This document shows positions 1 through 64,000 of a stretch of DNA of 64,000 nucleotides, one piece after another. A program made the translations under genes and the position numbers. This DNA comes from Nitrospirota bacterium. Lineage in GTDB: Bacteria > Nitrospirota > Thermodesulfovibrionia > Thermodesulfovibrionales > Dissulfurispiraceae. The notes beneath the pieces are model-generated. The model ran no database searches. It saw nothing but the letters and a program-made list of their open reading frames with translations, and was not told the DNA's origin. Within the stretch, counting starts at the first letter, position 1; each line of letters begins with the position of its first letter. The stretch covers positions 544,001-608,000 of the forward strand of contig CAWBMP010000004.1 in assembly GCA_963790025.1 (NCBI GenBank), read 5' to 3'.

Positions 1-1580
1 GGGTTGATAAGAGGATCTGTCGAGAAGGTCTTATATTTCTCATAGATCTCGAACGGCAGATAAAGCTCTGCCGCAATTGCTTCAGCAGATTCCTTGACCT
101 TCGGCTTATAATCCGGATGATCGAGAATGAACGCCAAGGCAGCTTTGGCAGCGATACGACCTTCGGCATGCGATCCGGAAGAGAATTTGTGGCCGGACGC
201 TCCGACAACGTCACCGGCCATAAAAAGTCCGGGCACGGTGGACATTCTGTTGTATCCCCATGTGTAATTAGCGGGGCTGCCCGGTATGTCGCCGGGGCCG
301 CTGCACCAGAATCCTGCACAGCCTGCGTGTGAACCGAGGAGATAAGGCTCGGTAGGCATGATTTCGGACGGCTCCTTGTCCGGCTCGACGTTTTTGGAGG
401 CCCACAGGCCTGCCTGGCCGATACACATGTCAAGGAAGTCTTCCCATGCCTCTGCTTCGAGGTGCTTGATCCTCTTTGCGTCCATGGTCTTTGCAAGCTC
501 TGCCATGGCCAGATGGGTCTGCATGAAGATCGGGCCTTTTCCGGCCTTCATATCACACATCATCATATGGTTTCTGATACAAGTGCCGAGTTTTTCAGCA
601 TACGGGCTGTAAAGCTTCTTGGCATCTTCCATATTTGTCACGCAGTAGTCTTCGCCAAGGGCGTTGGTTGCCTTTGCCTTGAAGAAAAGGAACCATGCGC
701 CAACCGGCCCGTATCCGTCCTTGAAACGGCCAGGAACGAACCTGTTTTCCATCATGGTAAGTTCCGCACCGGCCTGCATGCCGAGTGCAAATCCGGAACC
801 GGAGTTCCATACAGGATACCACGCCCTGCCCTGACCTTCCTGGTTTGATCTCGGCCTGAAGACGTTGACCGCACCGCCGGAAGCATTGACCATTGCCTTT
901 GCCTTGAAGAGATATATTTTATTTTCTCTTACGCTGAAGCCTGCGGCAGCAGCTACTCTTTTGGGATCATTGGCATCGTGATAAAGCTTTACAATAAATA
1001 CTCTCTCGTAAAGATTCTGCGGAACACCGGTTGCCAGCCGGTTGAATTCAAGGGCCTTTTTAGCAGCCTCTGCCACGACGACCTTGTAGGATTCGCCGTT
1101 GATCATGATCTGCCATTTTCCGGACCTCACCGGGGTGCCGCCGTCCTTCAACATCTTCTTGCCCTGGTCCTTTGCCTGGAAGCCGTCGAGTGAGAAACCG
1201 TCATCAGCTTTTTTCCAGATAGGGAGGCCCCACTCTTCGAAGAGATGAACGGAATCGTCAACGACTCTGCCAAGGTCATAAACAAGGTCTTCCCTGATGA
1301 TGCCCATCAGGTCGGCCCTTACATACTTGACATAGTCTGCAGGGTTATTCTCGCCGACATACGTATTAATAGCCGAAAGGCCCATTGCAACAGCGCCGCT
1401 TCTGTCAGTTGCAGCCTTGTCAACCATGGTAACTTTCAATCCTTTTGGTGTTGCCCAGCGCGCTGCCTCGTATGCCGCTCCGCAGCATGCCATACCGCCG
1501 CCGATGAGAAGGAGATCAGTATCGACCTCAACAATCTCAGGCCTCTGACAAAATGAAAACGTGCATGTTTCTTTTTCCAT
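1..1580 (-). CDS. aprA: Adenylylsulfate (APS) reductase alpha subunit, 3' end outside the window
   Basis: Absent from the ORF track because it runs off the edge. Minus strand from ATG 1580 reads MEKETCTFSFCQRPEIVEVDTDLLLIGGGMACCGAAYEAARW...DRSGAVAMGLSAINTY (FAD-binding start of AprA). SD GGAGGG upstream; directly follows aprB. Confidence 0.95.
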   Translation of the reverse strand, partial: MEKETCTFSFCQRPEIVEVDTDLLLIGGGMACCGAAYEAARWATPKGLKVTMVDKAATDRSGAVAMGLSAINTYVGENNPADYVKYVRADLMGIIREDLVYDLGRVVDDSVHLFEEWGLPIWKKADDGFSLDGFQAKDQGKKMLKDGGTPVRSGKWQIMINGESYKVVVAEAAKKALEFNRLATGVPQNLYERVFIVKLYHDANDPKRVAAAAGFSVRENKIYLFKAKAMVNASGGAVNVFRPRSNQEGQGRAWYPVWNSGSGFALGMQAGAELTMMENRFVPGRFKDGYGPVGAWFLFFKAKATNALGEDYCVTNMEDAKKLYSPYAEKLGTCIRNHMMMCDMKAGKGPIFMQTHLAMAELAKTMDAKRIKHLEAEAWEDFLDMCIGQAGLWASKNVEPDKEPSEIMPTEPYLLGSHAGCAGFWCSGPGDIPGSPANYTWGYNRMSTVPGLFMAGDVVGASGHKFSSGSHAEGRIAAKAALAFILDHPDYKPKVKESAEAIAAELYLPFEIYEKYKTFSTDPLIN

Positions 1581-1593
1581 AGGTCATCCCTCC

Positions 1594-2010
1594 TTATTTT
1601 CTTGCTTCGTAATTGAAAAAGCCTGGCTGCTTTATCTTCGAGAAATCAGCTTCCGGCTTGCCTTTGTAAGGATCGACAGAGCCTTCCGGGGTAGTTCTGA
1701 TGGGGAATTTGAATCTCTTGAGGGAGCCGTTTCTGAATTTAATCGTCCACATAATGGAATCCGTACCTCTCATGGGGATAACATTACCGCCCAATGGACA
1801 GAAATCCTGATAGCCTCTTACCTCAATGGCCTGCTGGGGGCAAATTTTAACACAGTTGTAGCACTCCCAGCACTGTTCAGGCTCCTGATTGAACGCCTTC
1901 ATGATGTTCCTGTCGAGGGCCATGAGGTCGTTAGGACATATGTACTGACATGCGGTCTTGTCCTGGGCCTTGCAGCCGTCACACTTTTCCGTAATTACAT
2001 AACTCGGCAT
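1594..2010 (-). CDS. aprB: APS reductase beta subunit (2x[4Fe-4S])
   Basis: MPSYVITEKCDGCK...CQYICPNDLM...EPEQCWECYNCVKICPQQAI...KRFKFPIRTTPEGS. Confidence 0.97.
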   Translation of the reverse strand: MPSYVITEKCDGCKAQDKTACQYICPNDLMALDRNIMKAFNQEPEQCWECYNCVKICPQQAIEVRGYQDFCPLGGNVIPMRGTDSIMWTIKFRNGSLKRFKFPIRTTPEGSVDPYKGKPEADFSKIKQPGFFNYEARK

Positions 2011-2133
2011 AACTATTACCTCCTTCGGTTTTTAGCTGATAAATTATAAATCACCTGCGTACTTGCGCCGCTAAAGCATGCTGCTTCTTGCTAATGCCTT
2101 GTGAGCACCCCCTTTCTTTTAAAGACAGGCGTA

Positions 2134-2171
2134 GGTCATAGGCGCCTGGCTTTCCTCCAGTGCCTATGACC
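2134..2171. repeat. Stem-loop between sat and aprB (possible mRNA-stabilising element or weak terminator)
   Basis: GGTCATAGGC (2134-2143) pairs with GCCTATGACC (2162-2171). Confidence 0.6.
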
Positions 2172-2191
2172 CACAGCCCATTACCTTTTAA

Positions 2192-3400
2192 TTATTTTTT
2201 CTCCCCTTCCGCATATTTGTGGAGTTTTATCTCAACCTTCTCGGTAAGGCCCGCATAGTACTCTCTAAGGATGGCTAGAACTTCCGGACGGCTGAATTTG
2301 TGTGTAACCTCTTCGCCTTCCGAAAGCATCTTTCTCAGCTTTGTGCCGCTAAGAAGTATCCGGTCATCTTTTCCATGCGGACAGGTCTTCATCGAGGCCA
2401 TCCCTTCGCACTTATCGCAGTAGAAGGTCCAGTCGATGTTAAGCGGTTTGGTTTCGAGTGCATCCTTCGGAATCTCTTCGAATATCTTCTGAGCATCGAA
2501 CGGACCGTAATACTCGCCCACGCCTGCATGGTCGCGGCCTACTATCAGATGACTGCAGCCGTAGTTCTGCCTGAAGACTGCGTGCAGCAGGGCTTCTCTG
2601 GGGCCTGCGTAGCGCATATCGAGCGGATAGCCGCCTACCATTACAGTGTTCTTCACGAAATACTTTTCGACGAGCACGTCAATACATTTCTGGCGGACAT
2701 CCGACGGAATATCCCCGGGTTTTAGCTTGCCGAGAAGCATGTGTATGTAAACGCCATCGCACACTTCGACGGCGATCTTCGCGAGAAACTCATGTGAACG
2801 GTGCATCGGGTTTCTTGTCTGGAATGCTGCAACCCTGCTCCAATTATTCGCTTCAAACGCCTTTCTGGTTTCAGCAGGTCTCTGATATAATTCAGGGTAT
2901 TCTTTCGGGAAACTCCCCTCGCTGATCACCTTCACCGGTCCGGCGAGGTTGGTACCGGCCTGTTGCATGACCATTTTTACGCCGGGATGCTCGTTATCGG
3001 TGGTCCTAAATACTTGCTTGCACTCGTATTCCTTGTCAATCTTGTATACCTCGGTGACCTTCATGGTAGCCATGATTTCGCCGAACTCCTCCGAATAAAG
3101 AGCGATTTCGTCGCCGGCTTTCACCGCCTCATTGGTGGAAACGGTGATTGGAATAGGCCAGAATGTGCCGTCGGCCATCTTGTATTCCGCGCAGACGCCT
3201 TTCCAGTCCTTTTCACCCATAAAACCGGTAAGGGGTGTAAAACCGCCGATACCCATCATAATCAGGTCACCGGTTTCACGCGAAGATATATTGACCTTCT
3301 TGAGCCCCGCAGCTCTTTTTTTCTCAGCCTCCAGCTCTTTGCCGGCAAGGAGAAGCGGTTTTAATTTTTTCTCTTTTCCATGCGGATTTACTAATGCCAT
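2192..3400 (-). CDS. sat: Sulfate adenylyltransferase (dissimilatory type)
   Basis: [23 protein letters not shown] and GRDHAGVG motifs; directly upstream of aprBA. Confidence 0.97.
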
Positions 3401-3458
3401 GCTATTTCCTCCTGTTTAGTGGTTTATATACTTCAAGAGCAAACTAAAAAGTGATCCT

Positions 3459-4106
3459 TTATTTTAATCCCAGGGCCCCGCATACCTTTCCGAATATGTC
3501 ATCAATACTCCCGGTCCCGGAAACCGACTTCAAAATACCCTTCTTTCCATAATAGTCAATCAATGGCGCCGTCTGCGCATTATAGACCTCGAGTCTCTTC
3601 TTGATAGTCTCCTCTTTGTCATCATCGCGCTGGAAAAGCTGGCCCCCACACTTATCGCAGGCACCATCTTTTGACGGACGATTAAAATAGATGTTGTACA
3701 TCTGACCGCATGCCTTGCAGGTCCTTCTGCCGGTTAGCCTTTTCATGAGGTCCTCGAATGGGACATCGACACTGAGTGCAGCGGTAAGCGACATGCCCAA
3801 AGAGGAGAGCATTTTATCCAGTGCCTCCGCCTGCTTGGTATTCCTCGGGAAACCGTCCAGTATATACCCTTTTTTGCAATCGTCCTGCTTCAGCCTCTCC
3901 TCCACCATCCCCAGTACGACGCTGTCGGGAACGAGTTCGCCTTTATCCATATATGACTTCGCTTCTTTGCCGAGGGCACTGCCCGCCCCTACGGCAGCTC
4001 TCAAAAGATCACCAGTTGAAATCTGGGGCATTGGATACTTGTCAATGATTTTTTTTGCCTGGGTGCCCTTGCCTGCTCCAGGAGCGCCGAGAAGAACTAT
4101 TCTCAT
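3459..4106 (-). CDS. adk: Adenylate kinase (zinc-lid type)
   Basis: GAPGAGKGTQA P-loop, LDGFPR, CxxC...CxxC lid, QRDDD. Confidence 0.97.
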   Translation of the reverse strand: MRIVLLGAPGAGKGTQAKKIIDKYPMPQISTGDLLRAAVGAGSALGKEAKSYMDKGELVPDSVVLGMVEERLKQDDCKKGYILDGFPRNTKQAEALDKMLSSLGMSLTAALSVDVPFEDLMKRLTGRRTCKACGQMYNIYFNRPSKDGACDKCGGQLFQRDDDKEETIKKRLEVYNAQTAPLIDYYGKKGILKSVSGTGSIDDIFGKVCGALGLK

Positions 4107-4277
4107 GGGAGAACCTCCGATTTAAATTAGATTAACAATATAAGGTACTCATTGGGCCTATTTAAAGCAATTTTAAAATTATAATCGTTGCATTAAAATT
4201 CTTTATAAACAATATAGATATTTCTTAATTTTTTTATTTTTATTAGAGACTATTTTAAAAGTTTAGGTAAAATAACC

Positions 4278-4871
4278 TTATAAAACAAGGTGCTCTAGAT
4301 AACACTTCAGTTGTTCCAGCGCTTTTTTTCTATGGCTGAGAACATCTTTTTCCTCGGGCAGCATCTCGGCAAACGTTTTTGAGTGTCCCCGCGGATAGAA
4401 TAAAGGATCATATCCAAAGCCCGATCTCCCGCGTAAATGATGACCGATAGCACCTTCGGAAAAACCTGTAAACGTCCTGATCATGCCATTAGGCAGCGCA
4501 AAAGCAATACAGCAGACAAAACGTCCTCCCCTCCTGTCATCCGGAAGGTGCTTCATTGCTTCAAGTATCTTCTCATTATTGGCCCTGTCGTCTGCATCAG
4601 GTCCGGCATAGCGGGCCGACAAGACACCCGGCGCATTATCCAACTCATATACTTCGAGGCCGGAGTCATCGGCAACTGCAGCTTTGCCTGTGCAGCGTGC
4701 TATCGTTAATGCCTTCTTGGCAGCATTGCCTTCAAAGGTGCCTGCATCCTCCTCCACTTCAGGACACAAAGGAAAGTCATTCAGAGTAAGAAAAACGATA
4801 CCTTCACCTTTAATGATCCTGGTTATTTCTTCAACTTTTTTCTTGTTTCTTGTAGCAAGCACAATCTCCAC
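4278..4871 (-). CDS. rdgB: dITP/XTP pyrophosphatase (HAM1 family)
   Basis: ATRNKKK, ADDSGL, APGVLSARY, GFGYDPLF, SHR motifs. Confidence 0.95.
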   Translation of the reverse strand: MEIVLATRNKKKVEEITRIIKGEGIVFLTLNDFPLCPEVEEDAGTFEGNAAKKALTIARCTGKAAVADDSGLEVYELDNAPGVLSARYAGPDADDRANNEKILEAMKHLPDDRRGGRFVCCIAFALPNGMIRTFTGFSEGAIGHHLRGRSGFGYDPLFYPRGHSKTFAEMLPEEKDVLSHRKKALEQLKCYLEHLVL

Positions 4872-4916
4872 AATGCAGAAAATAGCATAAAAAGCAGGCT
4901 AAAGGCAAAGAGAACG

Positions 4917-4973
4917 AGGTCAGAGGTTGGAGGTCTGAGGAGGGAGGCGCCTCTGACCTCCAACCTCTGACCT
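4917..4973. repeat. Perfect 19-bp inverted repeat made of 7-nt units, between divergent rdgB and rpsO
   Basis: AGGTCAGAGGTTGGAGGTC (4917-4935) / GACCTCCAACCTCTGACCT (4955-4973). Confidence 0.85.
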
Positions 4974-4985
4974 GTAGTCCGTCTC

Positions 4986-5015
4986 TTTACAGCACACGTG
5001 GTGATATGCTAACCT
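4986..5015 (+). promoter_or_regulatory. Candidate sigma70 promoter for rpsO-pnp
   Basis: TTTACA-N18-TAACCT with extended -10 TG. Confidence 0.5.
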
Positions 5016-5082
5016 TTTAACATTAAATATTATTCTGTAACGGCATAACGGTTAACTGAATAAACAGAAAGGTGGTGATTTA

Positions 5083-5355
5083 ATGTCACTGGATACAGAA
5101 AAGAAAAAGGAACTTATCGACTCCTTTAAAGTTCATGATCACGATACCGGGTCCCCGGAAGTGCAGATAGCGCTTCTGACGGAAAGGATTGTCTATCTCA
5201 CAGAGCATTTCAAGACTCATGCGAAGGACCATCATTCGAGACGTGGGCTTTTAAAGCTTGTCGCGCAAAGAAAAAAACTTCTCAATTATCTTAAAACTAC
5301 CGATAAAATCCGCCATGACAAGGTAATAGAACGCCTCGGACTCAGAAGTAAATAA
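5083..5355 (+). CDS. rpsO: 30S ribosomal protein S15
   Basis: [16 protein letters not shown]...[13 protein letters not shown]. Confidence 0.98.
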
Positions 5356-5402
5356 TAAGCCGCAGACCGCTGAAATTCAAATTAAGGAGACTGAAAAAAA
5401 CT

Positions 5403-7520
5403 TTGGTTACTAATTTAGAGCTTGAGATTAGAGGAAAACGCCTGATTCTGGAAACAGGGCTTATGGCAAAACAATCAGGTGGGGCTGTGGTCCTGAAATA
5501 TGGAGATACCGTAGTCCTTGCCACGGCAGTTGCAGACAAGAGAGTAAAAGAGGGTCTCGATTTCTTTCCCCTCACCATCGATTATCAGGAAAAAACCTAC
5601 TCGGCCGGAAAAATACCGGGAGGCTTTTTCAAGAGAGAGGGGAAACCTTCTGAAAAAGAAGTCCTCACCTCCCGCTTCATCGACCGCCCCATGAGACCTC
5701 TGTTCCCAAAGGGGTTTTATTCCGAAACACAGGGGATCATTTCGGTATTGTCTTACGGAGACGAAAATATTTCGGATATTCTGGGAATAATAGGGATGTC
5801 CGCTGCCACTCATATATCGGATGTCCCGTTTAACGGTCCCGTGGGCGCAGTGCGCATCGGGAGGCTCGAAGGTACGCTTATTGTCAACCCGGACCTCTCT
5901 GAACTTGAAGGGCTCGACCTTAATCTGGTGGTGGCTGGGACCGCGGACGCTGTAATAATGGTTGAAGGGGGCGGCTCTGAAGTTTCAGAGGCTACCTTGC
6001 TCGAGGCAATTGCTTTTGCACATGAGGAAATCAAGAGAATTGTGGCCGTCCAGAACGAACTTCAAAAACTGGTCGGAAAAACAAAGAGGGCGTTTGCTCC
6101 TGTTAAAGATCCGGTTGAGATCAGGCAGGAAGTCAGGACGCATGTCGCTGCTAAATTAATCGAGGCTATAAGAATACCGGGCAAGCACGTCAGACAAGAG
6201 GCGCTTAACCTGATACTTGAAGATACCATTAAGCAGTTGAACACTCCTGAAAAAGCCGAAAAGTTATTCGGCAATTCGCAAAAGGACCTGACCAGGGACA
6301 TCGCCAATATTTTCGACGATTACGAAAAGGAAATCGTCAGGAATATGATACTCGATGAAAAGGTGCGGGCAGACAACAGGAGGCCTGACGAGATAAGGCA
6401 AATTTCATGCACTTTAGGCTTTTTACCAAGAACGCACGGCTCTGCACTTTTTACCAGGGGCGAAACTCAAGCCCTTGTGGCAACGACCCTAGGCACTGCA
6501 GATGATGAGCAGAAAATAGATTCACTCGAAGGGGAAATGTATAAGACCTTTATGTTGCACTACAATTTCCCCCCCTTTAGCGTGGGCGAGGTGAAACCGC
6601 TTCGTTCGCCCGGAAGAAGAGAAATAGGTCACGGTGCGCTGGCGGAACGCGCTCTGAAATACGTGCTTCCCTCAAAAGATATCTTTCCCTACACCATCAG
6701 GGTGGTTTCCGACATTCTCGAATCCAACGGTTCTTCCTCGATGGCAACGGTTTGCGGTGCAACTCTCTCGCTGATGGACGCCGGCGTTCCAATAACCGCA
6801 CCGGTTGCAGGCATTGCTATGGGGCTCGTTAAAGAAGGAGACCGGGTCGTGATTCTGACCGACATCCTTGGACTGGAAGACCATCTTGGTGATATGGATT
6901 TCAAGGTGGCCGGCACTGAAAATGGTATCACGGCCTTTCAAATGGATGTCAAGATCGGCGGTGTAAGCCAGAATATTCTCCAGAACGCCCTTGAGCAGGC
7001 CCGCATCGGGAGGCTGCATATACTCGGGAAAATGAAAGAGGCAATGCCCTCCCCCCGTACGGACCTTTCGCCCCATGCGCCGCGCATATACACCATGCAG
7101 ATACGGCAGGAGAAAATACGTGACGTGATCGGATCAGGCGGAAAGGTGATCCGGGGCATCATAGAGCAGACAGGAGTTAAAATAGACATCAATGATGCTG
7201 GCATCATCAATATAGCGTCCTCCGACGAGGTATCGGCACAAAAGGCGATAGATATCATCAACGGCATTATAGCCGAAGCTGAGCTGCATAAAATATACAC
7301 GGGAAAGGTTGTCAGAATAACCGATTTCGGTGCCTTTGTGGAAATACTTCCGGGGATGGACGGGCTTCTGCACATATCGCAAATATCCGATAAGCGCATT
7401 GCAAAAGTCACCGATGAACTTAATGTGGGCGATGAAGTACTGGTCAAAGTAATTGAGATAGATAATCAGGGGAGGGTCAGGCTAAGCAGGAAAGAAGCAA
7501 TGAAGGAACAAAAAGGGTAA
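5403..7520 (+). CDS. pnp: Polyribonucleotide nucleotidyltransferase (TTG start)
   Basis: RREIGHGALAERA, ESNGSSSMA, LGDMDFKVAG, C-terminal KH and S1 domains; follows rpsO. Confidence 0.98.
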   Translation: MVTNLELEIRGKRLILETGLMAKQSGGAVVLKYGDTVVLATAVADKRVKEGLDFFPLTIDYQEKTYSAGKIPGGFFKREGKPSEKEVLTSRFIDRPMRPLFPKGFYSETQGIISVLSYGDENISDILGIIGMSAATHISDVPFNGPVGAVRIGRLEGTLIVNPDLSELEGLDLNLVVAGTADAVIMVEGGGSEVSEATLLEAIAFAHEEIKRIVAVQNELQKLVGKTKRAFAPVKDPVEIRQEVRTHVAAKLIEAIRIPGKHVRQEALNLILEDTIKQLNTPEKAEKLFGNSQKDLTRDIANIFDDYEKEIVRNMILDEKVRADNRRPDEIRQISCTLGFLPRTHGSALFTRGETQALVATTLGTADDEQKIDSLEGEMYKTFMLHYNFPPFSVGEVKPLRSPGRREIGHGALAERALKYVLPSKDIFPYTIRVVSDILESNGSSSMATVCGATLSLMDAGVPITAPVAGIAMGLVKEGDRVVILTDILGLEDHLGDMDFKVAGTENGITAFQMDVKIGGVSQNILQNALEQARIGRLHILGKMKEAMPSPRTDLSPHAPRIYTMQIRQEKIRDVIGSGGKVIRGIIEQTGVKIDINDAGIINIASSDEVSAQKAIDIINGIIAEAELHKIYTGKVVRITDFGAFVEILPGMDGLLHISQISDKRIAKVTDELNVGDEVLVKVIEIDNQGRVRLSRKEAMKEQKG

Positions 7521-7640
7521 ATGAGAAAATGAGTAAATGGGTTAATTGGTTATATGGGTTAATAGGTTAGTGGGTTGATGGGTGCTTTCACTTATTTTCT
7601 CTTTCACTCATACACTCATCTACTCATAAACTCATAGACC
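7518..7640. repeat. Degenerate 8-nt tandem repeats in two inverted blocks
   Basis: TAAATGAG/TAAATGGG-like units, then ACTCATAC/ACTCATCT/ACTCATAA units. Confidence 0.75.
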
Positions 7641-7646
7641 ATTACT

Positions 7647-8930
7647 ATGTTTACAAAACGATATCTCGACAACGGTATTCCAGTGGTAATGGAGCAGTTG
7701 AAAAACTACCGCTCCGTTATACTCGGCATTTGGGTCAAGGTCGGCTCCCGCAATGAGACCCTTGATAAGAACGGCATATCCCACTTTCTCGAACATATGT
7801 TCTTTAAAGGAACAAAAAAACGCTCGGCAACCGATATTGCCGTTGATATCGACTCGCTGGGAGGAGACCTCAACGCCTTCACCTCGAGGGAAAACACCGT
7901 ATTCTATGTAAAAGTCCTTGATGAGTATATCGACAAGGGCATTGAATTACTAAGTGATATTTTTCTTCACTCCACTTTTGCAGAAGAAGAGATAGAGAAG
8001 GAAAAAGGAGTTATAAAAGAAGAGATCAAGCTTGTTGAAGATACACCGGACGATTATATCCACGACCTTTTCAGCCAGACTGTATGGGGCGATACGGGGC
8101 TCGGACAGCCCGTACTGGGGCGGCGCGATACCATAAAGTCATTTACCCGCGAAGACCTGACCTCTCATGTAAGAAGGTACTATGGCACCTCCGACACCGT
8201 AGTGTCCTGCGCCGGAAATTTTAACCCCGATACCGTGGTGGGCCTCCTCAACCACTATTTCGGCTCACTGAGGAGGGGCTCCGAACCGGAGTTGTTTTCA
8301 CCGCCCTTCTTTAAAACCGAGGTCGCAGTCTTCCCAAAAGACCTGTCGGAAACACATATTTGCGCCGGCGTGGAAGCGCTGCCCTTTGCCAGCGAGGACC
8401 GCTACGCTATCAGTATCCTGAATACCATTCTCGGTTCCAGTGTCAGTTCGCGGCTCTTCCAGGAGATTCGCGAGAAATTGGGGTTTGCCTATTCCATTTA
8501 TTCCTTCTCATCGTCTTATATTGACACCGGCTTTTGGGCAGTGTATGCCGGTACCGGCAGAAAAAAAACGCTGACCGTCACCGAGCTCATTATCAAAGAA
8601 ATGAAAGGGCTGTACTCGTCGATCACCGACATAGAGTTGAGACGTGCAAAGGACCAACTGAAAGGAAATATTGTGCTCGGCCTGGAGTCGACGAGCAACA
8701 GGATGCAGAGCATTGCCCGCCAGGAAATATATTTCGGCAGGAATTTCAGCCAGAGCGAGATCATGAAAAGCATAGAAGCGGTAACTGCAGATAAGGTAAA
8801 GGACCTGTCGTACCGGCTCATCAATAACAGTAATATGTGTCTGACAGTCCTTGGCCGCGTAAAAGAGGAGGAGTTTAAAAACATTATAGCCTGCAGCGAT
8901 GGACGCCGCTGCATCCAGGAGGGCCTGTAG
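7647..8930 (+). CDS. M16 family zinc peptidase, cytoplasmic
   Basis: HFLEH (HxxEH) motif, NAFTS, SSRLFQEIRE; commonly found after pnp. Confidence 0.92.
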   Translation: MFTKRYLDNGIPVVMEQLKNYRSVILGIWVKVGSRNETLDKNGISHFLEHMFFKGTKKRSATDIAVDIDSLGGDLNAFTSRENTVFYVKVLDEYIDKGIELLSDIFLHSTFAEEEIEKEKGVIKEEIKLVEDTPDDYIHDLFSQTVWGDTGLGQPVLGRRDTIKSFTREDLTSHVRRYYGTSDTVVSCAGNFNPDTVVGLLNHYFGSLRRGSEPELFSPPFFKTEVAVFPKDLSETHICAGVEALPFASEDRYAISILNTILGSSVSSRLFQEIREKLGFAYSIYSFSSSYIDTGFWAVYAGTGRKKTLTVTELIIKEMKGLYSSITDIELRRAKDQLKGNIVLGLESTSNRMQSIARQEIYFGRNFSQSEIMKSIEAVTADKVKDLSYRLINNSNMCLTVLGRVKEEEFKNIIACSDGRRCIQEGL

Positions 8931-8959
8931 CAATAATGCCGCGGCATTGAACACAGGAC

Positions 8960-10666
8960 ATGCTGAAAGAATTAGGGATCAAAAACTTTACCATTATTGA
9001 CAACCTTTCTATCGCTTTTGAACCCGGTCTTAACATCCTCACAGGTGAAACCGGCGCAGGCAAATCCATTATTGTAGATGCACTCGGTCTCCTTCTCGGG
9101 GACAGGGCCTCACAGGACATGATCAAAACAGGCCGGAAGGAGGCGCATATAGAAGCCTTCTTCGACAACACCGGCAGCCAACTGCTTCAAGAGCTATCCA
9201 TCGACAGCGATGGGGGCATTATCCTGCGGAGGACTATCGCCGCACAAGGCAAAGGAAGGACTTACATAAATGATACTCCGGTCAGTATGCAGACGCTTTC
9301 CTCCGTTTGCAGGGACCTCATCGATATCCACGGCCAGCATGAACATCAGGGGCTGATGAAAAGAGACAGCCACATGCAGTTCCTTGATACTTACGGCAAC
9401 CTTTCCGGCCCTTCCCTGTTGGTTCAATCAATGTTTACCGAGATCGCCAGCTTGAGGAATACTATAACGGTGATGAAAGACAGGATTCGGGAACGGGCCC
9501 AGCGGATAGAATTCCTCAGATTCCAGATTGGTGAAATAGATGCAGCTTTATTGAAAGAAGGCGAAAAAAAACTCATAGAAGAGGAGCGGTCCATCCTGCT
9601 CAATCTCAGTAAACTGAAAGAATCCTCCGAAACCGCGTACCTGCTGTTATACGATGCCGAAGGCTCCACCCTGGAAAAACTCGCCTCGGTAGCGGCTAAA
9701 ATACGGGACATCGCACAGATAGACCGAGATGCCGGCGACATCCTCAAGAACCTTGAGTCTGCGGTACCGCTGATCGAGGATGCAGCCCTTCTCCTCAGAA
9801 GCCTTAAAGAAAAATACGACATAGATCCGCTCAAACTCGGTGAACTCGACGAACGGCTGGAAGTGATAAAACGGCTCGAAAAAAAATACGGCGAGGGTGA
9901 AAAAGGCATCCTGGATTACAGAGACAAGGCGTCGGAAGAACTCGAAGGGCTGGAACGTATAGAAGAACAGCTGGAAGGCCTCGAATCCTCTCTCGCATCA
10001 AAACAGGAAACTCTGACATCAGCTGGTGAAGACTTGTCTAAAAAACGGTATGCCGCAGCACAAAAATTAGAGCCGGTGATTATAGACGAATTGAAGGAAC
10101 TGGGATTTCAAAAAGCAGTGTTCGTTATTGATATGAAAAAAAGAGAGACCATTGCTTCCTGCGGCATGGATGACGTAGAGTTCCTCTTCTCGGCAAACCC
10201 CGGAGAAGCACCCAAATCCCTCATTAAAGTGGCTTCCGGCGGAGAACTGTCAAGAATCATGCTTGCTCTTAAATGTGTCGGAATAAAAAGCGAGAAATCC
10301 CAACAGCTCAGCTTCGAAGGACCGCCGCCCTCAAAAGCAACAGAATCTCATATGCGCACACTCATCTTTGACGAGGTCGATGCAGGTATTGGTGGTGTAA
10401 CAGCACAGCACGTCGGCAAAAGACTCAAAGACCTGGCAGGAAGCAACCAGGTGCTTTGCATCACTCACCTTCCGCAGATCGCGGCACTTGCAGACCACCA
10501 CCTGAAAGTCGAAAAGACCCTCGATGACAGCAAAGCTGTGGTAAGCGTGGCCGCGTTGTCAGGCAAAGAGCGGCAAAATGAGATAGCTCGAATGCTCAGC
10601 GGCAGGATTACAGAGGGGTCGATAAAACACGCAGGAGAACTCCTCGGCGTTGACAAAGGCAAATAA
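8960..10666 (+). CDS. recN: DNA repair protein RecN
   Basis: GETGAGKS, IHGQHEHQ, ASGGELSR, FDEVDAGIGG, ITHLPQIA. Confidence 0.96.
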   Translation: MLKELGIKNFTIIDNLSIAFEPGLNILTGETGAGKSIIVDALGLLLGDRASQDMIKTGRKEAHIEAFFDNTGSQLLQELSIDSDGGIILRRTIAAQGKGRTYINDTPVSMQTLSSVCRDLIDIHGQHEHQGLMKRDSHMQFLDTYGNLSGPSLLVQSMFTEIASLRNTITVMKDRIRERAQRIEFLRFQIGEIDAALLKEGEKKLIEEERSILLNLSKLKESSETAYLLLYDAEGSTLEKLASVAAKIRDIAQIDRDAGDILKNLESAVPLIEDAALLLRSLKEKYDIDPLKLGELDERLEVIKRLEKKYGEGEKGILDYRDKASEELEGLERIEEQLEGLESSLASKQETLTSAGEDLSKKRYAAAQKLEPVIIDELKELGFQKAVFVIDMKKRETIASCGMDDVEFLFSANPGEAPKSLIKVASGGELSRIMLALKCVGIKSEKSQQLSFEGPPPSKATESHMRTLIFDEVDAGIGGVTAQHVGKRLKDLAGSNQVLCITHLPQIAALADHHLKVEKTLDDSKAVVSVAALSGKERQNEIARMLSGRITEGSIKHAGELLGVDKGK

Positions 10667-10759
10667 ACACACTCCTGCCAAAAGACCCAATCGCACGTGA
10701 CTTTACGTTAGTGGGTCAGTTTGTTTTTGATATGAGATCAAATAGGTAATACCAAATAT

Positions 10760-11353
10760 CTATGAACTATAATGCTGCCTGTTGACAAATTTGAGCACAA
10801 AATATCCTCCTATGAAGAGTATGCTTATAGTCGAAGCTATAAAGACAAGATTTCTCATATTGATTCCAATATCCTGCAGGCTGTGACCTCCCGCGTAGCC
10901 GACAGCGACCCATGCAGCAATTGTAAACAGGGAGGTGAAGGCGTCTGTCAAAATGAATTTCAGGCGCGGCATTTTCATAATACCGGAGGCGAGTATTATT
11001 TGAACTCTGATTCCTATTAAATGTCTTCCGAACAATATAATGAGAATGCCGTGTCTATGGAATTTTTTTTCAATTTCGAATAGTTTGGAAGGCGGCAATA
11101 ACCTATTAAACCACCTGTGAGTAATTGCCATGCGCCCATATTTTCTGCCAAAAGTGTAAATCACATAATCAGCTATGACTATCCCGGCAAAAACGACAAT
11201 CAACGCCTGCACAGGCTTTATCACATCAACTTGTATCAACAGGCCACATAGAATGAGAGTAGCATCCTCAGGGAAAAAAGGTATGCCCACCCCTCCCAGC
11301 AGGAGCAATACAAAGAGTCCGATATACGGAGAATCAGCTAGTATCGATAAAAT
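10760..11353 (-). CDS. DedA family membrane protein; start uncertain (ATT 11353 or TTG 11308)
   Basis: GIPFFPEDATLILCG, ADYVIYTFGR, FGRHLIGIR; no in-frame ATG upstream. Confidence 0.85.
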   Translation of the reverse strand: MLSILADSPYIGLFVLLLLGGVGIPFFPEDATLILCGLLIQVDVIKPVQALIVVFAGIVIADYVIYTFGRKYGRMAITHRWFNRLLPPSKLFEIEKKFHRHGILIILFGRHLIGIRVQIILASGIMKMPRLKFILTDAFTSLFTIAAWVAVGYAGGHSLQDIGINMRNLVFIASTISILFIGGYFVLKFVNRQHYSS

Positions 11354-11474
11354 ATGCTTGCCCCTCTCATTCCTATTTTTTCATTATCTTGCGAGCTGAC
11401 TTGATCATCGACCAGCAGCACTTTTTTATGTCTTATGTTTACTCGCAAAAACCTCCCCGAAACGTTTTTTGCCT

Positions 11475-12185
11475 TTAAACTTCTTTCTTGATCTTTGATT
11501 TTTTCATATTGAGGCCTATACCCTCGAATACGTAAAATATCCCGAAGCCCCACCATACTGTGTAAAGCACATAAAACAGAAGCAGTCCCGTTAGAAGCAC
11601 GGCATGTTCGCTGACTTTTTGACCGTCGATTTTATAAAAGTTATAGGCCGGCTCAACTGCCTTCTTGTTGACTTCACCGACTGCCTTTGACTCCTCTATA
11701 TGTTTGTCTTTCTTCAGCGCCTTTTCGATTGACGCCAGCCCCTGCCACCAATCCTTCATGACTTTTGTTTCACTGTACCCATAGCGATCGGAAACAGCCT
11801 TGCCGTCATTTTTGTACATCGCGTCCGAATCCTTCAGCACGCTTTGCAGCACGACGCCAAGATCTCCGCTCATTTTAAGTGTCCCTTGTTTTACCTCGAC
11901 CGCGGCGCCGGCCCCCGTCAGGAGCTTCGCTATCCTGGCTGCATCATCGGTTTTTTCAAGCTTTATAGTCGTTGCAAACTGCTTACCGTTGAATTCGGCA
12001 GCATTCTTTGCCATCCTGGGTATGAAATAAGAAGATCCTTTCGCAAGTCTGTTAAAGGTGTCGTCCGCGAATTGCAGCCCGTTTTTCCCGTCAAATAAAG
12101 GGGAGAAAATCAGCAGCAGGACAGCTAAAAAAGACATCATTAAAAGAAGCCCGGTCCAAAACCGTTTCTTGCTGCGAATCAGCAT
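11475..12185 (-). CDS. Hypothetical membrane protein (N- and C-terminal TM helices), putative partner of the TauE transporter
   Basis: Hydrophobic termini; translationally coupled to the upstream TauE gene. Confidence 0.75.
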   Translation of the reverse strand: MLIRSKKRFWTGLLLMMSFLAVLLLIFSPLFDGKNGLQFADDTFNRLAKGSSYFIPRMAKNAAEFNGKQFATTIKLEKTDDAARIAKLLTGAGAAVEVKQGTLKMSGDLGVVLQSVLKDSDAMYKNDGKAVSDRYGYSETKVMKDWWQGLASIEKALKKDKHIEESKAVGEVNKKAVEPAYNFYKIDGQKVSEHAVLLTGLLLFYVLYTVWWGFGIFYVFEGIGLNMKKSKIKKEV

Positions 12186-12186
12186 G

Positions 12187-13470
12187 TTACACCTCCTTTT
12201 TAATCAAGGGGACTTTTACGTATTCATCTTCGCCCCTCAGTTTACTTATATTCATTAAAAACTTCCCGATCACCCACACGGTAAACACACCTACCACTAT
12301 CCAGAACAAAACGTTCCCCGCTGACTCGATCATCTTGACCGTAGTTTTTGAGACACTGATCATTTCGAACTCTACCAGTTTCTTCGGCAGTGTTGCGGCC
12401 CTGTTGACAAAGCCCGCAAGGATCGTTACCGCATAGAAACCCCTGATGTGGATACCTTTGACTACCTTCGTTGTCAGGGCCCCGATCTGGATGCCTATCA
12501 GTGAGCCCAGAAGCATACCCATTGCCAGCGTATAGAATACGTACCCGTAAATGGCGTATTGCACTATTGATCCGACACCTGCTGTGAAGATGATCTGAAG
12601 GATATCGGTCCCTACTGTCGTCATCGAGGAAACACCGAAAACGTACACAAACATCGGGAATGTGACAAAGCCGCCTCCCATGCCCATTACCGAAGCCAGC
12701 AAGCCCACTATAACACCGCCAAGGGCCACGACTACGGCGGAGATTTGCCTGCCTCCAGGCACAAAGTCTTCATCAAAAGTAATTGAGGGCGGGATTTTTA
12801 ACCTCTGCACATTTATTGCAAGGCCGGTAAGCCCTGACGTCCCGCCATGGGCATCGACAACTTGCTTCGACCTGGTCGATTTCCAGAAGTCCGAAAGCGC
12901 ATAGAACCCCAGAAATCCCAGAACTATTGCATAGACAATGCTGATAAAAAAATCGCTTAGATTAGGATCATAGGTGTAGATCGCCTTGTTTATATAGCCG
13001 CCTATGAAGGTGCCCCCAACGGAACCAACCAGAAATGCGATTGCCAGTTTCCCCGAAACGTTGCCCAGCTTCTTGTGAACTGCAGTCCCCATGATCGCTT
13101 TTGCAAATATATGGAAAAGGTCTGTTCCTACGGCCAGAATCCCCTTGACTCCGGCAGCCATCAGCGCAGGGGTTATAACAAATCCGCCTCCCGCTCCTAT
13201 ACAGCCCGTGATCAGGCCTGCACACAGCCCAATGGCAATAGAAACAACAAAGATGTACGTGGAATAGAATGAGGGCGCATAGGCTTCCTTGCCGCCGATC
13301 ATGTCTGATGCCGCAGCAAAACCCACTACCAGGATCGGAACCAGCATAGCTAATAAGACAAGAAGCTTTTTCCTGTTTCTTATTATGCTCAAGGAAGTTT
13401 CGATCTCCCACCGGGCATGGGCCTGGGCACCCATCTTTAGAAATTCGAAAACCTGTCTCGGAATACTCAT
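12187..13470 (-). CDS. Sulfite exporter TauE/SafE family membrane protein
   Basis: Two repeats: GCIGAGGGFVITP...AVGTD and SVMGMGGGFVTFP...TVGTD. Confidence 0.88.
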   Translation of the reverse strand: MSIPRQVFEFLKMGAQAHARWEIETSLSIIRNRKKLLVLLAMLVPILVVGFAAASDMIGGKEAYAPSFYSTYIFVVSIAIGLCAGLITGCIGAGGGFVITPALMAAGVKGILAVGTDLFHIFAKAIMGTAVHKKLGNVSGKLAIAFLVGSVGGTFIGGYINKAIYTYDPNLSDFFISIVYAIVLGFLGFYALSDFWKSTRSKQVVDAHGGTSGLTGLAINVQRLKIPPSITFDEDFVPGGRQISAVVVALGGVIVGLLASVMGMGGGFVTFPMFVYVFGVSSMTTVGTDILQIIFTAGVGSIVQYAIYGYVFYTLAMGMLLGSLIGIQIGALTTKVVKGIHIRGFYAVTILAGFVNRAATLPKKLVEFEMISVSKTTVKMIESAGNVLFWIVVGVFTVWVIGKFLMNISKLRGEDEYVKVPLIKKEV

Positions 13471-13509
13471 TATATACTCCTCCTCATTAAACGAGATGCT
13501 TATCCATGT

Positions 13510-14328
13510 TCACAGCGCAACGGCCTGCTGAGGTTTTTCGATTTTCGTCCAGTACGCCTCCTTGATCTTCCCGGCCAGCATATCGATGTCGGCAGGCTTG
13601 TTGACGAAATCAAAGGCGCCAAGCTTTGCCGCCTCCTCCCTGTCGCCCTTGGTCTCCCTTCCAGAGAGCATGATAACCTGCATGGCGGGGGAGGATTGTT
13701 TTACCCTCCTCAGCACCTCAATTCCATCCATCCCCGGCATTCTCAAATCCAGGATCATGATGTCCGGCTTCTCTCTTTGGACAAAACCAATCGTCTCCTC
13801 TCCGCTCGTCGCAACATCTGTCTTCAGGTTCCTCAGGTTCAGCCTCTTTGCAAGAGAGGTCACAAATTCGACCTCGTCATCGACAAGAAGAATCTTGAAG
13901 GTCGAGAAATCGCTTGGGACAATGGAGACACTGCACGGAGCGCGCCTCCCGATTTCTGCATACTTTTCAGGGATGAGGATCAGCTCGATCCTATTTTCCT
14001 TTGCGTACTTGACAAACTCTTCCTCGGGAATGCCATCCATGGTGGTGAAGCTCACTCTTATCCCTTTCCCCACTTCAGCAATGATCTTCTCCGCTTCAGA
14101 CAGGTAATAGGAAAGCTCACGTCGTGCGGTTTCCTCAGCGTTGAACCCCGCATACTCAGTAATAAGGGCACTGTCGAGCACATGGATGACGTGAAGCTCG
14201 CCGCCCGTCGTCTTCGCCCTGAACAATCCATACCTCACAACGTCCTTCGAATTCAACGTGCCATCATAGACCGCCAATATCCTCATGTCAACCTCCTTTA
14301 AGCACCGCTTTGTGGCAAATCGGGCCAC
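13510..14328 (-). CDS. Universal-stress-protein domain fused to a receiver domain (start probably MRILAVYDG)
   Basis: ILAVYDGT...LHVIHV...APCSVSIVP (USP) then ILLVDDE...DLRMPGMDG...KP (REC). Confidence 0.85.
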   Translation of the reverse strand: MARFATKRCLKEVDMRILAVYDGTLNSKDVVRYGLFRAKTTGGELHVIHVLDSALITEYAGFNAEETARRELSYYLSEAEKIIAEVGKGIRVSFTTMDGIPEEEFVKYAKENRIELILIPEKYAEIGRRAPCSVSIVPSDFSTFKILLVDDEVEFVTSLAKRLNLRNLKTDVATSGEETIGFVQREKPDIMILDLRMPGMDGIEVLRRVKQSSPAMQVIMLSGRETKGDREEAAKLGAFDFVNKPADIDMLAGKIKEAYWTKIEKPQQAVAL

Positions 14329-14416
14329 TTATTGTCCCAGCCGCAATTGCCCTTAAATTCAAATTCCATCTCATCATCAACAATAAGCACCTTTGTCTGC
14401 ACCATAAAACCTCCGT

Positions 14417-16174
14417 TTACCCAATCTCCTTGTGGACGGGTATCTCAATCAAAAACAATGTTCCCTTCCCCTCCTCGGTCTCCACTGTTATCGTCCCCCC
14501 GAGTCTGGTTATGATGCCGTAGGATATGGAGAGACCGAGACCCGTCCCTTTTCCTTTCTCTTTTGTCGTGTAGAATGGCTCGAATATATGCTTCAGTACA
14601 TCCCTGGGCATACCGGGACCATCATCTTTTATGGTGACGCGTACTGTATCTTTGTCCTTAAGCTCGGTCCCTACGTCAATCAGCCCTCCGTTTTTAACGG
14701 CGTCAACGGCATTGTTGATAATATTCAGAAACACCTGCTGGAGCTGTCCCTTATCGCTCAGCACCAGCGGAATGTTATCTCCGAGATGCACGTAAAGGCG
14801 GACATTTCTATATAGCATCTCCCGCTCGACGAACCCCAGGACCTCCGTTATCGTTTCATTGATATCAGTCTCCATCGGTGTAACGTCCATCCTCCTGGCA
14901 AATCCCAGGAGGCGATGGGTGATCGTTCTGCAGCGGTTCAGACTGTCAGAAATCCCTTTTATCTGAGCAATAAAATTCTCCTTGTTGGGAAAGTCCCCTG
15001 ACATCCCGAGGATATCTTTCATAAGTCCTGCTTTCTCATTGATGATCGCCAGAGGGTTGTTGATCTCATGCGCAACGCCGGCTGCAAGCCTACCGATTGA
15101 CGCGAGCTTCCCGGCGTGCTCTGTCTCGGCGATCGCTTCCTCCCTCTTTTGCTCCGCCTCCCTGATCCAGTTCACCGCGGTGAAGGATATGCGCAGGTTT
15201 ACGATGATACCGATCACGATGAGCGCCCCGATAAGATAAATCACCCCGAGCCCGCTTCGGAAAATTCCGAAGAGCTTTGAATATGCCGTCGACTTGATGA
15301 CGACGCCCAGGAACCATGGGGAGTTCCGTATCGGGGCATACCCCAGGATGAAGCGGCTCTGATCGGCCACTATCATTTCGGTAAGAAAAACCCGCTGTTG
15401 GGGTACCGGCATAGGCAGAACGACCTTTTCAAGCACGCGGCCATGGGACCGCGAAGGGGTTTGAAGGGTCCCCTCCCGATTGATAATGAACGCATCGTCG
15501 TCCTGCTTGATATTGATTGTCGACAAATACCTGTGCAGCGTCTCAACGTCTATCGTGGCCCTCAGAATCCAGAAAGTATCTTTCCCGGGGATCTCTCTCC
15601 GTACCGCTATCGCGAAATGAGGGATCTTACGATATCCCATGAAGACTTCGCTGATGTAGACCCCCCTCACCGTAGCCTCATTAAACCAGTCCTGGCCTGA
15701 ATAATCTTTCCCCTGGAGCTGGTACGGGCCTGCATACGAGCGCTGGATACCTTTTGCATCGATTACTCCGAGGTCGACAAGCTCTCCGAATTCATTCTTG
15801 AAATTGACAAACAGGGAATAAAGCACTTTCTTATCGGACACCTGGTCGTAGGTGTAGGTCGCCGAAAGGAACCGAAGGACAGCGAGTTTCTCTTCCAGGA
15901 GGAACCCTACGGATTGTGAGGTGCTCTCCAGCTGCCACTCAACCTGATTGTTGATGTCTTCTTTCACATTACTTTTCAGCCAGAGAAAACTGGCGATTGT
16001 GACGATGATGAGCGGGACGCCGGCGAGCATACCGATGAGCAGAAATATCTTGATCTTAAGGCTTTTGTACCTGTCTTTCGTCAGGAACAAGACAGGGTCG
16101 TCAGCCAGATCGTGAAAGCCAAAGACCTTACAACAACCGACAAACCATTCCTTTATTTTTCCTGCAAACAACAT
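14417..16174 (-). CDS. Sensor histidine kinase with Cache-type extracytoplasmic domain
   Basis: Two TM helices, AHEINNPL H-box, QVFLNIINNA, DDGPGM, GTGLGL. Confidence 0.93.
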   Translation of the reverse strand: MLFAGKIKEWFVGCCKVFGFHDLADDPVLFLTKDRYKSLKIKIFLLIGMLAGVPLIIVTIASFLWLKSNVKEDINNQVEWQLESTSQSVGFLLEEKLAVLRFLSATYTYDQVSDKKVLYSLFVNFKNEFGELVDLGVIDAKGIQRSYAGPYQLQGKDYSGQDWFNEATVRGVYISEVFMGYRKIPHFAIAVRREIPGKDTFWILRATIDVETLHRYLSTINIKQDDDAFIINREGTLQTPSRSHGRVLEKVVLPMPVPQQRVFLTEMIVADQSRFILGYAPIRNSPWFLGVVIKSTAYSKLFGIFRSGLGVIYLIGALIVIGIIVNLRISFTAVNWIREAEQKREEAIAETEHAGKLASIGRLAAGVAHEINNPLAIINEKAGLMKDILGMSGDFPNKENFIAQIKGISDSLNRCRTITHRLLGFARRMDVTPMETDINETITEVLGFVEREMLYRNVRLYVHLGDNIPLVLSDKGQLQQVFLNIINNAVDAVKNGGLIDVGTELKDKDTVRVTIKDDGPGMPRDVLKHIFEPFYTTKEKGKGTGLGLSISYGIITRLGGTITVETEEGKGTLFLIEIPVHKEIG

Positions 16175-16470
16175 AGTCCTCTCTTGTTAGTCTCGCCTGC
16201 ATTAACACATTCCTTTGCAAAAGCTGATTCGGGACGGATGGCGTCTGCTCGACTTTAGACAAACCGGGATCAACCTGACACCGCTTCGCTTTGAGCCGTG
16301 CTCCAATTCAAGGTGGTGGCTTCGGACCACCACCTTGACCACAGGGTCGCTTAGCGCTCCTTGGAAACTCACCTTATGATAAGTAAAAGCTATACCAGTA
16401 AGGTTTATCAATCAGGAATATGGAAGCACGAAGTCAGGAAATTCCTGATCCGGATAATTCATGGACCTGA

Positions 16471-16546
16471 GATATGTGGGCAGTGCGTTACCGGCCCGCA
16501 CTGAAAAACTCAGGTGGTCCGGAGCAAAAACAAACTGACCCATTGC
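16471..16546 (-). mobile_element. Degenerate partial copy of the 26429-26607 MITE-like element
   Basis: Reverse complement GCAATGGGTCAGTTTGTTTTTGCTCCGGACCACCTGAG...GCCCACATATC aligns by eye to the left part of the full element. Confidence 0.75.
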
Positions 16547-16596
16547 AGGCTTTACTTATAGCCGGATTAGTAATATATAATATGGACATCAACTAT

Positions 16597-16818
16597 ATGG
16601 CTAAGAAACCAAAAGGAAAAATTGTTATAGATAAGGAACTGTGCAAGGGGTGCCGGTATTGCATAGAGGCATGCCCGAAAGGTTCCATCGTTGTTGATAC
16701 CAAGTTCAACAGTGTGGGCTGCTTTCCAGTAGATTTTTCACATCCTGAGCAATGCACCGGCTGTGCCATGTGCGCCTGGATGTGCCCTGAAATAGCAATC
16801 GAAGTCTGGCGCGAATAG
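16597..16818 (+). CDS. 2x[4Fe-4S] ferredoxin resembling a 2-oxoacid:ferredoxin oxidoreductase delta subunit
   Basis: CKGCRYCIEACP and CTGCAMCAWMCPEIAIEV; start placed at MAKKPKG (ATG 16597). Confidence 0.9.
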   Translation: MAKKPKGKIVIDKELCKGCRYCIEACPKGSIVVDTKFNSVGCFPVDFSHPEQCTGCAMCAWMCPEIAIEVWRE

Positions 16819-16929
16819 CGTGCGGCGTATTGCGTACAACGTTCTGCGTAAAAAAAGTACTTCTGCCTTGAACGCAGTACACAGAACGCAGTACGCTGAA
16901 CATATAAAAAAAGCGACGGGAGGTGTCGT

Positions 16930-17145
16930 ATGGCTAAAAAAGTATTGATTTTTGGAAAAGCCGGTTGACCCTTTACTGAGAAGGCCGTTTCGGCTTTCGG
17001 GAACAGTGCAGATTATTTCGATGTCAAGGCTGATGAAACAAAAATGGAAGAAATGCTGAGGTATTCAGGAGGAGTCAGGAAGGTGCCGGTCGTAGTTGAA
17101 AACGGGAAGGCCGTTGTCGGCTACGGAGGCTCATGAGGGGTTTGA
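16930..17145 (+). CDS. Glutaredoxin-like selenoprotein, UXX-star type, 71 aa, Sec at codons 13 and 69
   Basis: MAKKVLIFGKAG-U-PFTEKAVSAFGNSADYFDVKADETKMEEMLRYSGGVRKVPVVVENGKAVVGYGGS-U-GV*; SD GGGAGG; in-frame TGA at 16966-16968 and 17134-17136. Confidence 0.9.
16980..16998 (+). promoter_or_regulatory. Candidate SECIS hairpin for the first UGA
   Basis: GAAGGCCG-TTT-CGGCTTTC, 11 nt after TGA 16966-16968. Confidence 0.7.
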
Positions 17146-17147
17146 TC

Positions 17148-17164
17148 GCCGGTCGTGTACCGGC
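17148..17164 (+). promoter_or_regulatory. Candidate SECIS hairpin for the second UGA, lying in the 3' UTR
   Basis: GCCGGT-CGTGT-ACCGGC, 11 nt after TGA 17134-17136. Confidence 0.7.
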
Positions 17165-17186
17165 ACAAGAGTAAATGAGTAAATGA

Positions 17187-18569
17187 GTGAATGGGTTAAT
17201 GGGTAAAAAAGCTAGAAGGTTAAGATTTTACTCGAATACTCATATACTCATTTTCTCATATACTTTATTGTTGTGTCTTTTTCCTGTGACGTTGCATGCC
17301 TCCATTACAGACGCCACAAAAGAGTTTACGCTCAGGAACGGTCTTAAAGTACTGGTCGTTGAAGACCACAAGGCCCCGGTAATAACATTTCAGGTGTGGT
17401 ACAGAATAGGTTCACGCTACGAGTCTATCGGCAAGACCGGCCTGAGTCATTTCCTGGAACACATGATGTTTAAGGGGACGCCGGAATTCGGTCCCAAAAC
17501 ATTTTCAAATATTATCCAGCGCAATGGCGGCACCGACAATGCCTTTACAACAAAGGAATACACCGTCTACTTCGAATCGATCTCATCAGACAGAGTAAGT
17601 ATTCCCATAGAACTCGAATCCGACAGAATGACAAACCTTCTCCTCGCTCCTAAAGAGGTATCATCCGAACGGAATGTGGTCATGGAGGAGCGGCGTATGC
17701 GGTACGATGACAACCCTCAGAACTTGCTTGAAGAGGAAGTGACGGCCCTCGCCTTCAGCGCGCATCCCTACCGGTGGCCCGTTATCGGATGGATGTCTGA
17801 CATCACCGGACTCAGCAGGGACGACCTTTACCGTCACTACAAACAAAACTATTCGCCGGACAATGCCTTTATTGTTATTGCAGGGGATGTTAATACCGGT
17901 ACGCTATTGCCTCAGCTCGACAAATATTTCGGCGCAATCGCCCCTTCCGGGAAGAGGCCGGCTGAAGTACCCACAAAGGAACCCAGGCAACAAGGCGAGA
18001 AAAGGATAAATCTGAGGAAAGAACCGGTACAACTCCCGTTTATTCTTATTGCATACCATGTCCCTTCCTTCCCCAATGAGGACAGTTTTGCCCTTGATGT
18101 ATTGTCCACCATCCTTTCAGGAGGGAAAAGCTCGCGGCTTTACCTGGACCTGGTATACGAAAAGAGAATGGCCCTCAGCGCTTTTGCCGATTACAGCGGC
18201 TTCTACAAAGATCCGTTCCTTTTTACCCTGGGCGCGAACGCTCCACCGGGCAAAGACATCAGTGAGTTGGAAAAACTCCTGTACGATCAGATCGACAATA
18301 TTAAAAAAGCCCCTCCGTCGGAACGGGAAATGCAAAAGGCTAAAAACCAGATAGAGGCTTCATTTATTTTTGCCCAGGATTCCAACTATTCAAAAGCACA
18401 TTATACGGGGCTGTTTGAAATTCAGGGGGGATGGAGGCTTATGGACGCCTATCTCCAAGGGATCAGGAAAGTAAAATCTTCCGATGTTCAGGCCGTGGCG
18501 AAAAAATACTTCGTCACGGACAATAAGACGGTGGGTATTTTACTGCCCGGCAGGAGAAGTGAGCAATGA
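17187..18569 (+). CDS. Exported M16B zinc peptidase, catalytic subunit (start probably ATG 17199)
   Basis: Signal peptide ending TLHA, HFLEH motif, NAFTT, EERRMR. Confidence 0.9.
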   Translation: MNGLMGKKARRLRFYSNTHILIFSYTLLLCLFPVTLHASITDATKEFTLRNGLKVLVVEDHKAPVITFQVWYRIGSRYESIGKTGLSHFLEHMMFKGTPEFGPKTFSNIIQRNGGTDNAFTTKEYTVYFESISSDRVSIPIELESDRMTNLLLAPKEVSSERNVVMEERRMRYDDNPQNLLEEEVTALAFSAHPYRWPVIGWMSDITGLSRDDLYRHYKQNYSPDNAFIVIAGDVNTGTLLPQLDKYFGAIAPSGKRPAEVPTKEPRQQGEKRINLRKEPVQLPFILIAYHVPSFPNEDSFALDVLSTILSGGKSSRLYLDLVYEKRMALSAFADYSGFYKDPFLFTLGANAPPGKDISELEKLLYDQIDNIKKAPPSEREMQKAKNQIEASFIFAQDSNYSKAHYTGLFEIQGGWRLMDAYLQGIRKVKSSDVQAVAKKYFVTDNKTVGILLPGRRSEQ

Positions 18570-19900
18570 CAATGCGTGCAACATTCTGCATAGTGCTTCT
18601 TTCTATCTGCATCCATGTCACCGGTGCTCGTGCCATGGAGGTGAAGAAATATACCGGACCAAATGGTCTTTTGGTGGTACAGGTTGAACAGCACTCCCTC
18701 CCCATAGTAATGGCCACGCTCCTTATAAAGGCATCTCCCCTGGATGAGCAGCCGGATAAAGCAGGGGTTGCGAACCTGACATCGAAAATGCTTACCGAAG
18801 GTACGGTACAAAAAAGTGCCGCCGAACTGAATGAGGACATTGAATTCCTCGGAGCGTCCCTGGAAACAGCGACAAATTATGACTATACTACAGTCTCGCT
18901 CTCAGTTCTCAAAAAAGATATTGATACAGGATTCGCATTATTTTCAGACGTAGTACTGAACCCCGCTTTCAAAGAGGATGATCTCAAGAGAAAAAAGGAC
19001 CTGGTCCTGGGCGCTTTTAAGCAGAAAGAGGAAGAGCCATCCTTCGTTGCAAAAAAGGCGTTCCTTCAAGGTGTCTTTGGGACCCATGCTTACGGCAGGC
19101 CAGTTGAAGGGGATGAGGCCACGGTCAAGGGCTTGAATAGGGAAGATGTCGCGCATTTTTATCACATGCATTATTTGCCGGGAAATGCGGTCCTCTGCGT
19201 AGTTGGAGACCTGACAACCGGAGAACTTGATGCATTAATAAAAAAATACTTCTCCCCCTGGCAAGGTCATGCGGCACAACATGCCGTTTCTCCGCATAAA
19301 GAAAAAACGACTATTGGAATAACAGGCGTAAAACGCGTCCTGATCAACAGGGCTATCAGCCAGGCAAACATAATACTCGGCCATAAAGGAATCGCGCGTG
19401 ACAATCCTGATTATTATGCCGTGACCGTTATGAACTATATTCTCGGCGGCGGTGGCTTCGCCTCACGTCTTATGAAGGTCGAAAGAGAAGAGATGGGTCT
19501 CACATACAACATCCGCAGTTCCTTTGCGGCCAATAAGGAACCGGGGCAGTTCGAAGTGGAAGTCCAGACAAAAAACGAGTCTGGAGGTACCGTTGTTGAG
19601 GAGACGCTCGGGCAGATAAGAAAGATCCGGTCGGGACCTGTTTCAGATCAGGAACTCGCAGATGCCAAGGCATACCTGACAGGAAGCTTTCCGCTAAGAC
19701 TTGAGACCAGCAGAAGGGTCGCAGACTTCCTGGCTGCAGTCCAGTTCTATGGTCTTGGCGATGATTACATCCGGAAATATCCCGCCTATATAAATAGCGT
19801 CACAAAAGAGGAGGTGCTGAGAGTAGCAAATAAATATCTGAATACGGAAAACTACGTATTGGTCATTGTCGGAAACCAGAAAGAAATAAGTAAAAAGTAA
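18566..19900 (+). CDS. Exported M16B peptidase, non-catalytic partner subunit
   Basis: Signal peptide, no HxxEH (GVANLTSKML instead), GGGGFASRL; ATGA overlap with the upstream gene. Confidence 0.88.
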   Translation: MTMRATFCIVLLSICIHVTGARAMEVKKYTGPNGLLVVQVEQHSLPIVMATLLIKASPLDEQPDKAGVANLTSKMLTEGTVQKSAAELNEDIEFLGASLETATNYDYTTVSLSVLKKDIDTGFALFSDVVLNPAFKEDDLKRKKDLVLGAFKQKEEEPSFVAKKAFLQGVFGTHAYGRPVEGDEATVKGLNREDVAHFYHMHYLPGNAVLCVVGDLTTGELDALIKKYFSPWQGHAAQHAVSPHKEKTTIGITGVKRVLINRAISQANIILGHKGIARDNPDYYAVTVMNYILGGGGFASRLMKVEREEMGLTYNIRSSFAANKEPGQFEVEVQTKNESGGTVVEETLGQIRKIRSGPVSDQELADAKAYLTGSFPLRLETSRRVADFLAAVQFYGLGDDYIRKYPAYINSVTKEEVLRVANKYLNTENYVLVIVGNQKEISKK

Positions 19901-19982
19901 AAGGTAAGAAGCAAAGACAAACAGATAATAGTTTCTTTTGTTGTTTTAACTTTTTACTTTTCACTTTTTACTTTTTTACTTG
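19890..19982. repeat. 7-nt tandem repeats in two inverted blocks between convergent genes
   Basis: GTAAAAA/GTAAAAG units, then CTTTTTA/CTTTTCA units. Confidence 0.7.
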
Positions 19983-19983
19983 A

Positions 19984-20694
19984 TTATTGCCTCATTTTCA
20001 ATTTCCTGAAAATATCCATCAGCTCAGCGGCAGAAAGCTGTCCCGGTGCAGACGGAGTATTGATATAGCCATATGTAATCAGCGAGCCGAAGAGCGGGCC
20101 GAATACCCGTGAGGGCAATCCCTTATCACCCATTGCCATCGTTATTATACCCTTGCTTTTATGGCGCAGCGTAAGCAGCATCAACCTGACAAAATCATTC
20201 TCCTCTATTGCCGTTACCGCTATTTTCACCACGTCTGCACCTTTCTGTATCCCTGACGCGATAACCTGTTCGAGAAAAATGTCAGGCGGAGTCAAATCGA
20301 AATTGTGGTAAGAACCTATGAGAAGCTTCCCTTTGTCCCTGCACAATTCCTTTGCGCGCTTCAGCATATCTCCCGAACAGACTTCAACATCGACGGCATC
20401 GGCGAAGTGGATTAAAAGGCGATACATATCCAGCCTGTCCTGAATTTCTTTTTGCCCGCCCTCTTTAATGTCTCTGACCGTACCTATAATCGGCTTGCCG
20501 AACTTGTCCCTTGCGGACCGGAATACCTGTTCAATATGTTCCGGCGCCAGAGAGTCGAACATATCAACCCTTAATTCAATAATATCAGTGTTGCTAAGGC
20601 GTTCAGGCCCGATACCCGATACATCGGAATCCGTGAGCACTCCAACAATTAGCGGCAGGTCCCCCAATTTACAATTACCGATAAACAGGTCCAT
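19984..20694 (-). CDS. aroD: Type I 3-dehydroquinate dehydratase
   Basis: IELRVD, TVR...EGG, SYHNF..TP, KIAV, SAPGQ. Confidence 0.93.
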   Translation of the reverse strand: MDLFIGNCKLGDLPLIVGVLTDSDVSGIGPERLSNTDIIELRVDMFDSLAPEHIEQVFRSARDKFGKPIIGTVRDIKEGGQKEIQDRLDMYRLLIHFADAVDVEVCSGDMLKRAKELCRDKGKLLIGSYHNFDLTPPDIFLEQVIASGIQKGADVVKIAVTAIEENDFVRLMLLTLRHKSKGIITMAMGDKGLPSRVFGPLFGSLITYGYINTPSAPGQLSAAELMDIFRKLKMRQ

Positions 20695-20778
20695 ATGTAA
20701 GTAGTATACTTAATAACAGATATGGAAATCTAAGATGTTTTATTAAGATTACAAACCTTATAATCCGGAGGGAATAAA

Positions 20779-21219
20779 GTGAACAATCCTTTACAGATCA
20801 AAATTAAATACTTCGATGACACAGTGCCCCGCATCCAAAAGGTCGAGAAAGGAGACTGGATTGACCTCTATGCGGCCGAAAACGTCAGGCTCAGTGCCGG
20901 TGATTCCTTCCTCGTCCCATTAGGCATAGCAATGAGACTGCCTGATGGATACGAGGCCCATGTCGCGCCCCGTTCGAGCACATTTAAAACATGGGGTATT
21001 CTGCAGCCTAACTCGCCGGGGATTGTCGACAGTGCTTATTGCGGCGACAACGACCAGTGGAAAATGTCGGTGTACGCCGCAAAAGACACGACTATCCATA
21101 AGGGCGACAAAATCTGTCATTTCAGAATTATAGAAAAGATGCCCGAAGTAATCTTTGAGGAAGTCCAAACGCTCGGCAATCCCGACCGCGGAGGATTCGG
21201 CAGTACCGGGAAAAAATAG
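20779..21219 (+). CDS. dut: dUTP diphosphatase (trimeric)
   Basis: [28 protein letters not shown]. Confidence 0.93.
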
Positions 21220-21321
21220 GACATCACTTGTAACTTTACAATGGTAATATTAGACTTAATGATATAGATCGAAATGACTGCGCTATCGGTAACAATACGT
21301 GCGCAAAGGGGGCTGGAAAAG

Positions 21322-21984
21322 ATGTCTAAATTGAGCAAGACAGTAGTAAGTTTAACGATATTTCTATTGTTAGCGGGGACCGCGCATGCTTATCAGCAAT
21401 TGGAGGGAGGTGTTGTATCATGGGTGACCACTGCTGAAAATACGAATACAGAAAACTACGGACCTCCTCAACAATATACAGCGCCGGCTCCTCCTCCCAC
21501 AGGAAACTACGGACCTCCTCAACAATATACAGCGCCAGCTCCTCCTCCGACAGGAAACTACGGACCTCCTCAACAATATACAGCGCCGGCTCCTCCTTCA
21601 ACAGGAAACTACGGACCTCCTCCGCAATATGCAGTGCCTGCTCCTCCTTCGGTGGTTGTAATACCCGGGACCTATGTATACGTTGTTCCTGATAGCAGAG
21701 TGCCAATTTTGTTTTATCACGGCAGCTGGTGGCGTCCCTTTGAAGGACGCTGGTACAGATCCAATTACTATAACGGACCGTGGTTCTATGTCAGACGTCG
21801 CGGCGTTCCCAGGGTTTTAATAACAATGCCGCCGGATTATTACTACAGCATACCACCCGGCAGCCCTTGGATACCCTATGTCGAGCTGAGAGATAATTGG
21901 GAGAGATGGGAAAGAGAGCGCCACTGGGACAGGCATGAAGAACGACGGGACGAGCACAGAGAAAGGCACTTTGACTATCGATAG
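21322..21984 (+). CDS. Secreted Pro-rich repeat protein with aromatic-rich C-terminal region
   Basis: Signal peptide ending AHA, 17-aa tandem repeats, W/Y-rich domain, charged tail; start taken as MSKLSK. Confidence 0.75.
   Translation: MSKLSKTVVSLTIFLLLAGTAHAYQQLEGGVVSWVTTAENTNTENYGPPQQYTAPAPPPTGNYGPPQQYTAPAPPPTGNYGPPQQYTAPAPPSTGNYGPPPQYAVPAPPSVVVIPGTYVYVVPDSRVPILFYHGSWWRPFEGRWYRSNYYNGPWFYVRRRGVPRVLITMPPDYYYSIPPGSPWIPYVELRDNWERWERERHWDRHEERRDEHRERHFDYR
21451..21650 (+). repeat. 51-bp coding tandem repeat (3 near-identical copies plus 1 diverged)
   Basis: Units start at 21451, 21502, 21553, 21604; encode GNYGPPQQYTAPAPPPT. Confidence 0.9.
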
Positions 21985-22099
21985 CCCGGTAATTTTCTTG
22001 CTTCAGGCGCCTGAAACAGGTTAAAATGTGGCGTCCTGGTAACAGGAGGCCGGAAGAGCAAAATCGTAATACCGGCAGACAATTAAATGGTAGTAAAAA

Positions 22100-22172
22100 G
22101 GGCGGTTAGCTCAGCTGGGAGAGCATCACGTTCGCAACGTGGGGGTCGAGGGTTCGAATCCCTTACCGTCCA
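22100..22172 (+). tRNA. tRNA-Ala(CGC), CCA end not encoded
   Basis: Acceptor GGGCGGT/ACCGTCC with G3:U70, anticodon loop TTCGCAA, T-loop GTTCGAATC. Confidence 0.95.
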
Positions 22173-22245
22173 TTTTCCTTTTCTTGCGGTTTCAAGAAGT
22201 TGTATTTGACAAACTGTTTTGGCAATAGGCCGACGTTCGTTTAAA

Positions 22246-22731
22246 TCAATACTCTTCCAGATGGTACCACTCGGGGTTTTCGAGCCAGGTCTGCGGACGG
22301 GAAACGAAGTTGATTATCTCTTCCAATATGAAATAATGTTTTTTTTCTTCATCAGCGATCCTGATAAATATCTCTTTTTGAACAGGACCTTTAACTTTAT
22401 CCGCCTGTTGCAGATAAAAGTCCCTTGAATTTTTCTCTATCTCCTGGGCTCTTTTATACTGTTCCGTATGAGTGATATGCACATCTATATTTTTTTCTTC
22501 AGCTCTCATCTTTACAAAGATATTATTAACCTGCAACAAAATTTTTGTGTCGGATACATGGACTTCTTCATTGTCTTTCATCTTCCTGAAAATATTGTAA
22601 TGGACCGCCTCTGCCTCCGCAAGCATGGTCAATATGTTTCTGATCCCCGTGTTCATTGTCATCTTCGCCAACTCACGGTAATAGTTCTCACCGTCCTTCT
22701 CCATCTTCATTGCAAATTCGTATATATTCAT
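22246..22731 (-). CDS. Ferritin-like/rubrerythrin-family diiron protein
   Basis: E...EAVH and E...EKKH repeats. Confidence 0.88.
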   Translation of the reverse strand: MNIYEFAMKMEKDGENYYRELAKMTMNTGIRNILTMLAEAEAVHYNIFRKMKDNEEVHVSDTKILLQVNNIFVKMRAEEKNIDVHITHTEQYKRAQEIEKNSRDFYLQQADKVKGPVQKEIFIRIADEEKKHYFILEEIINFVSRPQTWLENPEWYHLEEY

Positions 22732-22802
22732 CGGGACCTTCCTTTCATTTAAAAAAACCTATAGCCTATTGCCGGTAGCCTATAACCCGTATGTATCATA
22801 TA

Positions 22803-25800
22803 TTATTCTTCGAGGACCCATTTCGCCATGTGTTTCAGATACTGCCATCTTCTTTTAACGTCTGCCTCAGCCTGTTTCATGAGGGCAGCCGCCAATTCCG
22901 GATTGCTCGCACTCAAGGCCCTGTAACGGTTCTCATTATATGCATACTCCTCGAAGGAGATCGTCGGCTCCTTGCTGTCGATAACAAGCGGGCTCTTGCC
23001 CTGGTATTCCAGTTCAGGGTTATACCGGTAGAGGGGCCAGTGGCCGCAAGCAACCGCCCTTCTCTGTTCTTCTATACCCTTGCTCATATCGATTCCCTGG
23101 GCTATGCAGGTAGAGTAGGCTACAATTAATGAGGGGCCGTTGTACGCCTCGGCCTCAATTAACGCCTTCACCGCATGGGCAGGATTTGCACCGAACGCAA
23201 TTTGAGCGACGTACACGTTTCCATACGACGCCATAATGAGACCGATGTTCTTTTTCGGCGTCCGCTTCCCGCCGGCCGCAAATTGAGCGGTAGCGGCAAG
23301 GGGCGTAGACTTTGACATCTGTCCTCCCGTGTTGGAGTAGACCTCGGTGTCGAGGATCAGAATGTTGACGTTTTTACCCAGTGCCACGACCTGGTCGAGC
23401 CCTCCGTAACCGATGTCGTAGGCCCACCCGTCTCCGCCGACCGCCCATACGGATTTATTTACGAGGTAATCGGCCAGGGACAACAGGCTCTTTGCTTCCG
23501 GCGAACTGTCTTTCGAGAGTATCTCTTTAAGCTCCAGAACACGGACCCTCTGTTCTTCTATCATTTCCTGTTTCGTCTGATCGGCATTTTTAATGGAATC
23601 GAAGAGTTCACGTGTGCCGGCATATGCGGTATTCCTGGCGAGTTTCTCAATCAGTTCCAAAGCCTGGGACCTGAACTTGTCCACCGTCAGCTTCATTCCA
23701 AACCCGAATTCGGCGTTGTCTTCGAACAGGGAATTCGACCATGCAGGACCTCTGCCATCGGCACGTTTTGCATACGGGGTAGTCGGCAGGTTGCCGCCGT
23801 AAATTGACGAACATCCCGTAGCATTGGCAATTAATAAGCGGTCGCCGAAAAGCTGAGTAAGCAGTTTCAGGTACGGCGTTTCCCCGCACCCTGCACATGC
23901 TCCGCTATACTCGAAAAGCGGCTTCACTAACTGGCTGCCCTTAACTGTCGATATGCTGTACCGGGAAGGGTCTGTCTCAGGAAGGCCGAGGAAGAATGAG
24001 TAATACCCCGCCTCCCGTGCCCTAAGCGGCTCCTGGAAAACCATGTTGATGGCCTTGAAACCGGGGACCCTATTGCCTTCAGCGTCTTTTTTGAAGCCTG
24101 GACACATGAACACGCAGGAACCGCAGCCGGTGCAGTCCTCGGGTGCTACCTGTACGGTGAATTTCAGTCCCGCCAGTTCCTTTCCCTTGGCATCGACAGA
24201 CCTGAACCCTGAAGGTGCATCTTTCAGCAGGGCCGGGTCGTAGGCCTTAATTCTTATCGTTGCGTGCGGGCAGACAAATGAGCACTGGCCGCACTGGATG
24301 CAGATATCGGGCTCCCAAACCGGTATATGGACGCCGATGTTCCGCTTTTCGTACTGCGTGGTACCAGTCGGCCATGTTCCGTCTGCAGGCATGTCTGAAA
24401 CACATATGCCATCGCCCTTGCCTGCGAGCATTTGAGAAGTAACCTTCCTGATAAACTCCGGCGCGTTATCGGGAACCGGCAGCTTTAGCCATGTCGAGCT
24501 CGTGACCTTTTCAGGGACAGGCACCTGAACTATGTTTTCGAGGGCCTTATCGACCGCGGCATAGTTCATCTTGATCACCTGCTCCCCTTTCTTCATGTAA
24601 GTCTTTTTGATTTCAGCCTTAATCGCCCGGATCGCCTCCTCTCTTGGAATAATCCCCGAGATCACAAAGAAGGCGGTCTGCATGATCATATTGATCCTTC
24701 CCCCCAGGCCAAGCTCCTCTGCGAGCGATATTGCGTCGATGATGTAGAACTTCATATGTCTCTGAATGAGGGTCTCCTGGACCTCAGCCGGCAAGGTGTC
24801 CCATATCTTGTCCCTGCTGTGCGGCGTGGCAAGAAGGAAGGTCGCACCCTCCTCCGCACGGGAGAGCATATCGTATTTCTCGACAAACGCCGGATTGTGG
24901 CATGCGATGAAATCGGCCTTAGTCAGGGAATAGGGAAAGAGTATCTTCTCTTTGTTGAAACGAAGATGAGACACGGTCATTGAGCCGGACTTCTTGGAAT
25001 CATAGGTGAAATAACCCTGGGCATAGTTGTCGGTAACTTCGCCGATTATTTTTATTGTATTCTTGTTCGCCCCGACTGTACCATCGGAACCAAGCCCGTA
25101 GAACATGGCACGGTAAGAGCCCAACCCCCGAATGATAAATGAAGGGTCGTATGCGAGGCTGGTCCCGATGACATCGTCGTTTATGCCGATAGTAAAATGG
25201 TTCTTTGGCTCGGTCAATGCAAGGTTGTCGAAGACCGCCTTTGCCATCGCAGGCGTGAACTCCTTCGAACCAAGACCGTAACGTCCTCCTACAATCCGGT
25301 GCGGATACTTTTTGAACCGCGCCGTCCCGCGCTCCATCGCCTCACCTATTGCAGTCCTGACGTCCAAGTAGAGGGGTTCACCAATCGCGCCGGGCTCCTT
25401 TGTACGGTCCAGGACAGCCATCGTTTTCACGCTGGCAGGAAGAGTCCGGACAAAGCTGTCGGTATCAAAGGGCCTGAAAAGCCTCACCTGGACCAGTCCC
25501 AGCTTTTCCCCTTTCGCGTTCAGGGCGTTGATTGTGGTGAGCACAGTTTCACCGCCCGATCCTAATATCACAATCACCCGCTCGGCTTCAGGGTCACCGT
25601 AATAATCGAAAAGGTGATACTGTCTCCCTACTATTCCAGCAAACTTGTCCATGGTCTTCTGCACAATTGCGGGGGTGGCATTGTAAAACTTATTAACCGT
25701 TTCCCTGCCCTGGAAATAGACATCCGGGTTCTGTGCCGTGCCGCGCAGCATAGGACGGTCGGGGGTAAGCGCCCTCATGCGGTGTGCGCGAACAAGGTCG

Positions 25801-26390
25801 TCGTCTATCATGGCCCTCATATCGTCAAAGGTCAACTCCTCGACCTTCTGGATCTCATGGGATGTTCTGAACCCGTCAAAGAAGTGAACGAAAGGGACCC
25901 TCGATTCAAGGGTTGCGGCCTGAGAGATGAGCGCAAAGTCCATCACCTCCTGGACGTCCCGGGAACACAGCATTGCAAAACCTGTGGCGCGCGTCGCCAT
26001 AACATCCGAATGGTCTCCGAAGATACTGAGCGCCTGGGCTGCAAGGGCGCGGGCCGTTACATGAAATACCGTCGGCGTGAGTTCTCCCGCTATTTTGTAC
26101 ATGTTCGGCATGATCAAAAGAAGGCCCTGGGAAGCGGAAGTCGTCGTGGTCAAGGCCCCGGTGGTAAGAGAACCGTGGACCGAACCCGCAACACCGGCTT
26201 CCGACTGCATCTGGCTCACCAGAGGAACAGACCCCCATATATTCACCATGCCGGCGGCAGATTTCGCATCGCATATCTCTGCAATGGGGGAAGAAGGGGT
26301 TATCGGGTAAATTGTTATTATCTCATTGGTAGCATGCGCCACATGTGCGCATGCTGTACAGCCATCAACAGTCACCATTCGCCTGCTCAT
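22803..26390 (-). CDS. nifJ: Pyruvate:ferredoxin (flavodoxin) oxidoreductase, single-chain
   Basis: YPITPSS, two CxxCxxC motifs, FEYSGACAGCGETPY, GGDGWAYDIG; start placed at ATG 26390 (MSRRMVTVDG). Confidence 0.97.
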   Translation of the reverse strand: MSRRMVTVDGCTACAHVAHATNEIITIYPITPSSPIAEICDAKSAAGMVNIWGSVPLVSQMQSEAGVAGSVHGSLTTGALTTTTSASQGLLLIMPNMYKIAGELTPTVFHVTARALAAQALSIFGDHSDVMATRATGFAMLCSRDVQEVMDFALISQAATLESRVPFVHFFDGFRTSHEIQKVEELTFDDMRAMIDDDLVRAHRMRALTPDRPMLRGTAQNPDVYFQGRETVNKFYNATPAIVQKTMDKFAGIVGRQYHLFDYYGDPEAERVIVILGSGGETVLTTINALNAKGEKLGLVQVRLFRPFDTDSFVRTLPASVKTMAVLDRTKEPGAIGEPLYLDVRTAIGEAMERGTARFKKYPHRIVGGRYGLGSKEFTPAMAKAVFDNLALTEPKNHFTIGINDDVIGTSLAYDPSFIIRGLGSYRAMFYGLGSDGTVGANKNTIKIIGEVTDNYAQGYFTYDSKKSGSMTVSHLRFNKEKILFPYSLTKADFIACHNPAFVEKYDMLSRAEEGATFLLATPHSRDKIWDTLPAEVQETLIQRHMKFYIIDAISLAEELGLGGRINMIMQTAFFVISGIIPREEAIRAIKAEIKKTYMKKGEQVIKMNYAAVDKALENIVQVPVPEKVTSSTWLKLPVPDNAPEFIRKVTSQMLAGKGDGICVSDMPADGTWPTGTTQYEKRNIGVHIPVWEPDICIQCGQCSFVCPHATIRIKAYDPALLKDAPSGFRSVDAKGKELAGLKFTVQVAPEDCTGCGSCVFMCPGFKKDAEGNRVPGFKAINMVFQEPLRAREAGYYSFFLGLPETDPSRYSISTVKGSQLVKPLFEYSGACAGCGETPYLKLLTQLFGDRLLIANATGCSSIYGGNLPTTPYAKRADGRGPAWSNSLFEDNAEFGFGMKLTVDKFRSQALELIEKLARNTAYAGTRELFDSIKNADQTKQEMIEEQRVRVLELKEILSKDSSPEAKSLLSLADYLVNKSVWAVGGDGWAYDIGYGGLDQVVALGKNVNILILDTEVYSNTGGQMSKSTPLAATAQFAAGGKRTPKKNIGLIMASYGNVYVAQIAFGANPAHAVKALIEAEAYNGPSLIVAYSTCIAQGIDMSKGIEEQRRAVACGHWPLYRYNPELEYQGKSPLVIDSKEPTISFEEYAYNENRYRALSASNPELAAALMKQAEADVKRRWQYLKHMAKWVLEE

Positions 26391-26397
26391 AGGAAAA

Positions 26398-26426
26398 ATT
26401 ATCACACTTTACAGATGTCCTGTCAA
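26398..26426 (-). promoter_or_regulatory. Sigma70 promoter of nifJ
   Basis: TTGACA-N17-GATAAT with extended TG, 7 nt before the ATG. Confidence 0.8.
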
Positions 26427-26428
26427 GG

Positions 26429-26607
26429 TATATGGCAGTTGGTCAGTTTGTTTTTGCTCTGGATCACCTGGGTTCTCAGCAGTGGGGCGGTAAAGCCCGC
26501 CCCACATATCGAGAAAGGGCTGCCAAAGTAATCTTCCGTACATGTTAGTATTGGAAGCGAAAGACTATTTGATCCAGAGCAAAAACAAACTGACCAACTG
26601 CCATATA
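26429..26607. mobile_element. MITE-like element, 179 bp, perfect 38-bp terminal inverted repeats
   Basis: TATATGGCAGTTGGTCAGTTTGTTTTTGCTCTGGATCA (26429-26466) and its exact reverse complement (26570-26607); partial copies elsewhere in the window. Confidence 0.85.
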
Positions 26608-26694
26608 TACGAATGGTGGATTGTTGGTAATTCTTGTGATAGAGTTTGAGTAAAGGGAAGCAGTACGTCGCAACCCACGTTAAAGGAGAAAACA

Positions 26695-27714
26695 ATGAGA
26701 GTTTTTGAGATCAAAGACACTTTTGGCATCGATAACCTGGTGCTTTCCGAGCGTCCGGAACCCTCCCCCGGCCATGGTCAGATAATTGTAAAAGTCCGGG
26801 CAGTGTCCCTCAACTACCGCGATATTCTTGTCATAAAAGGCCTTTATAATCCGAAAATCCCTTTACCTCTTATTCCCTTCTCGGACGGAGCGGGAGATGT
26901 CGTCTACGTTGGCGATGGGGTCAAACGCATAAAAATTGGCGACCGCGTCGCCGGTATATTCATGCAGAATTGGCTGGCTGGCAAAGTGTCCGAGGCCAAA
27001 ACCAAACCGGCGTTGGGCGGAGACGTCGATGGGATGCTGGCCGAGTACGTTGTACTCCATGAAGACGGTGTAGTGCAGATCCCGGAGCACCTTACTTACG
27101 AAGAAGCGGCCACACTGCCATGTGCGGCAGTCACTGCCTGGCATGCAGTCATCGAGAACGAATTGAAACCCGGAGAAAGTATACTCTCACTTGGCACCGG
27201 CGGGGTTTCATTGTTTGCCCTGCAGTTCGCTCGCATGGCCGGGGCAAGGGTGATCATCACTTCAAGCAGCGAGGAAAAACTGGCAAGGGCCAGGAAACTG
27301 GGCGCAACGGATTGCATCAACTATCGGTCTGTCCCCGACTGGTCCGGTCAGGTTCGTGTGCTCACCAATGGAACTGGAGTTGATCTTGTTGTTGAAGTTG
27401 GGGGCGCCGGTACACTGCCGCAATCACTCAGGGCAGTGCGCACGGGAGGACGAATAAGCCTGATCGGGGTATTGAGCGGAACTGCGGGGGAGTTTAATCC
27501 GCTTCCGATTATCATGAAGAATATCCGCATGCAGGGAATCTTCGTCGGCTCGCGCGAGATGTTCGAAGCCATGAACCGGGCCATCAGCATTCATCAGCTT
27601 CATCCGGTTGTAGATCGTGTGTTTCCCTTTGAGGAAACCAAAGAGGCGCTGCGGTATATGGAGAGTGCCGCGCATTTCGGCAAAATCTGCATAAGGATGC
27701 AGCAGCCAGTGTAA
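26695..27714 (+). CDS. NAD(P)-dependent medium-chain (MDR) oxidoreductase
   Basis: SLNYRD, SDGAG, LPCAAVTAW, GTGGVS, HFGKI. Confidence 0.9.
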   Translation: MRVFEIKDTFGIDNLVLSERPEPSPGHGQIIVKVRAVSLNYRDILVIKGLYNPKIPLPLIPFSDGAGDVVYVGDGVKRIKIGDRVAGIFMQNWLAGKVSEAKTKPALGGDVDGMLAEYVVLHEDGVVQIPEHLTYEEAATLPCAAVTAWHAVIENELKPGESILSLGTGGVSLFALQFARMAGARVIITSSSEEKLARARKLGATDCINYRSVPDWSGQVRVLTNGTGVDLVVEVGGAGTLPQSLRAVRTGGRISLIGVLSGTAGEFNPLPIIMKNIRMQGIFVGSREMFEAMNRAISIHQLHPVVDRVFPFEETKEALRYMESAAHFGKICIRMQQPV

Positions 27715-27715
27715 G

Positions 27716-27902
27716 AAGTGTAATGAAGGACATGTCTCTGGAGCGAATCGCGGAGTCTTGGTAACAGTTCTCGGCGAGTGAGCGTTAAGCAGGCGCGAAA
27801 CTGAAGCCCGAAGAGCTGAATTTTGCGCCTGTAGCGAAGCGAGCTGTTAGAACTGTCAAGACGCAGCGTCTGAGCGGAAGAGATATGTCCTTCATTACAC
27901 TT
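27716..27902. mobile_element. 187-bp foldback element (MITE/REP-like) between convergent genes
   Basis: 24-bp terminal IR with one mismatch (27716-27739 / 27879-27902) plus nested internal stems. Confidence 0.75.
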
Positions 27903-27914
27903 TTCATTGAAGGT

Positions 27915-28676
27915 TTAAATCCCTAATATATCAGTCGCCTTATGGCGGCCGGCGACGTGGAGCGGGAGGTTGTTGTTCAATAAATTGCGATGGGTCTGCA
28001 ACGCCAAATACGGGTTGTTATTATGCTCGGAAAGATGGGCAAGGCATGCCCATTTCAGGCGATTGCCTGATTTCAGCAGGTGAGCTGCATCAAGGTTTGA
28101 GATGTGTCCGCCCGGGCCCTGTATACGGCGCTTTAAGAATTCAGGATACGGCCCGCGGGCAAGCATTCCGGGGTCGTAATTACTTTCGATGAATACGGCA
28201 TCAAGCGATGCGATAACATCAGCGAGTTCTTCAAAGGCATGCCCCAGGTCGGTCAATATGCCAAGTCGTTTCCCGCCGCAGGCGACCACAAAAGCAGATC
28301 CGTCCACACTGTCATGGGGTGTAGGGATTGTACGGACGGACACTCCTCCGAATACAAGGGTCCCCCCCGAAAAGAAAAAATGTACATCGTCCAGCCGCCC
28401 CAGCCTATGTCTCTTCTCGGATATGTCCAGCGTGCCAGGTGTCATATAGAGGGGCAGCTTGTATTTTCTTTGATAGACCCCGGCAAAACGGACATGGTCC
28501 GCGTGGTCGTGTGATATGATTACCGCATCGATGTCTCTGATATTGCGCCCATGGCTTGCGAGCCTGCGTTCCGCATCAGCCCCGCATATTCCGGCGTCAA
28601 ACAAAAGCCTGATGCCGCCTGTCTCTATATAAATACAGTTGCCATTGCTCCCCGATTGAAGCGAGATCGCAATCAT
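27915..28676 (-). CDS. Metallo-beta-lactamase-fold hydrolase (YycJ/WalJ-like)
   Basis: SGSNGN, SHDHADH, PHD, TDLG, ESNYD, HLSEHNN. Confidence 0.88.
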   Translation of the reverse strand: MIAISLQSGSNGNCIYIETGGIRLLFDAGICGADAERRLASHGRNIRDIDAVIISHDHADHVRFAGVYQRKYKLPLYMTPGTLDISEKRHRLGRLDDVHFFFSGGTLVFGGVSVRTIPTPHDSVDGSAFVVACGGKRLGILTDLGHAFEELADVIASLDAVFIESNYDPGMLARGPYPEFLKRRIQGPGGHISNLDAAHLLKSGNRLKWACLAHLSEHNNNPYLALQTHRNLLNNNLPLHVAGRHKATDILGI

Positions 28677-28685
28677 TCCCGTGGG

Positions 28686-29561
28686 TTAAAACTTGAAGAG
28701 ATGAATCATTTTGGACTTGTCCACCCTTTTCAACTTGATACCATCCTCTTTAATCTCTATCACCTCAAGCTTGTAAAGCCCGCCTACTGCCTTCTTGAAA
28801 GTTTTTTTACTCATGTGTACCATCTCCCGTATCTGTCCGGGTTCAGAATGATCTCCAAGCGGCAGAAAACCGCGATGTTCCTTCAATGCCTTTAGGATAA
28901 CATCCTTGGCCTGCTCAAGGTCTGCAGGTCCTGCTTTGCCAAGCATGACATCTATTTTCCCGTCAGGCCTTATCCTGTTTACAAATCCTTCGGCTTTATC
29001 ACCGATATGGAGTTTTTCGAATACCTCGTTTTTGTACAGCATACCGAAGTATCTGTTATTAATAATGACCTTTATTCCGTAGTCGGTAAAACGGTAGACC
29101 AGAAGCGAAACATTTTCTCCTTGACGAAGGGCGCTTGTGTCCTCTTCTATAAACTTCCTGATTTTTGCTGTTGCCGCTATTCGCTGCGTACGCTCATCGA
29201 GAAAAATCCCGACAATGTATTTTTTCCCTACTTCCATTTTTTCGGATTGCTCACTGTATGGTACAAGAAGGTCTTTTTGAATCCCCCAATCCAGAAACGC
29301 TCCGGCCCTCGTTACCGAGACTACTTTAAGGTAAGCAAATTCACCTGCAACAGCGGCGGGCGACAGCGTTGTTGCAATCAGCTTGTCTTCAGAATCCCTG
29401 TATACGAATACCCGCACTCTGTCCCCTGCACTGGCCCCTTGCGGGACATACTTGCGGGGCAGTAGAATTTCGCCGGCATCGGAACCGAGGTAAGCGCCGC
29501 CGGCAGTCTCGCGCTCTATTTCCAGTTCGTTAAACTTGCCTGTTTCAAGATGGGCCTGCAT
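28686..29561 (-). CDS. S1-domain RNA-binding protein, CvfB family
   Basis: GAYL...ILLP...FVYRDSEDKLIAT, GAFLDWG..KDLLVP, MSKKTFKKAVGGLYK; start placed at ATG 29561. Confidence 0.88.
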   Translation of the reverse strand: MQAHLETGKFNELEIERETAGGAYLGSDAGEILLPRKYVPQGASAGDRVRVFVYRDSEDKLIATTLSPAAVAGEFAYLKVVSVTRAGAFLDWGIQKDLLVPYSEQSEKMEVGKKYIVGIFLDERTQRIAATAKIRKFIEEDTSALRQGENVSLLVYRFTDYGIKVIINNRYFGMLYKNEVFEKLHIGDKAEGFVNRIRPDGKIDVMLGKAGPADLEQAKDVILKALKEHRGFLPLGDHSEPGQIREMVHMSKKTFKKAVGGLYKLEVIEIKEDGIKLKRVDKSKMIHLFKF

Positions 29562-29719
29562 GCTTTCTATACTCACATACCGTAAAAGAATATTACAAGT
29601 ACGTGAAACGTAACGGCTTCGATGCGTGAGAGTAAACATAAGTTCCGGGATGTGTCGGGAATGGTATATAATATATAAGCAAAGATATTGATATCAGGTA
29701 TCTGTGTGGGAGGAGTTCG

Positions 29720-30724
29720 ATGAAAAAAATAATTGCTATTCTGGCGGTGTTTTTCTTTATGGCCTCCGGCCTGGAGGTCTTCGGGGCCACAGATGCCCAA
29801 ATAGGCGGCACTGAAAATGCCCGCTACTTTGTCGACGGACTAAAATATCGCGGGGAAGGAAATTGCGAGGACGCGGTAAAGAGTTATCAAATTGCCAAAG
29901 AGCTCAAACAGTTCAAAGAAGACTGGATATATTATCTTGCGGTTGCCGATTGTTTCGTAGCTCTGAAGCGACTTGATGATGCAATAGATGCATATACAAA
30001 AGTAATTGACTCCACCCAAAACAGGACTTTGCAGAAAGAGATGTACAAGGGAAGGGCAAAGGCGTACTATTTAAAAGGCGCGCGTCCGGACACTCTGGAC
30101 ATGAAACTGGTAGACCTTGCAAGAAAAGATATGGACCTTGCAAGAAGCCTGGGCGCCGATGTTTCGGACCTGGAGAAGACTATTGCGGAAGATATAGAGA
30201 CAAAACCTGCACGGGCGGATGCGGAGGAGGGAAAGATTGTCATAACCGATAAGCCGGTATCTGTCGTGGAAGGTCCTGGCAAACTGGTTGTCGGCGACGG
30301 CGACTATGTCCTTTACATCTCCAGGGACACAAGAATAAATGACCAAAAAGGCATGGCGATTCAGGCCTCTGACATCAAACCGGGAGATCTCATTGATTTT
30401 TCATTTATTATGTCCTACCGGAACAAGGCTGACGGCATGACTAATCTCACGGCAAAAACAATCACCCTGCACCGTAACGCGGCACTCAACCCATCAGTAA
30501 AAGAGGAAAGACAGCCGAGCAGCACTGAGATGCTCATTCTCTCAGAGCTGACCACACTGGCCGCTGAAATAAGAGACCTGAAAGAGAACCAGGCGATGGC
30601 CCGAAAGGAAGCCGAAATCAAAACCTTAAAAAAAGAGACCCCGAAAAAACATCGCGTCAGGAAGAAAAAAGTCGAAGGGAATATGGCCAAACCTGTAATA
30701 AACAATCCTGCACCCAAGCCGTAG
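29720..30724 (+). CDS. Secreted TPR-repeat protein with Lys-rich C-terminus
   Basis: Signal peptide, TPR-like helices (DAIDAYTKVI, YKGRAKAYY). Confidence 0.7.
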   Translation: MKKIIAILAVFFFMASGLEVFGATDAQIGGTENARYFVDGLKYRGEGNCEDAVKSYQIAKELKQFKEDWIYYLAVADCFVALKRLDDAIDAYTKVIDSTQNRTLQKEMYKGRAKAYYLKGARPDTLDMKLVDLARKDMDLARSLGADVSDLEKTIAEDIETKPARADAEEGKIVITDKPVSVVEGPGKLVVGDGDYVLYISRDTRINDQKGMAIQASDIKPGDLIDFSFIMSYRNKADGMTNLTAKTITLHRNAALNPSVKEERQPSSTEMLILSELTTLAAEIRDLKENQAMARKEAEIKTLKKETPKKHRVRKKKVEGNMAKPVINNPAPKP

Positions 30725-30802
30725 GCAGTGAAGCCGAGTAAGCAATAGGGAGTAGGCAGTAAGCAGAAAAAGAATACCATAAAAAGGAGAAGTTAAATCA
30801 TC

Positions 30803-32710
30803 ATGTCTGCACAGAAAATGGAATTTAAAACAGAAGTAAAGCAACTCCTCGATTTAATGATACATTCGTTGTACTCCCACAAGGAAATATTCCTGAGAGA
30901 ACTTATTTCGAATGCATCCGATGCAATCGATAAGGCGCGGTACGAGTCCCTGACCAACAGCGCTGTCCTCGAGGGCTCCGGGGACTGGAAAATCAGGATC
31001 ACACCTGACAAGAATGCCGGCACTTTAATGGTCAGCGATAACGGTATCGGCATGACAAAGGAGGAGGTGATCGAGTCCCTGGGTACCATTGCCCATTCAG
31101 GGACCAAAGAATTCCTCAAGGTCCTGCAGCAAAAAGATGCCAGGGACAATCCTGAACTCATAGGACAGTTCGGTGTGGGTTTTTATTCCTCCTTCATGGT
31201 CGCTGACAAAGTAATAGTTATCACGCGTAAGGCAGGCGATCATAACGACCGTGGAGTCAAGTGGGAATCGACGGCCGACGGGGCTTTTACCGTCGAAGAT
31301 ATTGAAAAAGAGCACAAAGGCACCGATGTCATTCTGCATCTGAAAGACGAGGGAAAGAAATATCTCGAAATGTGGGAGATCAGAGATATTGTGCGGAAAT
31401 ACTCCGACTACATCGAACATCCCGTTGTAATGGACGTCGAGCGCGAAGTGGACTCTGCCATTGAGAAAGGGAAAAAGGTCAAGGTAACGGAAGAGGATAC
31501 GCTGAATTCGCGGAAAGCAATCTGGCTTAAAAACAAGTCTGATATAACACAGGATGAGTACAATGAGTTTTACCGTCATATTTCCCATGACTTTACGGAC
31601 CCCCTAAAGACAATTCACTACAAGGCCGAGGGCACCTCCGAATTTACCTCCCTTCTGTATGTGCCTTCGAAAGCCCCGTTCAATATCTTTTACAAGGATT
31701 TCAAGATAGGTCCGGTCCTTTATGTAAAAAGAGTACAGATCATGGACCACTGCGAGGAACTTATCCCTCTTTATTTGCGGTTCGTCAAGGGAGTGGTCGA
31801 TTCATCCGACCTCCCGCTGAATATTTCGAGAGAGATTCTGCAGTCCAACCGGCAGGTTGAAATAATAAGAAAAAGCATCACCAAGCAGGTCCTCGATACG
31901 CTCAAGGACATGAAAGAGCAGGAGTACGATACATATCTCAATTTCTATAGCGAGTTCGGAAAGATAGTGAAAGAGGGGGTGCATTTCGATATAGCAAGAA
32001 AAGAACAGATCGCCGACCTGCTCCTCTTCCCGTCTACCAAAACCGAAAAAGGAAAGCTCACTACTCTTCAGCAATATGTCAGCGCCATGAAGGAAGGACA
32101 GGAGGCCATCTACTACATTACAGGCATTTCCCTCGATGAGGCACTATCTTCGCCGTATCTGGAAGCGTTCAGGGCAAAAGATTACGAGGTGCTCATCATG
32201 CTTGACGAGGTTGACGATATAATCATGGGTGGTCTTGAGTACAACGGGAAGCACATGAAGTCAGTTACCAGGGGCGATATAAAGCTTGATAAAACGGATG
32301 ACTCGGACAGGAAAAAGGCCGAGGAAAGGTTTGGGAGAATCCTGGAATTCATCAAGGACCGGTTAAGAGAAGAAGTCAAGGATGTGCGCATGTCCTCCAG
32401 GCTGAAGGATTCGGCTTGCTGCCTTGTAGGCGACGAAGGAGATATAGACCCTCAGACGGAAAAAATATTCAGGGCCATGGGACAGCAGGTCCCCGCGCAG
32501 AAGCGGATCCTGGAGATCAATCCGGCACATCCCGTGATTGAAGCCATGCAATCCATACTGGAGAGGGACAGCTCAAATCCTGTCCTCGGCGAATACACAC
32601 AGCTGCTTTATAATCAGGCGGCATTGCTTGAAGGCTCGAAGCCGAAAGATCCCGCTGGATTCGCAAAATCTATTGCAAAATTGATGGCCGATAATGCAAA
32701 ACTTTTTTAA
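30803..32710 (+). CDS. htpG: Chaperone HtpG (Hsp90)
   Basis: IHSLYSHKEIFLRELISNASDA, DNGIGM, IGQFGVGFYS. Confidence 0.98.
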   Translation: MSAQKMEFKTEVKQLLDLMIHSLYSHKEIFLRELISNASDAIDKARYESLTNSAVLEGSGDWKIRITPDKNAGTLMVSDNGIGMTKEEVIESLGTIAHSGTKEFLKVLQQKDARDNPELIGQFGVGFYSSFMVADKVIVITRKAGDHNDRGVKWESTADGAFTVEDIEKEHKGTDVILHLKDEGKKYLEMWEIRDIVRKYSDYIEHPVVMDVEREVDSAIEKGKKVKVTEEDTLNSRKAIWLKNKSDITQDEYNEFYRHISHDFTDPLKTIHYKAEGTSEFTSLLYVPSKAPFNIFYKDFKIGPVLYVKRVQIMDHCEELIPLYLRFVKGVVDSSDLPLNISREILQSNRQVEIIRKSITKQVLDTLKDMKEQEYDTYLNFYSEFGKIVKEGVHFDIARKEQIADLLLFPSTKTEKGKLTTLQQYVSAMKEGQEAIYYITGISLDEALSSPYLEAFRAKDYEVLIMLDEVDDIIMGGLEYNGKHMKSVTRGDIKLDKTDDSDRKKAEERFGRILEFIKDRLREEVKDVRMSSRLKDSACCLVGDEGDIDPQTEKIFRAMGQQVPAQKRILEINPAHPVIEAMQSILERDSSNPVLGEYTQLLYNQAALLEGSKPKDPAGFAKSIAKLMADNAKLF

Positions 32711-32732
32711 CTGGGTTTGACTATACCGGGGA

Positions 32733-33662
32733 ATGCAATCAACAGAGAGAGCCAGGACGTCTGAGATAAAGAGGGTGCTGTTCATCACCCTTGCGCTCAA
32801 CATGCTCGTCTCAGGGGCAAAAATCCTTTACGGCTTCTACATAAATTCCATTGCCATAATAGCCGAAGGCTTTCATTCGGCGTTCGACGGTGTCTCCAAT
32901 GTGGCCGGGTTGGCCGGCATATATTTTTCGTCCCATCCTCCCGACGAAGACCATCCGTACGGACACAGGAAGGTCGAAACGATATGCACGGTCTTTATTG
33001 CGGCCATTATGTTTGTCACCTGTCTGGAGATCTTCAAGAAGGTTTACGAATCTGCCATGCATAAGCAGGCAGTTAATGTAACTGCTGAAAGTTTTGTACT
33101 TATGGCCGGAACTTTGCTTGTCAATATCTTTGTTGCAGTGTATGAAAAGGGCAAAGGCAATGAGCTGCACAGCGAATTCCTTGTCGCTGACGCCCGCCAT
33201 ACTCAAACTGACGTTTACTCCACCATAGGGGTCATCATAGGTCTGTTTTTTGTAAAGATGGGATTTACCCGTGCCGATACCGTGGTCGGCGCAATTGTGG
33301 GGCTGCTTGTGGCAAAAGCCGGTTTCGATATTCTAAAAGAATCGGCAGGGATACTGGTCGACAAAAGACAACTGGATACAGGCCTGATAAACGAGATCGT
33401 CTGTTCTATCGACGGCGTTGTCGCTTGTCACAAGATCAGGACAAGGGGAACAAACAGCACCATATTCCTTGACCTGCATCTACTGGTAAATCCGCTCCTG
33501 ACTGTGGAATCGGCCCATCAGATCGCTCATACTGCCGAGGAGAATATAAAGGGCAGGATCAAGGGAGTAGTTGACGTCATCGTGCACATAGAACCGTCAA
33601 CCGAGACACCGGAGGCGGACTGGGTATGCAAGGGCAAAGATACCAGGGGCCGGTCAAAATAA
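32733..33662 (+). CDS. Cation diffusion facilitator (FieF-like)
   Basis: HSAFD, HPYGH, DARHTQTD, VHIEP. Confidence 0.92.
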   Translation: MQSTERARTSEIKRVLFITLALNMLVSGAKILYGFYINSIAIIAEGFHSAFDGVSNVAGLAGIYFSSHPPDEDHPYGHRKVETICTVFIAAIMFVTCLEIFKKVYESAMHKQAVNVTAESFVLMAGTLLVNIFVAVYEKGKGNELHSEFLVADARHTQTDVYSTIGVIIGLFFVKMGFTRADTVVGAIVGLLVAKAGFDILKESAGILVDKRQLDTGLINEIVCSIDGVVACHKIRTRGTNSTIFLDLHLLVNPLLTVESAHQIAHTAEENIKGRIKGVVDVIVHIEPSTETPEADWVCKGKDTRGRSK

Positions 33663-33697
33663 GGCATGTTTGTTATTGTCGAAATCTGCCGTAGACT

Positions 33698-35263
33698 ATG
33701 GTACAATGTTTCGTGCAGATTATGTTTATCGCAACATTCATAATATCACTGTTCTGTTTCCTCAGCTTGCCATCAGGCGCATGGGCATTTGTGTCCCACG
33801 ATTACCCTGCGACGTTCGTTAATGAGATGGCCCGAATATATTTCCTCATTTCATGCCTTGTCGTCTTAGGGGCCATGATCTATAACCGGCTTCACAAAGA
33901 AAAAGTCTGGCGGAATATGATTATTGCGCTGCTGTTCTTCATATTATGGGACATCGTTGTCTTTGCAGGACAAATGGCTGAGCATTGGGTATCGCCGTAT
34001 CAAATAGTCGGCAGTGGTAAAGGGTGGGACTATTTCAAAAGCACAATCATACTTAACGGAACAGAGTGCTTTTTTTATTATGCAAAATATGACTATTTAT
34101 TGATCAATATAGCAATGTTCTTTTTCTACTCCGGATTAAGGGCGCATCTAAAAACATACCAATTCACAGCGTCAGCTTCGTCGCTTATATTGCCCTTGCT
34201 GCCGGTTTTCCTTGTAGAGATAGTGGGGGCCTTTATTTTCGTAGTGCTTTCCATCCTCAGCCTCATTACAAGCGTAAAACTTTATAATAGAGACAAAACA
34301 AATATCTTATGGAATTATATGATATGGCTCTCTTCTTCGTTTGTCCTTTTTTCTATCTCGCGATCGGTGGGTCATGTTGCAAAACACGTACTTGTTGCCG
34401 GGGGGCATGCAGATACCTGGGAGTATATCGCCCCGATGACCGGCAGTTTTAACATATTCGCTTTCTTTCTCCTGGGTTCTTTGAGCCTTTTCTTCATCAA
34501 GATGTATGACACTCATATGAGGGCGTTAAGGGACAAGGATGTAATCGAGAGTATTAATGCCGAAATGTCCGAATTGAACAAGTCACTCGAAACCATTGTG
34601 GCAGAGAGAACTATGAGCTTAATGGCGTTGACCGTGGCCGATAAGGTAAGGAACCCGGCCTCCATAATAGGGATCGTCTGCAAAAGAGTGCTCGACAAGA
34701 AAGAGGAATTGTCCAATGTCATTTCTAATCTCAGTGCAGCAGTAGATGAGTGCGAAAAATTGCAGGCCATCGTAGGGGATTTCGAGAACCTGCTCAGGAC
34801 CAGGAAATCCGTGTTCAGGTATGAGGACATTAACGAGATTATCAGAAGTGTTATCCCTGTTCTTGAAAAAGAGGCCGCCGTAAAAGGAGTACATATGGCC
34901 GTGGCCCTTTCGGAAAAGCCCTTGAAGATTAATGCCGAAAAAAGCCTCCTCAGGGTGGCGCTGTTCCATGTTCTGAGAAACGCGCTGGATGCAACTGAGG
35001 CAAAAGGCACTATTAATATCTCATCCCGCAGTGACGCCGATAATGCAGTTGTATGTATATCGGACACCGGTCGCGGCATAAAGAAAGAGGACCTTGACAG
35101 AATCTTCGATACCTTTTACAGCACGAAGAGTTTCGGGTTTGGCATGGGGTTGCCGCTGGTAAAGCAAATAATATCCGAGCACCTCGGAGAAATAAAGATT
35201 GACAGCGAAGAGTGGAAAGGGACGACTGTAACAATACTGCTCCCCACAAGATGGAAAGGATAA
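33698..35263 (+). CDS. Multi-TM sensor kinase-like protein lacking the phospho-acceptor His (start possibly GTG 33713)
   Basis: Several TM helices; H-box ADKVRNP; HATPase boxes HVLRNA, DTGRGI, FYSTK, GMGL. Confidence 0.85.
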   Translation: MVQCFVQIMFIATFIISLFCFLSLPSGAWAFVSHDYPATFVNEMARIYFLISCLVVLGAMIYNRLHKEKVWRNMIIALLFFILWDIVVFAGQMAEHWVSPYQIVGSGKGWDYFKSTIILNGTECFFYYAKYDYLLINIAMFFFYSGLRAHLKTYQFTASASSLILPLLPVFLVEIVGAFIFVVLSILSLITSVKLYNRDKTNILWNYMIWLSSSFVLFSISRSVGHVAKHVLVAGGHADTWEYIAPMTGSFNIFAFFLLGSLSLFFIKMYDTHMRALRDKDVIESINAEMSELNKSLETIVAERTMSLMALTVADKVRNPASIIGIVCKRVLDKKEELSNVISNLSAAVDECEKLQAIVGDFENLLRTRKSVFRYEDINEIIRSVIPVLEKEAAVKGVHMAVALSEKPLKINAEKSLLRVALFHVLRNALDATEAKGTINISSRSDADNAVVCISDTGRGIKKEDLDRIFDTFYSTKSFGFGMGLPLVKQIISEHLGEIKIDSEEWKGTTVTILLPTRWKG

Positions 35264-35298
35264 ACCCAATTGTTCAGGCAGCGCAATGGATTGGTTTT

Positions 35299-35580
35299 TT
35301 ATTTGCGGTCCATTAATTTATATGCACTTAACAGCTTCTCCCGGGCCTCTTGCATCCTGTGCATGGCATCTCCAGCCTTTGCCATTTCCACTTTAATATT
35401 CTCCACTCCCAGATTTGAGACCTGTTGAATGGATTTAACAGTTTCGGATTGGATATTCACGGCATCGGACAATACGTTATTCAGAACATCACTGAAAGGA
35501 TTGTCGGCCTTTTTATTGGAAGGCCTCTGTGACTCCGGAGTTCCAGCGGGTATGCCTTGTATCTTTGTTATATCATTCAT
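35299..35580 (-). CDS. Small helical hypothetical protein
   Basis: 93-aa ORF with its own TTGACT-N17-TATAAC promoter. Confidence 0.65.
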   Translation of the reverse strand: MNDITKIQGIPAGTPESQRPSNKKADNPFSDVLNNVLSDAVNIQSETVKSIQQVSNLGVENIKVEMAKAGDAMHRMQEAREKLLSAYKLMDRK

Positions 35581-36016
35581 CTTGTTTTTGTTATACCACG
35601 CCCATGAGATAAAGTCAATGATTTTAGGTACTTTAGAGGATAGGGCGGGAACAGGTTATCGCCATTCGCAGAAATGCGGGCATCCCCTCCATATTGGCGG
35701 CATTAAGGGGTACTGGATGAAAAACCAATGAAAAAAGCTGAAAAACGCAAAATGAGACAAAATTGGTCGCGACATACGTAACATATCCTGCTATATCTTG
35801 AAGTATCAGTTATTTACGCCTTATTACCCATAACCACGAATGACAATTTCGGCAAATATTATGCCGATTAATGTATTTTGAATCTGGTATAATGGTGGCA
35901 GAAATTCTAACGTCAGGATTATAATACTGCGGATGAAATATTTGAAAAATGAATGTGCAATCCTTTATATATGATGCTGTCCTTTGCATGTCACAATATG
36001 AACTGGCGGAACAATA

Positions 36017-37702
36017 GTGCCGTTTAATACCATTCCAATAAAAGACTTTGTCAGCCGGGAAAGCGAACTGAATTATTTGAAGCGTTTTGCCGACCTCAGA
36101 GATTATACTATGACCGGGAACATACTGCTCGAAGGGGCGCGCGGTATAGGCAAGACTGAACTTATCAAGCAGATGTACCGCATTATTTTTTTGAAGGGTA
36201 ATAATATTGTCCCCTTTTATTACCTGTTTCAGCGGGGGAACCTGAAGGCGTCTCATTTTGCCAAAGATTATTTTACACGATTTGTGAGGCAATATATTGC
36301 ATACGTGAAGAAAGACCCCTCTTTTATTGATGCAATGAGCACGTCGCTGACACGGCTTATTCCGGTGATTGCTTCTCTCAGGCTTGAATGGATGATAGAT
36401 CTCATCGAGGATTTTCAGGAACAAGTGAAAAACGGCGATCTCTACGGACAGATACTTGCAGCTATTTCTGCGCCTGTCACCGCGGCAAGCGAGAGCAGAA
36501 GACCGGTATTTGTTATGCTTGATGACTTCCACATGGCGACCCAGCTTTATGAAACAAATCCCGGTGATGTCCCGGGCCTGATCGGTCTATTCGAAGGCTC
36601 TGTAAGGAACTATCTTTGTCCGCATTTGCTGACAGGCTCTCCTGAGGGAGTTCTGGAGTCCATCTTTGCCGATAACGCGTTCAGGGGCAAGGCTGAGAGA
36701 CTTTTCCTGAAACAGCTGCCGGAGGACGTCGCTTATTCTCTTTTTAGAGCATACTGCGACAAGCTCAAAATAAACGGCGACAAGGACGCCATCCTTAAAT
36801 TCGTAAGGATCCTCGGCGGCAACCCGCTTTATATGAGGAATATAGTACGGTCTATCTGGAAGATGCAAAAAAAATACATCACTGAACGCGATCTCTGGGA
36901 GATTTACAGCCTTGAAGTTTCCGAGGGAGAGACCGCTTTTTACTGGTCGTCTATAATGGGAGAGTTTCTCAAGGATCCCGGCCAGCGAAGGACAGGGATT
37001 AAACTGCTTATGCATTCGCTTAAATCAAACAGCGGTTTTTATGATATTGAACGGCTGGCTAAAATAACAGGTACGTCGGAACCTTCGGTAAGGTCTGTGC
37101 TCGAAGCGCTTCGGATGGCGGGCATCGTGCAGGAAGGGGGCCACATCTGGTATTTAAATGATAATGTACTGCAGGATTTCATACAAAGCCTGCATATGAG
37201 AGAGGTGGAAGGGCTGAAAACGAAGCAGATAAGGGAGCTTATAGAGGCCAGGTATTGCCAGGTAAGCGGCGCCTCTTCTTCCTCGTTTGAGATGATTATC
37301 CCGATGGTCTCCGATGCGGAGCTCGTTGCGGCAAGGGCTGTGGAGCAAGTAGGAAAGAATATCAGCCTTGCGCCCGATGTGATCGACCATATCAAGCTCG
37401 CGCTTATAGAATCATGCATTAATGCAATGGAGCACAGCGGAAGTTACGATAAAAATATCTATCTCAAATTTATCGTGTCGGATGAAAGGATCGAGATAAT
37501 CATTGAGAGCCCGGGCAAGTTTTTCGACATCGAAACGGTTGAGGAGGCCACCATTGAGGAGAAGTTCCATACAGAACATAAAAGGGGCTGGGGCCTGAAG
37601 CTCATCCGTTCCATTATGGATGATGTCAGGATAGAGAGAATAGAGGACAGAACAAGGGTGATCCTTGTAAAAAATATCAAGACTAATGAGGTGCTTGGAT
37701 GA
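36017..37702 (+). CDS. P-loop NTPase fused to a C-terminal RsbW/SpoIIAB-type anti-sigma kinase domain
   Basis: Walker A GARGIGKT, Walker B VFVMLDD, GGNP, wHTH-like segment, LALIESCINAMEHS...RGWGLKLIRSIMDDV. Confidence 0.85.
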   Translation: MPFNTIPIKDFVSRESELNYLKRFADLRDYTMTGNILLEGARGIGKTELIKQMYRIIFLKGNNIVPFYYLFQRGNLKASHFAKDYFTRFVRQYIAYVKKDPSFIDAMSTSLTRLIPVIASLRLEWMIDLIEDFQEQVKNGDLYGQILAAISAPVTAASESRRPVFVMLDDFHMATQLYETNPGDVPGLIGLFEGSVRNYLCPHLLTGSPEGVLESIFADNAFRGKAERLFLKQLPEDVAYSLFRAYCDKLKINGDKDAILKFVRILGGNPLYMRNIVRSIWKMQKKYITERDLWEIYSLEVSEGETAFYWSSIMGEFLKDPGQRRTGIKLLMHSLKSNSGFYDIERLAKITGTSEPSVRSVLEALRMAGIVQEGGHIWYLNDNVLQDFIQSLHMREVEGLKTKQIRELIEARYCQVSGASSSSFEMIIPMVSDAELVAARAVEQVGKNISLAPDVIDHIKLALIESCINAMEHSGSYDKNIYLKFIVSDERIEIIIESPGKFFDIETVEEATIEEKFHTEHKRGWGLKLIRSIMDDVRIERIEDRTRVILVKNIKTNEVLG

Positions 37703-38055
37703 CTGTGATGAACTTTAAAGTGACGTCAAAGATCATACGGGATGTGGCGATCCTTTACCCGCAGGGATATTTAAACAATATCGCCGGTGAGAACCTTGTG
37801 CAGGAATGCAACAACTGCCTCGGAAGTGAGATCAAAAAAGTTGTGCTGAATTTCAGAGAAACCGATTTTATCAATACCATCGGCATTTCGATGCTGCTGA
37901 CTATCATCGAAAAGTTGAAAGATGAAGGTGGGACACTTTGCTTTACGAATCTGAGCAGGGCATATCATGATACTTTTGAGATGATTGGTCTTACCAGGTA
38001 TATCCATATCTTTCCCGACGAAAAGGAGGCCATGCGGTATCTGAGTGAAGCATAG
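37699..38055 (+). CDS. STAS-domain anti-sigma factor antagonist
   Basis: PQGYLN, KVVLNF...FINTIGISML, TFEMIGL; ATGA overlap with the upstream gene. Confidence 0.9.
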   Translation: MTVMNFKVTSKIIRDVAILYPQGYLNNIAGENLVQECNNCLGSEIKKVVLNFRETDFINTIGISMLLTIIEKLKDEGGTLCFTNLSRAYHDTFEMIGLTRYIHIFPDEKEAMRYLSEA

Positions 38056-38134
38056 ACGCTGTGAATTTTTGTTGCCGGTTCCAATAAGCAAAAAAAACTG
38101 GTATACTTATTCCAGCTAATAATAATTTAAAACT

Positions 38135-39310
38135 ATGATGACGCCAAAAGACAATATGATCCTGCAAAAAATCAGGGAGGGCTATTGTCTGCCGATGCTC
38201 TCCCCTGTTGCCGTTCGCCTGATAGAACTTGCTTCCAGCGAAACCTCATCGCTTGATGACCTGGCCGACTTAATAGCAAAAGACCCGTCCTTTGCGGTGC
38301 GGGTACTGGGACTCGCAAACTCGGCATTCTTCAGAAACTCGGAACAAATCAACACCATCGAGAATGCGATCATGAAAATCGGTTTCTCCCGGCTCAGGAT
38401 GATGGCCTTTGCTATTTCCCTCAGAGACACTTTCCCAATGGGGAAAGTTGGCCCGATGGATTATGAACAATTCTGGAAAACCTCATTATACAGGGCCATC
38501 ATCGCAAAAGGGCTCGCCAAATCATTTCGGAACTGCAACCCCGAAGAGGCATTTGTTGCGGGGCTGACGCTCGAGATAGGAGTGTTGATTATCTTTGACA
38601 TGTTCATCAAAAACAAAAGCAATTACATGCCGGCGCCTTACCCCCTGAAAACCCTCCTTATGTGGGAAAAGGCGCAATTCGGAGTCGACCACCGTGACAT
38701 AGGAGAGCAGGCGCTCAGACATTGGAAATTCCCTGAAAAGATCCTCGCATGCCAGAAGATCCACCTGCTGGAAAAACCACAGGCAGATATTGATGAATTG
38801 GCGCTGCTCTGTGATACGGCACGCAGGTTCTCGTACCTCGTCAGCGAAAAAGAGGCCGGATGGCATGTTATATTTACCGAAATTGATTCAATCTACGGCA
38901 TTAAAAGCTCGGTCCTTACTCCTTTGCTTGCGAGAGCATTCGACGAGGTCGAGGAGATATCAAGATACCTGAAAGTGGAGATCAGCAGAGAACGGGACCT
39001 TATACAACTTTTAGAGAAAGCGAAATACACGCTTCGAAAGCTGACTGAAACTATGGCAAAATGGACCCATTTCGTACTCGACGGGCAAAGCTCGGGTGGA
39101 GCGAAATCAACTTCTCCAATGGTCGGATACTCACTGACTGAAAAACTCCAGATAGTCGCGGTCGAAATCAAAAAACCGCTGACAATCATACGGGCGTTTA
39201 TCGATAATCTGGTCCCCACAGTCAGTCACGACTCCAATGAGTGGAACTATGTCCAGGCATGCAGTGAAGAAGTAAAAAAGGTCGAACTGGCAGTCCTGTT
39301 GTTAAAATAA
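38135..39310 (+). CDS. HDOD-domain protein with degenerate HisKA-like C-terminus
   Basis: LP.LSPVA, DPSFAVRVLGLANSAFF, EEAFVAGL, HWKFPE; tail AVEIKKPLTIIRAF. Confidence 0.85.
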   Translation: MMTPKDNMILQKIREGYCLPMLSPVAVRLIELASSETSSLDDLADLIAKDPSFAVRVLGLANSAFFRNSEQINTIENAIMKIGFSRLRMMAFAISLRDTFPMGKVGPMDYEQFWKTSLYRAIIAKGLAKSFRNCNPEEAFVAGLTLEIGVLIIFDMFIKNKSNYMPAPYPLKTLLMWEKAQFGVDHRDIGEQALRHWKFPEKILACQKIHLLEKPQADIDELALLCDTARRFSYLVSEKEAGWHVIFTEIDSIYGIKSSVLTPLLARAFDEVEEISRYLKVEISRERDLIQLLEKAKYTLRKLTETMAKWTHFVLDGQSSGGAKSTSPMVGYSLTEKLQIVAVEIKKPLTIIRAFIDNLVPTVSHDSNEWNYVQACSEEVKKVELAVLLLK

Positions 39311-39349
39311 ATGGGGGGATGAACATACAGGCATACTCATCCCCCCATT
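39309..39349. terminator. Stem-loop between convergent genes, probable terminator
   Basis: AATGGGGGGATGA / TCATCCCCCCATT. Confidence 0.6.
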
Positions 39350-39370
39350 CACTTATCGCCTTATAAAGCC

Positions 39371-40294
39371 CTAAAAGTTAAAATTCAGGTTAACGCCATA
39401 GACAAATTTATCGGCAAGATGGCCATCAGGGTTAAAGTCGTGAACTCCGGTCCTGTCCGTTATCGTCTTGCTTGCGTCACCCGAAAGCGGGAACCAGTAT
39501 TGTACAATGGGCTGTACAGAGAACTTCGATGTCAAAGGTGCTGTAAAGCCGACCTGCACATGGCCGTCATGAAACGCGCTGTAGTTGCTGCCGACATAGC
39601 CTCTGTTGGCAACATATGTCTTCCAGACATTGCTGTCCCCTGCCTCGTATCCGAACCCCGCACCCAGATCGACTGTGGCGTCGCCACTGGCCATCTTAAA
39701 CACAGGGAGCGATTGCGAGAAAGAGAGGTTTAAATAGGTGCCGGGGAAATTGTCGATGTCCCTGTAGACCGCCAGAGTCGGGTGGGCAATCATGTCATAC
39801 GCAGCGCTCAGGTAGAGTTCCTGAGTCTCCGCATTGTTGTTATACTTGATCCCATAATAGGTATAGCCGCCGGTAAGGGCAAGCTTATCGATATTGTATG
39901 TATAGTTCAGGGTCAAATCGGTTTCATTGTAGCTTGTTTTGCCCGGTCTGTCAGGTGTAAAAGACTGTGTTGCTTTCTCTCTTGAATCGATGTTGCTCCA
40001 GAACGTTGCCGAGAAGCCCGAGTAATTGATAGTAGCGGTCGGCTGGATGACGACGCTGCCGTTGTTGAGTTCATAGCCGCGGAACATATAGTGGTTAAGA
40101 ACAGCGAGTGAAGCGCTGCCGGTGACCGCCGGTGGAGCAGGGGCCGCTGCTGCCGCAGGCGCTGCAGCCGGAGCAGTTGCCGCCGGCACCTCGGTTGCAG
40201 GCTTTTGATCTTCCGCATACACTGCGCCGGCTGATACTGAAGCGATTAAAGCTAAAACGATAATAGCACTGGTAAAATTGCTGATTCTTTTCAC
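39371..40294 (-). CDS. Outer-membrane beta-barrel protein (TorF-like putative porin)
   Basis: Signal peptide, Ala/Pro linker, YMFRG, ETDLTLNY, amphipathic strands, terminal Phe. Confidence 0.78.
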   Translation of the reverse strand: MKRISNFTSAIIVLALIASVSAGAVYAEDQKPATEVPAATAPAAAPAAAAAPAPPAVTGSASLAVLNHYMFRGYELNNGSVVIQPTATINYSGFSATFWSNIDSREKATQSFTPDRPGKTSYNETDLTLNYTYNIDKLALTGGYTYYGIKYNNNAETQELYLSAAYDMIAHPTLAVYRDIDNFPGTYLNLSFSQSLPVFKMASGDATVDLGAGFGYEAGDSNVWKTYVANRGYVGSNYSAFHDGHVQVGFTAPLTSKFSVQPIVQYWFPLSGDASKTITDRTGVHDFNPDGHLADKFVYGVNLNFNF

Positions 40295-40341
40295 TGTATC
40301 CTCCCTGGTGATGTTTTACAGGCTCAAGCCTGTTCTTCTAT

Positions 40342-40545
40342 TTACTGCATCACATGAATGTCTTTGCAGCTTTCCTGTCTTTCCTCACCTCTCTTTATTC
40401 CATATTTTTTGATCTTGTATCCGATTATCCTGTCGGTAATCCCGAGCATTCTTGCGGCCCTCGCCATGACCCAATTGCTGTCTTCAAGGGCTTTGATGAT
40501 CTGGTCCCTCTCATATTCTTCAATACTCTTTTTCAGTATCATCAT
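40342..40545 (-). CDS. Stand-alone Fis-type HTH protein (resembles an enhancer-binding-protein C-terminus), 67 aa
   Basis: ERDQIIKALEDSNWVMARAARMLGITDRIIGYKIKKYGI; SD GAGGGGG before ATG 40545. Confidence 0.8.
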   Translation of the reverse strand: MMILKKSIEEYERDQIIKALEDSNWVMARAARMLGITDRIIGYKIKKYGIKRGEERQESCKDIHVMQ

Positions 40546-40570
40546 GACCGTCCCCCTCTTTTGACTCCGT

Positions 40571-41587
40571 CTATTGCGATGGCGCTCCGTATTTCTTTCT
40601 AAGTTCGAGATTGACTTCGAGCACATTAACAAACTTTTCACCCGCAAGCCCTCTAAAGGGCGCGGAGGAGTTTGCAGCCAATATCTGCACGATCTCTCTT
40701 TTCACTTCAGCCGGGTCTTTTTTTGTATTGGCAGCCCATTTGGAAGCTACCCGGTCGAGTTGAAACTCGGCGTTCTGAAGCGTGATATGAGGGTCCAGCC
40801 CGGAGCCGGACGCAGTGACATAGTCGCCGGGAACGTCCTGAAGGTCTGCGTCAGGATGGTCCTCCCGCCACATTGCAAAGAAGATTGACTGAATGTCGGG
40901 ACCTTCTTTGACCGGCCCAATGGTCGTTGTTGTCTTGCCATCGGTCCCGGTCTTAGTTACTGCGGAAGGGAATTTGCCGGGATTCTCCTGTGAAAAGTTT
41001 TTGAAGAACACGACAGCCAGGTCAGCCGCTTTTGGCTGAGGGGTTGCCGGATTGTCTTTAATAAACTGGGCCACTATGACTGGATGTTTTTTTGTCCAGT
41101 CGTCCACATAAGAAGCATTCCTGGGGTCTGCGCCGACCCATGCCTGGGCCAGTGAATTGTGCGCGTCAGCCCACTGGCCGACTATATTGGGCTTGCCCCC
41201 ATAAACGTCTTTCTGAAACCAGCTTTCGACGTCAGGCGCAACAGGTTTGCCTGCGCCTGGTCCGCTCTTATATACAACGACAGGGCCGAGCGTGCGGGCT
41301 ACGCGGTCACGCAAGGCGTAATTGGAGGCAGCCAGAGAAGATGAGGCCGATGCTGACGCATCGTAAGACGGCGCAGAGGGACGCGGCTGAAAGTACTCGT
41401 CCTTGGTAAAGGGCTGAGCAATGAGCTTTGAGCCCACTATGGTCCCATCAGGGCCTTTCACCATGCTGCCGTTCGCCTGAAAAGGAAATACGGCCTGTCC
41501 GACTGCAAGCAATGCCAGCGGATAAATTATGCAGCAGATAGCCACTGCAACTGCCAGCAGTAAAATACTCTTTGAAATATATTTCAT
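40571..41587 (-). CDS. kdpC: K+-transporting ATPase subunit C, long form
   Basis: FPFQANGS, GSKLIAQPF, YFQPRPSA, VTASGSGLDPHIT, VNVLEVN. Confidence 0.92.
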   Translation of the reverse strand: MKYISKSILLLAVAVAICCIIYPLALLAVGQAVFPFQANGSMVKGPDGTIVGSKLIAQPFTKDEYFQPRPSAPSYDASASASSSLAASNYALRDRVARTLGPVVVYKSGPGAGKPVAPDVESWFQKDVYGGKPNIVGQWADAHNSLAQAWVGADPRNASYVDDWTKKHPVIVAQFIKDNPATPQPKAADLAVVFFKNFSQENPGKFPSAVTKTGTDGKTTTTIGPVKEGPDIQSIFFAMWREDHPDADLQDVPGDYVTASGSGLDPHITLQNAEFQLDRVASKWAANTKKDPAEVKREIVQILAANSSAPFRGLAGEKFVNVLEVNLELRKKYGAPSQ

Positions 41588-41616
41588 TTTTTCCCCTCTC
41601 TTTTTACTTTTAACTT

Positions 41617-43788
<2,172 letters not shown>

Positions 43789-43841
43789 GTTGCACTCCTT
43801 TTAATTCTGTAGTCATTTTTATTGCATTAATCATGTGTCAC

Positions 43842-45671
43842 CTATCCACCGAAGGGTATTGGACCAAAGTGTTCTGCAACTGGTCCGAGCGCGGCAACAG
43901 GCAGAAAGAGCAGTGCACCGATGATGAGAACCGTCCCGAGCAACAGAATGCTGAATGTCGGGGTATCGTCCCGCAGTGTCCCCAGGCCGAATGGACTGGA
44001 TTTCTTCTGTCCGAGATATGCGGCCATTGCCATCGGAGCGATAATAGGAAGGAAGCGGCTGAAGCACATCACGAGACCGGCCGCTATGTCCCAGGCAACC
44101 GCAGTCGGAGCAGGATTAGGATTATTGTAAAAGCCGTAGGTGACACCCAGTCCGTCGAAGGCCGAGCCGTTGTTTGCAGAGGCCGAAGAGAACTGGTACA
44201 GCATTTGTGAAAGACCATGAGCGCCCGGATTGCTGACAGCTTTCAGTCCCCAGCTTGTGGCTGCAAAGAGCCCGGTGGGGAAAAGGATCATAAACGGGTG
44301 GATCAGGAGGGCAATCACGGCCAGTTTGACTTCACGCGCCCCGATTTTCTTCCCAAGATACTCCGGCGTCCTTCCGACCATCATGCCGGCAATGAAGATG
44401 CCGATAATTATGTAAAGTAACATATTGATCATGCCCACGCCCTTGCCGCCGAAAAGGCAGTTGAGCCACATACCCACCATCGGTGATAAAGCGGCAATCG
44501 GGTTGAGACTGTCTTCCTCTGCGTTTACAGCGCCACAGGTAACGTCCGTAGTAAGCGCATCGAAGGTGGCCCCTGCAGAGGTCCCGAAACGCATTTCCTT
44601 ACCCTCAAGATTGCCGAGGTGCTGGTCCACCGGCAAACCCGGAACAGCAGGCAGGGTTACAACCCGTTTCCCGCCCGGCGCCGTGGCGCTTGGGATATCG
44701 TATGTTCGAGCCACAGGATGAGCAGTCAATCCCGGATTCGGTTTCAATGTGTCGAAGTAGACAGACCAGACAACAGTGCCTGCCATCATAAGCAACATAA
44801 CCGAAAAGATGACAATGCCGTGTCTCATTCGGCCGAGCATCCGGCCGTACATCAGGACGAGAGCGAACGGGAAGATCATCATTGAAAGGGTGTTCACAAA
44901 ATTCGACGCTGCCGTCGGATTCTCGAACGGGTGTGCGGAGTTCATGCCGTAAAATCCGCCGCCGTTGGTGCCGAGCATTTTCATTGACTCAAAAGCAGCA
45001 ACCGGCCCGACAACAATGTTTTGTTGCTTGACTTCGCCCTTATCGGTCGTTCCCATGGCCGCTGGTTCCAGCGTCGAAACCTGATAAGAGGTTTTAAGCG
45101 TCATCGGACTGCCCTGGACGATAAAGAAAAGCGCCACGACAAAAGCCACAGGTACGAACATGTAAACCAATACCCGCCACATGTCGACAAAGAAATTGCC
45201 CATCGATTTATCGCTGCGCAAACCCCGGATAATCGCTACCAACGAACATAAACCTATTGCAGCCGATATGAAGAGATTGGCGATGCCGAAAAAGATCTGA
45301 CTGAAATTGGACAGATGCTGGTCCCCGGAATAGTGCTGCAGGTCAGTGTTTGTCATGAACGATATGACGCTGCTAAAGATAGTGCTTGGGGCCAGCATTG
45401 TCTTGTGATCAGGATTGAGTGGCATCCACGGCTGGAGCGCCAGCACAAGGTAACCGAAGACGAACAACAGGGTGTTGAAAATGAGCAGGGAACATATATA
45501 CTGCTTCCAGTTCTGCGGACCGCTGTTCAGGCGCTTCTCGAACCACCCGAAAACGGGCAAGGGCCGGTATTTTGCGTCCATTATCCACGCCAGATACCGA
45601 CTCAATGGGAATGCGACTATGGTCGCAGTTGCCAAAAGCGCAAATGGAAGTAACCACGTTTGAATAAACAT
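43842..45671 (-). CDS. kdpA: K+-transporting ATPase subunit A
   Basis: SFMTNTDLQHY, LGTNGGG, NSAHPFENP, GRTPEYLGKK, SASANNGS. Confidence 0.97.
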   Translation of the reverse strand: MFIQTWLLPFALLATATIVAFPLSRYLAWIMDAKYRPLPVFGWFEKRLNSGPQNWKQYICSLLIFNTLLFVFGYLVLALQPWMPLNPDHKTMLAPSTIFSSVISFMTNTDLQHYSGDQHLSNFSQIFFGIANLFISAAIGLCSLVAIIRGLRSDKSMGNFFVDMWRVLVYMFVPVAFVVALFFIVQGSPMTLKTSYQVSTLEPAAMGTTDKGEVKQQNIVVGPVAAFESMKMLGTNGGGFYGMNSAHPFENPTAASNFVNTLSMMIFPFALVLMYGRMLGRMRHGIVIFSVMLLMMAGTVVWSVYFDTLKPNPGLTAHPVARTYDIPSATAPGGKRVVTLPAVPGLPVDQHLGNLEGKEMRFGTSAGATFDALTTDVTCGAVNAEEDSLNPIAALSPMVGMWLNCLFGGKGVGMINMLLYIIIGIFIAGMMVGRTPEYLGKKIGAREVKLAVIALLIHPFMILFPTGLFAATSWGLKAVSNPGAHGLSQMLYQFSSASANNGSAFDGLGVTYGFYNNPNPAPTAVAWDIAAGLVMCFSRFLPIIAPMAMAAYLGQKKSSPFGLGTLRDDTPTFSILLLGTVLIIGALLFLPVAALGPVAEHFGPIPFGG

Positions 45672-45717
45672 TATTTAGCTCCTTTTTGTCAGGGTTTAGT
45701 GTCTGTCGCCGGTACTC

Positions 45718-45798
45718 TCAGAACCATTCCGGCCGGACAAGGGCCACAACCAGGTAAATAAATAAAAAAACCGCTATAGCGGCAGTAAAATAGATCAT
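45718..45798 (-). CDS. kdpF: K+-transporting ATPase subunit F, 26 aa (not in the ORF track)
   Basis: MIYFTAAIAVFLFIYLVVALVRPEWF*, with the KdpF YL..AL..PE.F ending; SD GAGGAGG. Confidence 0.9.
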   Translation of the reverse strand: MIYFTAAIAVFLFIYLVVALVRPEWF

Positions 45799-45812
45799 AG
45801 GACCTCCTCATT

Positions 45813-45908
45813 TCATATTTTTTCGCATGCTTTGACAAAGAGCAAACACAGCCCCATTGCTGCAATTCCCAGTAAAAACATTCCCGGCAGCCAAATCGTA
45901 AGATCCAT
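45813..45908 (-). CDS. 31-aa single-TM peptide, first gene of the kdp operon (not in the ORF track)
   Basis: MDLTIWLPGMFLLGIAAMGLCLLFVKACEKI*; SD AAGGAGG. Confidence 0.75.
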   Translation of the reverse strand: MDLTIWLPGMFLLGIAAMGLCLLFVKACEKI

Positions 45909-45984
45909 AATATTTCCTCCTTTTTAACGAAAAGAAAAAAACTTTCAATACTGTTCAGTTTATCGACCTCTGACAAAAAGTAAA

Positions 45985-46000
45985 AGCATTTTTAGTGCCA
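45985..46000 (-). promoter_or_regulatory. Sigma54 (-24/-12) promoter of the kdp operon
   Basis: TGGCACTAAAAATGCT: GG-N10-GC. Confidence 0.7.
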
Positions 46001-46251
46001 AAAAGAAGATGAATTTATACTATTGAATTATCAGGACGAGTTAGTTTGGACAAAACATGTGAAAGGTGCTGCACTAAAAAAATAAGTGTTCGTCCTTTAA
46101 AAATGAAATGCGAAAGTCCATGTGGTGCTTAAATGATCTTTCCGTAATGTTTTCAGATATTTCGATTGACTTAACTGTGAACAGCAATTAGAATATATGA
46201 GGTGAAAGTGGTTGTTTTTTACAATGCGTTCCGGGAGGAAAGGAGCACGGT

Positions 46252-46998
46252 ATGAAATATATATATTATATCGGTATTACTATGCTGGTTGTAACGGCAG
46301 CCATCTTTTTCACGCTGACAGCGCGGCGTCAACCGGATAAAAAACCTGCAATCATTATTAATGACAGGTCCGTTTCAGAAAAAGAATTACATGATTTCTA
46401 CGCCTCAAACCCTGTTCAACTTGACAACAGGGACGCCTTGATCGACACGCTGATCACAAAAGAACTCTTGATACAGGAGGCTCAAAAAGAAGGGATCAAC
46501 AGGGAAGAGTCGTTCAGGAAATCAGTCCAGGATTTTTATGAGCAATCGTTAATCAAACTGCTTATGGACAGAAAATATGCCTCGTTGAATGCGACCGTGA
46601 GTGATGACGAGGTCCGTAAATACACAGACCTTGCAAATAAAAAAATCACTATTACGATATTCGATGCTAACAGCCTGGAGTCGGTAAAAAGAGGCATCTT
46701 TAAGACAGAAGAGAGAAAAAATCTGTCTTACGGAGACCTTTCCAGAAACCTGCAATATCCTCTGCTCTTCATGAAAGAGGGGCAACGTTCGGACCCGATA
46801 AAGATAAACGACAGATATATTGTATTAAGGCTTGATAAAATCGAAGGCGAAAATCCCGTTCCTTCCGGTGTGACCCGGGATGCTGCCTCGAAAATATTGC
46901 TGGACTGGAAAAAAGAGAAGATTGTGAACGACTGGATTGAAGGCCTCAGGGCAAAAGCGACCCTGAAAATCCTGGCGCAAGAGAAAGGGAGGGACTAG
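46252..46998 (+). CDS. Membrane-anchored SurA/EpsD-like periplasmic chaperone
   Basis: N-terminal TM, LIDTLITKELLIQEAQKEG, VSDDEV, WIEGLRAKA. Confidence 0.7.
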   Translation: MKYIYYIGITMLVVTAAIFFTLTARRQPDKKPAIIINDRSVSEKELHDFYASNPVQLDNRDALIDTLITKELLIQEAQKEGINREESFRKSVQDFYEQSLIKLLMDRKYASLNATVSDDEVRKYTDLANKKITITIFDANSLESVKRGIFKTEERKNLSYGDLSRNLQYPLLFMKEGQRSDPIKINDRYIVLRLDKIEGENPVPSGVTRDAASKILLDWKKEKIVNDWIEGLRAKATLKILAQEKGRD

Positions 46999-47000
46999 TA

Positions 47001-47915
47001 ATGCAGAATGGGAACAGGAGATGGAAAAGAAGAAATTACCTGATCAATAAAGACTTACAGGGAAAATATACATTTTATTTTTTTATGATCGTCACCATCG
47101 GCAGCATACTGTTTACCCTGATCTTCAGCCTGCTGGCCCAGGACACGCTCACCATCGTTTACAAAAACAGCAACCTGCAATTGGGCAAAACGCCCCAAAT
47201 GCTCATTACCGAACTTCTTAAAGCGCACTGGATATTCATTCTTTTGAGCGGTGTTATTGTATCACTTGTCGCCATATTCCTCACGCACCGCTTTGCAGGC
47301 CCGATCTACAGATTTGAAAAGTCTGTAGATGAGATGAACCACGGCAACTTTAATTTTGAAATCATACTGAGAAGGCATGATGCAGGGAAAGAACTCGCAA
47401 AAATGATGAACACATTTACTGCCACAACATCGAGAAAGATAATCAAATTGCGCGAGTGTTCCGGTATCATCGACTCGAACCTCTCATTGCTGTCGCAATC
47501 AATTCCCCGCGACAACAAAGAGACGGGCAAAGCACTCAGCGCTATTCAAACCGCCGGTGCTCAAATTAAAGACCTGTTGGGCGCCTTTACCGTAAAAGAC
47601 ACCATAAGACATGCTCCCGACCCCGGTTACCCCTCCATGCCGGCTGCCGCGCTCACTGTTTCCGAGGGCGATGGAAATTTTATTAATATACTTATGCAGG
47701 TCAAAGAGCTGACCGCCGATCTGGAAGAAGCGCTTGGCTCCCCCGGACTGGAACATCTGGTTAATGATATCGATGCCCACCTGGAAAAGTTCTCACACGT
47801 AATGCCCGCTGCCGACAAAAAAATCCTTTCAGAGGCGGCCACTATCGTCAGACAGACAAAAGATGTCGAAGAACGGCTTAGAGAGATCGTCAATTCCTAT
47901 TCAAAAATTCAATAG
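47001..47915 (+). CDS. Two-TM HAMP-domain protein with helical C-terminus
   Basis: KRRNYLINKDLQ, THRFAGPIYRF...LRRHD. Confidence 0.7.
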   Translation: MQNGNRRWKRRNYLINKDLQGKYTFYFFMIVTIGSILFTLIFSLLAQDTLTIVYKNSNLQLGKTPQMLITELLKAHWIFILLSGVIVSLVAIFLTHRFAGPIYRFEKSVDEMNHGNFNFEIILRRHDAGKELAKMMNTFTATTSRKIIKLRECSGIIDSNLSLLSQSIPRDNKETGKALSAIQTAGAQIKDLLGAFTVKDTIRHAPDPGYPSMPAAALTVSEGDGNFINILMQVKELTADLEEALGSPGLEHLVNDIDAHLEKFSHVMPAADKKILSEAATIVRQTKDVEERLREIVNSYSKIQ

Positions 47916-47920
47916 GTGTT

Positions 47921-48457
47921 ATGCATCTAAAACTTCTTAAAACCTTTTTCGCGTTACTCCTGACCGCATCGCTGCTCTGTCCCGCTTATGGCGCCGAACT
48001 GGAAACGCGCTATGCAACCATTATATATGAAAAAGACGACCTGCTGAAGGAATTCAACAACCGCGTTCGCCTTGGAAGCCTTTCTTATCTTGTACGAGAT
48101 AAAAACAGTCTGACCATCGCCGATGAGGTAAGAAATAAAGTCGATACAATTATGGACAGAGTACAGTCAGTCCTGCAAATGTTTCCGAGAAATATCAAAA
48201 TAAAGATCGTGCTGCTCCCCTCGGATGACGAGGTCAGTAATATTTATAAACGAAAATATTTGCGGGACGTAGATTATATCGCATTCTACGCCCCCGGGGA
48301 TAAAACAGTGTACATTTCAGTGGACAATGTAAGGCTTCGCGTATTTGCGCATGAACTGGGCCATGTAGTGGTTGACCACTATTTCGCAGGCGTTCCGCCT
48401 CCCGGAAACATTCACGAACTTCTCGCCCAATACGTCGAGGCCCACCTCGAAGACTAG
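47921..48457 (+). CDS. Secreted hypothetical protein with HExxH motif
   Basis: Signal peptide; VFAHELGHVVVDHYF...HE. Confidence 0.7.
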   Translation: MHLKLLKTFFALLLTASLLCPAYGAELETRYATIIYEKDDLLKEFNNRVRLGSLSYLVRDKNSLTIADEVRNKVDTIMDRVQSVLQMFPRNIKIKIVLLPSDDEVSNIYKRKYLRDVDYIAFYAPGDKTVYISVDNVRLRVFAHELGHVVVDHYFAGVPPPGNIHELLAQYVEAHLED

Positions 48458-48466
48458 AAAGGCGCC

Positions 48467-50803
48467 CTATGGCGTCAGGGCGTTCAACCTGTCCCGGGCG
48501 TACTTAATCGTCGGATCAATAAGCAGCACCTTTCTATATTCCTCCATGGCACGGTAGGTCATCCCGAGCTGCTCGTAAAGCATGGCGCTGTTCAACAGCA
48601 TCGCGGGGTCACCGGGAAAGAGGGTCAGGCCTTTCTGTATGACCCTCAGGGCGGCGTCATAGTCTTTCTTACGCTTAAAGAAATCGGAAACTGTGTAAAA
48701 ATATGACGAAGGCACGTCGCGCTCATTCCCTACAAAACCGAGGGCATCGAGATAGACCCGTTCAGCCGTTGTTTCATCGCCGGTTTTTTCAAGATATGAC
48801 CCGAATATAACATACGGGACCATCTTCTGCGGCAACGCCTCCAATATTTCCTCATTCCGATACCCGTTAAGCACCATAAGCGCTACATAATAATAGGTTT
48901 GTTCAGGTTCTAGGGCCATTGCGAGCGCTATATTCTTAAGCCCGTCACCTTTCCTGCCCTGGCCGACAAGCCACAGGGCATACATCTTGTAACCCAGGGT
49001 ATTCATCTTATCATATTCAATGCCGCGCCTGAGCAAAAGTTCCGCCCTGGCGAAATCAGAGCGTCCTGAATAAACAATCCCTATAGTTTGCAAATACCAG
49101 CTGTTCAAAGGGTCGTTTTCAAGTGCCCTCTTAAAACAGCGGAGCGCTTTATCGGCGTTCGAAGCCGTCATTTCAATTCTTCCAAGGGCATATTGATAGC
49201 GTGCATCAAGAGGATCGCACAGCGCTGACAGGCAGACCTTGTCCTTCATCATAAGAAGCTGTTTACCGGTGTTCTGTTCCTTGACCCCCGAGAATGAGAG
49301 TTCAGCTATCGTTGCGCCGACATTCACCGTTGTCGTTGCCAACAGCAATACGACAACTGCCCTGCTCCATTTAACTAAAGGAGGATTATTCACTAATGCG
49401 AGATAAGAGGCATCGAGCTTGTCCCTCATGCGGGTATGGGTCGCAGAAACCATTAATCCGGACAGAAAAAAGAAGTAGAGCCCGTTTGCCCCTAAGTGCA
49501 GATTAAAATCAACAATGCTGTGGAGCAAAATCGCAACCAGTCCCGTAGCACTTCCAATAGAGAGATACAGGTTATACGATTCCTTCCTTCTTAATAAAGT
49601 CCTGTAAGAATGATAGAAAACAGCGCACATAAACCATCCCGCAAGCAAAAAGCCTATGATGCCGCCTTCCGCCAAAACCTCTATATAATCGTTTTCCGCA
49701 TGGTAGGCGGTGAAACCTCCGGGGAATGTCCGGTATTTTTGATAGCTGTTGAAAAATGTCCCATATCCGGTCCCTGTCAGAGGGAAATCCTGTATTAAAA
49801 GTTTGCTGTCGCTCCAGAGCGTAGGCCTGAGCAGCGTGGTTTTACCATGGACATCAACATCCTTTATTTTCCCGAAACTCTCCACAATAGGGTCCCAACC
49901 GAACAAGCTTACAACGAGGAATATCATCAGAAAAAAAACAATAATAAACAGCCCTCTTTTATTTCGCTTCTTTTTCCAGGCAATCATTCCACTGAAGAAG
50001 ATCATGGAAAGGCCGAGACTTACCATCCCTCCGCGCGAAAGGCTCAGGAAAATAGACGAGGCGACAAGGACCGAGAAGAACCCTATAAGAATGTACCGGT
50101 TCGTCTCCTTCAAACTGAGGATTTGCGCAAGCCGCTCACGCAGTGACCGGTATTTTACCCTGGGCTTGAAGGATATAAGGACGCTCAATATAACAGGGAA
50201 CAGCATCTCCATAAGGCCCGCGTAGTGATTTTTGTTAGCATAGGGTCCGAACGGATGCCCACCCTGCGTCAGACTTCTGATCCAATAAATCTTTCCGTTG
50301 TAAAAAAAATACTGGAGGATGCTCAGAAAGGCGAGGCAAAAGGAAAAAATCATAACGGTGTTAACTGTTTTTCTCAGCAGCTCTTTGCTCGAAAGCAACT
50401 GCACGGTGACAATATAGAAAGCGATATAGGCAGTGAGTCTGGACCATTCCTGCAGCGTCGCCTTCTTACTGACCGAGAGTGTCATCCATGTCACCGGTTC
50501 GATGCTGCCTATGGTTTCGGAATATGCTTTATAGGTAGCGGGTGAAATAATGTGCACCAAGCCGGAAGGGAAAGGGACAAGCTGTAGAAGGCAATATGCC
50601 CACAAAACAAGCAAGGGGACAATGCCGGGGACCCTGTAAAAAGGCTGCAGGTCTTCCCTGCGCTCACCGCACAATAAAAAGAGCGCCCACAGAGAACACC
50701 CCTCCATAATGGTCAGAGACCATTGCTCCACTGTGCCAAAGGCAAGAGGAGAAAAAATCAGAAGAAAAATAAATAATGTATAACTTTTAGGCTTACGCAG
50801 CAT
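48467..50803 (-). CDS. O-antigen ligase/Wzy-like membrane protein with C-terminal TPRs
   Basis: GPYANKNHYAG, SLSRGG, GTGYGTF, HAENDY, HSIVDFNLH, TPRs. Confidence 0.88.
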   Translation of the reverse strand: MLRKPKSYTLFIFLLIFSPLAFGTVEQWSLTIMEGCSLWALFLLCGERREDLQPFYRVPGIVPLLVLWAYCLLQLVPFPSGLVHIISPATYKAYSETIGSIEPVTWMTLSVSKKATLQEWSRLTAYIAFYIVTVQLLSSKELLRKTVNTVMIFSFCLAFLSILQYFFYNGKIYWIRSLTQGGHPFGPYANKNHYAGLMEMLFPVILSVLISFKPRVKYRSLRERLAQILSLKETNRYILIGFFSVLVASSIFLSLSRGGMVSLGLSMIFFSGMIAWKKKRNKRGLFIIVFFLMIFLVVSLFGWDPIVESFGKIKDVDVHGKTTLLRPTLWSDSKLLIQDFPLTGTGYGTFFNSYQKYRTFPGGFTAYHAENDYIEVLAEGGIIGFLLAGWFMCAVFYHSYRTLLRRKESYNLYLSIGSATGLVAILLHSIVDFNLHLGANGLYFFFLSGLMVSATHTRMRDKLDASYLALVNNPPLVKWSRAVVVLLLATTTVNVGATIAELSFSGVKEQNTGKQLLMMKDKVCLSALCDPLDARYQYALGRIEMTASNADKALRCFKRALENDPLNSWYLQTIGIVYSGRSDFARAELLLRRGIEYDKMNTLGYKMYALWLVGQGRKGDGLKNIALAMALEPEQTYYYVALMVLNGYRNEEILEALPQKMVPYVIFGSYLEKTGDETTAERVYLDALGFVGNERDVPSSYFYTVSDFFKRKKDYDAALRVIQKGLTLFPGDPAMLLNSAMLYEQLGMTYRAMEEYRKVLLIDPTIKYARDRLNALTP

Positions 50804-51500
50804 GAAGTTCCCTTCCTGCTATGACTGCTTCGGGGTTCCCAATCACCAGTTGCAATGCCGTCTCCATGCCCATAACTTCCGCAGCAATTCTAAGCCCTCC
50901 GGAAAGTATAGGCGGCCTCCAGCCGGAGGAATGGGCATCGGTGGCGATAAAACTGACAACGCCTTTACGCAAGAGATACCGGGCGCAGTCCCTGACATCG
51001 GGTCCGAACTCTCCGGTCAGACTTCCAGCGGTAATCTGCACGTGTGCGCTCGTATGCAGCAGCTCAAAAAAGAGGTCCGGTTTTTTTATCACCGATGGAT
51101 TGCGCTCCGGATGGGTGATAATAGGGAACAATCCTTTAAGGCTCATATTGAAGAGAATGTCCTTCGCATTTTTCGGAAGATGCGTATGCGGAAATTCAAC
51201 CAGAATGTAATTCGATTCGCCTATTGTATAGTCTTTCATCAGCGACGGGCTGAGTAAGGCATTAACATCCGCGCCTGAAAGGATTTTTACAGGAATACCC
51301 AAAGCACACAGATGTCTGTTCAATGCGGCCGCGCTCTCCCTGATAACCGATGACGGATATATGGAATCCTTCACGTGCGGAGTCGCCACAATGGTCGTTA
51401 TCCCGTCCCCTGCGGCCAGCCGGGCCATTTCTATCGATTCACTGATATCGGAGGGGCCATCGTCTATCCCGGGGAGTATATGACAATGTAAATCAATCAC
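50793..51500 (-). CDS. PHP-type protein-tyrosine phosphatase (CpsB/CapC/YwqE)
   Basis: MIDLHCHILPGIDDG, ATPH, HPERN, ATDAH. Confidence 0.93.
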   Translation of the reverse strand: MIDLHCHILPGIDDGPSDISESIEMARLAAGDGITTIVATPHVKDSIYPSSVIRESAAALNRHLCALGIPVKILSGADVNALLSPSLMKDYTIGESNYILVEFPHTHLPKNAKDILFNMSLKGLFPIITHPERNPSVIKKPDLFFELLHTSAHVQITAGSLTGEFGPDVRDCARYLLRKGVVSFIATDAHSSGWRPPILSGGLRIAAEVMGMETALQLVIGNPEAVIAGRELHAA

Positions 51501-53668
51501 CGCTTCGCGCTGCTCTTTTCTCCTTCCTGCGCTGAAGCGGAATACCTGTAATATTTCCGGTAGTAGTAATAATATGAGCCTTGCTTAATGTCAATAGCGT
51601 TGATGACAAGGCCGATGATATGCGCATTCAGGTCATGGAGAGATTTCAGTCCCTTTCTCACATCATCATAGGTCACCTTGCCTGCCCGGGCCACAATAAT
51701 GGAACCATCCACCATCTTGCTCAGGACAAGGGCATCAGCAACGCTGAGAAGCGGCGGCGAATCGCAGACAACGATATCATATTTCTCGCTCAGCAGCGCA
51801 AGCATCTCATTCATCCTGCTGGAACTGAGAAGCTCCGAAGGGTTCGGCGGAATCGGCCCCGAGGTGAGAACACTCAGGTTCTGAAGCGGCCCCTGCTGCA
51901 AAACCCCCAAATCCGACGCTCCGGCAAGATAAGTGGAAAGGCCTTTTGTGTTAGTCAATCCAAAAACCTTATGGATACGCGGCTTCCGCATGTCTGCATC
52001 AACCAATAAAACTTTATAGTCAGCCTGGGCTATAGCCATGGCGAGATTGACCGAAGTAGAGGTCTTGCCTTCCTCGGGTCTCATGCTGGTAACGAGTATT
52101 TTCCTGGGCGGTTTTTCAGGGGACGAAAGGAGCAAAGACGTTCTGATACCTTTATAGCCCTCGGCTATTTGCGATGTCGGATCACTCACCACGATTCCTT
52201 CAAAGGTGGTTTCCAAACTATCATTCAATGATATCATGCCTAATACGGGAAGCCCCAGCTTTGTCTCCACCTCTTCCGGTGATTTGACCGTATTATCGAG
52301 ATACTCGACGAAGAACGCCATTCCCACGCCGCCGAACAGACCCACAATGAGCCCCAGTATAAGATTATACATCTTGCGCGGCTTCGCAGGAGACTTCGGT
52401 ATTTCGGCCTTCTCCACTACCATGACATTCACTGTCTGGGCCTTTTCCGTTATGCTCTCCTCTTTCATTTTCTTCATCAGGGCATCATAGAACTGCCTGC
52501 TCGTCTCCACTTCCCTGTTCAGGGCACCATACTCCACGAATTTTTCATTGACATTCTGCGCCTCTGACTTGGTCTCGCCGAGGAACCGGTTCAGCGTTGC
52601 CACATTGGCCCTGGCCATTTCGTAATCGTTCTTTATGGAGTCGATAATCCTTTTAATCTCCGACACCCTTTTTGCCTTGAGTGTGGCAAGGTCCTCCACT
52701 GCACGGTTCATAACAGGGTGTTTCTTGCCGTATTTCTGCGAGAGCTCGGTAATATTCTGCTCAGCCCTGAGTATCTGCTGTTTCAGCGCCTGCAGTGACG
52801 GGTCTGATTCTATGACCGAGATCGTCTCTGCCTCATTGAGATTGTTGCCTAAGTCCTTCACTTTGTCGTACAGTATCTCGAGCTGCTTTTTCCTCGTCTC
52901 AGCCTGAATAAGCTGTGTATTAAGCTCAGACAGCTTTTGCGGCACTATGGTGACCTTGTTTTCAAGAGCAACAATATTTCGCTCTTTCACATATTCCTGC
53001 AGCGCCTTCTCTGACTGGTCCAGCTTTTTTCGTTCTTCCTCGGCCTTCTGGCTCATCCATTGCAGCGCATAACGCGTGGAGCTCATGTTGAATTCAAGCA
53101 GCTCTTCGATATACGCGCGGGCAACAGTATTGATTATGGCCTGTGCAAGTTCAGGGCTTGGGGAGAGATACCTCAGTTCCACGATCTTGCTGTTCCGGAT
53201 CGGCTTCGTTTCTATATTTTTGCTGATGGCCTTTGCCAGTCTGTCTATTCTGGCCTGGCGAGCTTCCTCGGAGGAATCGGCTCCATGCTTGCCTGAAGAA
53301 AAAACGCCGGCGAACCAACTGCCTATTCCACCCAAAAAAGACGATCCTGTTATTTTACTTTCATCATATCCCTTGTCCAGATTGAGCAGCTCCACCACTT
53401 TACGTGCAACCGCGGTACTCTTGATAAGCTGAAATTGGGTTTCATAAAATTGCGGATCATATGAGGCATAGTTAGCATTCATCAGTGACCGTGATTGATC
53501 TTTATCAATCAGTAATTTTGTAGAACCCATATAGAGCGACTGCGCTGAAAAGGTCCCGATGGCAACTATGAGAAAAACAATGATAAAGAAGGTTACGACC
53601 GTATACCTTCTCTTCTGTATAACTTTTATGTAATCGCGTAAATGTAACTCTTTGTCTTCCATACCCAC
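51497..53668 (-). CDS. wzc: Polysaccharide co-polymerase / tyrosine autokinase
   Basis: Two TM helices around a coiled coil, EEGKTS, DADMRKP, DSPP, C-terminal Tyr cluster. Confidence 0.92.
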   Translation of the reverse strand: MGMEDKELHLRDYIKVIQKRRYTVVTFFIIVFLIVAIGTFSAQSLYMGSTKLLIDKDQSRSLMNANYASYDPQFYETQFQLIKSTAVARKVVELLNLDKGYDESKITGSSFLGGIGSWFAGVFSSGKHGADSSEEARQARIDRLAKAISKNIETKPIRNSKIVELRYLSPSPELAQAIINTVARAYIEELLEFNMSSTRYALQWMSQKAEEERKKLDQSEKALQEYVKERNIVALENKVTIVPQKLSELNTQLIQAETRKKQLEILYDKVKDLGNNLNEAETISVIESDPSLQALKQQILRAEQNITELSQKYGKKHPVMNRAVEDLATLKAKRVSEIKRIIDSIKNDYEMARANVATLNRFLGETKSEAQNVNEKFVEYGALNREVETSRQFYDALMKKMKEESITEKAQTVNVMVVEKAEIPKSPAKPRKMYNLILGLIVGLFGGVGMAFFVEYLDNTVKSPEEVETKLGLPVLGMISLNDSLETTFEGIVVSDPTSQIAEGYKGIRTSLLLSSPEKPPRKILVTSMRPEEGKTSTSVNLAMAIAQADYKVLLVDADMRKPRIHKVFGLTNTKGLSTYLAGASDLGVLQQGPLQNLSVLTSGPIPPNPSELLSSSRMNEMLALLSEKYDIVVCDSPPLLSVADALVLSKMVDGSIIVARAGKVTYDDVRKGLKSLHDLNAHIIGLVINAIDIKQGSYYYYYRKYYRYSASAQEGEKSSAKR

Positions 53669-53677
53669 TCCTGATAG

Positions 53678-54472
53678 TTAAAAGAAACTTTCGGGGACCT
53701 CAATAACATCGTCGGAACGTACAGGCTCGTCCATTTTGACCTTTTCCAGGACTTCTTCCTTGCCTTTGACCTGTCTGGTTATTTTGACCCTTCCTTTGGA
53801 TGCCTTATCAGTAAACCCTCCTGCTATGGTGATGGCCTTAATCACAGTAGTGCCTTCCTCGAATTTGTATGCATCAGGCTTTTTTACCTCGCCGCTGATA
53901 TAGAACATACCAGCCTTGACTACAAAAATGCTGTCTCCGTCAATAATCGGGACATCCTGGGACGTGTCCCCTTTTTCAATAAGCCGCTTCAGGTCGACCG
54001 TAATAACTGTTTCTTTATTGTCCGGCGGGACTGCCTTTCTTTTAATGACTGCCTTGTCCCCTGCGTCTTTGGCAAGATCGCCTGCATTTGAGAGCACCTG
54101 AAGAAATGTAGTATACCCCTTCAGCTCATAAAGGCCCGGCCTGTTGACCTGGCCTATAATAGTGACCTTCTGACTTCTGAATTCCTGAATAAAGATACTC
54201 ACATGAGGAGAGACGATATACCCGTCAGCCAGCAGTGCGGCTATTTTTTCAGATACCTGGGAGATATTGAGCCCTGCAACCTTCACCTGCCCTACAAGCG
54301 GAAAGGCAATTGTCCCGTCACCGCCTATTCTCGCTTCGGTGGTCAGATCAAGGTGGTCATAAACGGTGATACGAAGTATGTCTCCCTCGCCTACAATATA
54401 GTCCTGGCTTGCAGAGGCACAGATGCCGGTCACCATTACTGCAAATAAAACGGCAATCAGGATTTTTTTCAT
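53678..54472 (-). CDS. Polysaccharide export protein (Wza/OPX family, SLBB domains)
   Basis: DYIVGEGD, DGTIAFPLVG, GQVNRPG, AGGFT, PESFF. Confidence 0.9.
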   Translation of the reverse strand: MKKILIAVLFAVMVTGICASASQDYIVGEGDILRITVYDHLDLTTEARIGGDGTIAFPLVGQVKVAGLNISQVSEKIAALLADGYIVSPHVSIFIQEFRSQKVTIIGQVNRPGLYELKGYTTFLQVLSNAGDLAKDAGDKAVIKRKAVPPDNKETVITVDLKRLIEKGDTSQDVPIIDGDSIFVVKAGMFYISGEVKKPDAYKFEEGTTVIKAITIAGGFTDKASKGRVKITRQVKGKEEVLEKVKMDEPVRSDDVIEVPESFF

Positions 54473-54563
54473 TACAATGCTGTATGTCCGCTCTTCACGA
54501 CACGCAAGATGCTACACATCGATAAAAAGACTTATATAAGCCATCAAAATAATTTAACTGTCG

Positions 54564-55919
54564 TTATAAAGTCGCTTTGATCAGCAACATTACTGTATTA
54601 TTCGAGTAGCCGAAGTCACTAAAGTCCGAATTCCTCTTTGTATAATTATACTGAAGCGCGGCATTCAGCCATTCCTTGAAGCGGTATTGCACTAATGGAC
54701 CCACCCTGTAATAGGTGTCCTTTCTCAATCGCGTTTGGCCGCCTTCCGTGGTCGGTGTGCCCTCATACTGATCATTTGCAAACCATGCGCTCAAGCCGCC
54801 GGTAAGTTTGTCAGTCATCCTATAGGCATAGTTAATGTTAACCGAATCCTCAACAACATAGCCGGCTGCACTTAGATCAGTTTCATTAGTTCTTCTTCCG
54901 TATGTAAGGGTGATAAAGCTCTTCGGCGTAAACCGATGCTGCAGCTGAGCTTCACAAATGAAATGGGTCGTGCTGCCCAGCGCCGATGTGGCAAAATCCT
55001 TTATATCAACTCCAGCCTTAAACGACATAAGTGTTTTTGCCGTGATTTCATGCCGAAAGCCCAATAAGACATGATGCTCATCGCTATTGACAAGTATGTT
55101 TTTTTCATAACGACTATCGATAAAGTCGTATTCTGCAAACAACGACGTCCTCGGCATCACCTTATAAAATACATAGGCGTCAACACCATTATCGGTCCTG
55201 TTTCTGAACGCATTTGTCGAGGAAGCGAAGGTAATCGGATAATTGGTATAATCCGCCCTCAATAAAATTTTGTCGGTCACCTGATAGCTCAGTACTGTGT
55301 TAAACAGGTTTGACTCGTATCTGTCTTCGGTAGCAGACGCGCCTATACCAAGGATAGTGTGATTTTTCACATATTCATCGCGCATATCAATGGACAATCC
55401 CGAAGAAAAATTATACTCTAACATTCCGTCAATTTTATGGTTGTCCGAGTTTAAATGAGTGGTTTTATCATAACGCTCGAAATCTCCCTGGTAGAGCACG
55501 TATGTCTGATAGCGCCTTTCACTGGGTGTGAAAAAAGTTGTCAGAGGTATGGCGCCCGGTGTTACAAGTGAAGTCTCTACATCAAATAATCTCTCTTTAA
55601 GCCGCGGATATGCAAGCCATAGCCCGGGGGACACAATGGTTTCATAATCCGACTGCTTGCCCGTTTTAACGGCAAACACATTGTCGTTGTATAACTCCGT
55701 CAATCCGACAAAAGGGTGAATATAGCCCCCCTGTTCCCCTATAGTTTCTGCTGCTTTCGCTTGCCCTGGGGGAGGGGCTTCTGCTGCTTGCGTTTGCCCA
55801 TGGGGAGGGGTCGGTAACCCAGGGGGAGGGGCTTCAACTGCAGCAGCTAAGGGCGGCAACCATAAGCAAACCAGCAAGCATATGGACAACAGTACAATCC
55901 TGTATTTTTTTGTTCTCAC
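54564..55919 (-). CDS. Outer-membrane beta-barrel associated with EPS export (EpsL/VpsM-like)
   Basis: Signal peptide, YNDNVF, amphipathic strands; next to a short OPX protein. Confidence 0.78.
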   Translation of the reverse strand: MRTKKYRIVLLSICLLVCLWLPPLAAAVEAPPPGLPTPPHGQTQAAEAPPPGQAKAAETIGEQGGYIHPFVGLTELYNDNVFAVKTGKQSDYETIVSPGLWLAYPRLKERLFDVETSLVTPGAIPLTTFFTPSERRYQTYVLYQGDFERYDKTTHLNSDNHKIDGMLEYNFSSGLSIDMRDEYVKNHTILGIGASATEDRYESNLFNTVLSYQVTDKILLRADYTNYPITFASSTNAFRNRTDNGVDAYVFYKVMPRTSLFAEYDFIDSRYEKNILVNSDEHHVLLGFRHEITAKTLMSFKAGVDIKDFATSALGSTTHFICEAQLQHRFTPKSFITLTYGRRTNETDLSAAGYVVEDSVNINYAYRMTDKLTGGLSAWFANDQYEGTPTTEGGQTRLRKDTYYRVGPLVQYRFKEWLNAALQYNYTKRNSDFSDFGYSNNTVMLLIKATL

Positions 55920-55934
55920 CTTATCATCTCCTTA

Positions 55935-56435
55935 CTATGGATGGAATCCACTGACAGGAGGTGGCGGAGGAGGTGGCGGTGGTGGTGGGGGGGGGGGAGG
56001 CGGTGCTCCACCGGGTGCTCCACCGGGTGCTCCACCGGTGGTTCCACCGGGAGTTCCACCAGGTGTATAGGGATGTCCGATAGCTTGAGATATGGCCCCC
56101 TGAACCGCCTGCGCAGGTACACCTGCTGCCTGTGCGGCCGAGTTGATCGCATCATCTGATACTCCTGCACTATGTGCCCCGATAGCCACCGCATTGATGG
56201 AGATTTTGTCCACTTGAATTGCGCCCTGAATTGCCGCCGAGGCGCTATAGCCGGCCGTTATGGCATCGGCAACAGCCTGAGCAGGGGACGCACCGGCGGT
56301 TATTGAAGCCTGTATTGCAGCAGCGGCCGCTGCCGGATCATTAGGATCCAAAGGGGCCGCAACAGAAAATGCAGGAGAGAGGAACATAACCAGAGCAATA
56401 AAAAATAACAATGAAAACATCAACAATTTTTTCAT
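55935..56435 (-). CDS. Secreted Ala-rich protein with Gly-Pro repeats and polyproline tail
   Basis: Signal peptide, SD AAGGAGG, ends GGAPGGAPGGA-polyP-VSGFHP. Confidence 0.75.
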   Translation of the reverse strand: MKKLLMFSLLFFIALVMFLSPAFSVAAPLDPNDPAAAAAAIQASITAGASPAQAVADAITAGYSASAAIQGAIQVDKISINAVAIGAHSAGVSDDAINSAAQAAGVPAQAVQGAISQAIGHPYTPGGTPGGTTGGAPGGAPGGAPPPPPPPPPPPPPPPPVSGFHP

Positions 56436-56488
56436 AAATATACCTCCTTATTACAGCTTATAAGCTTACAATATAACCATTATCGAAG

Positions 56489-57598
56489 TCAATGCACTTC
56501 ATGAGTTAAATGGGCCTCGATAACTCTTTCCCTTCCTTCCACATGTATTCTTTTCTTCTGAACAGCCCGAACGAAGTAAAATATAAATGTCAGATGCACA
56601 ATAAAATAGATAAAAAATCCCATAAAAAGATGGTAATCAGAAAATTGAAGAAGCGATCCCGCAATTGCATACACGACGAGAAGGGACGATAGGAGGAGAA
56701 TAGTTTTTACAGCACCTTCTTTTGAAAGTCCCAGTCTGATCAGATGGTGGTGCAAATGTTCCTTATCGGCAAAGAAAGGACTTTTATGATCGATCATTCT
56801 TTTCGTCATAACGACAACAGTATCGACAATAGGGACTCCGAGCACCAGCAGGGGAAAGACCGGCGACACTACCGGTTCATGGTATTTGGGATATTGGGTC
56901 AGGCTGATCGATAAAAAAGCCAGTACAAAACCCAATGCCATACTCCCTGTATCACCCATAAACAGCCTGGCAGGATGCCAGTTGTATCGTATAAAGCCTG
57001 CCACTGCCCCAATTAATGCAATACATAACAATACCATCTCGATACGCTGCTCTACATAAAACATAAGGGCGAACGAAGCAAGCGCAATGAAGGAAATTCC
57101 TCCTGCCAGCCCGTCAAGACCATCGATCATATTGAGCGCGTTAATGACGCCTACTGTACCTATAATAGTGACCGGAATAGCAAAAATGTGGAGATCTACA
57201 GTGCCAAACGATAATAAATCCCCCAGGGAATGGAGGATAGCATTACTGAAATGCATCATTACGATCGCTGCAAAAATCTGCGCCAGGAATTTCCATCGAT
57301 GGTCTATTTCCCTGAAATCGTCAAGAAAGCCGATGACTGCGAGCAGGCACATACCGGCATAAAACCCTCTCAGCTCTGAAACAGGAACAAAAAAGATACA
57401 GGTAATGAAAAAAGCGATGAGCATACCGAGGCCTCCGACCAGGGGCTTCGGGACCGTATGCACCTTTCTCTCCTGGGGGTGGTCCATGAGTCCTATTTTT
57501 GCAGCGATGTTCGACAACCTCGGCAAAACCAGTATCGCTGTAAGAAAGGAAAACATAAACGCCAGGATTATTGAAAACCTTTCCATTGCGTTCTCCAT
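56489..57598 (-). CDS. wecA: Undecaprenyl-phosphate GlcNAc-1-phosphate transferase (WecA/TagO family)
   Basis: RKVH, GFLDD, NMIDGLDGLAGG, FMGDTGS, HLHH. Confidence 0.88.
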   Translation of the reverse strand: MENAMERFSIILAFMFSFLTAILVLPRLSNIAAKIGLMDHPQERKVHTVPKPLVGGLGMLIAFFITCIFFVPVSELRGFYAGMCLLAVIGFLDDFREIDHRWKFLAQIFAAIVMMHFSNAILHSLGDLLSFGTVDLHIFAIPVTIIGTVGVINALNMIDGLDGLAGGISFIALASFALMFYVEQRIEMVLLCIALIGAVAGFIRYNWHPARLFMGDTGSMALGFVLAFLSISLTQYPKYHEPVVSPVFPLLVLGVPIVDTVVVMTKRMIDHKSPFFADKEHLHHHLIRLGLSKEGAVKTILLLSSLLVVYAIAGSLLQFSDYHLFMGFFIYFIVHLTFIFYFVRAVQKKRIHVEGRERVIEAHLTHEVH

Positions 57599-57761
57599 AA
57601 TCGCAACCCACTACATATTTTGAGACAAAAAACCCGGTGAATACTGTACAACCTGAAAAATTGCCTACTACCGTTTGAATACCGATGAATTACCCTTTTA
57701 TATGCCGAAAATGCGGCTCGGTCCAGCCGACGAGAAATATCCGTGACCGAGTGTTAGAAAT

Positions 57762-57790
57762 ATCATAGGATTTTCTTACGGTCCTGTCAA
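57762..57790 (-). promoter_or_regulatory. Internal sigma70 promoter for the wecA-export block
   Basis: TTGACA-N17-TATGAT. Confidence 0.75.
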
Positions 57791-57935
57791 GTTACAAAAA
57801 CATTACGACAAAAACATTACACATATGTCGTTTCTCTGTATCCCGCTATTACACGCCAAAAAACATTGATTCAATTACCCTTTCAGGACTCCGTGTCCTC
57901 TTGTTTGAGATATACAATTTGCTCAATTAATATTT

Positions 57936-58553
57936 TCACCTGTTTACCGTAACCGGGAACCATTCTGCAGGGATGCCGGTGCCGTATACGAGGATGTAAT
58001 ATGCCAATTTTTTGTACTCACTCATGACAAAGTCCTTCGACGTTTTGTTTTTCCACCAGTTTTCTGCATCCCACCACGGAGGAGAAGTTGCAACAATAGT
58101 ATATTTCAGGCCTGAACCTCTGAGCACATGGTTCCATGCCCAATTAACCCTCCTTATATGCGGAGGATCGGTCACAATCAGGGAGTGCTTCCAGCCATGT
58201 TTTCTTATCAATGTAAGAGCATCCTCCGCCTCTCCAAGCGAATTCCGGGCAACAGAGTCATAATAGATGTTTTCCTCTGCGGCCCCCGCTGAAAAAAACG
58301 CTTTTGTTGTCTTTGATTCTTTGCCGACGTGAATAAGCACAACATTCGGGGCATATCCTGATCTGTATAGTTTCAATGCCTGTAAAGCTCTCAGACCGCT
58401 ATCACCGCCAAGCACAACGATGACATCCGCCTTCGAAGGGTCCATAGCGGGAGATGACAGGAAAATACCGGCTTTGAGAAAAGCCAGACCGGCGAATAAG
58501 GGAAGCGAAACAAAAACAGCGAGCCACCATCCTTTCCTGCCAGTCCATTTCAC
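57936..58553 (-). CDS. YdcF/DUF218 family protein
   Basis: ADVIVVLGG, RNS..EA, IVTDPPHIRR, EYKKL. Confidence 0.85.
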   Translation of the reverse strand: MKWTGRKGWWLAVFVSLPLFAGLAFLKAGIFLSSPAMDPSKADVIVVLGGDSGLRALQALKLYRSGYAPNVVLIHVGKESKTTKAFFSAGAAEENIYYDSVARNSLGEAEDALTLIRKHGWKHSLIVTDPPHIRRVNWAWNHVLRGSGLKYTIVATSPPWWDAENWWKNKTSKDFVMSEYKKLAYYILVYGTGIPAEWFPVTVNR

Positions 58554-58561
58554 GGCAACAG

Positions 58562-59677
58562 CTACTTTTTTACCGCCTTAACATCGGCTTTCAGGAGGAT
58601 ATCTATGATTCGCTCTGCGGTATGACCGTCCCAGAATTCCGGGACTTTACCTTTTTTTGCACCGCTCCTGAAGGATGTATATGCTTCAAGTATATTTTTT
58701 TGAGTCGTACCGACAAGTGTATTTGTGCCTTCCTCGATGGTGATCGGTCGTTCGGTGTTCTCCCGGATGGTAAAGCAGGGAATGCCGAGTGCGGTGGTTT
58801 CTTCCTGCAGACCTCCGCTATCGGTAAGCACAAGGACCGCATCTTTCCAGAGCGACAAAAAATCCAGGTAGGACTTGGGAGGCATGAGTTTGATATTAGA
58901 ATTATCGATTCTTCCTGCGAGACCAAAGTCCTTTATATTTTTCTCAGTCCTTGGATGCACAGGGAAATAGATCGGCATATCGTTTGATATTTCCATTAAT
59001 GCAGCCAGGATATCTTCAAGCCTCGACCTGTCATCCACATTCGACGGCCTGTGCAGCGTAAGGACCGCATACTCTCTGTCGGTATTCCGGCAAGGAGGCA
59101 AACCCGCAAGCTTCTTCAGGCTGTAATACAATGTATCAATCATGATATTCCCGACATAGAACATCTTTTTTTCGGCCTTACCCTCCCTATTCAGATTTTC
59201 AACCCCGCTTCTTTCCGAGATAAAGAGGTAGTCGGAAATTGAGTCCGTAACAATTCTGTTTATTTCCTCAGGCATCGTCATATCACCGCTTCTGAGCCCG
59301 GCCTCAACGTGTGCCACCTTTATGTTTAATTTCTTTGCGGTGACGGAACAGGCCAGCGTTGAATTGACGTCGCCCACCACAACAACAATATCCGGCATTG
59401 CCTTGCCGCAGACCTTTTCAAATTCGATCATGACCTTTGCAGTCTGTTCGGCATGAGAGCCTGGGCCGGCGCTCAGAAAGTAATCCGGCTGGGGGATGTC
59501 AAAATCCTCGAAGAAAACCTTCGACATCTCGTAATCATAATGTTGACCGGTATGAACAAGCTCCCAGGTTACCTCTTTGCCTGCAGACTTATCGTCTTGC
59601 AAGCTATTCAACTCATGCACCAAAGGCGCTATCTTCATAAAGTTGGGCCTCGCGCCTGCAACAAGCAATATCTTCAT
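58562..59677 (-). CDS. wecB: UDP-N-acetylglucosamine 2-epimerase (non-hydrolysing)
   Basis: GARPNFMK, HTGQHYD, HVEAGLRS, TDSGGLQEE, ERP. Confidence 0.93.
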   Translation of the reverse strand: MKILLVAGARPNFMKIAPLVHELNSLQDDKSAGKEVTWELVHTGQHYDYEMSKVFFEDFDIPQPDYFLSAGPGSHAEQTAKVMIEFEKVCGKAMPDIVVVVGDVNSTLACSVTAKKLNIKVAHVEAGLRSGDMTMPEEINRIVTDSISDYLFISERSGVENLNREGKAEKKMFYVGNIMIDTLYYSLKKLAGLPPCRNTDREYAVLTLHRPSNVDDRSRLEDILAALMEISNDMPIYFPVHPRTEKNIKDFGLAGRIDNSNIKLMPPKSYLDFLSLWKDAVLVLTDSGGLQEETTALGIPCFTIRENTERPITIEEGTNTLVGTTQKNILEAYTSFRSGAKKGKVPEFWDGHTAERIIDILLKADVKAVKK

Positions 59678-59692
59678 TTCACGCCCTTATTG

Positions 59693-60910
59693 TTACCGCA
59701 TATTTACAGTTTCTTTCAAATATACGAGCATTTTGTCGGCCAGCCTGCTTCTGTCGAAGTCGAATGATAGTTTAACGCATCCATCCTGAAGCTGCCTGTA
59801 TAGATTACCGTCATTCTTTAACTGCGTTAGCTTATTAATAAAATCACTTTCATTCTCAGGCTCAAAACAGATGCCCGCGCCGTATTGTTCCACTATCTCC
59901 TGCGCCTGGCCTTCAACGCCCAGGAGAATCGGTTTTCTCATGGCCGAAGCCTCAAAAATTTTGGAGGGGATGACGGTTTTGAAGGTATCTGATTTCAGAA
60001 GTGGGACGAGCGCCGCATCAGTTACCGACATGTATTCCGGGACAAGCTCTTTGCTGATTGAAGGGAGAAAGGTCGCATTTTTTATGTTCTTTTTCTTTGA
60101 TAGTTCGACGACTGCTTCTTTCCGTGCGCCATCACCGATGAAGATGAAATGAATATCGCTGTCCGTAATCTTATCGAGTGCATTTACTATGAACTCCAGG
60201 CTGTGTGCCAGGCCATGGGTCCCGATATAACCGACAACAAACTTGCCGTCCAGTCCGAGGTCTTGCACGAGGCGTGAGCTCTTTTCCCTCGGGTAGAAGA
60301 GCTTGATATTCGAGCCGTTGGTCACGAGTCTGATCTTGTCTTCAGGTATGCCTCGGGATATGAGTCTCCTTTTGAATGCCTTGGTCAGGGCGACCACCAT
60401 ATGCGCATCTTTGTATAAAAAAAGCTCGATTTTTTCAAGCAGAAGATAAAGCCTGTTCGTCTTAATTGCCCCAACAGTTCTTATAGACTCCGGCCACAGG
60501 TCCCTCAGTTCGAACACCCAAGGTTTTCTTTTGAGTTTCGAAAGCCCGAATGCAGCAAAGGTCGTGAAGAATTGGGGAGATGTCGCAATGATGATATCCA
60601 TTTTCTGAAACATCCCTGCAATCAGGGCAGTGCAGGCAAAACTCAGGTAATCGATGATCCTTTTGAGAAAACCTTCATTTGCGGTTATATAACTCCATAC
60701 CCTGATTACCCTGATCCCTTCAACGTTCTCTTTTTTATAAAGACTGTTTCTGTACCCTGCATACACTTTCCCCCGGGGGAAGTTCGGCGCGCAGGTTATC
60801 ACAGTTACGTCGGTCCCTTGCCTGACCCATTCCTTGCAGTGATCAAACGTCCTCGTTGCAGGAGCATTGACCTCAGGAGGAAAATTATCGGAAATAAAAA
60901 GGACCTTCAT
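59693..60910 (-). CDS. GT4 glycosyltransferase (WbuB-like)
   Basis: NFPPEVNAPATRT, ELRDLWPES, PSKIFE. Confidence 0.9.
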   Translation of the reverse strand: MKVLFISDNFPPEVNAPATRTFDHCKEWVRQGTDVTVITCAPNFPRGKVYAGYRNSLYKKENVEGIRVIRVWSYITANEGFLKRIIDYLSFACTALIAGMFQKMDIIIATSPQFFTTFAAFGLSKLKRKPWVFELRDLWPESIRTVGAIKTNRLYLLLEKIELFLYKDAHMVVALTKAFKRRLISRGIPEDKIRLVTNGSNIKLFYPREKSSRLVQDLGLDGKFVVGYIGTHGLAHSLEFIVNALDKITDSDIHFIFIGDGARKEAVVELSKKKNIKNATFLPSISKELVPEYMSVTDAALVPLLKSDTFKTVIPSKIFEASAMRKPILLGVEGQAQEIVEQYGAGICFEPENESDFINKLTQLKNDGNLYRQLQDGCVKLSFDFDRSRLADKMLVYLKETVNMR

Positions 60911-62475
60911 GGAACTATTTTTGTATCGAGCCTATTTGTGAATCTCACTTCTGCCATGGTTGCCTTCATCAGCATGTTGAACTCAGGCGCGTACAGATAA
61001 TCCGTGAGCCTGACATCGGAGGCCCCTGAGAAAAACAATCTTTTTCCGCCTGCAAATACCGTATCTTCCTTTTTTTTGTCAACGACGATATCCGGGTGAA
61101 AGTGAAAAAAAGCGGAGCATTCCTGTGCTTTGGAGGAAATTATCTCATCTGATATATCGATTGCTCCTTCCGTGAATTCAAAGGTCCGCCTGTGGACAGC
61201 TCCGATACGGGTGTATCCCGTATGGGCCGCAGTTATTCCGGGTCCCTCTTCCGTAAGGTCTGTCACATATGCCCTTCTCGCAACGCGAAAACTTCCCCAG
61301 ACCTCACTCTGCTCCAGTCCATCGATTCTTACCGTATTGTGGGCAGCGGTACTTCTCTGGGCCAGGCGAAGTTCGCCTGCTTCATAAGTTGAAGTACCGG
61401 TGTCAGTGATAAAAGGTTTTCCATCTATGTAAAGCACAAAGTTGAAGGTGTCGCTATGGGCATGACCAGGGATATAATCGGGTCCGATATTGCCGACATC
61501 TACAATAATCTCATACCGTTGCTTTTCAATCTTTCTATATCCGCTTTCTTTAAGGGAGCCTTTCCGCGCCGCTATGCCCAGCCGTGTTCCATAACCAAAA
61601 AGCTCTGCAGCAGACGGTGCGATGCCATTGGCAGCGTCGTTGACAAGCGGCATGTCGCCGTTGCTGAAGGTCATCCGGCTTAACCATCCGAGCATTATTG
61701 AAGATTTTTGAGTCAAGAGGTCCAGAAGTTCATTCTGGAATTGATTGTTATGTTTCACAAGGTTGATACTGTCGAGCATCCGCTCCAAAAGGATCTGATG
61801 GTACATCGGGGTCAATTCAAAATGCCCCCCGTCAGGGAGAATCTGTTCTCCCAATTCCTTCTTAAGGATCTCTTTGGCTTTTTCATAAAATCCGGCATCT
61901 TCAAAATAATATCCGGCGAATAAGAGAGCAAAAGCGTTTTCGAGAAGATGGTTGCCGAGGAGGTGGTACTCAAGGTTCTTCGAGAGCATGTGGACCTGTG
62001 CGTAAAGGCTGTTATTGATCTTCTTGACCGTAATATTGTGGCGGGAAAAAAACTTTATCCAGTTTATGGTCCGCAAAGAGGTTGGATAGGGTTCCAACCC
62101 TGTCTTTGCCTTTTGCAGCCCTGCAACAAAGTTATATATAAGTGCAAGCCCTTCTTCAGCGCTCAGTCCCTCCTGATTGAGATAATTGAAATAATTGAGA
62201 TTGTAGCACCAGAGCTTTCCATGTCCTCCAAAATCCCATTCGGGGGGCCCCTCAAAGACCTTCGGGAGATTGAGGAAACTGAATTGTTTCCCCTGAATAA
62301 TCTGCTTATGAAATATCGAAGGCCGCAGTTGAAGCGTCGAAGCTTGCTTTTGAAAATTTAATGGCAGACAACGGTTCAGGGAAAACTGCTTCTTGAAGAA
62401 GTTGAGTATCCTGAAATATATTTGTTGCCGGCGGAGGTACTTGAGCGTATGAAAGTAAAAGAGAACTCTTTTCAT
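60907..62475 (-). CDS. Heparinase II/III-family protein
   Basis: LGNHLLEN, DGGHFELTPMYH, GHAHSD, RSTAAHNTV. Confidence 0.88.
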   Translation of the reverse strand: MKRVLFYFHTLKYLRRQQIYFRILNFFKKQFSLNRCLPLNFQKQASTLQLRPSIFHKQIIQGKQFSFLNLPKVFEGPPEWDFGGHGKLWCYNLNYFNYLNQEGLSAEEGLALIYNFVAGLQKAKTGLEPYPTSLRTINWIKFFSRHNITVKKINNSLYAQVHMLSKNLEYHLLGNHLLENAFALLFAGYYFEDAGFYEKAKEILKKELGEQILPDGGHFELTPMYHQILLERMLDSINLVKHNNQFQNELLDLLTQKSSIMLGWLSRMTFSNGDMPLVNDAANGIAPSAAELFGYGTRLGIAARKGSLKESGYRKIEKQRYEIIVDVGNIGPDYIPGHAHSDTFNFVLYIDGKPFITDTGTSTYEAGELRLAQRSTAAHNTVRIDGLEQSEVWGSFRVARRAYVTDLTEEGPGITAAHTGYTRIGAVHRRTFEFTEGAIDISDEIISSKAQECSAFFHFHPDIVVDKKKEDTVFAGGKRLFFSGASDVRLTDYLYAPEFNMLMKATMAEVRFTNRLDTKIVP

Positions 62476-62479
62476 GCAG

Positions 62480-64000
62480 TCATTGCTGCAATGGAATAAC
62501 TCTTTTTGCCCTCACGGATTCCGCTATTTGGAAGGTCGCGTTCGTCGTTGCAAAGAGTGATCCGGGTGAAATTGCAGGTATTCCTGTTTTGATTGCATTT
62601 CCAAACGCCCGGAATTCGTTTTCAAAACCTTTGTCCTGGTTTCTATAATTTATTCGCCTTTTCTTGCTGCCCTTATAAATGACCAGTTCCCTGAAGTCAT
62701 TCATCTGCAAGGCAAGATCAGGGCCGAAGAGTTCGATTTGTTCTTTCGGCATTTGCCTGTTGCCGTATGCGCAATATACAATCGTAGCTGTAGAACCATC
62801 AGGATAATTCAGCACGATGCTGACATTGTCTTCATCAGGGATTGAGGCGTTGTCCTTTCTCACGCATGAAGCAAAGACATTCAGGGGATCGCAGCCTGTG
62901 AGAAAGGAACAGGTATCGATAAAATGGCAGACTTCTCCAATAATTCGTCCTCCTCCGATTTCTTTGTCCTGTATCCAGCTATCTTTTGGAACAACTCCGG
63001 CATTTATCCTGTACAGAATCGATAGGGGACCATTCCCCACAACCTCTTTCATCTCCTGGACCAAAGGCGAGAACCTGCGGTTGAAGCCTACCATCAGTAT
63101 CGGCAGCGATGAGCCATGTGCAATGAGTGATGCGTAAACAGCCTTAATTTCATCCAACTCCGCTTCCGTGATGCATAGCGGTTTTTCGACAAAGATATGC
63201 TTGCCCGCTTTCAGGGCCTTAATCACATATCCGGCATGTGTATTGTGGCGTGTTGCCACGAGGACTGTATTGACCGATGTATTACCGAATAACTCATCAC
63301 TTTCTGTTGTTATATATTTAAACCCGTATTTTGTACCGGTTGCATGGCTGCTGATGCCTGTAGCCGTGCATAGGCCGACCAGCTCAAAGTCGGACCTTTT
63401 CCTGATTGTAGGCAGGATTACGGACTTGGTAAAGTTGCCTGCGCCTATGAGCCCAATCCCTATTCTGTCCGTTCCTCTTGTCCCGGTAGAAATCTGTATG
63501 GACTTCCGCACTTCCGGGCCCTTGCTATCTTTATATGTCAGGACAATGCCGAGATATTTCTCCCTGATCTTGCCTTCAAGCAGATTATAGGCCTTGGGGG
63601 CGTCATCAAAATCAAAAGTATGTGTAATAAGCTTCTTCGGGGTGACCTTGCCATCCGCAACAAGCTCGATGAAGGCCCCGAAGTTCCTCTGCTCTGTCCA
63701 GCGCACATAAGGGAAAGGGTAATCCTGACCCTGCTCTTCATAAAGAGGGTCGTACCTGCCCGGCCCGTAAGCCATCGAGAGCCTGATATCCAGCTCCTTT
63801 TTATAATAAATATTCCTTGGTATATCCATTCCTACCATCCCGACAACAACGACTTTGCCCTTCATTTTCGTGATCTCGCCCGCATCGATAATCGGCTGAC
63901 TGCCTGAAGCAGATGCGGTTATGATCACACTGTCCACACCATGACCGTTGCTGAAATCAGAAGCTGAAGAAATGATTTTCTCGGCAGGGCAGACCATATC
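62480..64000 (-). CDS. Bi-domain oxidoreductase (MDR plus Gfo/Idh/MocA), 5' end outside the window
   Basis: YGPGRYD...RWTEQRN, IGAGNF, EKP, GFNRRF, EVCHFID. Confidence 0.9.
   Translation of the reverse strand, partial: DMVCPAEKIISSASDFSNGHGVDSVIITASASGSQPIIDAGEITKMKGKVVVVGMVGMDIPRNIYYKKELDIRLSMAYGPGRYDPLYEEQGQDYPFPYVRWTEQRNFGAFIELVADGKVTPKKLITHTFDFDDAPKAYNLLEGKIREKYLGIVLTYKDSKGPEVRKSIQISTGTRGTDRIGIGLIGAGNFTKSVILPTIRKRSDFELVGLCTATGISSHATGTKYGFKYITTESDELFGNTSVNTVLVATRHNTHAGYVIKALKAGKHIFVEKPLCITEAELDEIKAVYASLIAHGSSLPILMVGFNRRFSPLVQEMKEVVGNGPLSILYRINAGVVPKDSWIQDKEIGGGRIIGEVCHFIDTCSFLTGCDPLNVFASCVRKDNASIPDEDNVSIVLNYPDGSTATIVYCAYGNRQMPKEQIELFGPDLALQMNDFRELVIYKGSKKRRINYRNQDKGFENEFRAFGNAIKTGIPAISPGSLFATTNATFQIAESVRAKRVIPLQQ

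Follow-up and report, generated by a model that had tools for sequence, protein, structure and literature searches.

What is encoded in the apparent gap between a ferredoxin gene, ending at 16818, and an M16 peptidase gene in this Nitrospirota genome? Across the 64,000-nt stretch of DNA that we analysed (the window), the ordinary list of open reading frames has no plus-strand entry between the two. The initial annotation had placed a hidden gene there, with a Shine-Dalgarno sequence, an ATG, a 71-codon frame interrupted by two TGAs and a glutaredoxin-type R-K-V-P-V motif, and each of these is present in the sequence (Table 1): the motif spans codons 50-54, the two putative selenocysteine (Sec) codons stand in the contexts G-U-P-F-T and Y-G-G-S-U-G-V, and the stop TGA at codon 72 sits 6 nt past the second. 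Its statement that standard callers miss such a gene also agrees with the empty ORF list and with database entries for homologues, which are truncated or misread: many end just ahead of the second site, or take TGA as Trp and overrun the stop. A scan for promoters and terminators returned a single promoter-like site, at chance level and downstream of the gene, and no terminator.

Table 1. Parts of the gene and their positions in the window.
Feature	Position	Strand	Remark
Shine-Dalgarno GGGAGG	16918..16923	+	6 nt upstream of ATG 16930
CDS, 71 aa, assigned to UXX-star selenoprotein family 1, predicted glutaredoxin fold	16930..17145	+	
TGA read as Sec13	16966..16968	+	Glutaredoxin attacking-Cys position; U-P-F-T, a motif without second Cys
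SECIS-like hairpin 1	16980..16998	+	Within coding frame; loop G is position 22 (U of UGA = 1)
cis-Pro loop R50-K51-V52-P53	17077..17088	+	Predicted tail docking site
TGA read as Sec69	17134..17136	+	Third residue from the end, S-U-G-V-COOH
True stop TGA, codon 72	17143..17145	+	2 nt ahead of hairpin 2, hence not in register with it
SECIS-like hairpin 2	17148..17164	+	Entirely in 3' non-coding sequence; loop with G22-U23

The surroundings hold two further features of their own. The spacers flanking the gene (16820-16901 and 17166-17275) are long imperfect palindromes of short repeats, with a z-score of -4.29 for the upstream palindrome and a folding energy of -35.7 kcal/mol for the downstream one; pieces recur elsewhere in the genome (four other short matches of the upstream type, about 20 of the downstream type), and these are REP-like intergenic elements. 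Farther along the plus strand, 21274-21984 holds a 236-aa ORF whose start is signal-like and which carries four Pro-rich repeats in tandem.

The product matches NF041114 (UXX-star selenoprotein family 1) at 100.2 bits against a cut-off of 72, over positions 1-70 of the 70-position model, and at 85.6 bits in a six-frame search, and it matches Pfam PF00462 (Glutaredoxin) at 36.6 against 22.9 bits. The wider superfamily model NF041212 falls just below its cut-off (65.7 against 66), as do, by more, NF041211 for family 2 (32.9/100), NF047338 for family 3 (32.9/97) and NF045501 for the HUGP/GUXX-star fusion (38.4/325). The active site reads U13-P-F-T16, a UxxT motif in which P14 and T16 are invariant across 66 aligned sequences; there is no CxxC, and the classical dithiol glutaredoxin model TIGR02181 reaches only 21.5 of the 90 bits at its cut-off. 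A 2026 review tabulates NF041114 as 'Distant Grx-like protein 1', with motif UxxT and two Sec (PMC13188914), and a second article gives the same family name (PMC9312934); under the terms searched, PMC2398784 (given in the review as a reference for the family), PMC13326102 and bioRxiv 2022.07.06.499078 yielded no passage on it. We regard it as almost certain that this is a UXX-star family 1 selenoprotein gene. The initial annotation had likewise matched the product to the UXX-star glutaredoxin-like proteins and called the family described; because the two-Sec state is already in print in the review's table (PMC13188914), the gene adds one more member to a catalogued family.

Homology extends across both TGAs, as it should if both are read through. 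The window and 100 further loci gave 82 parsed sequences, 75 of them distinct, and 19 loci failed to parse; inspection of 10 of the 19 found four full members with TGA at both sites and five cut by contig ends (three showing TGA at site 2, two at site 1), and the remaining nine, weak partial matches, were left out. Among the 75 homologues, site 1 (codon 13) is TGA in 70 and Cys in five, and site 2 (codon 69) is TGA in every one. The stop two residues past site 2 is TGA in 38, TAG in 24 and TAA in 12, so that 74 end in U-x-x-stop and one is cut by a contig end. In an alignment with CPYC, Sec13 falls on the first Cys. When 1.84 billion representatives were searched with a profile, 657 matches were returned, and among the best 150 of these 657, which were examined, P0015 and P0050 carry Cys at both sites while scoring above the NF041114 cut-off. 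Two distant relatives are fusions, P0119 joining a UXX-star domain to an ArsR-type regulator and P0121 joining one to an unknown N-terminal domain, and two copies (L114 in G230 and L115 in G215) look frameshifted through assembly error or decay.

Two other readings of the TGAs were rejected. Read-through of the third UGA, at codon 72, is contradicted by the TAG or TAA stops that 36 of the 75 homologues have there, by the absence of conservation beyond it and by the hairpin rule described below, which is satisfied at 0 of 73 stops. A genetic code in which TGA means Trp is contradicted by homologues that, read from DNA, swap to Cys and not to Trp, and by the 1610 long ORFs of this genome that end in TGA.

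The genome is equipped to insert Sec. The initial annotation had named selA, selB, selC and selD as the genes to look for, and the full set scores above cut-off: selA at 608.9 against 267.9 bits, selB at 355 against 242.25, selD at 320.1 against 125 and tRNA-Sec at 68.2 against 47, the last also called by ARAGORN as a tRNA-SeC with a TCA anticodon. The selD gene carries an in-frame TGA of its own. Among 301 genomes of the phylum, NF041114 is found above cut-off in 78 and selA in 146, with both in 70 of the 78; the eight gene-bearing genomes that have no selA match are drafts, 74-98% complete, from families most of whose members have selA, and none of the families that lack selA in this survey has the gene above the NF041114 cut-off.

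Further likely Sec codons in this genome lie at G000:C4:949010, C4:302137, C4:693325, C4:825121, C4:1226542 and C2:508998. They belong to an MsrA and one FdhA, both confirmed by family scan, and to a second FdhA-like protein, SelD, an OsmC-like U-x-x-T protein and a frame of ~1980 codons with one TGA, the last three of these candidates being named by eye from motifs. All except SelD were picked by the hairpin rule and so provide no test of it.

How, then, could three closely spaced UGAs be read in two ways? The initial annotation had described a hairpin 11 nt past each Sec TGA, and centroid folds do start stems there. Folding energy, however, was rejected as SECIS evidence, as neither hairpin beats its shuffles: hairpin 1 has a z of -0.91, with 37 of 200 shuffles folding as well, and hairpin 2 a z of -0.33 (66 of 200). 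Support for the hairpins comes from position and conservation. We applied a bacterial SECIS model with a loop 16-37 nt from the UGA (PMC13188914, Fig. 2 legend), a loop of 3-9 nt, a G in the first two loop positions and an energy of at most -7.5. Hairpin 2 agrees with it throughout, having a 5-nt loop with G second, 17 nt away, at -10.4 kcal/mol. Hairpin 1 (-11.1 kcal/mol) agrees in spacing and energy, and its G is first of a 5-nt loop only with the closing G-C pair open; the lowest-energy fold has a UUU loop with the G buried in the closing pair.

Loop lengths vary in the alignment of hairpin 2, and a position rule was applied in place of column-wise covariation: a stem of at least five pairs, an early-loop G and a loop at positions 21-24. 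This rule was framed after the homologues had been seen, so that its pass rates of 51 of 70 TGA codons at site 1 and 67 of 73 codons at site 2 are inflated, and its useful part is the contrast with the Cys codons at site 1 (1 of 5) and with the true stops (0 of 73, of which 38 are TGA). Background rates were 1742 of 125632 genomic TGAs (1.4%), 30 of the 1610 TGAs that end long ORFs (1.9%), and 352/15000 and 436/14600 shuffles. That the frame is a pseudogene, or that just one of its TGAs is recoded, is consequently barely credible: the ordinary folding energies would suit such a reading, but both TGAs are conserved in 70 of 75 homologues, Cys swaps occur, the hairpins are locked in position and the Sec machinery is complete.

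What the homologues keep is the loop position (16-20 nt past the UGA at site 2) and the loop G, and not a spacing of exactly 11 nt; across the family, hairpin 1 has G23 in 66 of 70 cases and hairpin 2 has G22 in 57 of 74. Here, Val20 in place of Arg (codon 16987-16989) puts the loop G of hairpin 1 at 22 instead of 23. The substitution belongs to a lineage (the window, L009, L045, L047, L130-L134 and L136) in which Arg20 has become Val, Ile, Leu or Met with the TGA kept, and in which the loop G either stands at position 22 or 24 or is absent (L009, L045, L136); L009 and L136, where the loop of hairpin 1 has no G, are close relatives of this gene. In this lineage, either SelB tolerates a shifted or absent loop G or Sec13 insertion is weak.

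The initial annotation had further equated the 11-nt spacing with that of the E. coli fdhF SECIS, a comparison that stands in part. A stem starting 11 nt past the UGA, an apical-loop G (in hairpin 1 only if its closing G-C pair opens) and a loop 17-19 nt downstream are shared with the fdhF element and the bacterial model. The fdhF SECIS, however, requires a bulged U17 (PMC8659212) and has its loop G at 23, whereas neither hairpin here has U17 and the G lies at 22; moreover, unlike the fdhF element, hairpin 2 lies past the stop codon, in non-coding sequence. Both hairpins fit the general bacterial SECIS model better than they fit fdhF. Each Sec UGA would be served by a separate hairpin whose loop lies 17-19 nt further on, and release factor would end the chain at the codon-72 UGA, which the hairpin 2 loop follows at a distance of just 8 nt, outside the 16-37 nt range. 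From SelB biology and the conservation pattern, we infer that distance alone accounts for the different decoding of these neighbouring UGAs. The gene offers a small natural system for testing how UGA is decoded: within 180 nt it has three UGAs in frame, of which two are recoded and the third, a stop, lies between a Sec codon and that codon's hairpin.

What might the two Sec residues do? We ran AlphaFold on the 66-sequence alignment, with Cys standing for Sec, and assigned DSSP letters to the best model per run. The predicted structure (pLDDT 88.3 overall, 74 in the last block) has a glutaredoxin/NrdH-like fold over residues 1-67, with best matches at Z 8-9 and an rmsd of ~2 A over 62-67 residues, and it contains the four-strand core, the helix after the active site and the cis-Pro loop that characterize thioredoxin and glutaredoxin folds. 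Besides the core strands, the full model shows two extra 2-residue strands, 51-52 and 69-70. Removal of the last five residues under the same alignment abolished strand 51-52 and left the rest unchanged, which we read as the tail pairing with the cis-Pro loop; most simply, the model suggests pairing of U69-G70 with K51-V52 next to the cis-Pro, where the Cys of glutathione binds.

Such a placement has parallels in the wider fold. Partners of thioredoxin-fold proteins bind as an antiparallel strand at the cis-Pro loop (PMC2665069), the Val of the VP motif hydrogen-bonds the glutathione Cys, and a Lys preceding the active site, together with an Arg from the loop that follows helix 2, contacts the glutathione Gly carboxylate (PMC11724882). 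Across the 66 aligned sequences, R50, V52 and P53 are invariant and K10 is at least 90% conserved. Yet GshB, GshA, GshF, GCS2 and BshC found no match in this genome, which is 98.8% complete (glutathione synthesis models TIGR01380, TIGR01434, TIGR01435 and PF04107), and GshB was above cut-off in none of the 301 phylum genomes, an absence that, being phylum-wide, does not single out UXX-star family 1. Because the groove residues are conserved in a genome with no detected gene for glutathione or bacillithiol synthesis, we propose the tethered S-U-G tail as a stand-in for glutathione.

On balance, we lean towards a glutathione-independent, monothiol-type redoxin with a Sec13-Sec69 cycle. Sec13 would attack a disulfide or selenenyl-sulfide on the target; the S-U-G-V tail, on its Gly-rich linker, would dock in the cis-Pro groove like the Cys-Gly of glutathione; Sec69 would resolve the adduct, so that the protein in its oxidised state would hold a Sec13-Sec69 diselenide; and a flavoprotein of the thioredoxin-reductase type would re-reduce this bond. 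The likeliest role for such a cycle would be general thiol/selenol repair in an oxygen-sensitive anaerobe.

In animal thioredoxin reductase, the C-terminal Sec is an exposed mobile redox arm. Sec69 could act comparably, meeting the target itself (a peroxide, for example, or the Sec-MsrA of this genome) while Sec13 serves only to re-reduce it. The codon states would favour this arrangement, as site 2 is always TGA and site 1 is sometimes Cys, which suggests that selenium is more important on the tail than at position 13; an MsrA of this genome also has TGA as its active-site codon, and among the review's references is a title reporting the reduction of a Sec-MsrA by a Sec-glutaredoxin (PMC13188914). 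Against it, no link to msrA or a peroxiredoxin appeared among the neighbour clusters examined, and the linker is only 3-4 residues long. We consider this arrangement unlikely, although sequence alone does not separate it from the docked-tail cycle, because both pass through the same diselenide.

If the docked-tail cycle operates, what would reduce the diselenide? A universal gene neighbourhood was sought and rejected: neighbours vary between lineages, and the largest neighbour clusters cover only 13 of 75 loci (1.5-3 kb flanks). One family (f21) has a recurrent arrangement, in which a PDO-TrxR fusion lies within 3 kb on the same strand in 40 of 46 gene-bearing genomes. The order is the gene, an isochorismatase-like hydrolase and the fusion, a same-strand run headed by the gene, and the fusion was matched in all eight long f21 loci, in one of them cut by a contig end. 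Outside f21, the phylum genomes hold 0 cases of this adjacency, which may reflect one event among kin.

The present genome also has a PDO-TrxR fusion, 48-52% identical over its full length and about 135 kb away. It lies at G000:C4:696414-698024 (L117:8414-10024, minus strand) and encodes 536 aa, a PDO/AhpF-N-like domain pair with thioredoxin reductase, scoring below every NCBIfam cut-off. Matches to the fusion occur in 93 of the 301 phylum genomes, and in four of these the N-terminal part contains a TGA, which possibly marks selenoprotein forms. Thirteen genomes with both gene and fusion, this one included, keep the two apart; this query matched no fusion in 25 of the 78 gene-bearing genomes, and of the 93 fusion-bearing genomes 40 have no copy of the gene above cut-off. 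We tentatively name the PDO (AhpF-N-like)-TrxR fusion as the likeliest reductant partner, the alternatives in the genome being a stand-alone TrxR (C2:676687-677583) and a reductase that depends on ferredoxin and has a glutaredoxin of its own.

The ferredoxin gene next door raises a variant of the last alternative, in which the upstream 2[4Fe-4S] ferredoxin and a ferredoxin:thioredoxin-reductase-like protein supply the electrons. Among close kin, 7 of 9 loci have ferredoxin immediately upstream (and 6 of 9 have the M16 peptidase downstream), and the genome has a PF02943 gene. That gene, however, has a CxxC glutaredoxin of its own directly upstream; the synteny is absent in two loci of other families, only 3 of 75 clustered loci show ferredoxin, and a stable palindrome separates ferredoxin from the gene. 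We consider a ferredoxin-driven cycle very improbable. At L137:1220-1800 (G000:C2), a CxxC glutaredoxin gene overlaps a ferredoxin:thioredoxin-reductase beta-like gene, and a YruB-like redoxin lies at C2:141057-141263.

Gene neighbours and fusions also bear on a role with metals, in which Sec13 and Sec69 would together make up a two-selenol site able to bind or reduce As, Hg or some comparable ion before handing it on. The review suggests that the Sec residues of UXX-star proteins are possible metal ligands (PMC13188914), the P0119 relative is fused to an ArsR-type regulator, an arsenite-methyltransferase-like gene directly follows two Cys13 copies (L015 and L018), a TerB-like gene follows in three loci, and a docked tail would equally bring two Se atoms together. 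No metal-resistance gene, however, flanks this copy or most others, the commonest co-oriented redox neighbour is the disulfide reductase fusion, and the protein shares its fold and cis-Pro with disulfide redoxins, so that we regard a metal or metalloid function as unlikely.

Joining the structural model to the gene order of one family gives our most specific proposal, which we hold less firmly than the Sec13-Sec69 cycle itself: the tethered Ser-Sec-Gly tail may be the protein's own glutathione substitute, forming a diselenide with the active-site Sec that the PDO-TrxR fusion recycles. In the literature searched, we found neither the idea of the tail as glutathione nor this partner; the likeliest place for them is Haft and Tolstoy 2025, a reference given in the review for sister families of the UXX-star group (PMC13188914). 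If true, the proposal would supply a concrete mechanism and reductant for a named family of unknown function, and would account for the retention of a glutathione-type groove in bacteria where no glutathione synthesis was detected. The protein would then be a small glutaredoxin with a built-in selenocysteine arm in place of free glutathione, and the named candidate reductant would make the family's function testable with two purified proteins. The gene is at the same time an annotation fix, as callers drop or truncate genes of this kind and the selenoproteomes of these bacteria are therefore undercounted.

Set against known systems, the gene shares with UXX-star family 1 a whole-length match, the UxxT motif, two Sec and a second Sec three residues from the end; it departs from the family in Val20, where 70 of 75 homologues have Arg. 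Unlike the f21 copies, it is flanked by ferredoxin and M16 peptidase genes, an arrangement shared with close kin, and does not adjoin the PDO-TrxR fusion. The families of NF041212, NF041211, NF047338 and NF045501 have the same fold and C-terminal U-x-x-stop, and no fused domain is present here. With the glutaredoxins and NrdH/YruB-type proteins (PDB 3grx, 3zij and 4fiw), the predicted structure shares the fold, the position of the attacking residue, the VP motif and the groove Lys and Arg, but in contrast to classical glutaredoxins and NrdH it has no CxxC, and a short G-G-S-U-G-V tail, which did not align with these structures, replaces the last helix.

Follow-up and report, generated by a model that had tools for sequence, protein, structure and literature searches.

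An ATPase-winged-helix-RsbW kinase fusion and its STAS partner from a Nitrospirota bacterium: a putative sigma-independent partner switch linked in relatives to c-di-GMP enzymes

Main finding

A 64,000-nt stretch of DNA from a Nitrospirota bacterium (hereafter the window) was found to encode a P-loop NTPase fused to an RsbW-type kinase, and a STAS protein encoded by the gene that overlaps its 3' end. By analogy to SiaABCD, Bgr and Hsb, the best reading of this pair is an undescribed variant of partner switch that would control c-di-GMP; we give a probability of roughly 0.6 to the pair forming the centre of a partner switch that acts without a sigma factor and has c-di-GMP turnover as its family output. 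Linkage of the kinase and STAS genes to a c-di-GMP enzyme was detected in relatives and not at the window locus, which is a reduced copy of the family cassette. The likely GAF-HD-GYP/GGDEF output was missed by the first-pass annotation of this DNA; it is visible in the relatives alone.

Architecture of the fusion protein

The fusion gene (36017..37702, + strand, by ORF reading) has a GTG start and encodes a protein of 561 aa, in which a P-loop NTPase is followed by a helical domain and winged helix (to residue ~415) and an RsbW-type GHKL kinase (residues ~420-555). The NTPase domain (residues ~1-275; 36017..36841, +) was assigned to the ATPase_2 (archaeal ATPase) family by structure match and by Pfam (residues 11-273, E 1.1e-11, above the cut-off), with an AAA_16 match (E 3.8e-7) slightly below the cut-off. 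Weak helix-turn-helix (HTH) matches (E 0.02-0.05) were detected by Pfam at residues 336-386. The RsbW/SpoIIAB-like kinase domain (residues ~420-561; 37274..37702, +) was delimited by NCBIfam, RsbW alignment and the Pfam family HATPase_c_2 (residues 438-552, E 1.2e-14). An AlphaFold model of the window fusion (mean pLDDT 82.7) was found by structure search to resemble the archaeal ATPase PAB2304 (2qen), Cdc6/Orc1 and RsbW/SpoIIAB (6m36/6m37), and structure comparison revealed a likeness of the NTPase part to the cores of MalT and NLR proteins. Pfam, the model and the structure matches agree on the NTPase, wHTH-like and RsbW-type kinase fusion that had been claimed from the sequence, including a P-loop NTPase fold at the N-terminus, for which the matches to PAB2304 and Cdc6 speak.

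STAND and ATPase_2 proteins are characterized by Walker A and B motifs, an N-terminal GR motif, a GxP motif in the helical domain and a winged helix, as well as an Arg that follows the sensor-1 Thr (hhhToR). The fusion has Walker A at G40-T47, Walker B at D169-D170, the GR motif, the GxP helical motif (GGNP at 267-270) and the winged helix. Among 62 close relatives the Walker A Lys (K46) and Walker B Asp (D169) were each present in 61 and the GxP motif was also conserved. The Arg after the sensor-1 Thr was missing from these short-form proteins, which read H-L-L-T-G-S-P at this place, where AGxRR stands in the consensus of the long form described below. No C-terminal repeat-type sensor, a feature of NLR-like STAND proteins, was found in the fusion, its C-terminus being the kinase.

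The kinase domain aligned with RsbW 6m36 (E 1.1e-10) and retained the residues diagnostic of GHKL enzymes, namely the N-box Glu and Asn (E465 and N469), the His (H473) and the G2 glycines (G524 and G526), together with T546. E465, H473, G524 and G526 were each conserved in 62/62 close relatives and N469 in 60/62. By NCBIfam the domain scored under the curated RsbW/SpoIIAB equivalog cut-offs (54.5 vs 145, 47 vs 155 and 35.7 vs 135 bits). In RsbW-type kinases the Asp of the G1 box (DxG) reads adenine. The A-D-E-G of the RsbW G1 box is E-S-P-G in the fusion, with Ser498 at the Asp position, and this Asp is replaced by Asn, Ser, Thr or Cys in 249/255 family members that bear the N-box (Asp in 6/255). 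The description of the domain as a complete anti-sigma kinase thus holds for the N-box, His and G2 box but not for the G1 box, and the domain is not fully canonical. Replacement of the G1 Asp could weaken or change the activity of the kinase; an altered base preference is a hypothesis founded on general GHKL chemistry, and with the family-wide change to Asn or Ser the kinase may be able to use or sense GTP, which is the substrate of the cyclase found in relatives.

The STAS protein

The STAS gene (37699..38055, + strand) encodes a single-domain protein of 118 aa, with the STAS domain at residues 10-111 (Pfam, E 1.3e-16) and a TIGR00377 score of 53.7 that passes the cut-off of 53.45. The overlap with the fusion gene noted by the first-pass annotation was present as ATGA at 37699-37702, and through it the STAS gene is translationally coupled to that of the fusion. 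Together with homology and the co-loss of motifs described below, this coupling supports the STAS protein as the partner of the kinase. By alignment, the predicted phospho-acceptor Thr60 is in register with SpoIIAA Ser58, as had been proposed, but Thr in place of Ser is no trait of the family: Thr was found at this site in 8/64 and Ser in 56/64 of the family STAS proteins from the GTDB loci and the window, and Ser in 54/54 STAS proteins of soil metagenomes. Thr60 as a special family feature was rejected on these counts. The Thr-bearing proteins fell into two separate clades in a tree of 87 proteins.

Distribution and forms of the family

A protein search with the fusion gave 215 matches; among the 120 listed, identity was 48-100% and nearly all were full length. 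An artefactual fusion was rejected, as query coverage was 98-100% in ~119 of these 120 homologues. The fusion is not confined to this assembly but forms a conserved family in Nitrospirota and Thermodesulfobacteriota, with a long form mostly in Acidobacteriota. A scan of GTDB yielded 70 loci (69 fusions and one stand-alone RsbW, at locus L067, which retains the G1 Asp), most of them from Nitrospirota and Syntrophales-type Thermodesulfobacteriota by title. By profile search of 50%-identity representatives, 271 proteins were detected at E < 1e-30, and among the best 148 new representatives 92 were of the long form (690-880 aa), which carries ~190 extra residues between the winged helix and the kinase. 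In Atlas, Acidobacteriota were commonest in a long-form cluster of 1857 members.

The long form aligned over ~580 residues with a kinase-less stand-alone ATPase (HHalign 99.9%), and its insert gave weak nuclease-fold leads in Atlas (0.81-0.83), whereas no fold of the insert emerged from structure search. Judging by these leads and by its motif pattern, the ~190-aa middle domain of the long form may be of a nuclease fold. Based on this alignment and these leads, we infer that an ATPase-wHTH-nuclease-fold protein first gained the kinase and that the short form, in which the ~190-aa middle domain is deleted as in the window, lost this domain later. The NTPase, helical and winged-helix core is common to the family and archaeal ATPase_2 proteins (Z 22.6 to PAB2304, 2qen, and 21.9 to SSO1545, 2fna, for the long form), whereas the C-terminal RsbW domain is an addition relative to both these ATPases and the ATPase-wHTH-nuclease-fold proteins. 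The nearest kinase-less relative of the family is a stand-alone ATPase-wHTH protein (L208:2968-4752) with an apparently intact tail that is presumably PD-(D/E)xK-like; the same genome has five related copies of this protein.

A c-di-GMP cassette in relatives

STAS was the next gene in 62/67 GTDB fusion loci with downstream sequence (two contigs ending at the kinase, and L067, were left out). A GAF-HD-GYP gene followed STAS in 57/61 STAS loci with room, a count that excludes L025, where the contig ends and the gene lies on another contig of the genome. The HD, HHE and GYP motifs were invariant in 40/40 aligned GAF-HD-GYP proteins and 38/38 soil copies. The cyclases carry GGDEF/GGEEF, and a PocR-GAF-GGDEF gene was directly upstream of the fusion in 13/69 GTDB loci, all of them on deeper branches outside the clade of the window. 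In 80 long-form loci from soil metagenomes, counting those with room, the cyclase was upstream in 50/51, STAS downstream in 48/59 and HD-GYP in 39/48; since these loci were chosen through the N-box pattern, their intact kinases are partly due to selection. A conserved cassette thus consists of a PocR-GAF-GGDEF cyclase, the NTPase-wHTH-RsbW fusion, STAS and a GAF-HD-GYP phosphodiesterase, with both enzymes motif-intact.

Among 201 genomes of the class to which the window belongs (a set that overlaps the GTDB set, so that counts are not summed), 67 had a match to the fusion (in one case a kinase-less ATPase), 23 to the STAS family and 19 to the HD-GYP family. These families are nested, with the fusion found in 22/23 STAS genomes and STAS in 19/19 HD-GYP genomes. 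In two relatives (L041:10029-10112 and L042:4511-4594), all that is left of the GAF-HD-GYP gene after STAS is its first 28 codons. For the STAS of a relative and a dimer of its GAF-HD-GYP protein, complex prediction gave a score of 0.26 (mark, 0.32).

At L067 (89-2442, in a MAG titled Actinomycetota), a family-type STAS is followed by a GAF-histidine kinase and then the stand-alone RsbW. The N-terminal helix of this GAF-histidine kinase is weakly similar to that of the HD-GYP family, and four homologues were found. This arrangement suggests that the STAS/helix-GAF module is able to work on an output of another kind.

Separate decay of the two halves

Motif conservation was compared between loci with and without STAS. 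In the 28 STAS-less loci examined (of 44 such genomes), the N-box and G2 motifs of the kinase were lost in 28/28, while Walker A (GxxxxGK[ST]) was kept in 28/28 and the cyclase was upstream in 27/28, the contig ending in the remaining one. By contrast, the kinase N-box and G2 box were intact in 20/20 STAS-bearing loci examined. By FastTree of 87 proteins, absence of HD-GYP was traced to four events and loss of STAS to two, in the second of which (L054 and L056) the G2 box alone was changed. The association of STAS loss with kinase decay is therefore consistent, but rests on two independent events. The reverse was found in the long forms: the Walker A Lys was kept in 43/92 and absent from 49/92, with E465 kept in 92/92 and N469 in 88/92, and it was present in 0/46 parsed long forms of the soil loci (11/57 were not parsed), which were chosen by N-box pattern. 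As STAS-less loci lose kinase motifs and keep Walker A, and long forms do the reverse, the kinase, STAS and HD-GYP behave as one arm and the NTPase and cyclase as another.

This pattern bears on the suggestion that nucleotide binding or oligomerization of the NTPase gates the kinase, the protein being a STAND-type sensor with STAS phosphorylation as its output. Such gating has a precedent in CapK, an RsbW-like kinase for which the available part of the source describes activation by way of an appended domain (PMC13373217), and would fit the resemblance in fold to archaeal ATPases, Cdc6, MalT and NLR cores and the intact state of both halves in the subfamily of the window (K46 and D169, each 61/62). 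We consider it unlikely, as kinase-intact long forms (49/92, and 46/46 of those parsed from soil) have no Walker A Lys, the NTPase is retained where the kinase is dead and a repeat-type sensor domain is missing. Since the Walker A Lys is lost with the kinase kept and the NTPase stays intact with the kinase decayed, sequence conservation indicates that the NTPase cannot be an obligate gate of STAS phosphorylation across the family; in the subfamily of the window, where both halves are intact, it may nonetheless influence kinase activity.

The window locus

The genome around the window (98.8% complete, 5 contigs) had no GAF-HD-GYP orthologue, the best profile score being 221 compared to ~340-440 for full soil orthologues (class orthologues, E < 1e-150), and thus the family output of the cassette does not apply directly here. 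No substitute target with the N-terminal helix of the HD-GYP family was detected in this genome, which encodes seven HD-GYP-like proteins. An orthologue of the cyclase (RxxD, GGEEF) is unlinked, on another contig (C5:183972-185960), as the cyclase is throughout the 55-row clade of the tree that holds the window; it was not found in 2/2 same-genus genomes. Against these two genomes, dN/dS was 0.07-0.26 for the NTPase part, the kinase part and STAS (HtpG and FlhA controls, 0.08-0.13). The window copy displayed no rate excess and was not faster than an HD-GYP-keeping relative; the other HDOD-type copy had a rate excess in the NTPase part (chi-square 6.9). From dN/dS well below 1 and the absence of rate excess, the fusion-STAS pair is judged to be maintained under purifying selection. 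With HD-GYP gone and the cyclase on another contig, yet the pair under such selection, STAS has probably been rewired to another target in this genome.

An HDOD gene (38135..39310, + strand; by Pfam and locus comparison) occupies the place of the GAF-HD-GYP gene of most relatives, and its protein has a HisKA-like C-terminal segment without the His, as read from sequence. That this gene is the new output of STAS in the lineage, with the Ser-to-Thr change part of the rewiring, is suggested by three loci (the window, L005 and L034) in which HDOD follows STAS, upstream neighbours differ and every STAS protein carries Thr. We regard this as improbable: the three are close relatives and count as one event, the genome has two close HDOD paralogues elsewhere, a 79-bp gap with no overlap separates HDOD from STAS, and a deep clade with HD-GYP retained has Thr as well. 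With a single-protein query, L005, L034 and the two genomes with 28-residue remnants had no HD-GYP orthologue elsewhere.

Loss of HD-GYP, its 28-residue remnants in two other relatives and the missing G1 Asp could also mean that the window pair is decaying, or that the kinase is a pseudokinase which merely binds STAS. The chances of this are small, given the dN/dS values, a window copy that is not accelerated and conservation of the catalytic Glu, Mg-binding Asn, His and G2 glycines across the family, where they are lost only with STAS.

In agreement with the first-pass annotation, which had seen no sigma factor or PP2C gene adjacent, no Sigma70_r2, SpoIIE or PP2C match was found by Pfam inside the 64,000-nt window. 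PP2C genes were near 15 GTDB loci and 11/80 soil loci. With the four sigma factors of the window genome as queries, a sigma-factor homologue was detected in 1/70 GTDB loci and 0/80 soil loci. A classical anti-sigma/anti-anti-sigma pair with an unlinked sigma factor as its target, such as the FliA-like one of this genome (C4:95014-95733), would suit the RsbW and SpoIIAA homology, the divergent FliE-like gene upstream and the absence of the HD-GYP partner, but is very improbable given one sigma homologue in 150 related loci, family linkage to c-di-GMP enzymes and a FliE-like neighbour outside the conserved neighbour clusters.

Other features of the locus and genome were recorded. Upstream of the fusion are a membrane histidine-kinase-like gene (33698-35263, +), with an H-box (ADKVRNP) without His and a Pfam match to HATPase_c but not HisKA, and the FliE-like gene (35299-35580, -; Pfam E 8.8e-7), which is divergent from the fusion gene and apart from the flagellar cluster. 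Downstream of HDOD are a porin-like gene and kdpABC-like genes (40571-45671, -), named from sequence, which a short ORF like an isolated NtrC/Fis-type helix-turn-helix (40342-40647, -) adjoins. A second partner-switch-like pair in the genome (G000:C5:82243-84269; L072:6243-8269) consists of a REC-SpoIIE-HATPase_c_2 protein with canonical DxG, a possible phosphatase source, and a 98-aa STAS-like ORF without Pfam match. By HtpG and FlhA (L160 and L161 vs L209-L214; dS ~0.4), the two same-genus genomes lie nearer to one another than either does to that of the window; at the fusion locus they are far more divergent (dS 0.8-1.4), and one has HD-GYP and the other HDOD. Based on this higher dS, the fusion locus may have been exchanged horizontally. 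A promoter and terminator scan of the window locus was at chance level, and the contigs from two DNA runs were short, none of them spanning either the domain junction or the STAS-HDOD gap.

Comparison with known systems

The kinase shares the GHKL fold, N-box Glu/Asn/His and G2 glycines with RsbW and SpoIIAB of Bacillus (6m36, 1tid), and RsbV and SpoIIAA are likewise single-domain STAS proteins with a phospho-site in register with Thr60, as far as described in the available part of PMC8256260. By contrast to these systems, the kinase here forms the C-terminal part of a 561-aa NTPase fusion and has its G1 Asp replaced, Asn takes the place of both conserved Asp residues in STAS (G-Y-L-N and N-S/T), and no sigma factor or RsbU-type phosphatase is linked.

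According to the available parts of PMC8457831 and PMC5085249, a STAS-type protein directly controls a c-di-GMP enzyme in the partner switches SiaABCD (Pseudomonas aeruginosa), BgrUVWR (Sinorhizobium) and HsbR/HsbA/HsbD, the enzymes being the cyclases SiaD, BgrR and HsbD (PMC8457831), and SiaC is likewise modified on Thr. Compared to these systems as there described, STAS is followed in the fusion family by an HD-GYP phosphodiesterase, the cyclase is upstream of the kinase, the kinase is fused to a P-loop NTPase and the locus has no conserved phosphatase. The fusion family would work like SiaABCD/Bgr/Hsb but, by its kinase architecture, the phosphodiesterase after STAS and the lack of a conserved phosphatase, is not a member of them.

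CapK-CapS similarly combines a multi-domain RsbW-like kinase and a STAS substrate with no sigma output; in the available part of PMC13373217, CapK is an HTH-STAS-GHKL protein activated by ssDNA and CapS a STAS-wHTH repressor. The STAS protein here has no DNA-binding domain, and no immune-operon link was found. PADLOC and NCBIfam anti-phage matches were weak only, and a defence-system reading was rejected. The main text and seven supplements of a STAND survey (PMC13581612) contained no HATPase, RsbW or STAS, and the cassette is unmentioned in the available part of PMC7159879. The view that the architecture is uncharacterized was upheld by a full-text literature search, most subscription journals and bioRxiv supplements lying outside it, which found no description.

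Proposed mechanism and implications

In the sigma-independent partner switch that we favour, the kinase domain would very probably phosphorylate STAS on Ser/Thr60, given homology, coupling and co-loss. The phospho-state of STAS would then, somewhat less surely, turn GAF-HD-GYP on or off through direct binding as in SiaC-SiaD, a step suggested by the nested loss of genes, with SiaC-SiaD, BgrV-BgrR and HsbA-HsbD as precedents. More tentatively, the NTPase-wHTH half could be a nucleotide-binding scaffold or nucleotide sensor with a job of its own. This job would most likely concern the upstream cyclase, with which the half is co-retained, and the half would at most modulate the kinase. It is a speculative and rather doubtful extension that one protein couples both directions of c-di-GMP turnover, the NTPase half acting on the cyclase and the kinase half on HD-GYP through STAS, by an RsbW kinase grafted onto an ATPase-winged-helix-nuclease-fold chassis of which either half can independently become a pseudo-enzyme.

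If true, the partner switch would represent a widespread, undescribed form of c-di-GMP control in poorly cultured phyla. It would add an HD-GYP phosphodiesterase to the cyclases that are under STAS control and give an ATPase_2/STAND-like NTPase a non-immune role. The reciprocal natural knock-outs (dead kinase vs dead Walker A), together with the loss of the output in the genome of the window, provide clean test cases.
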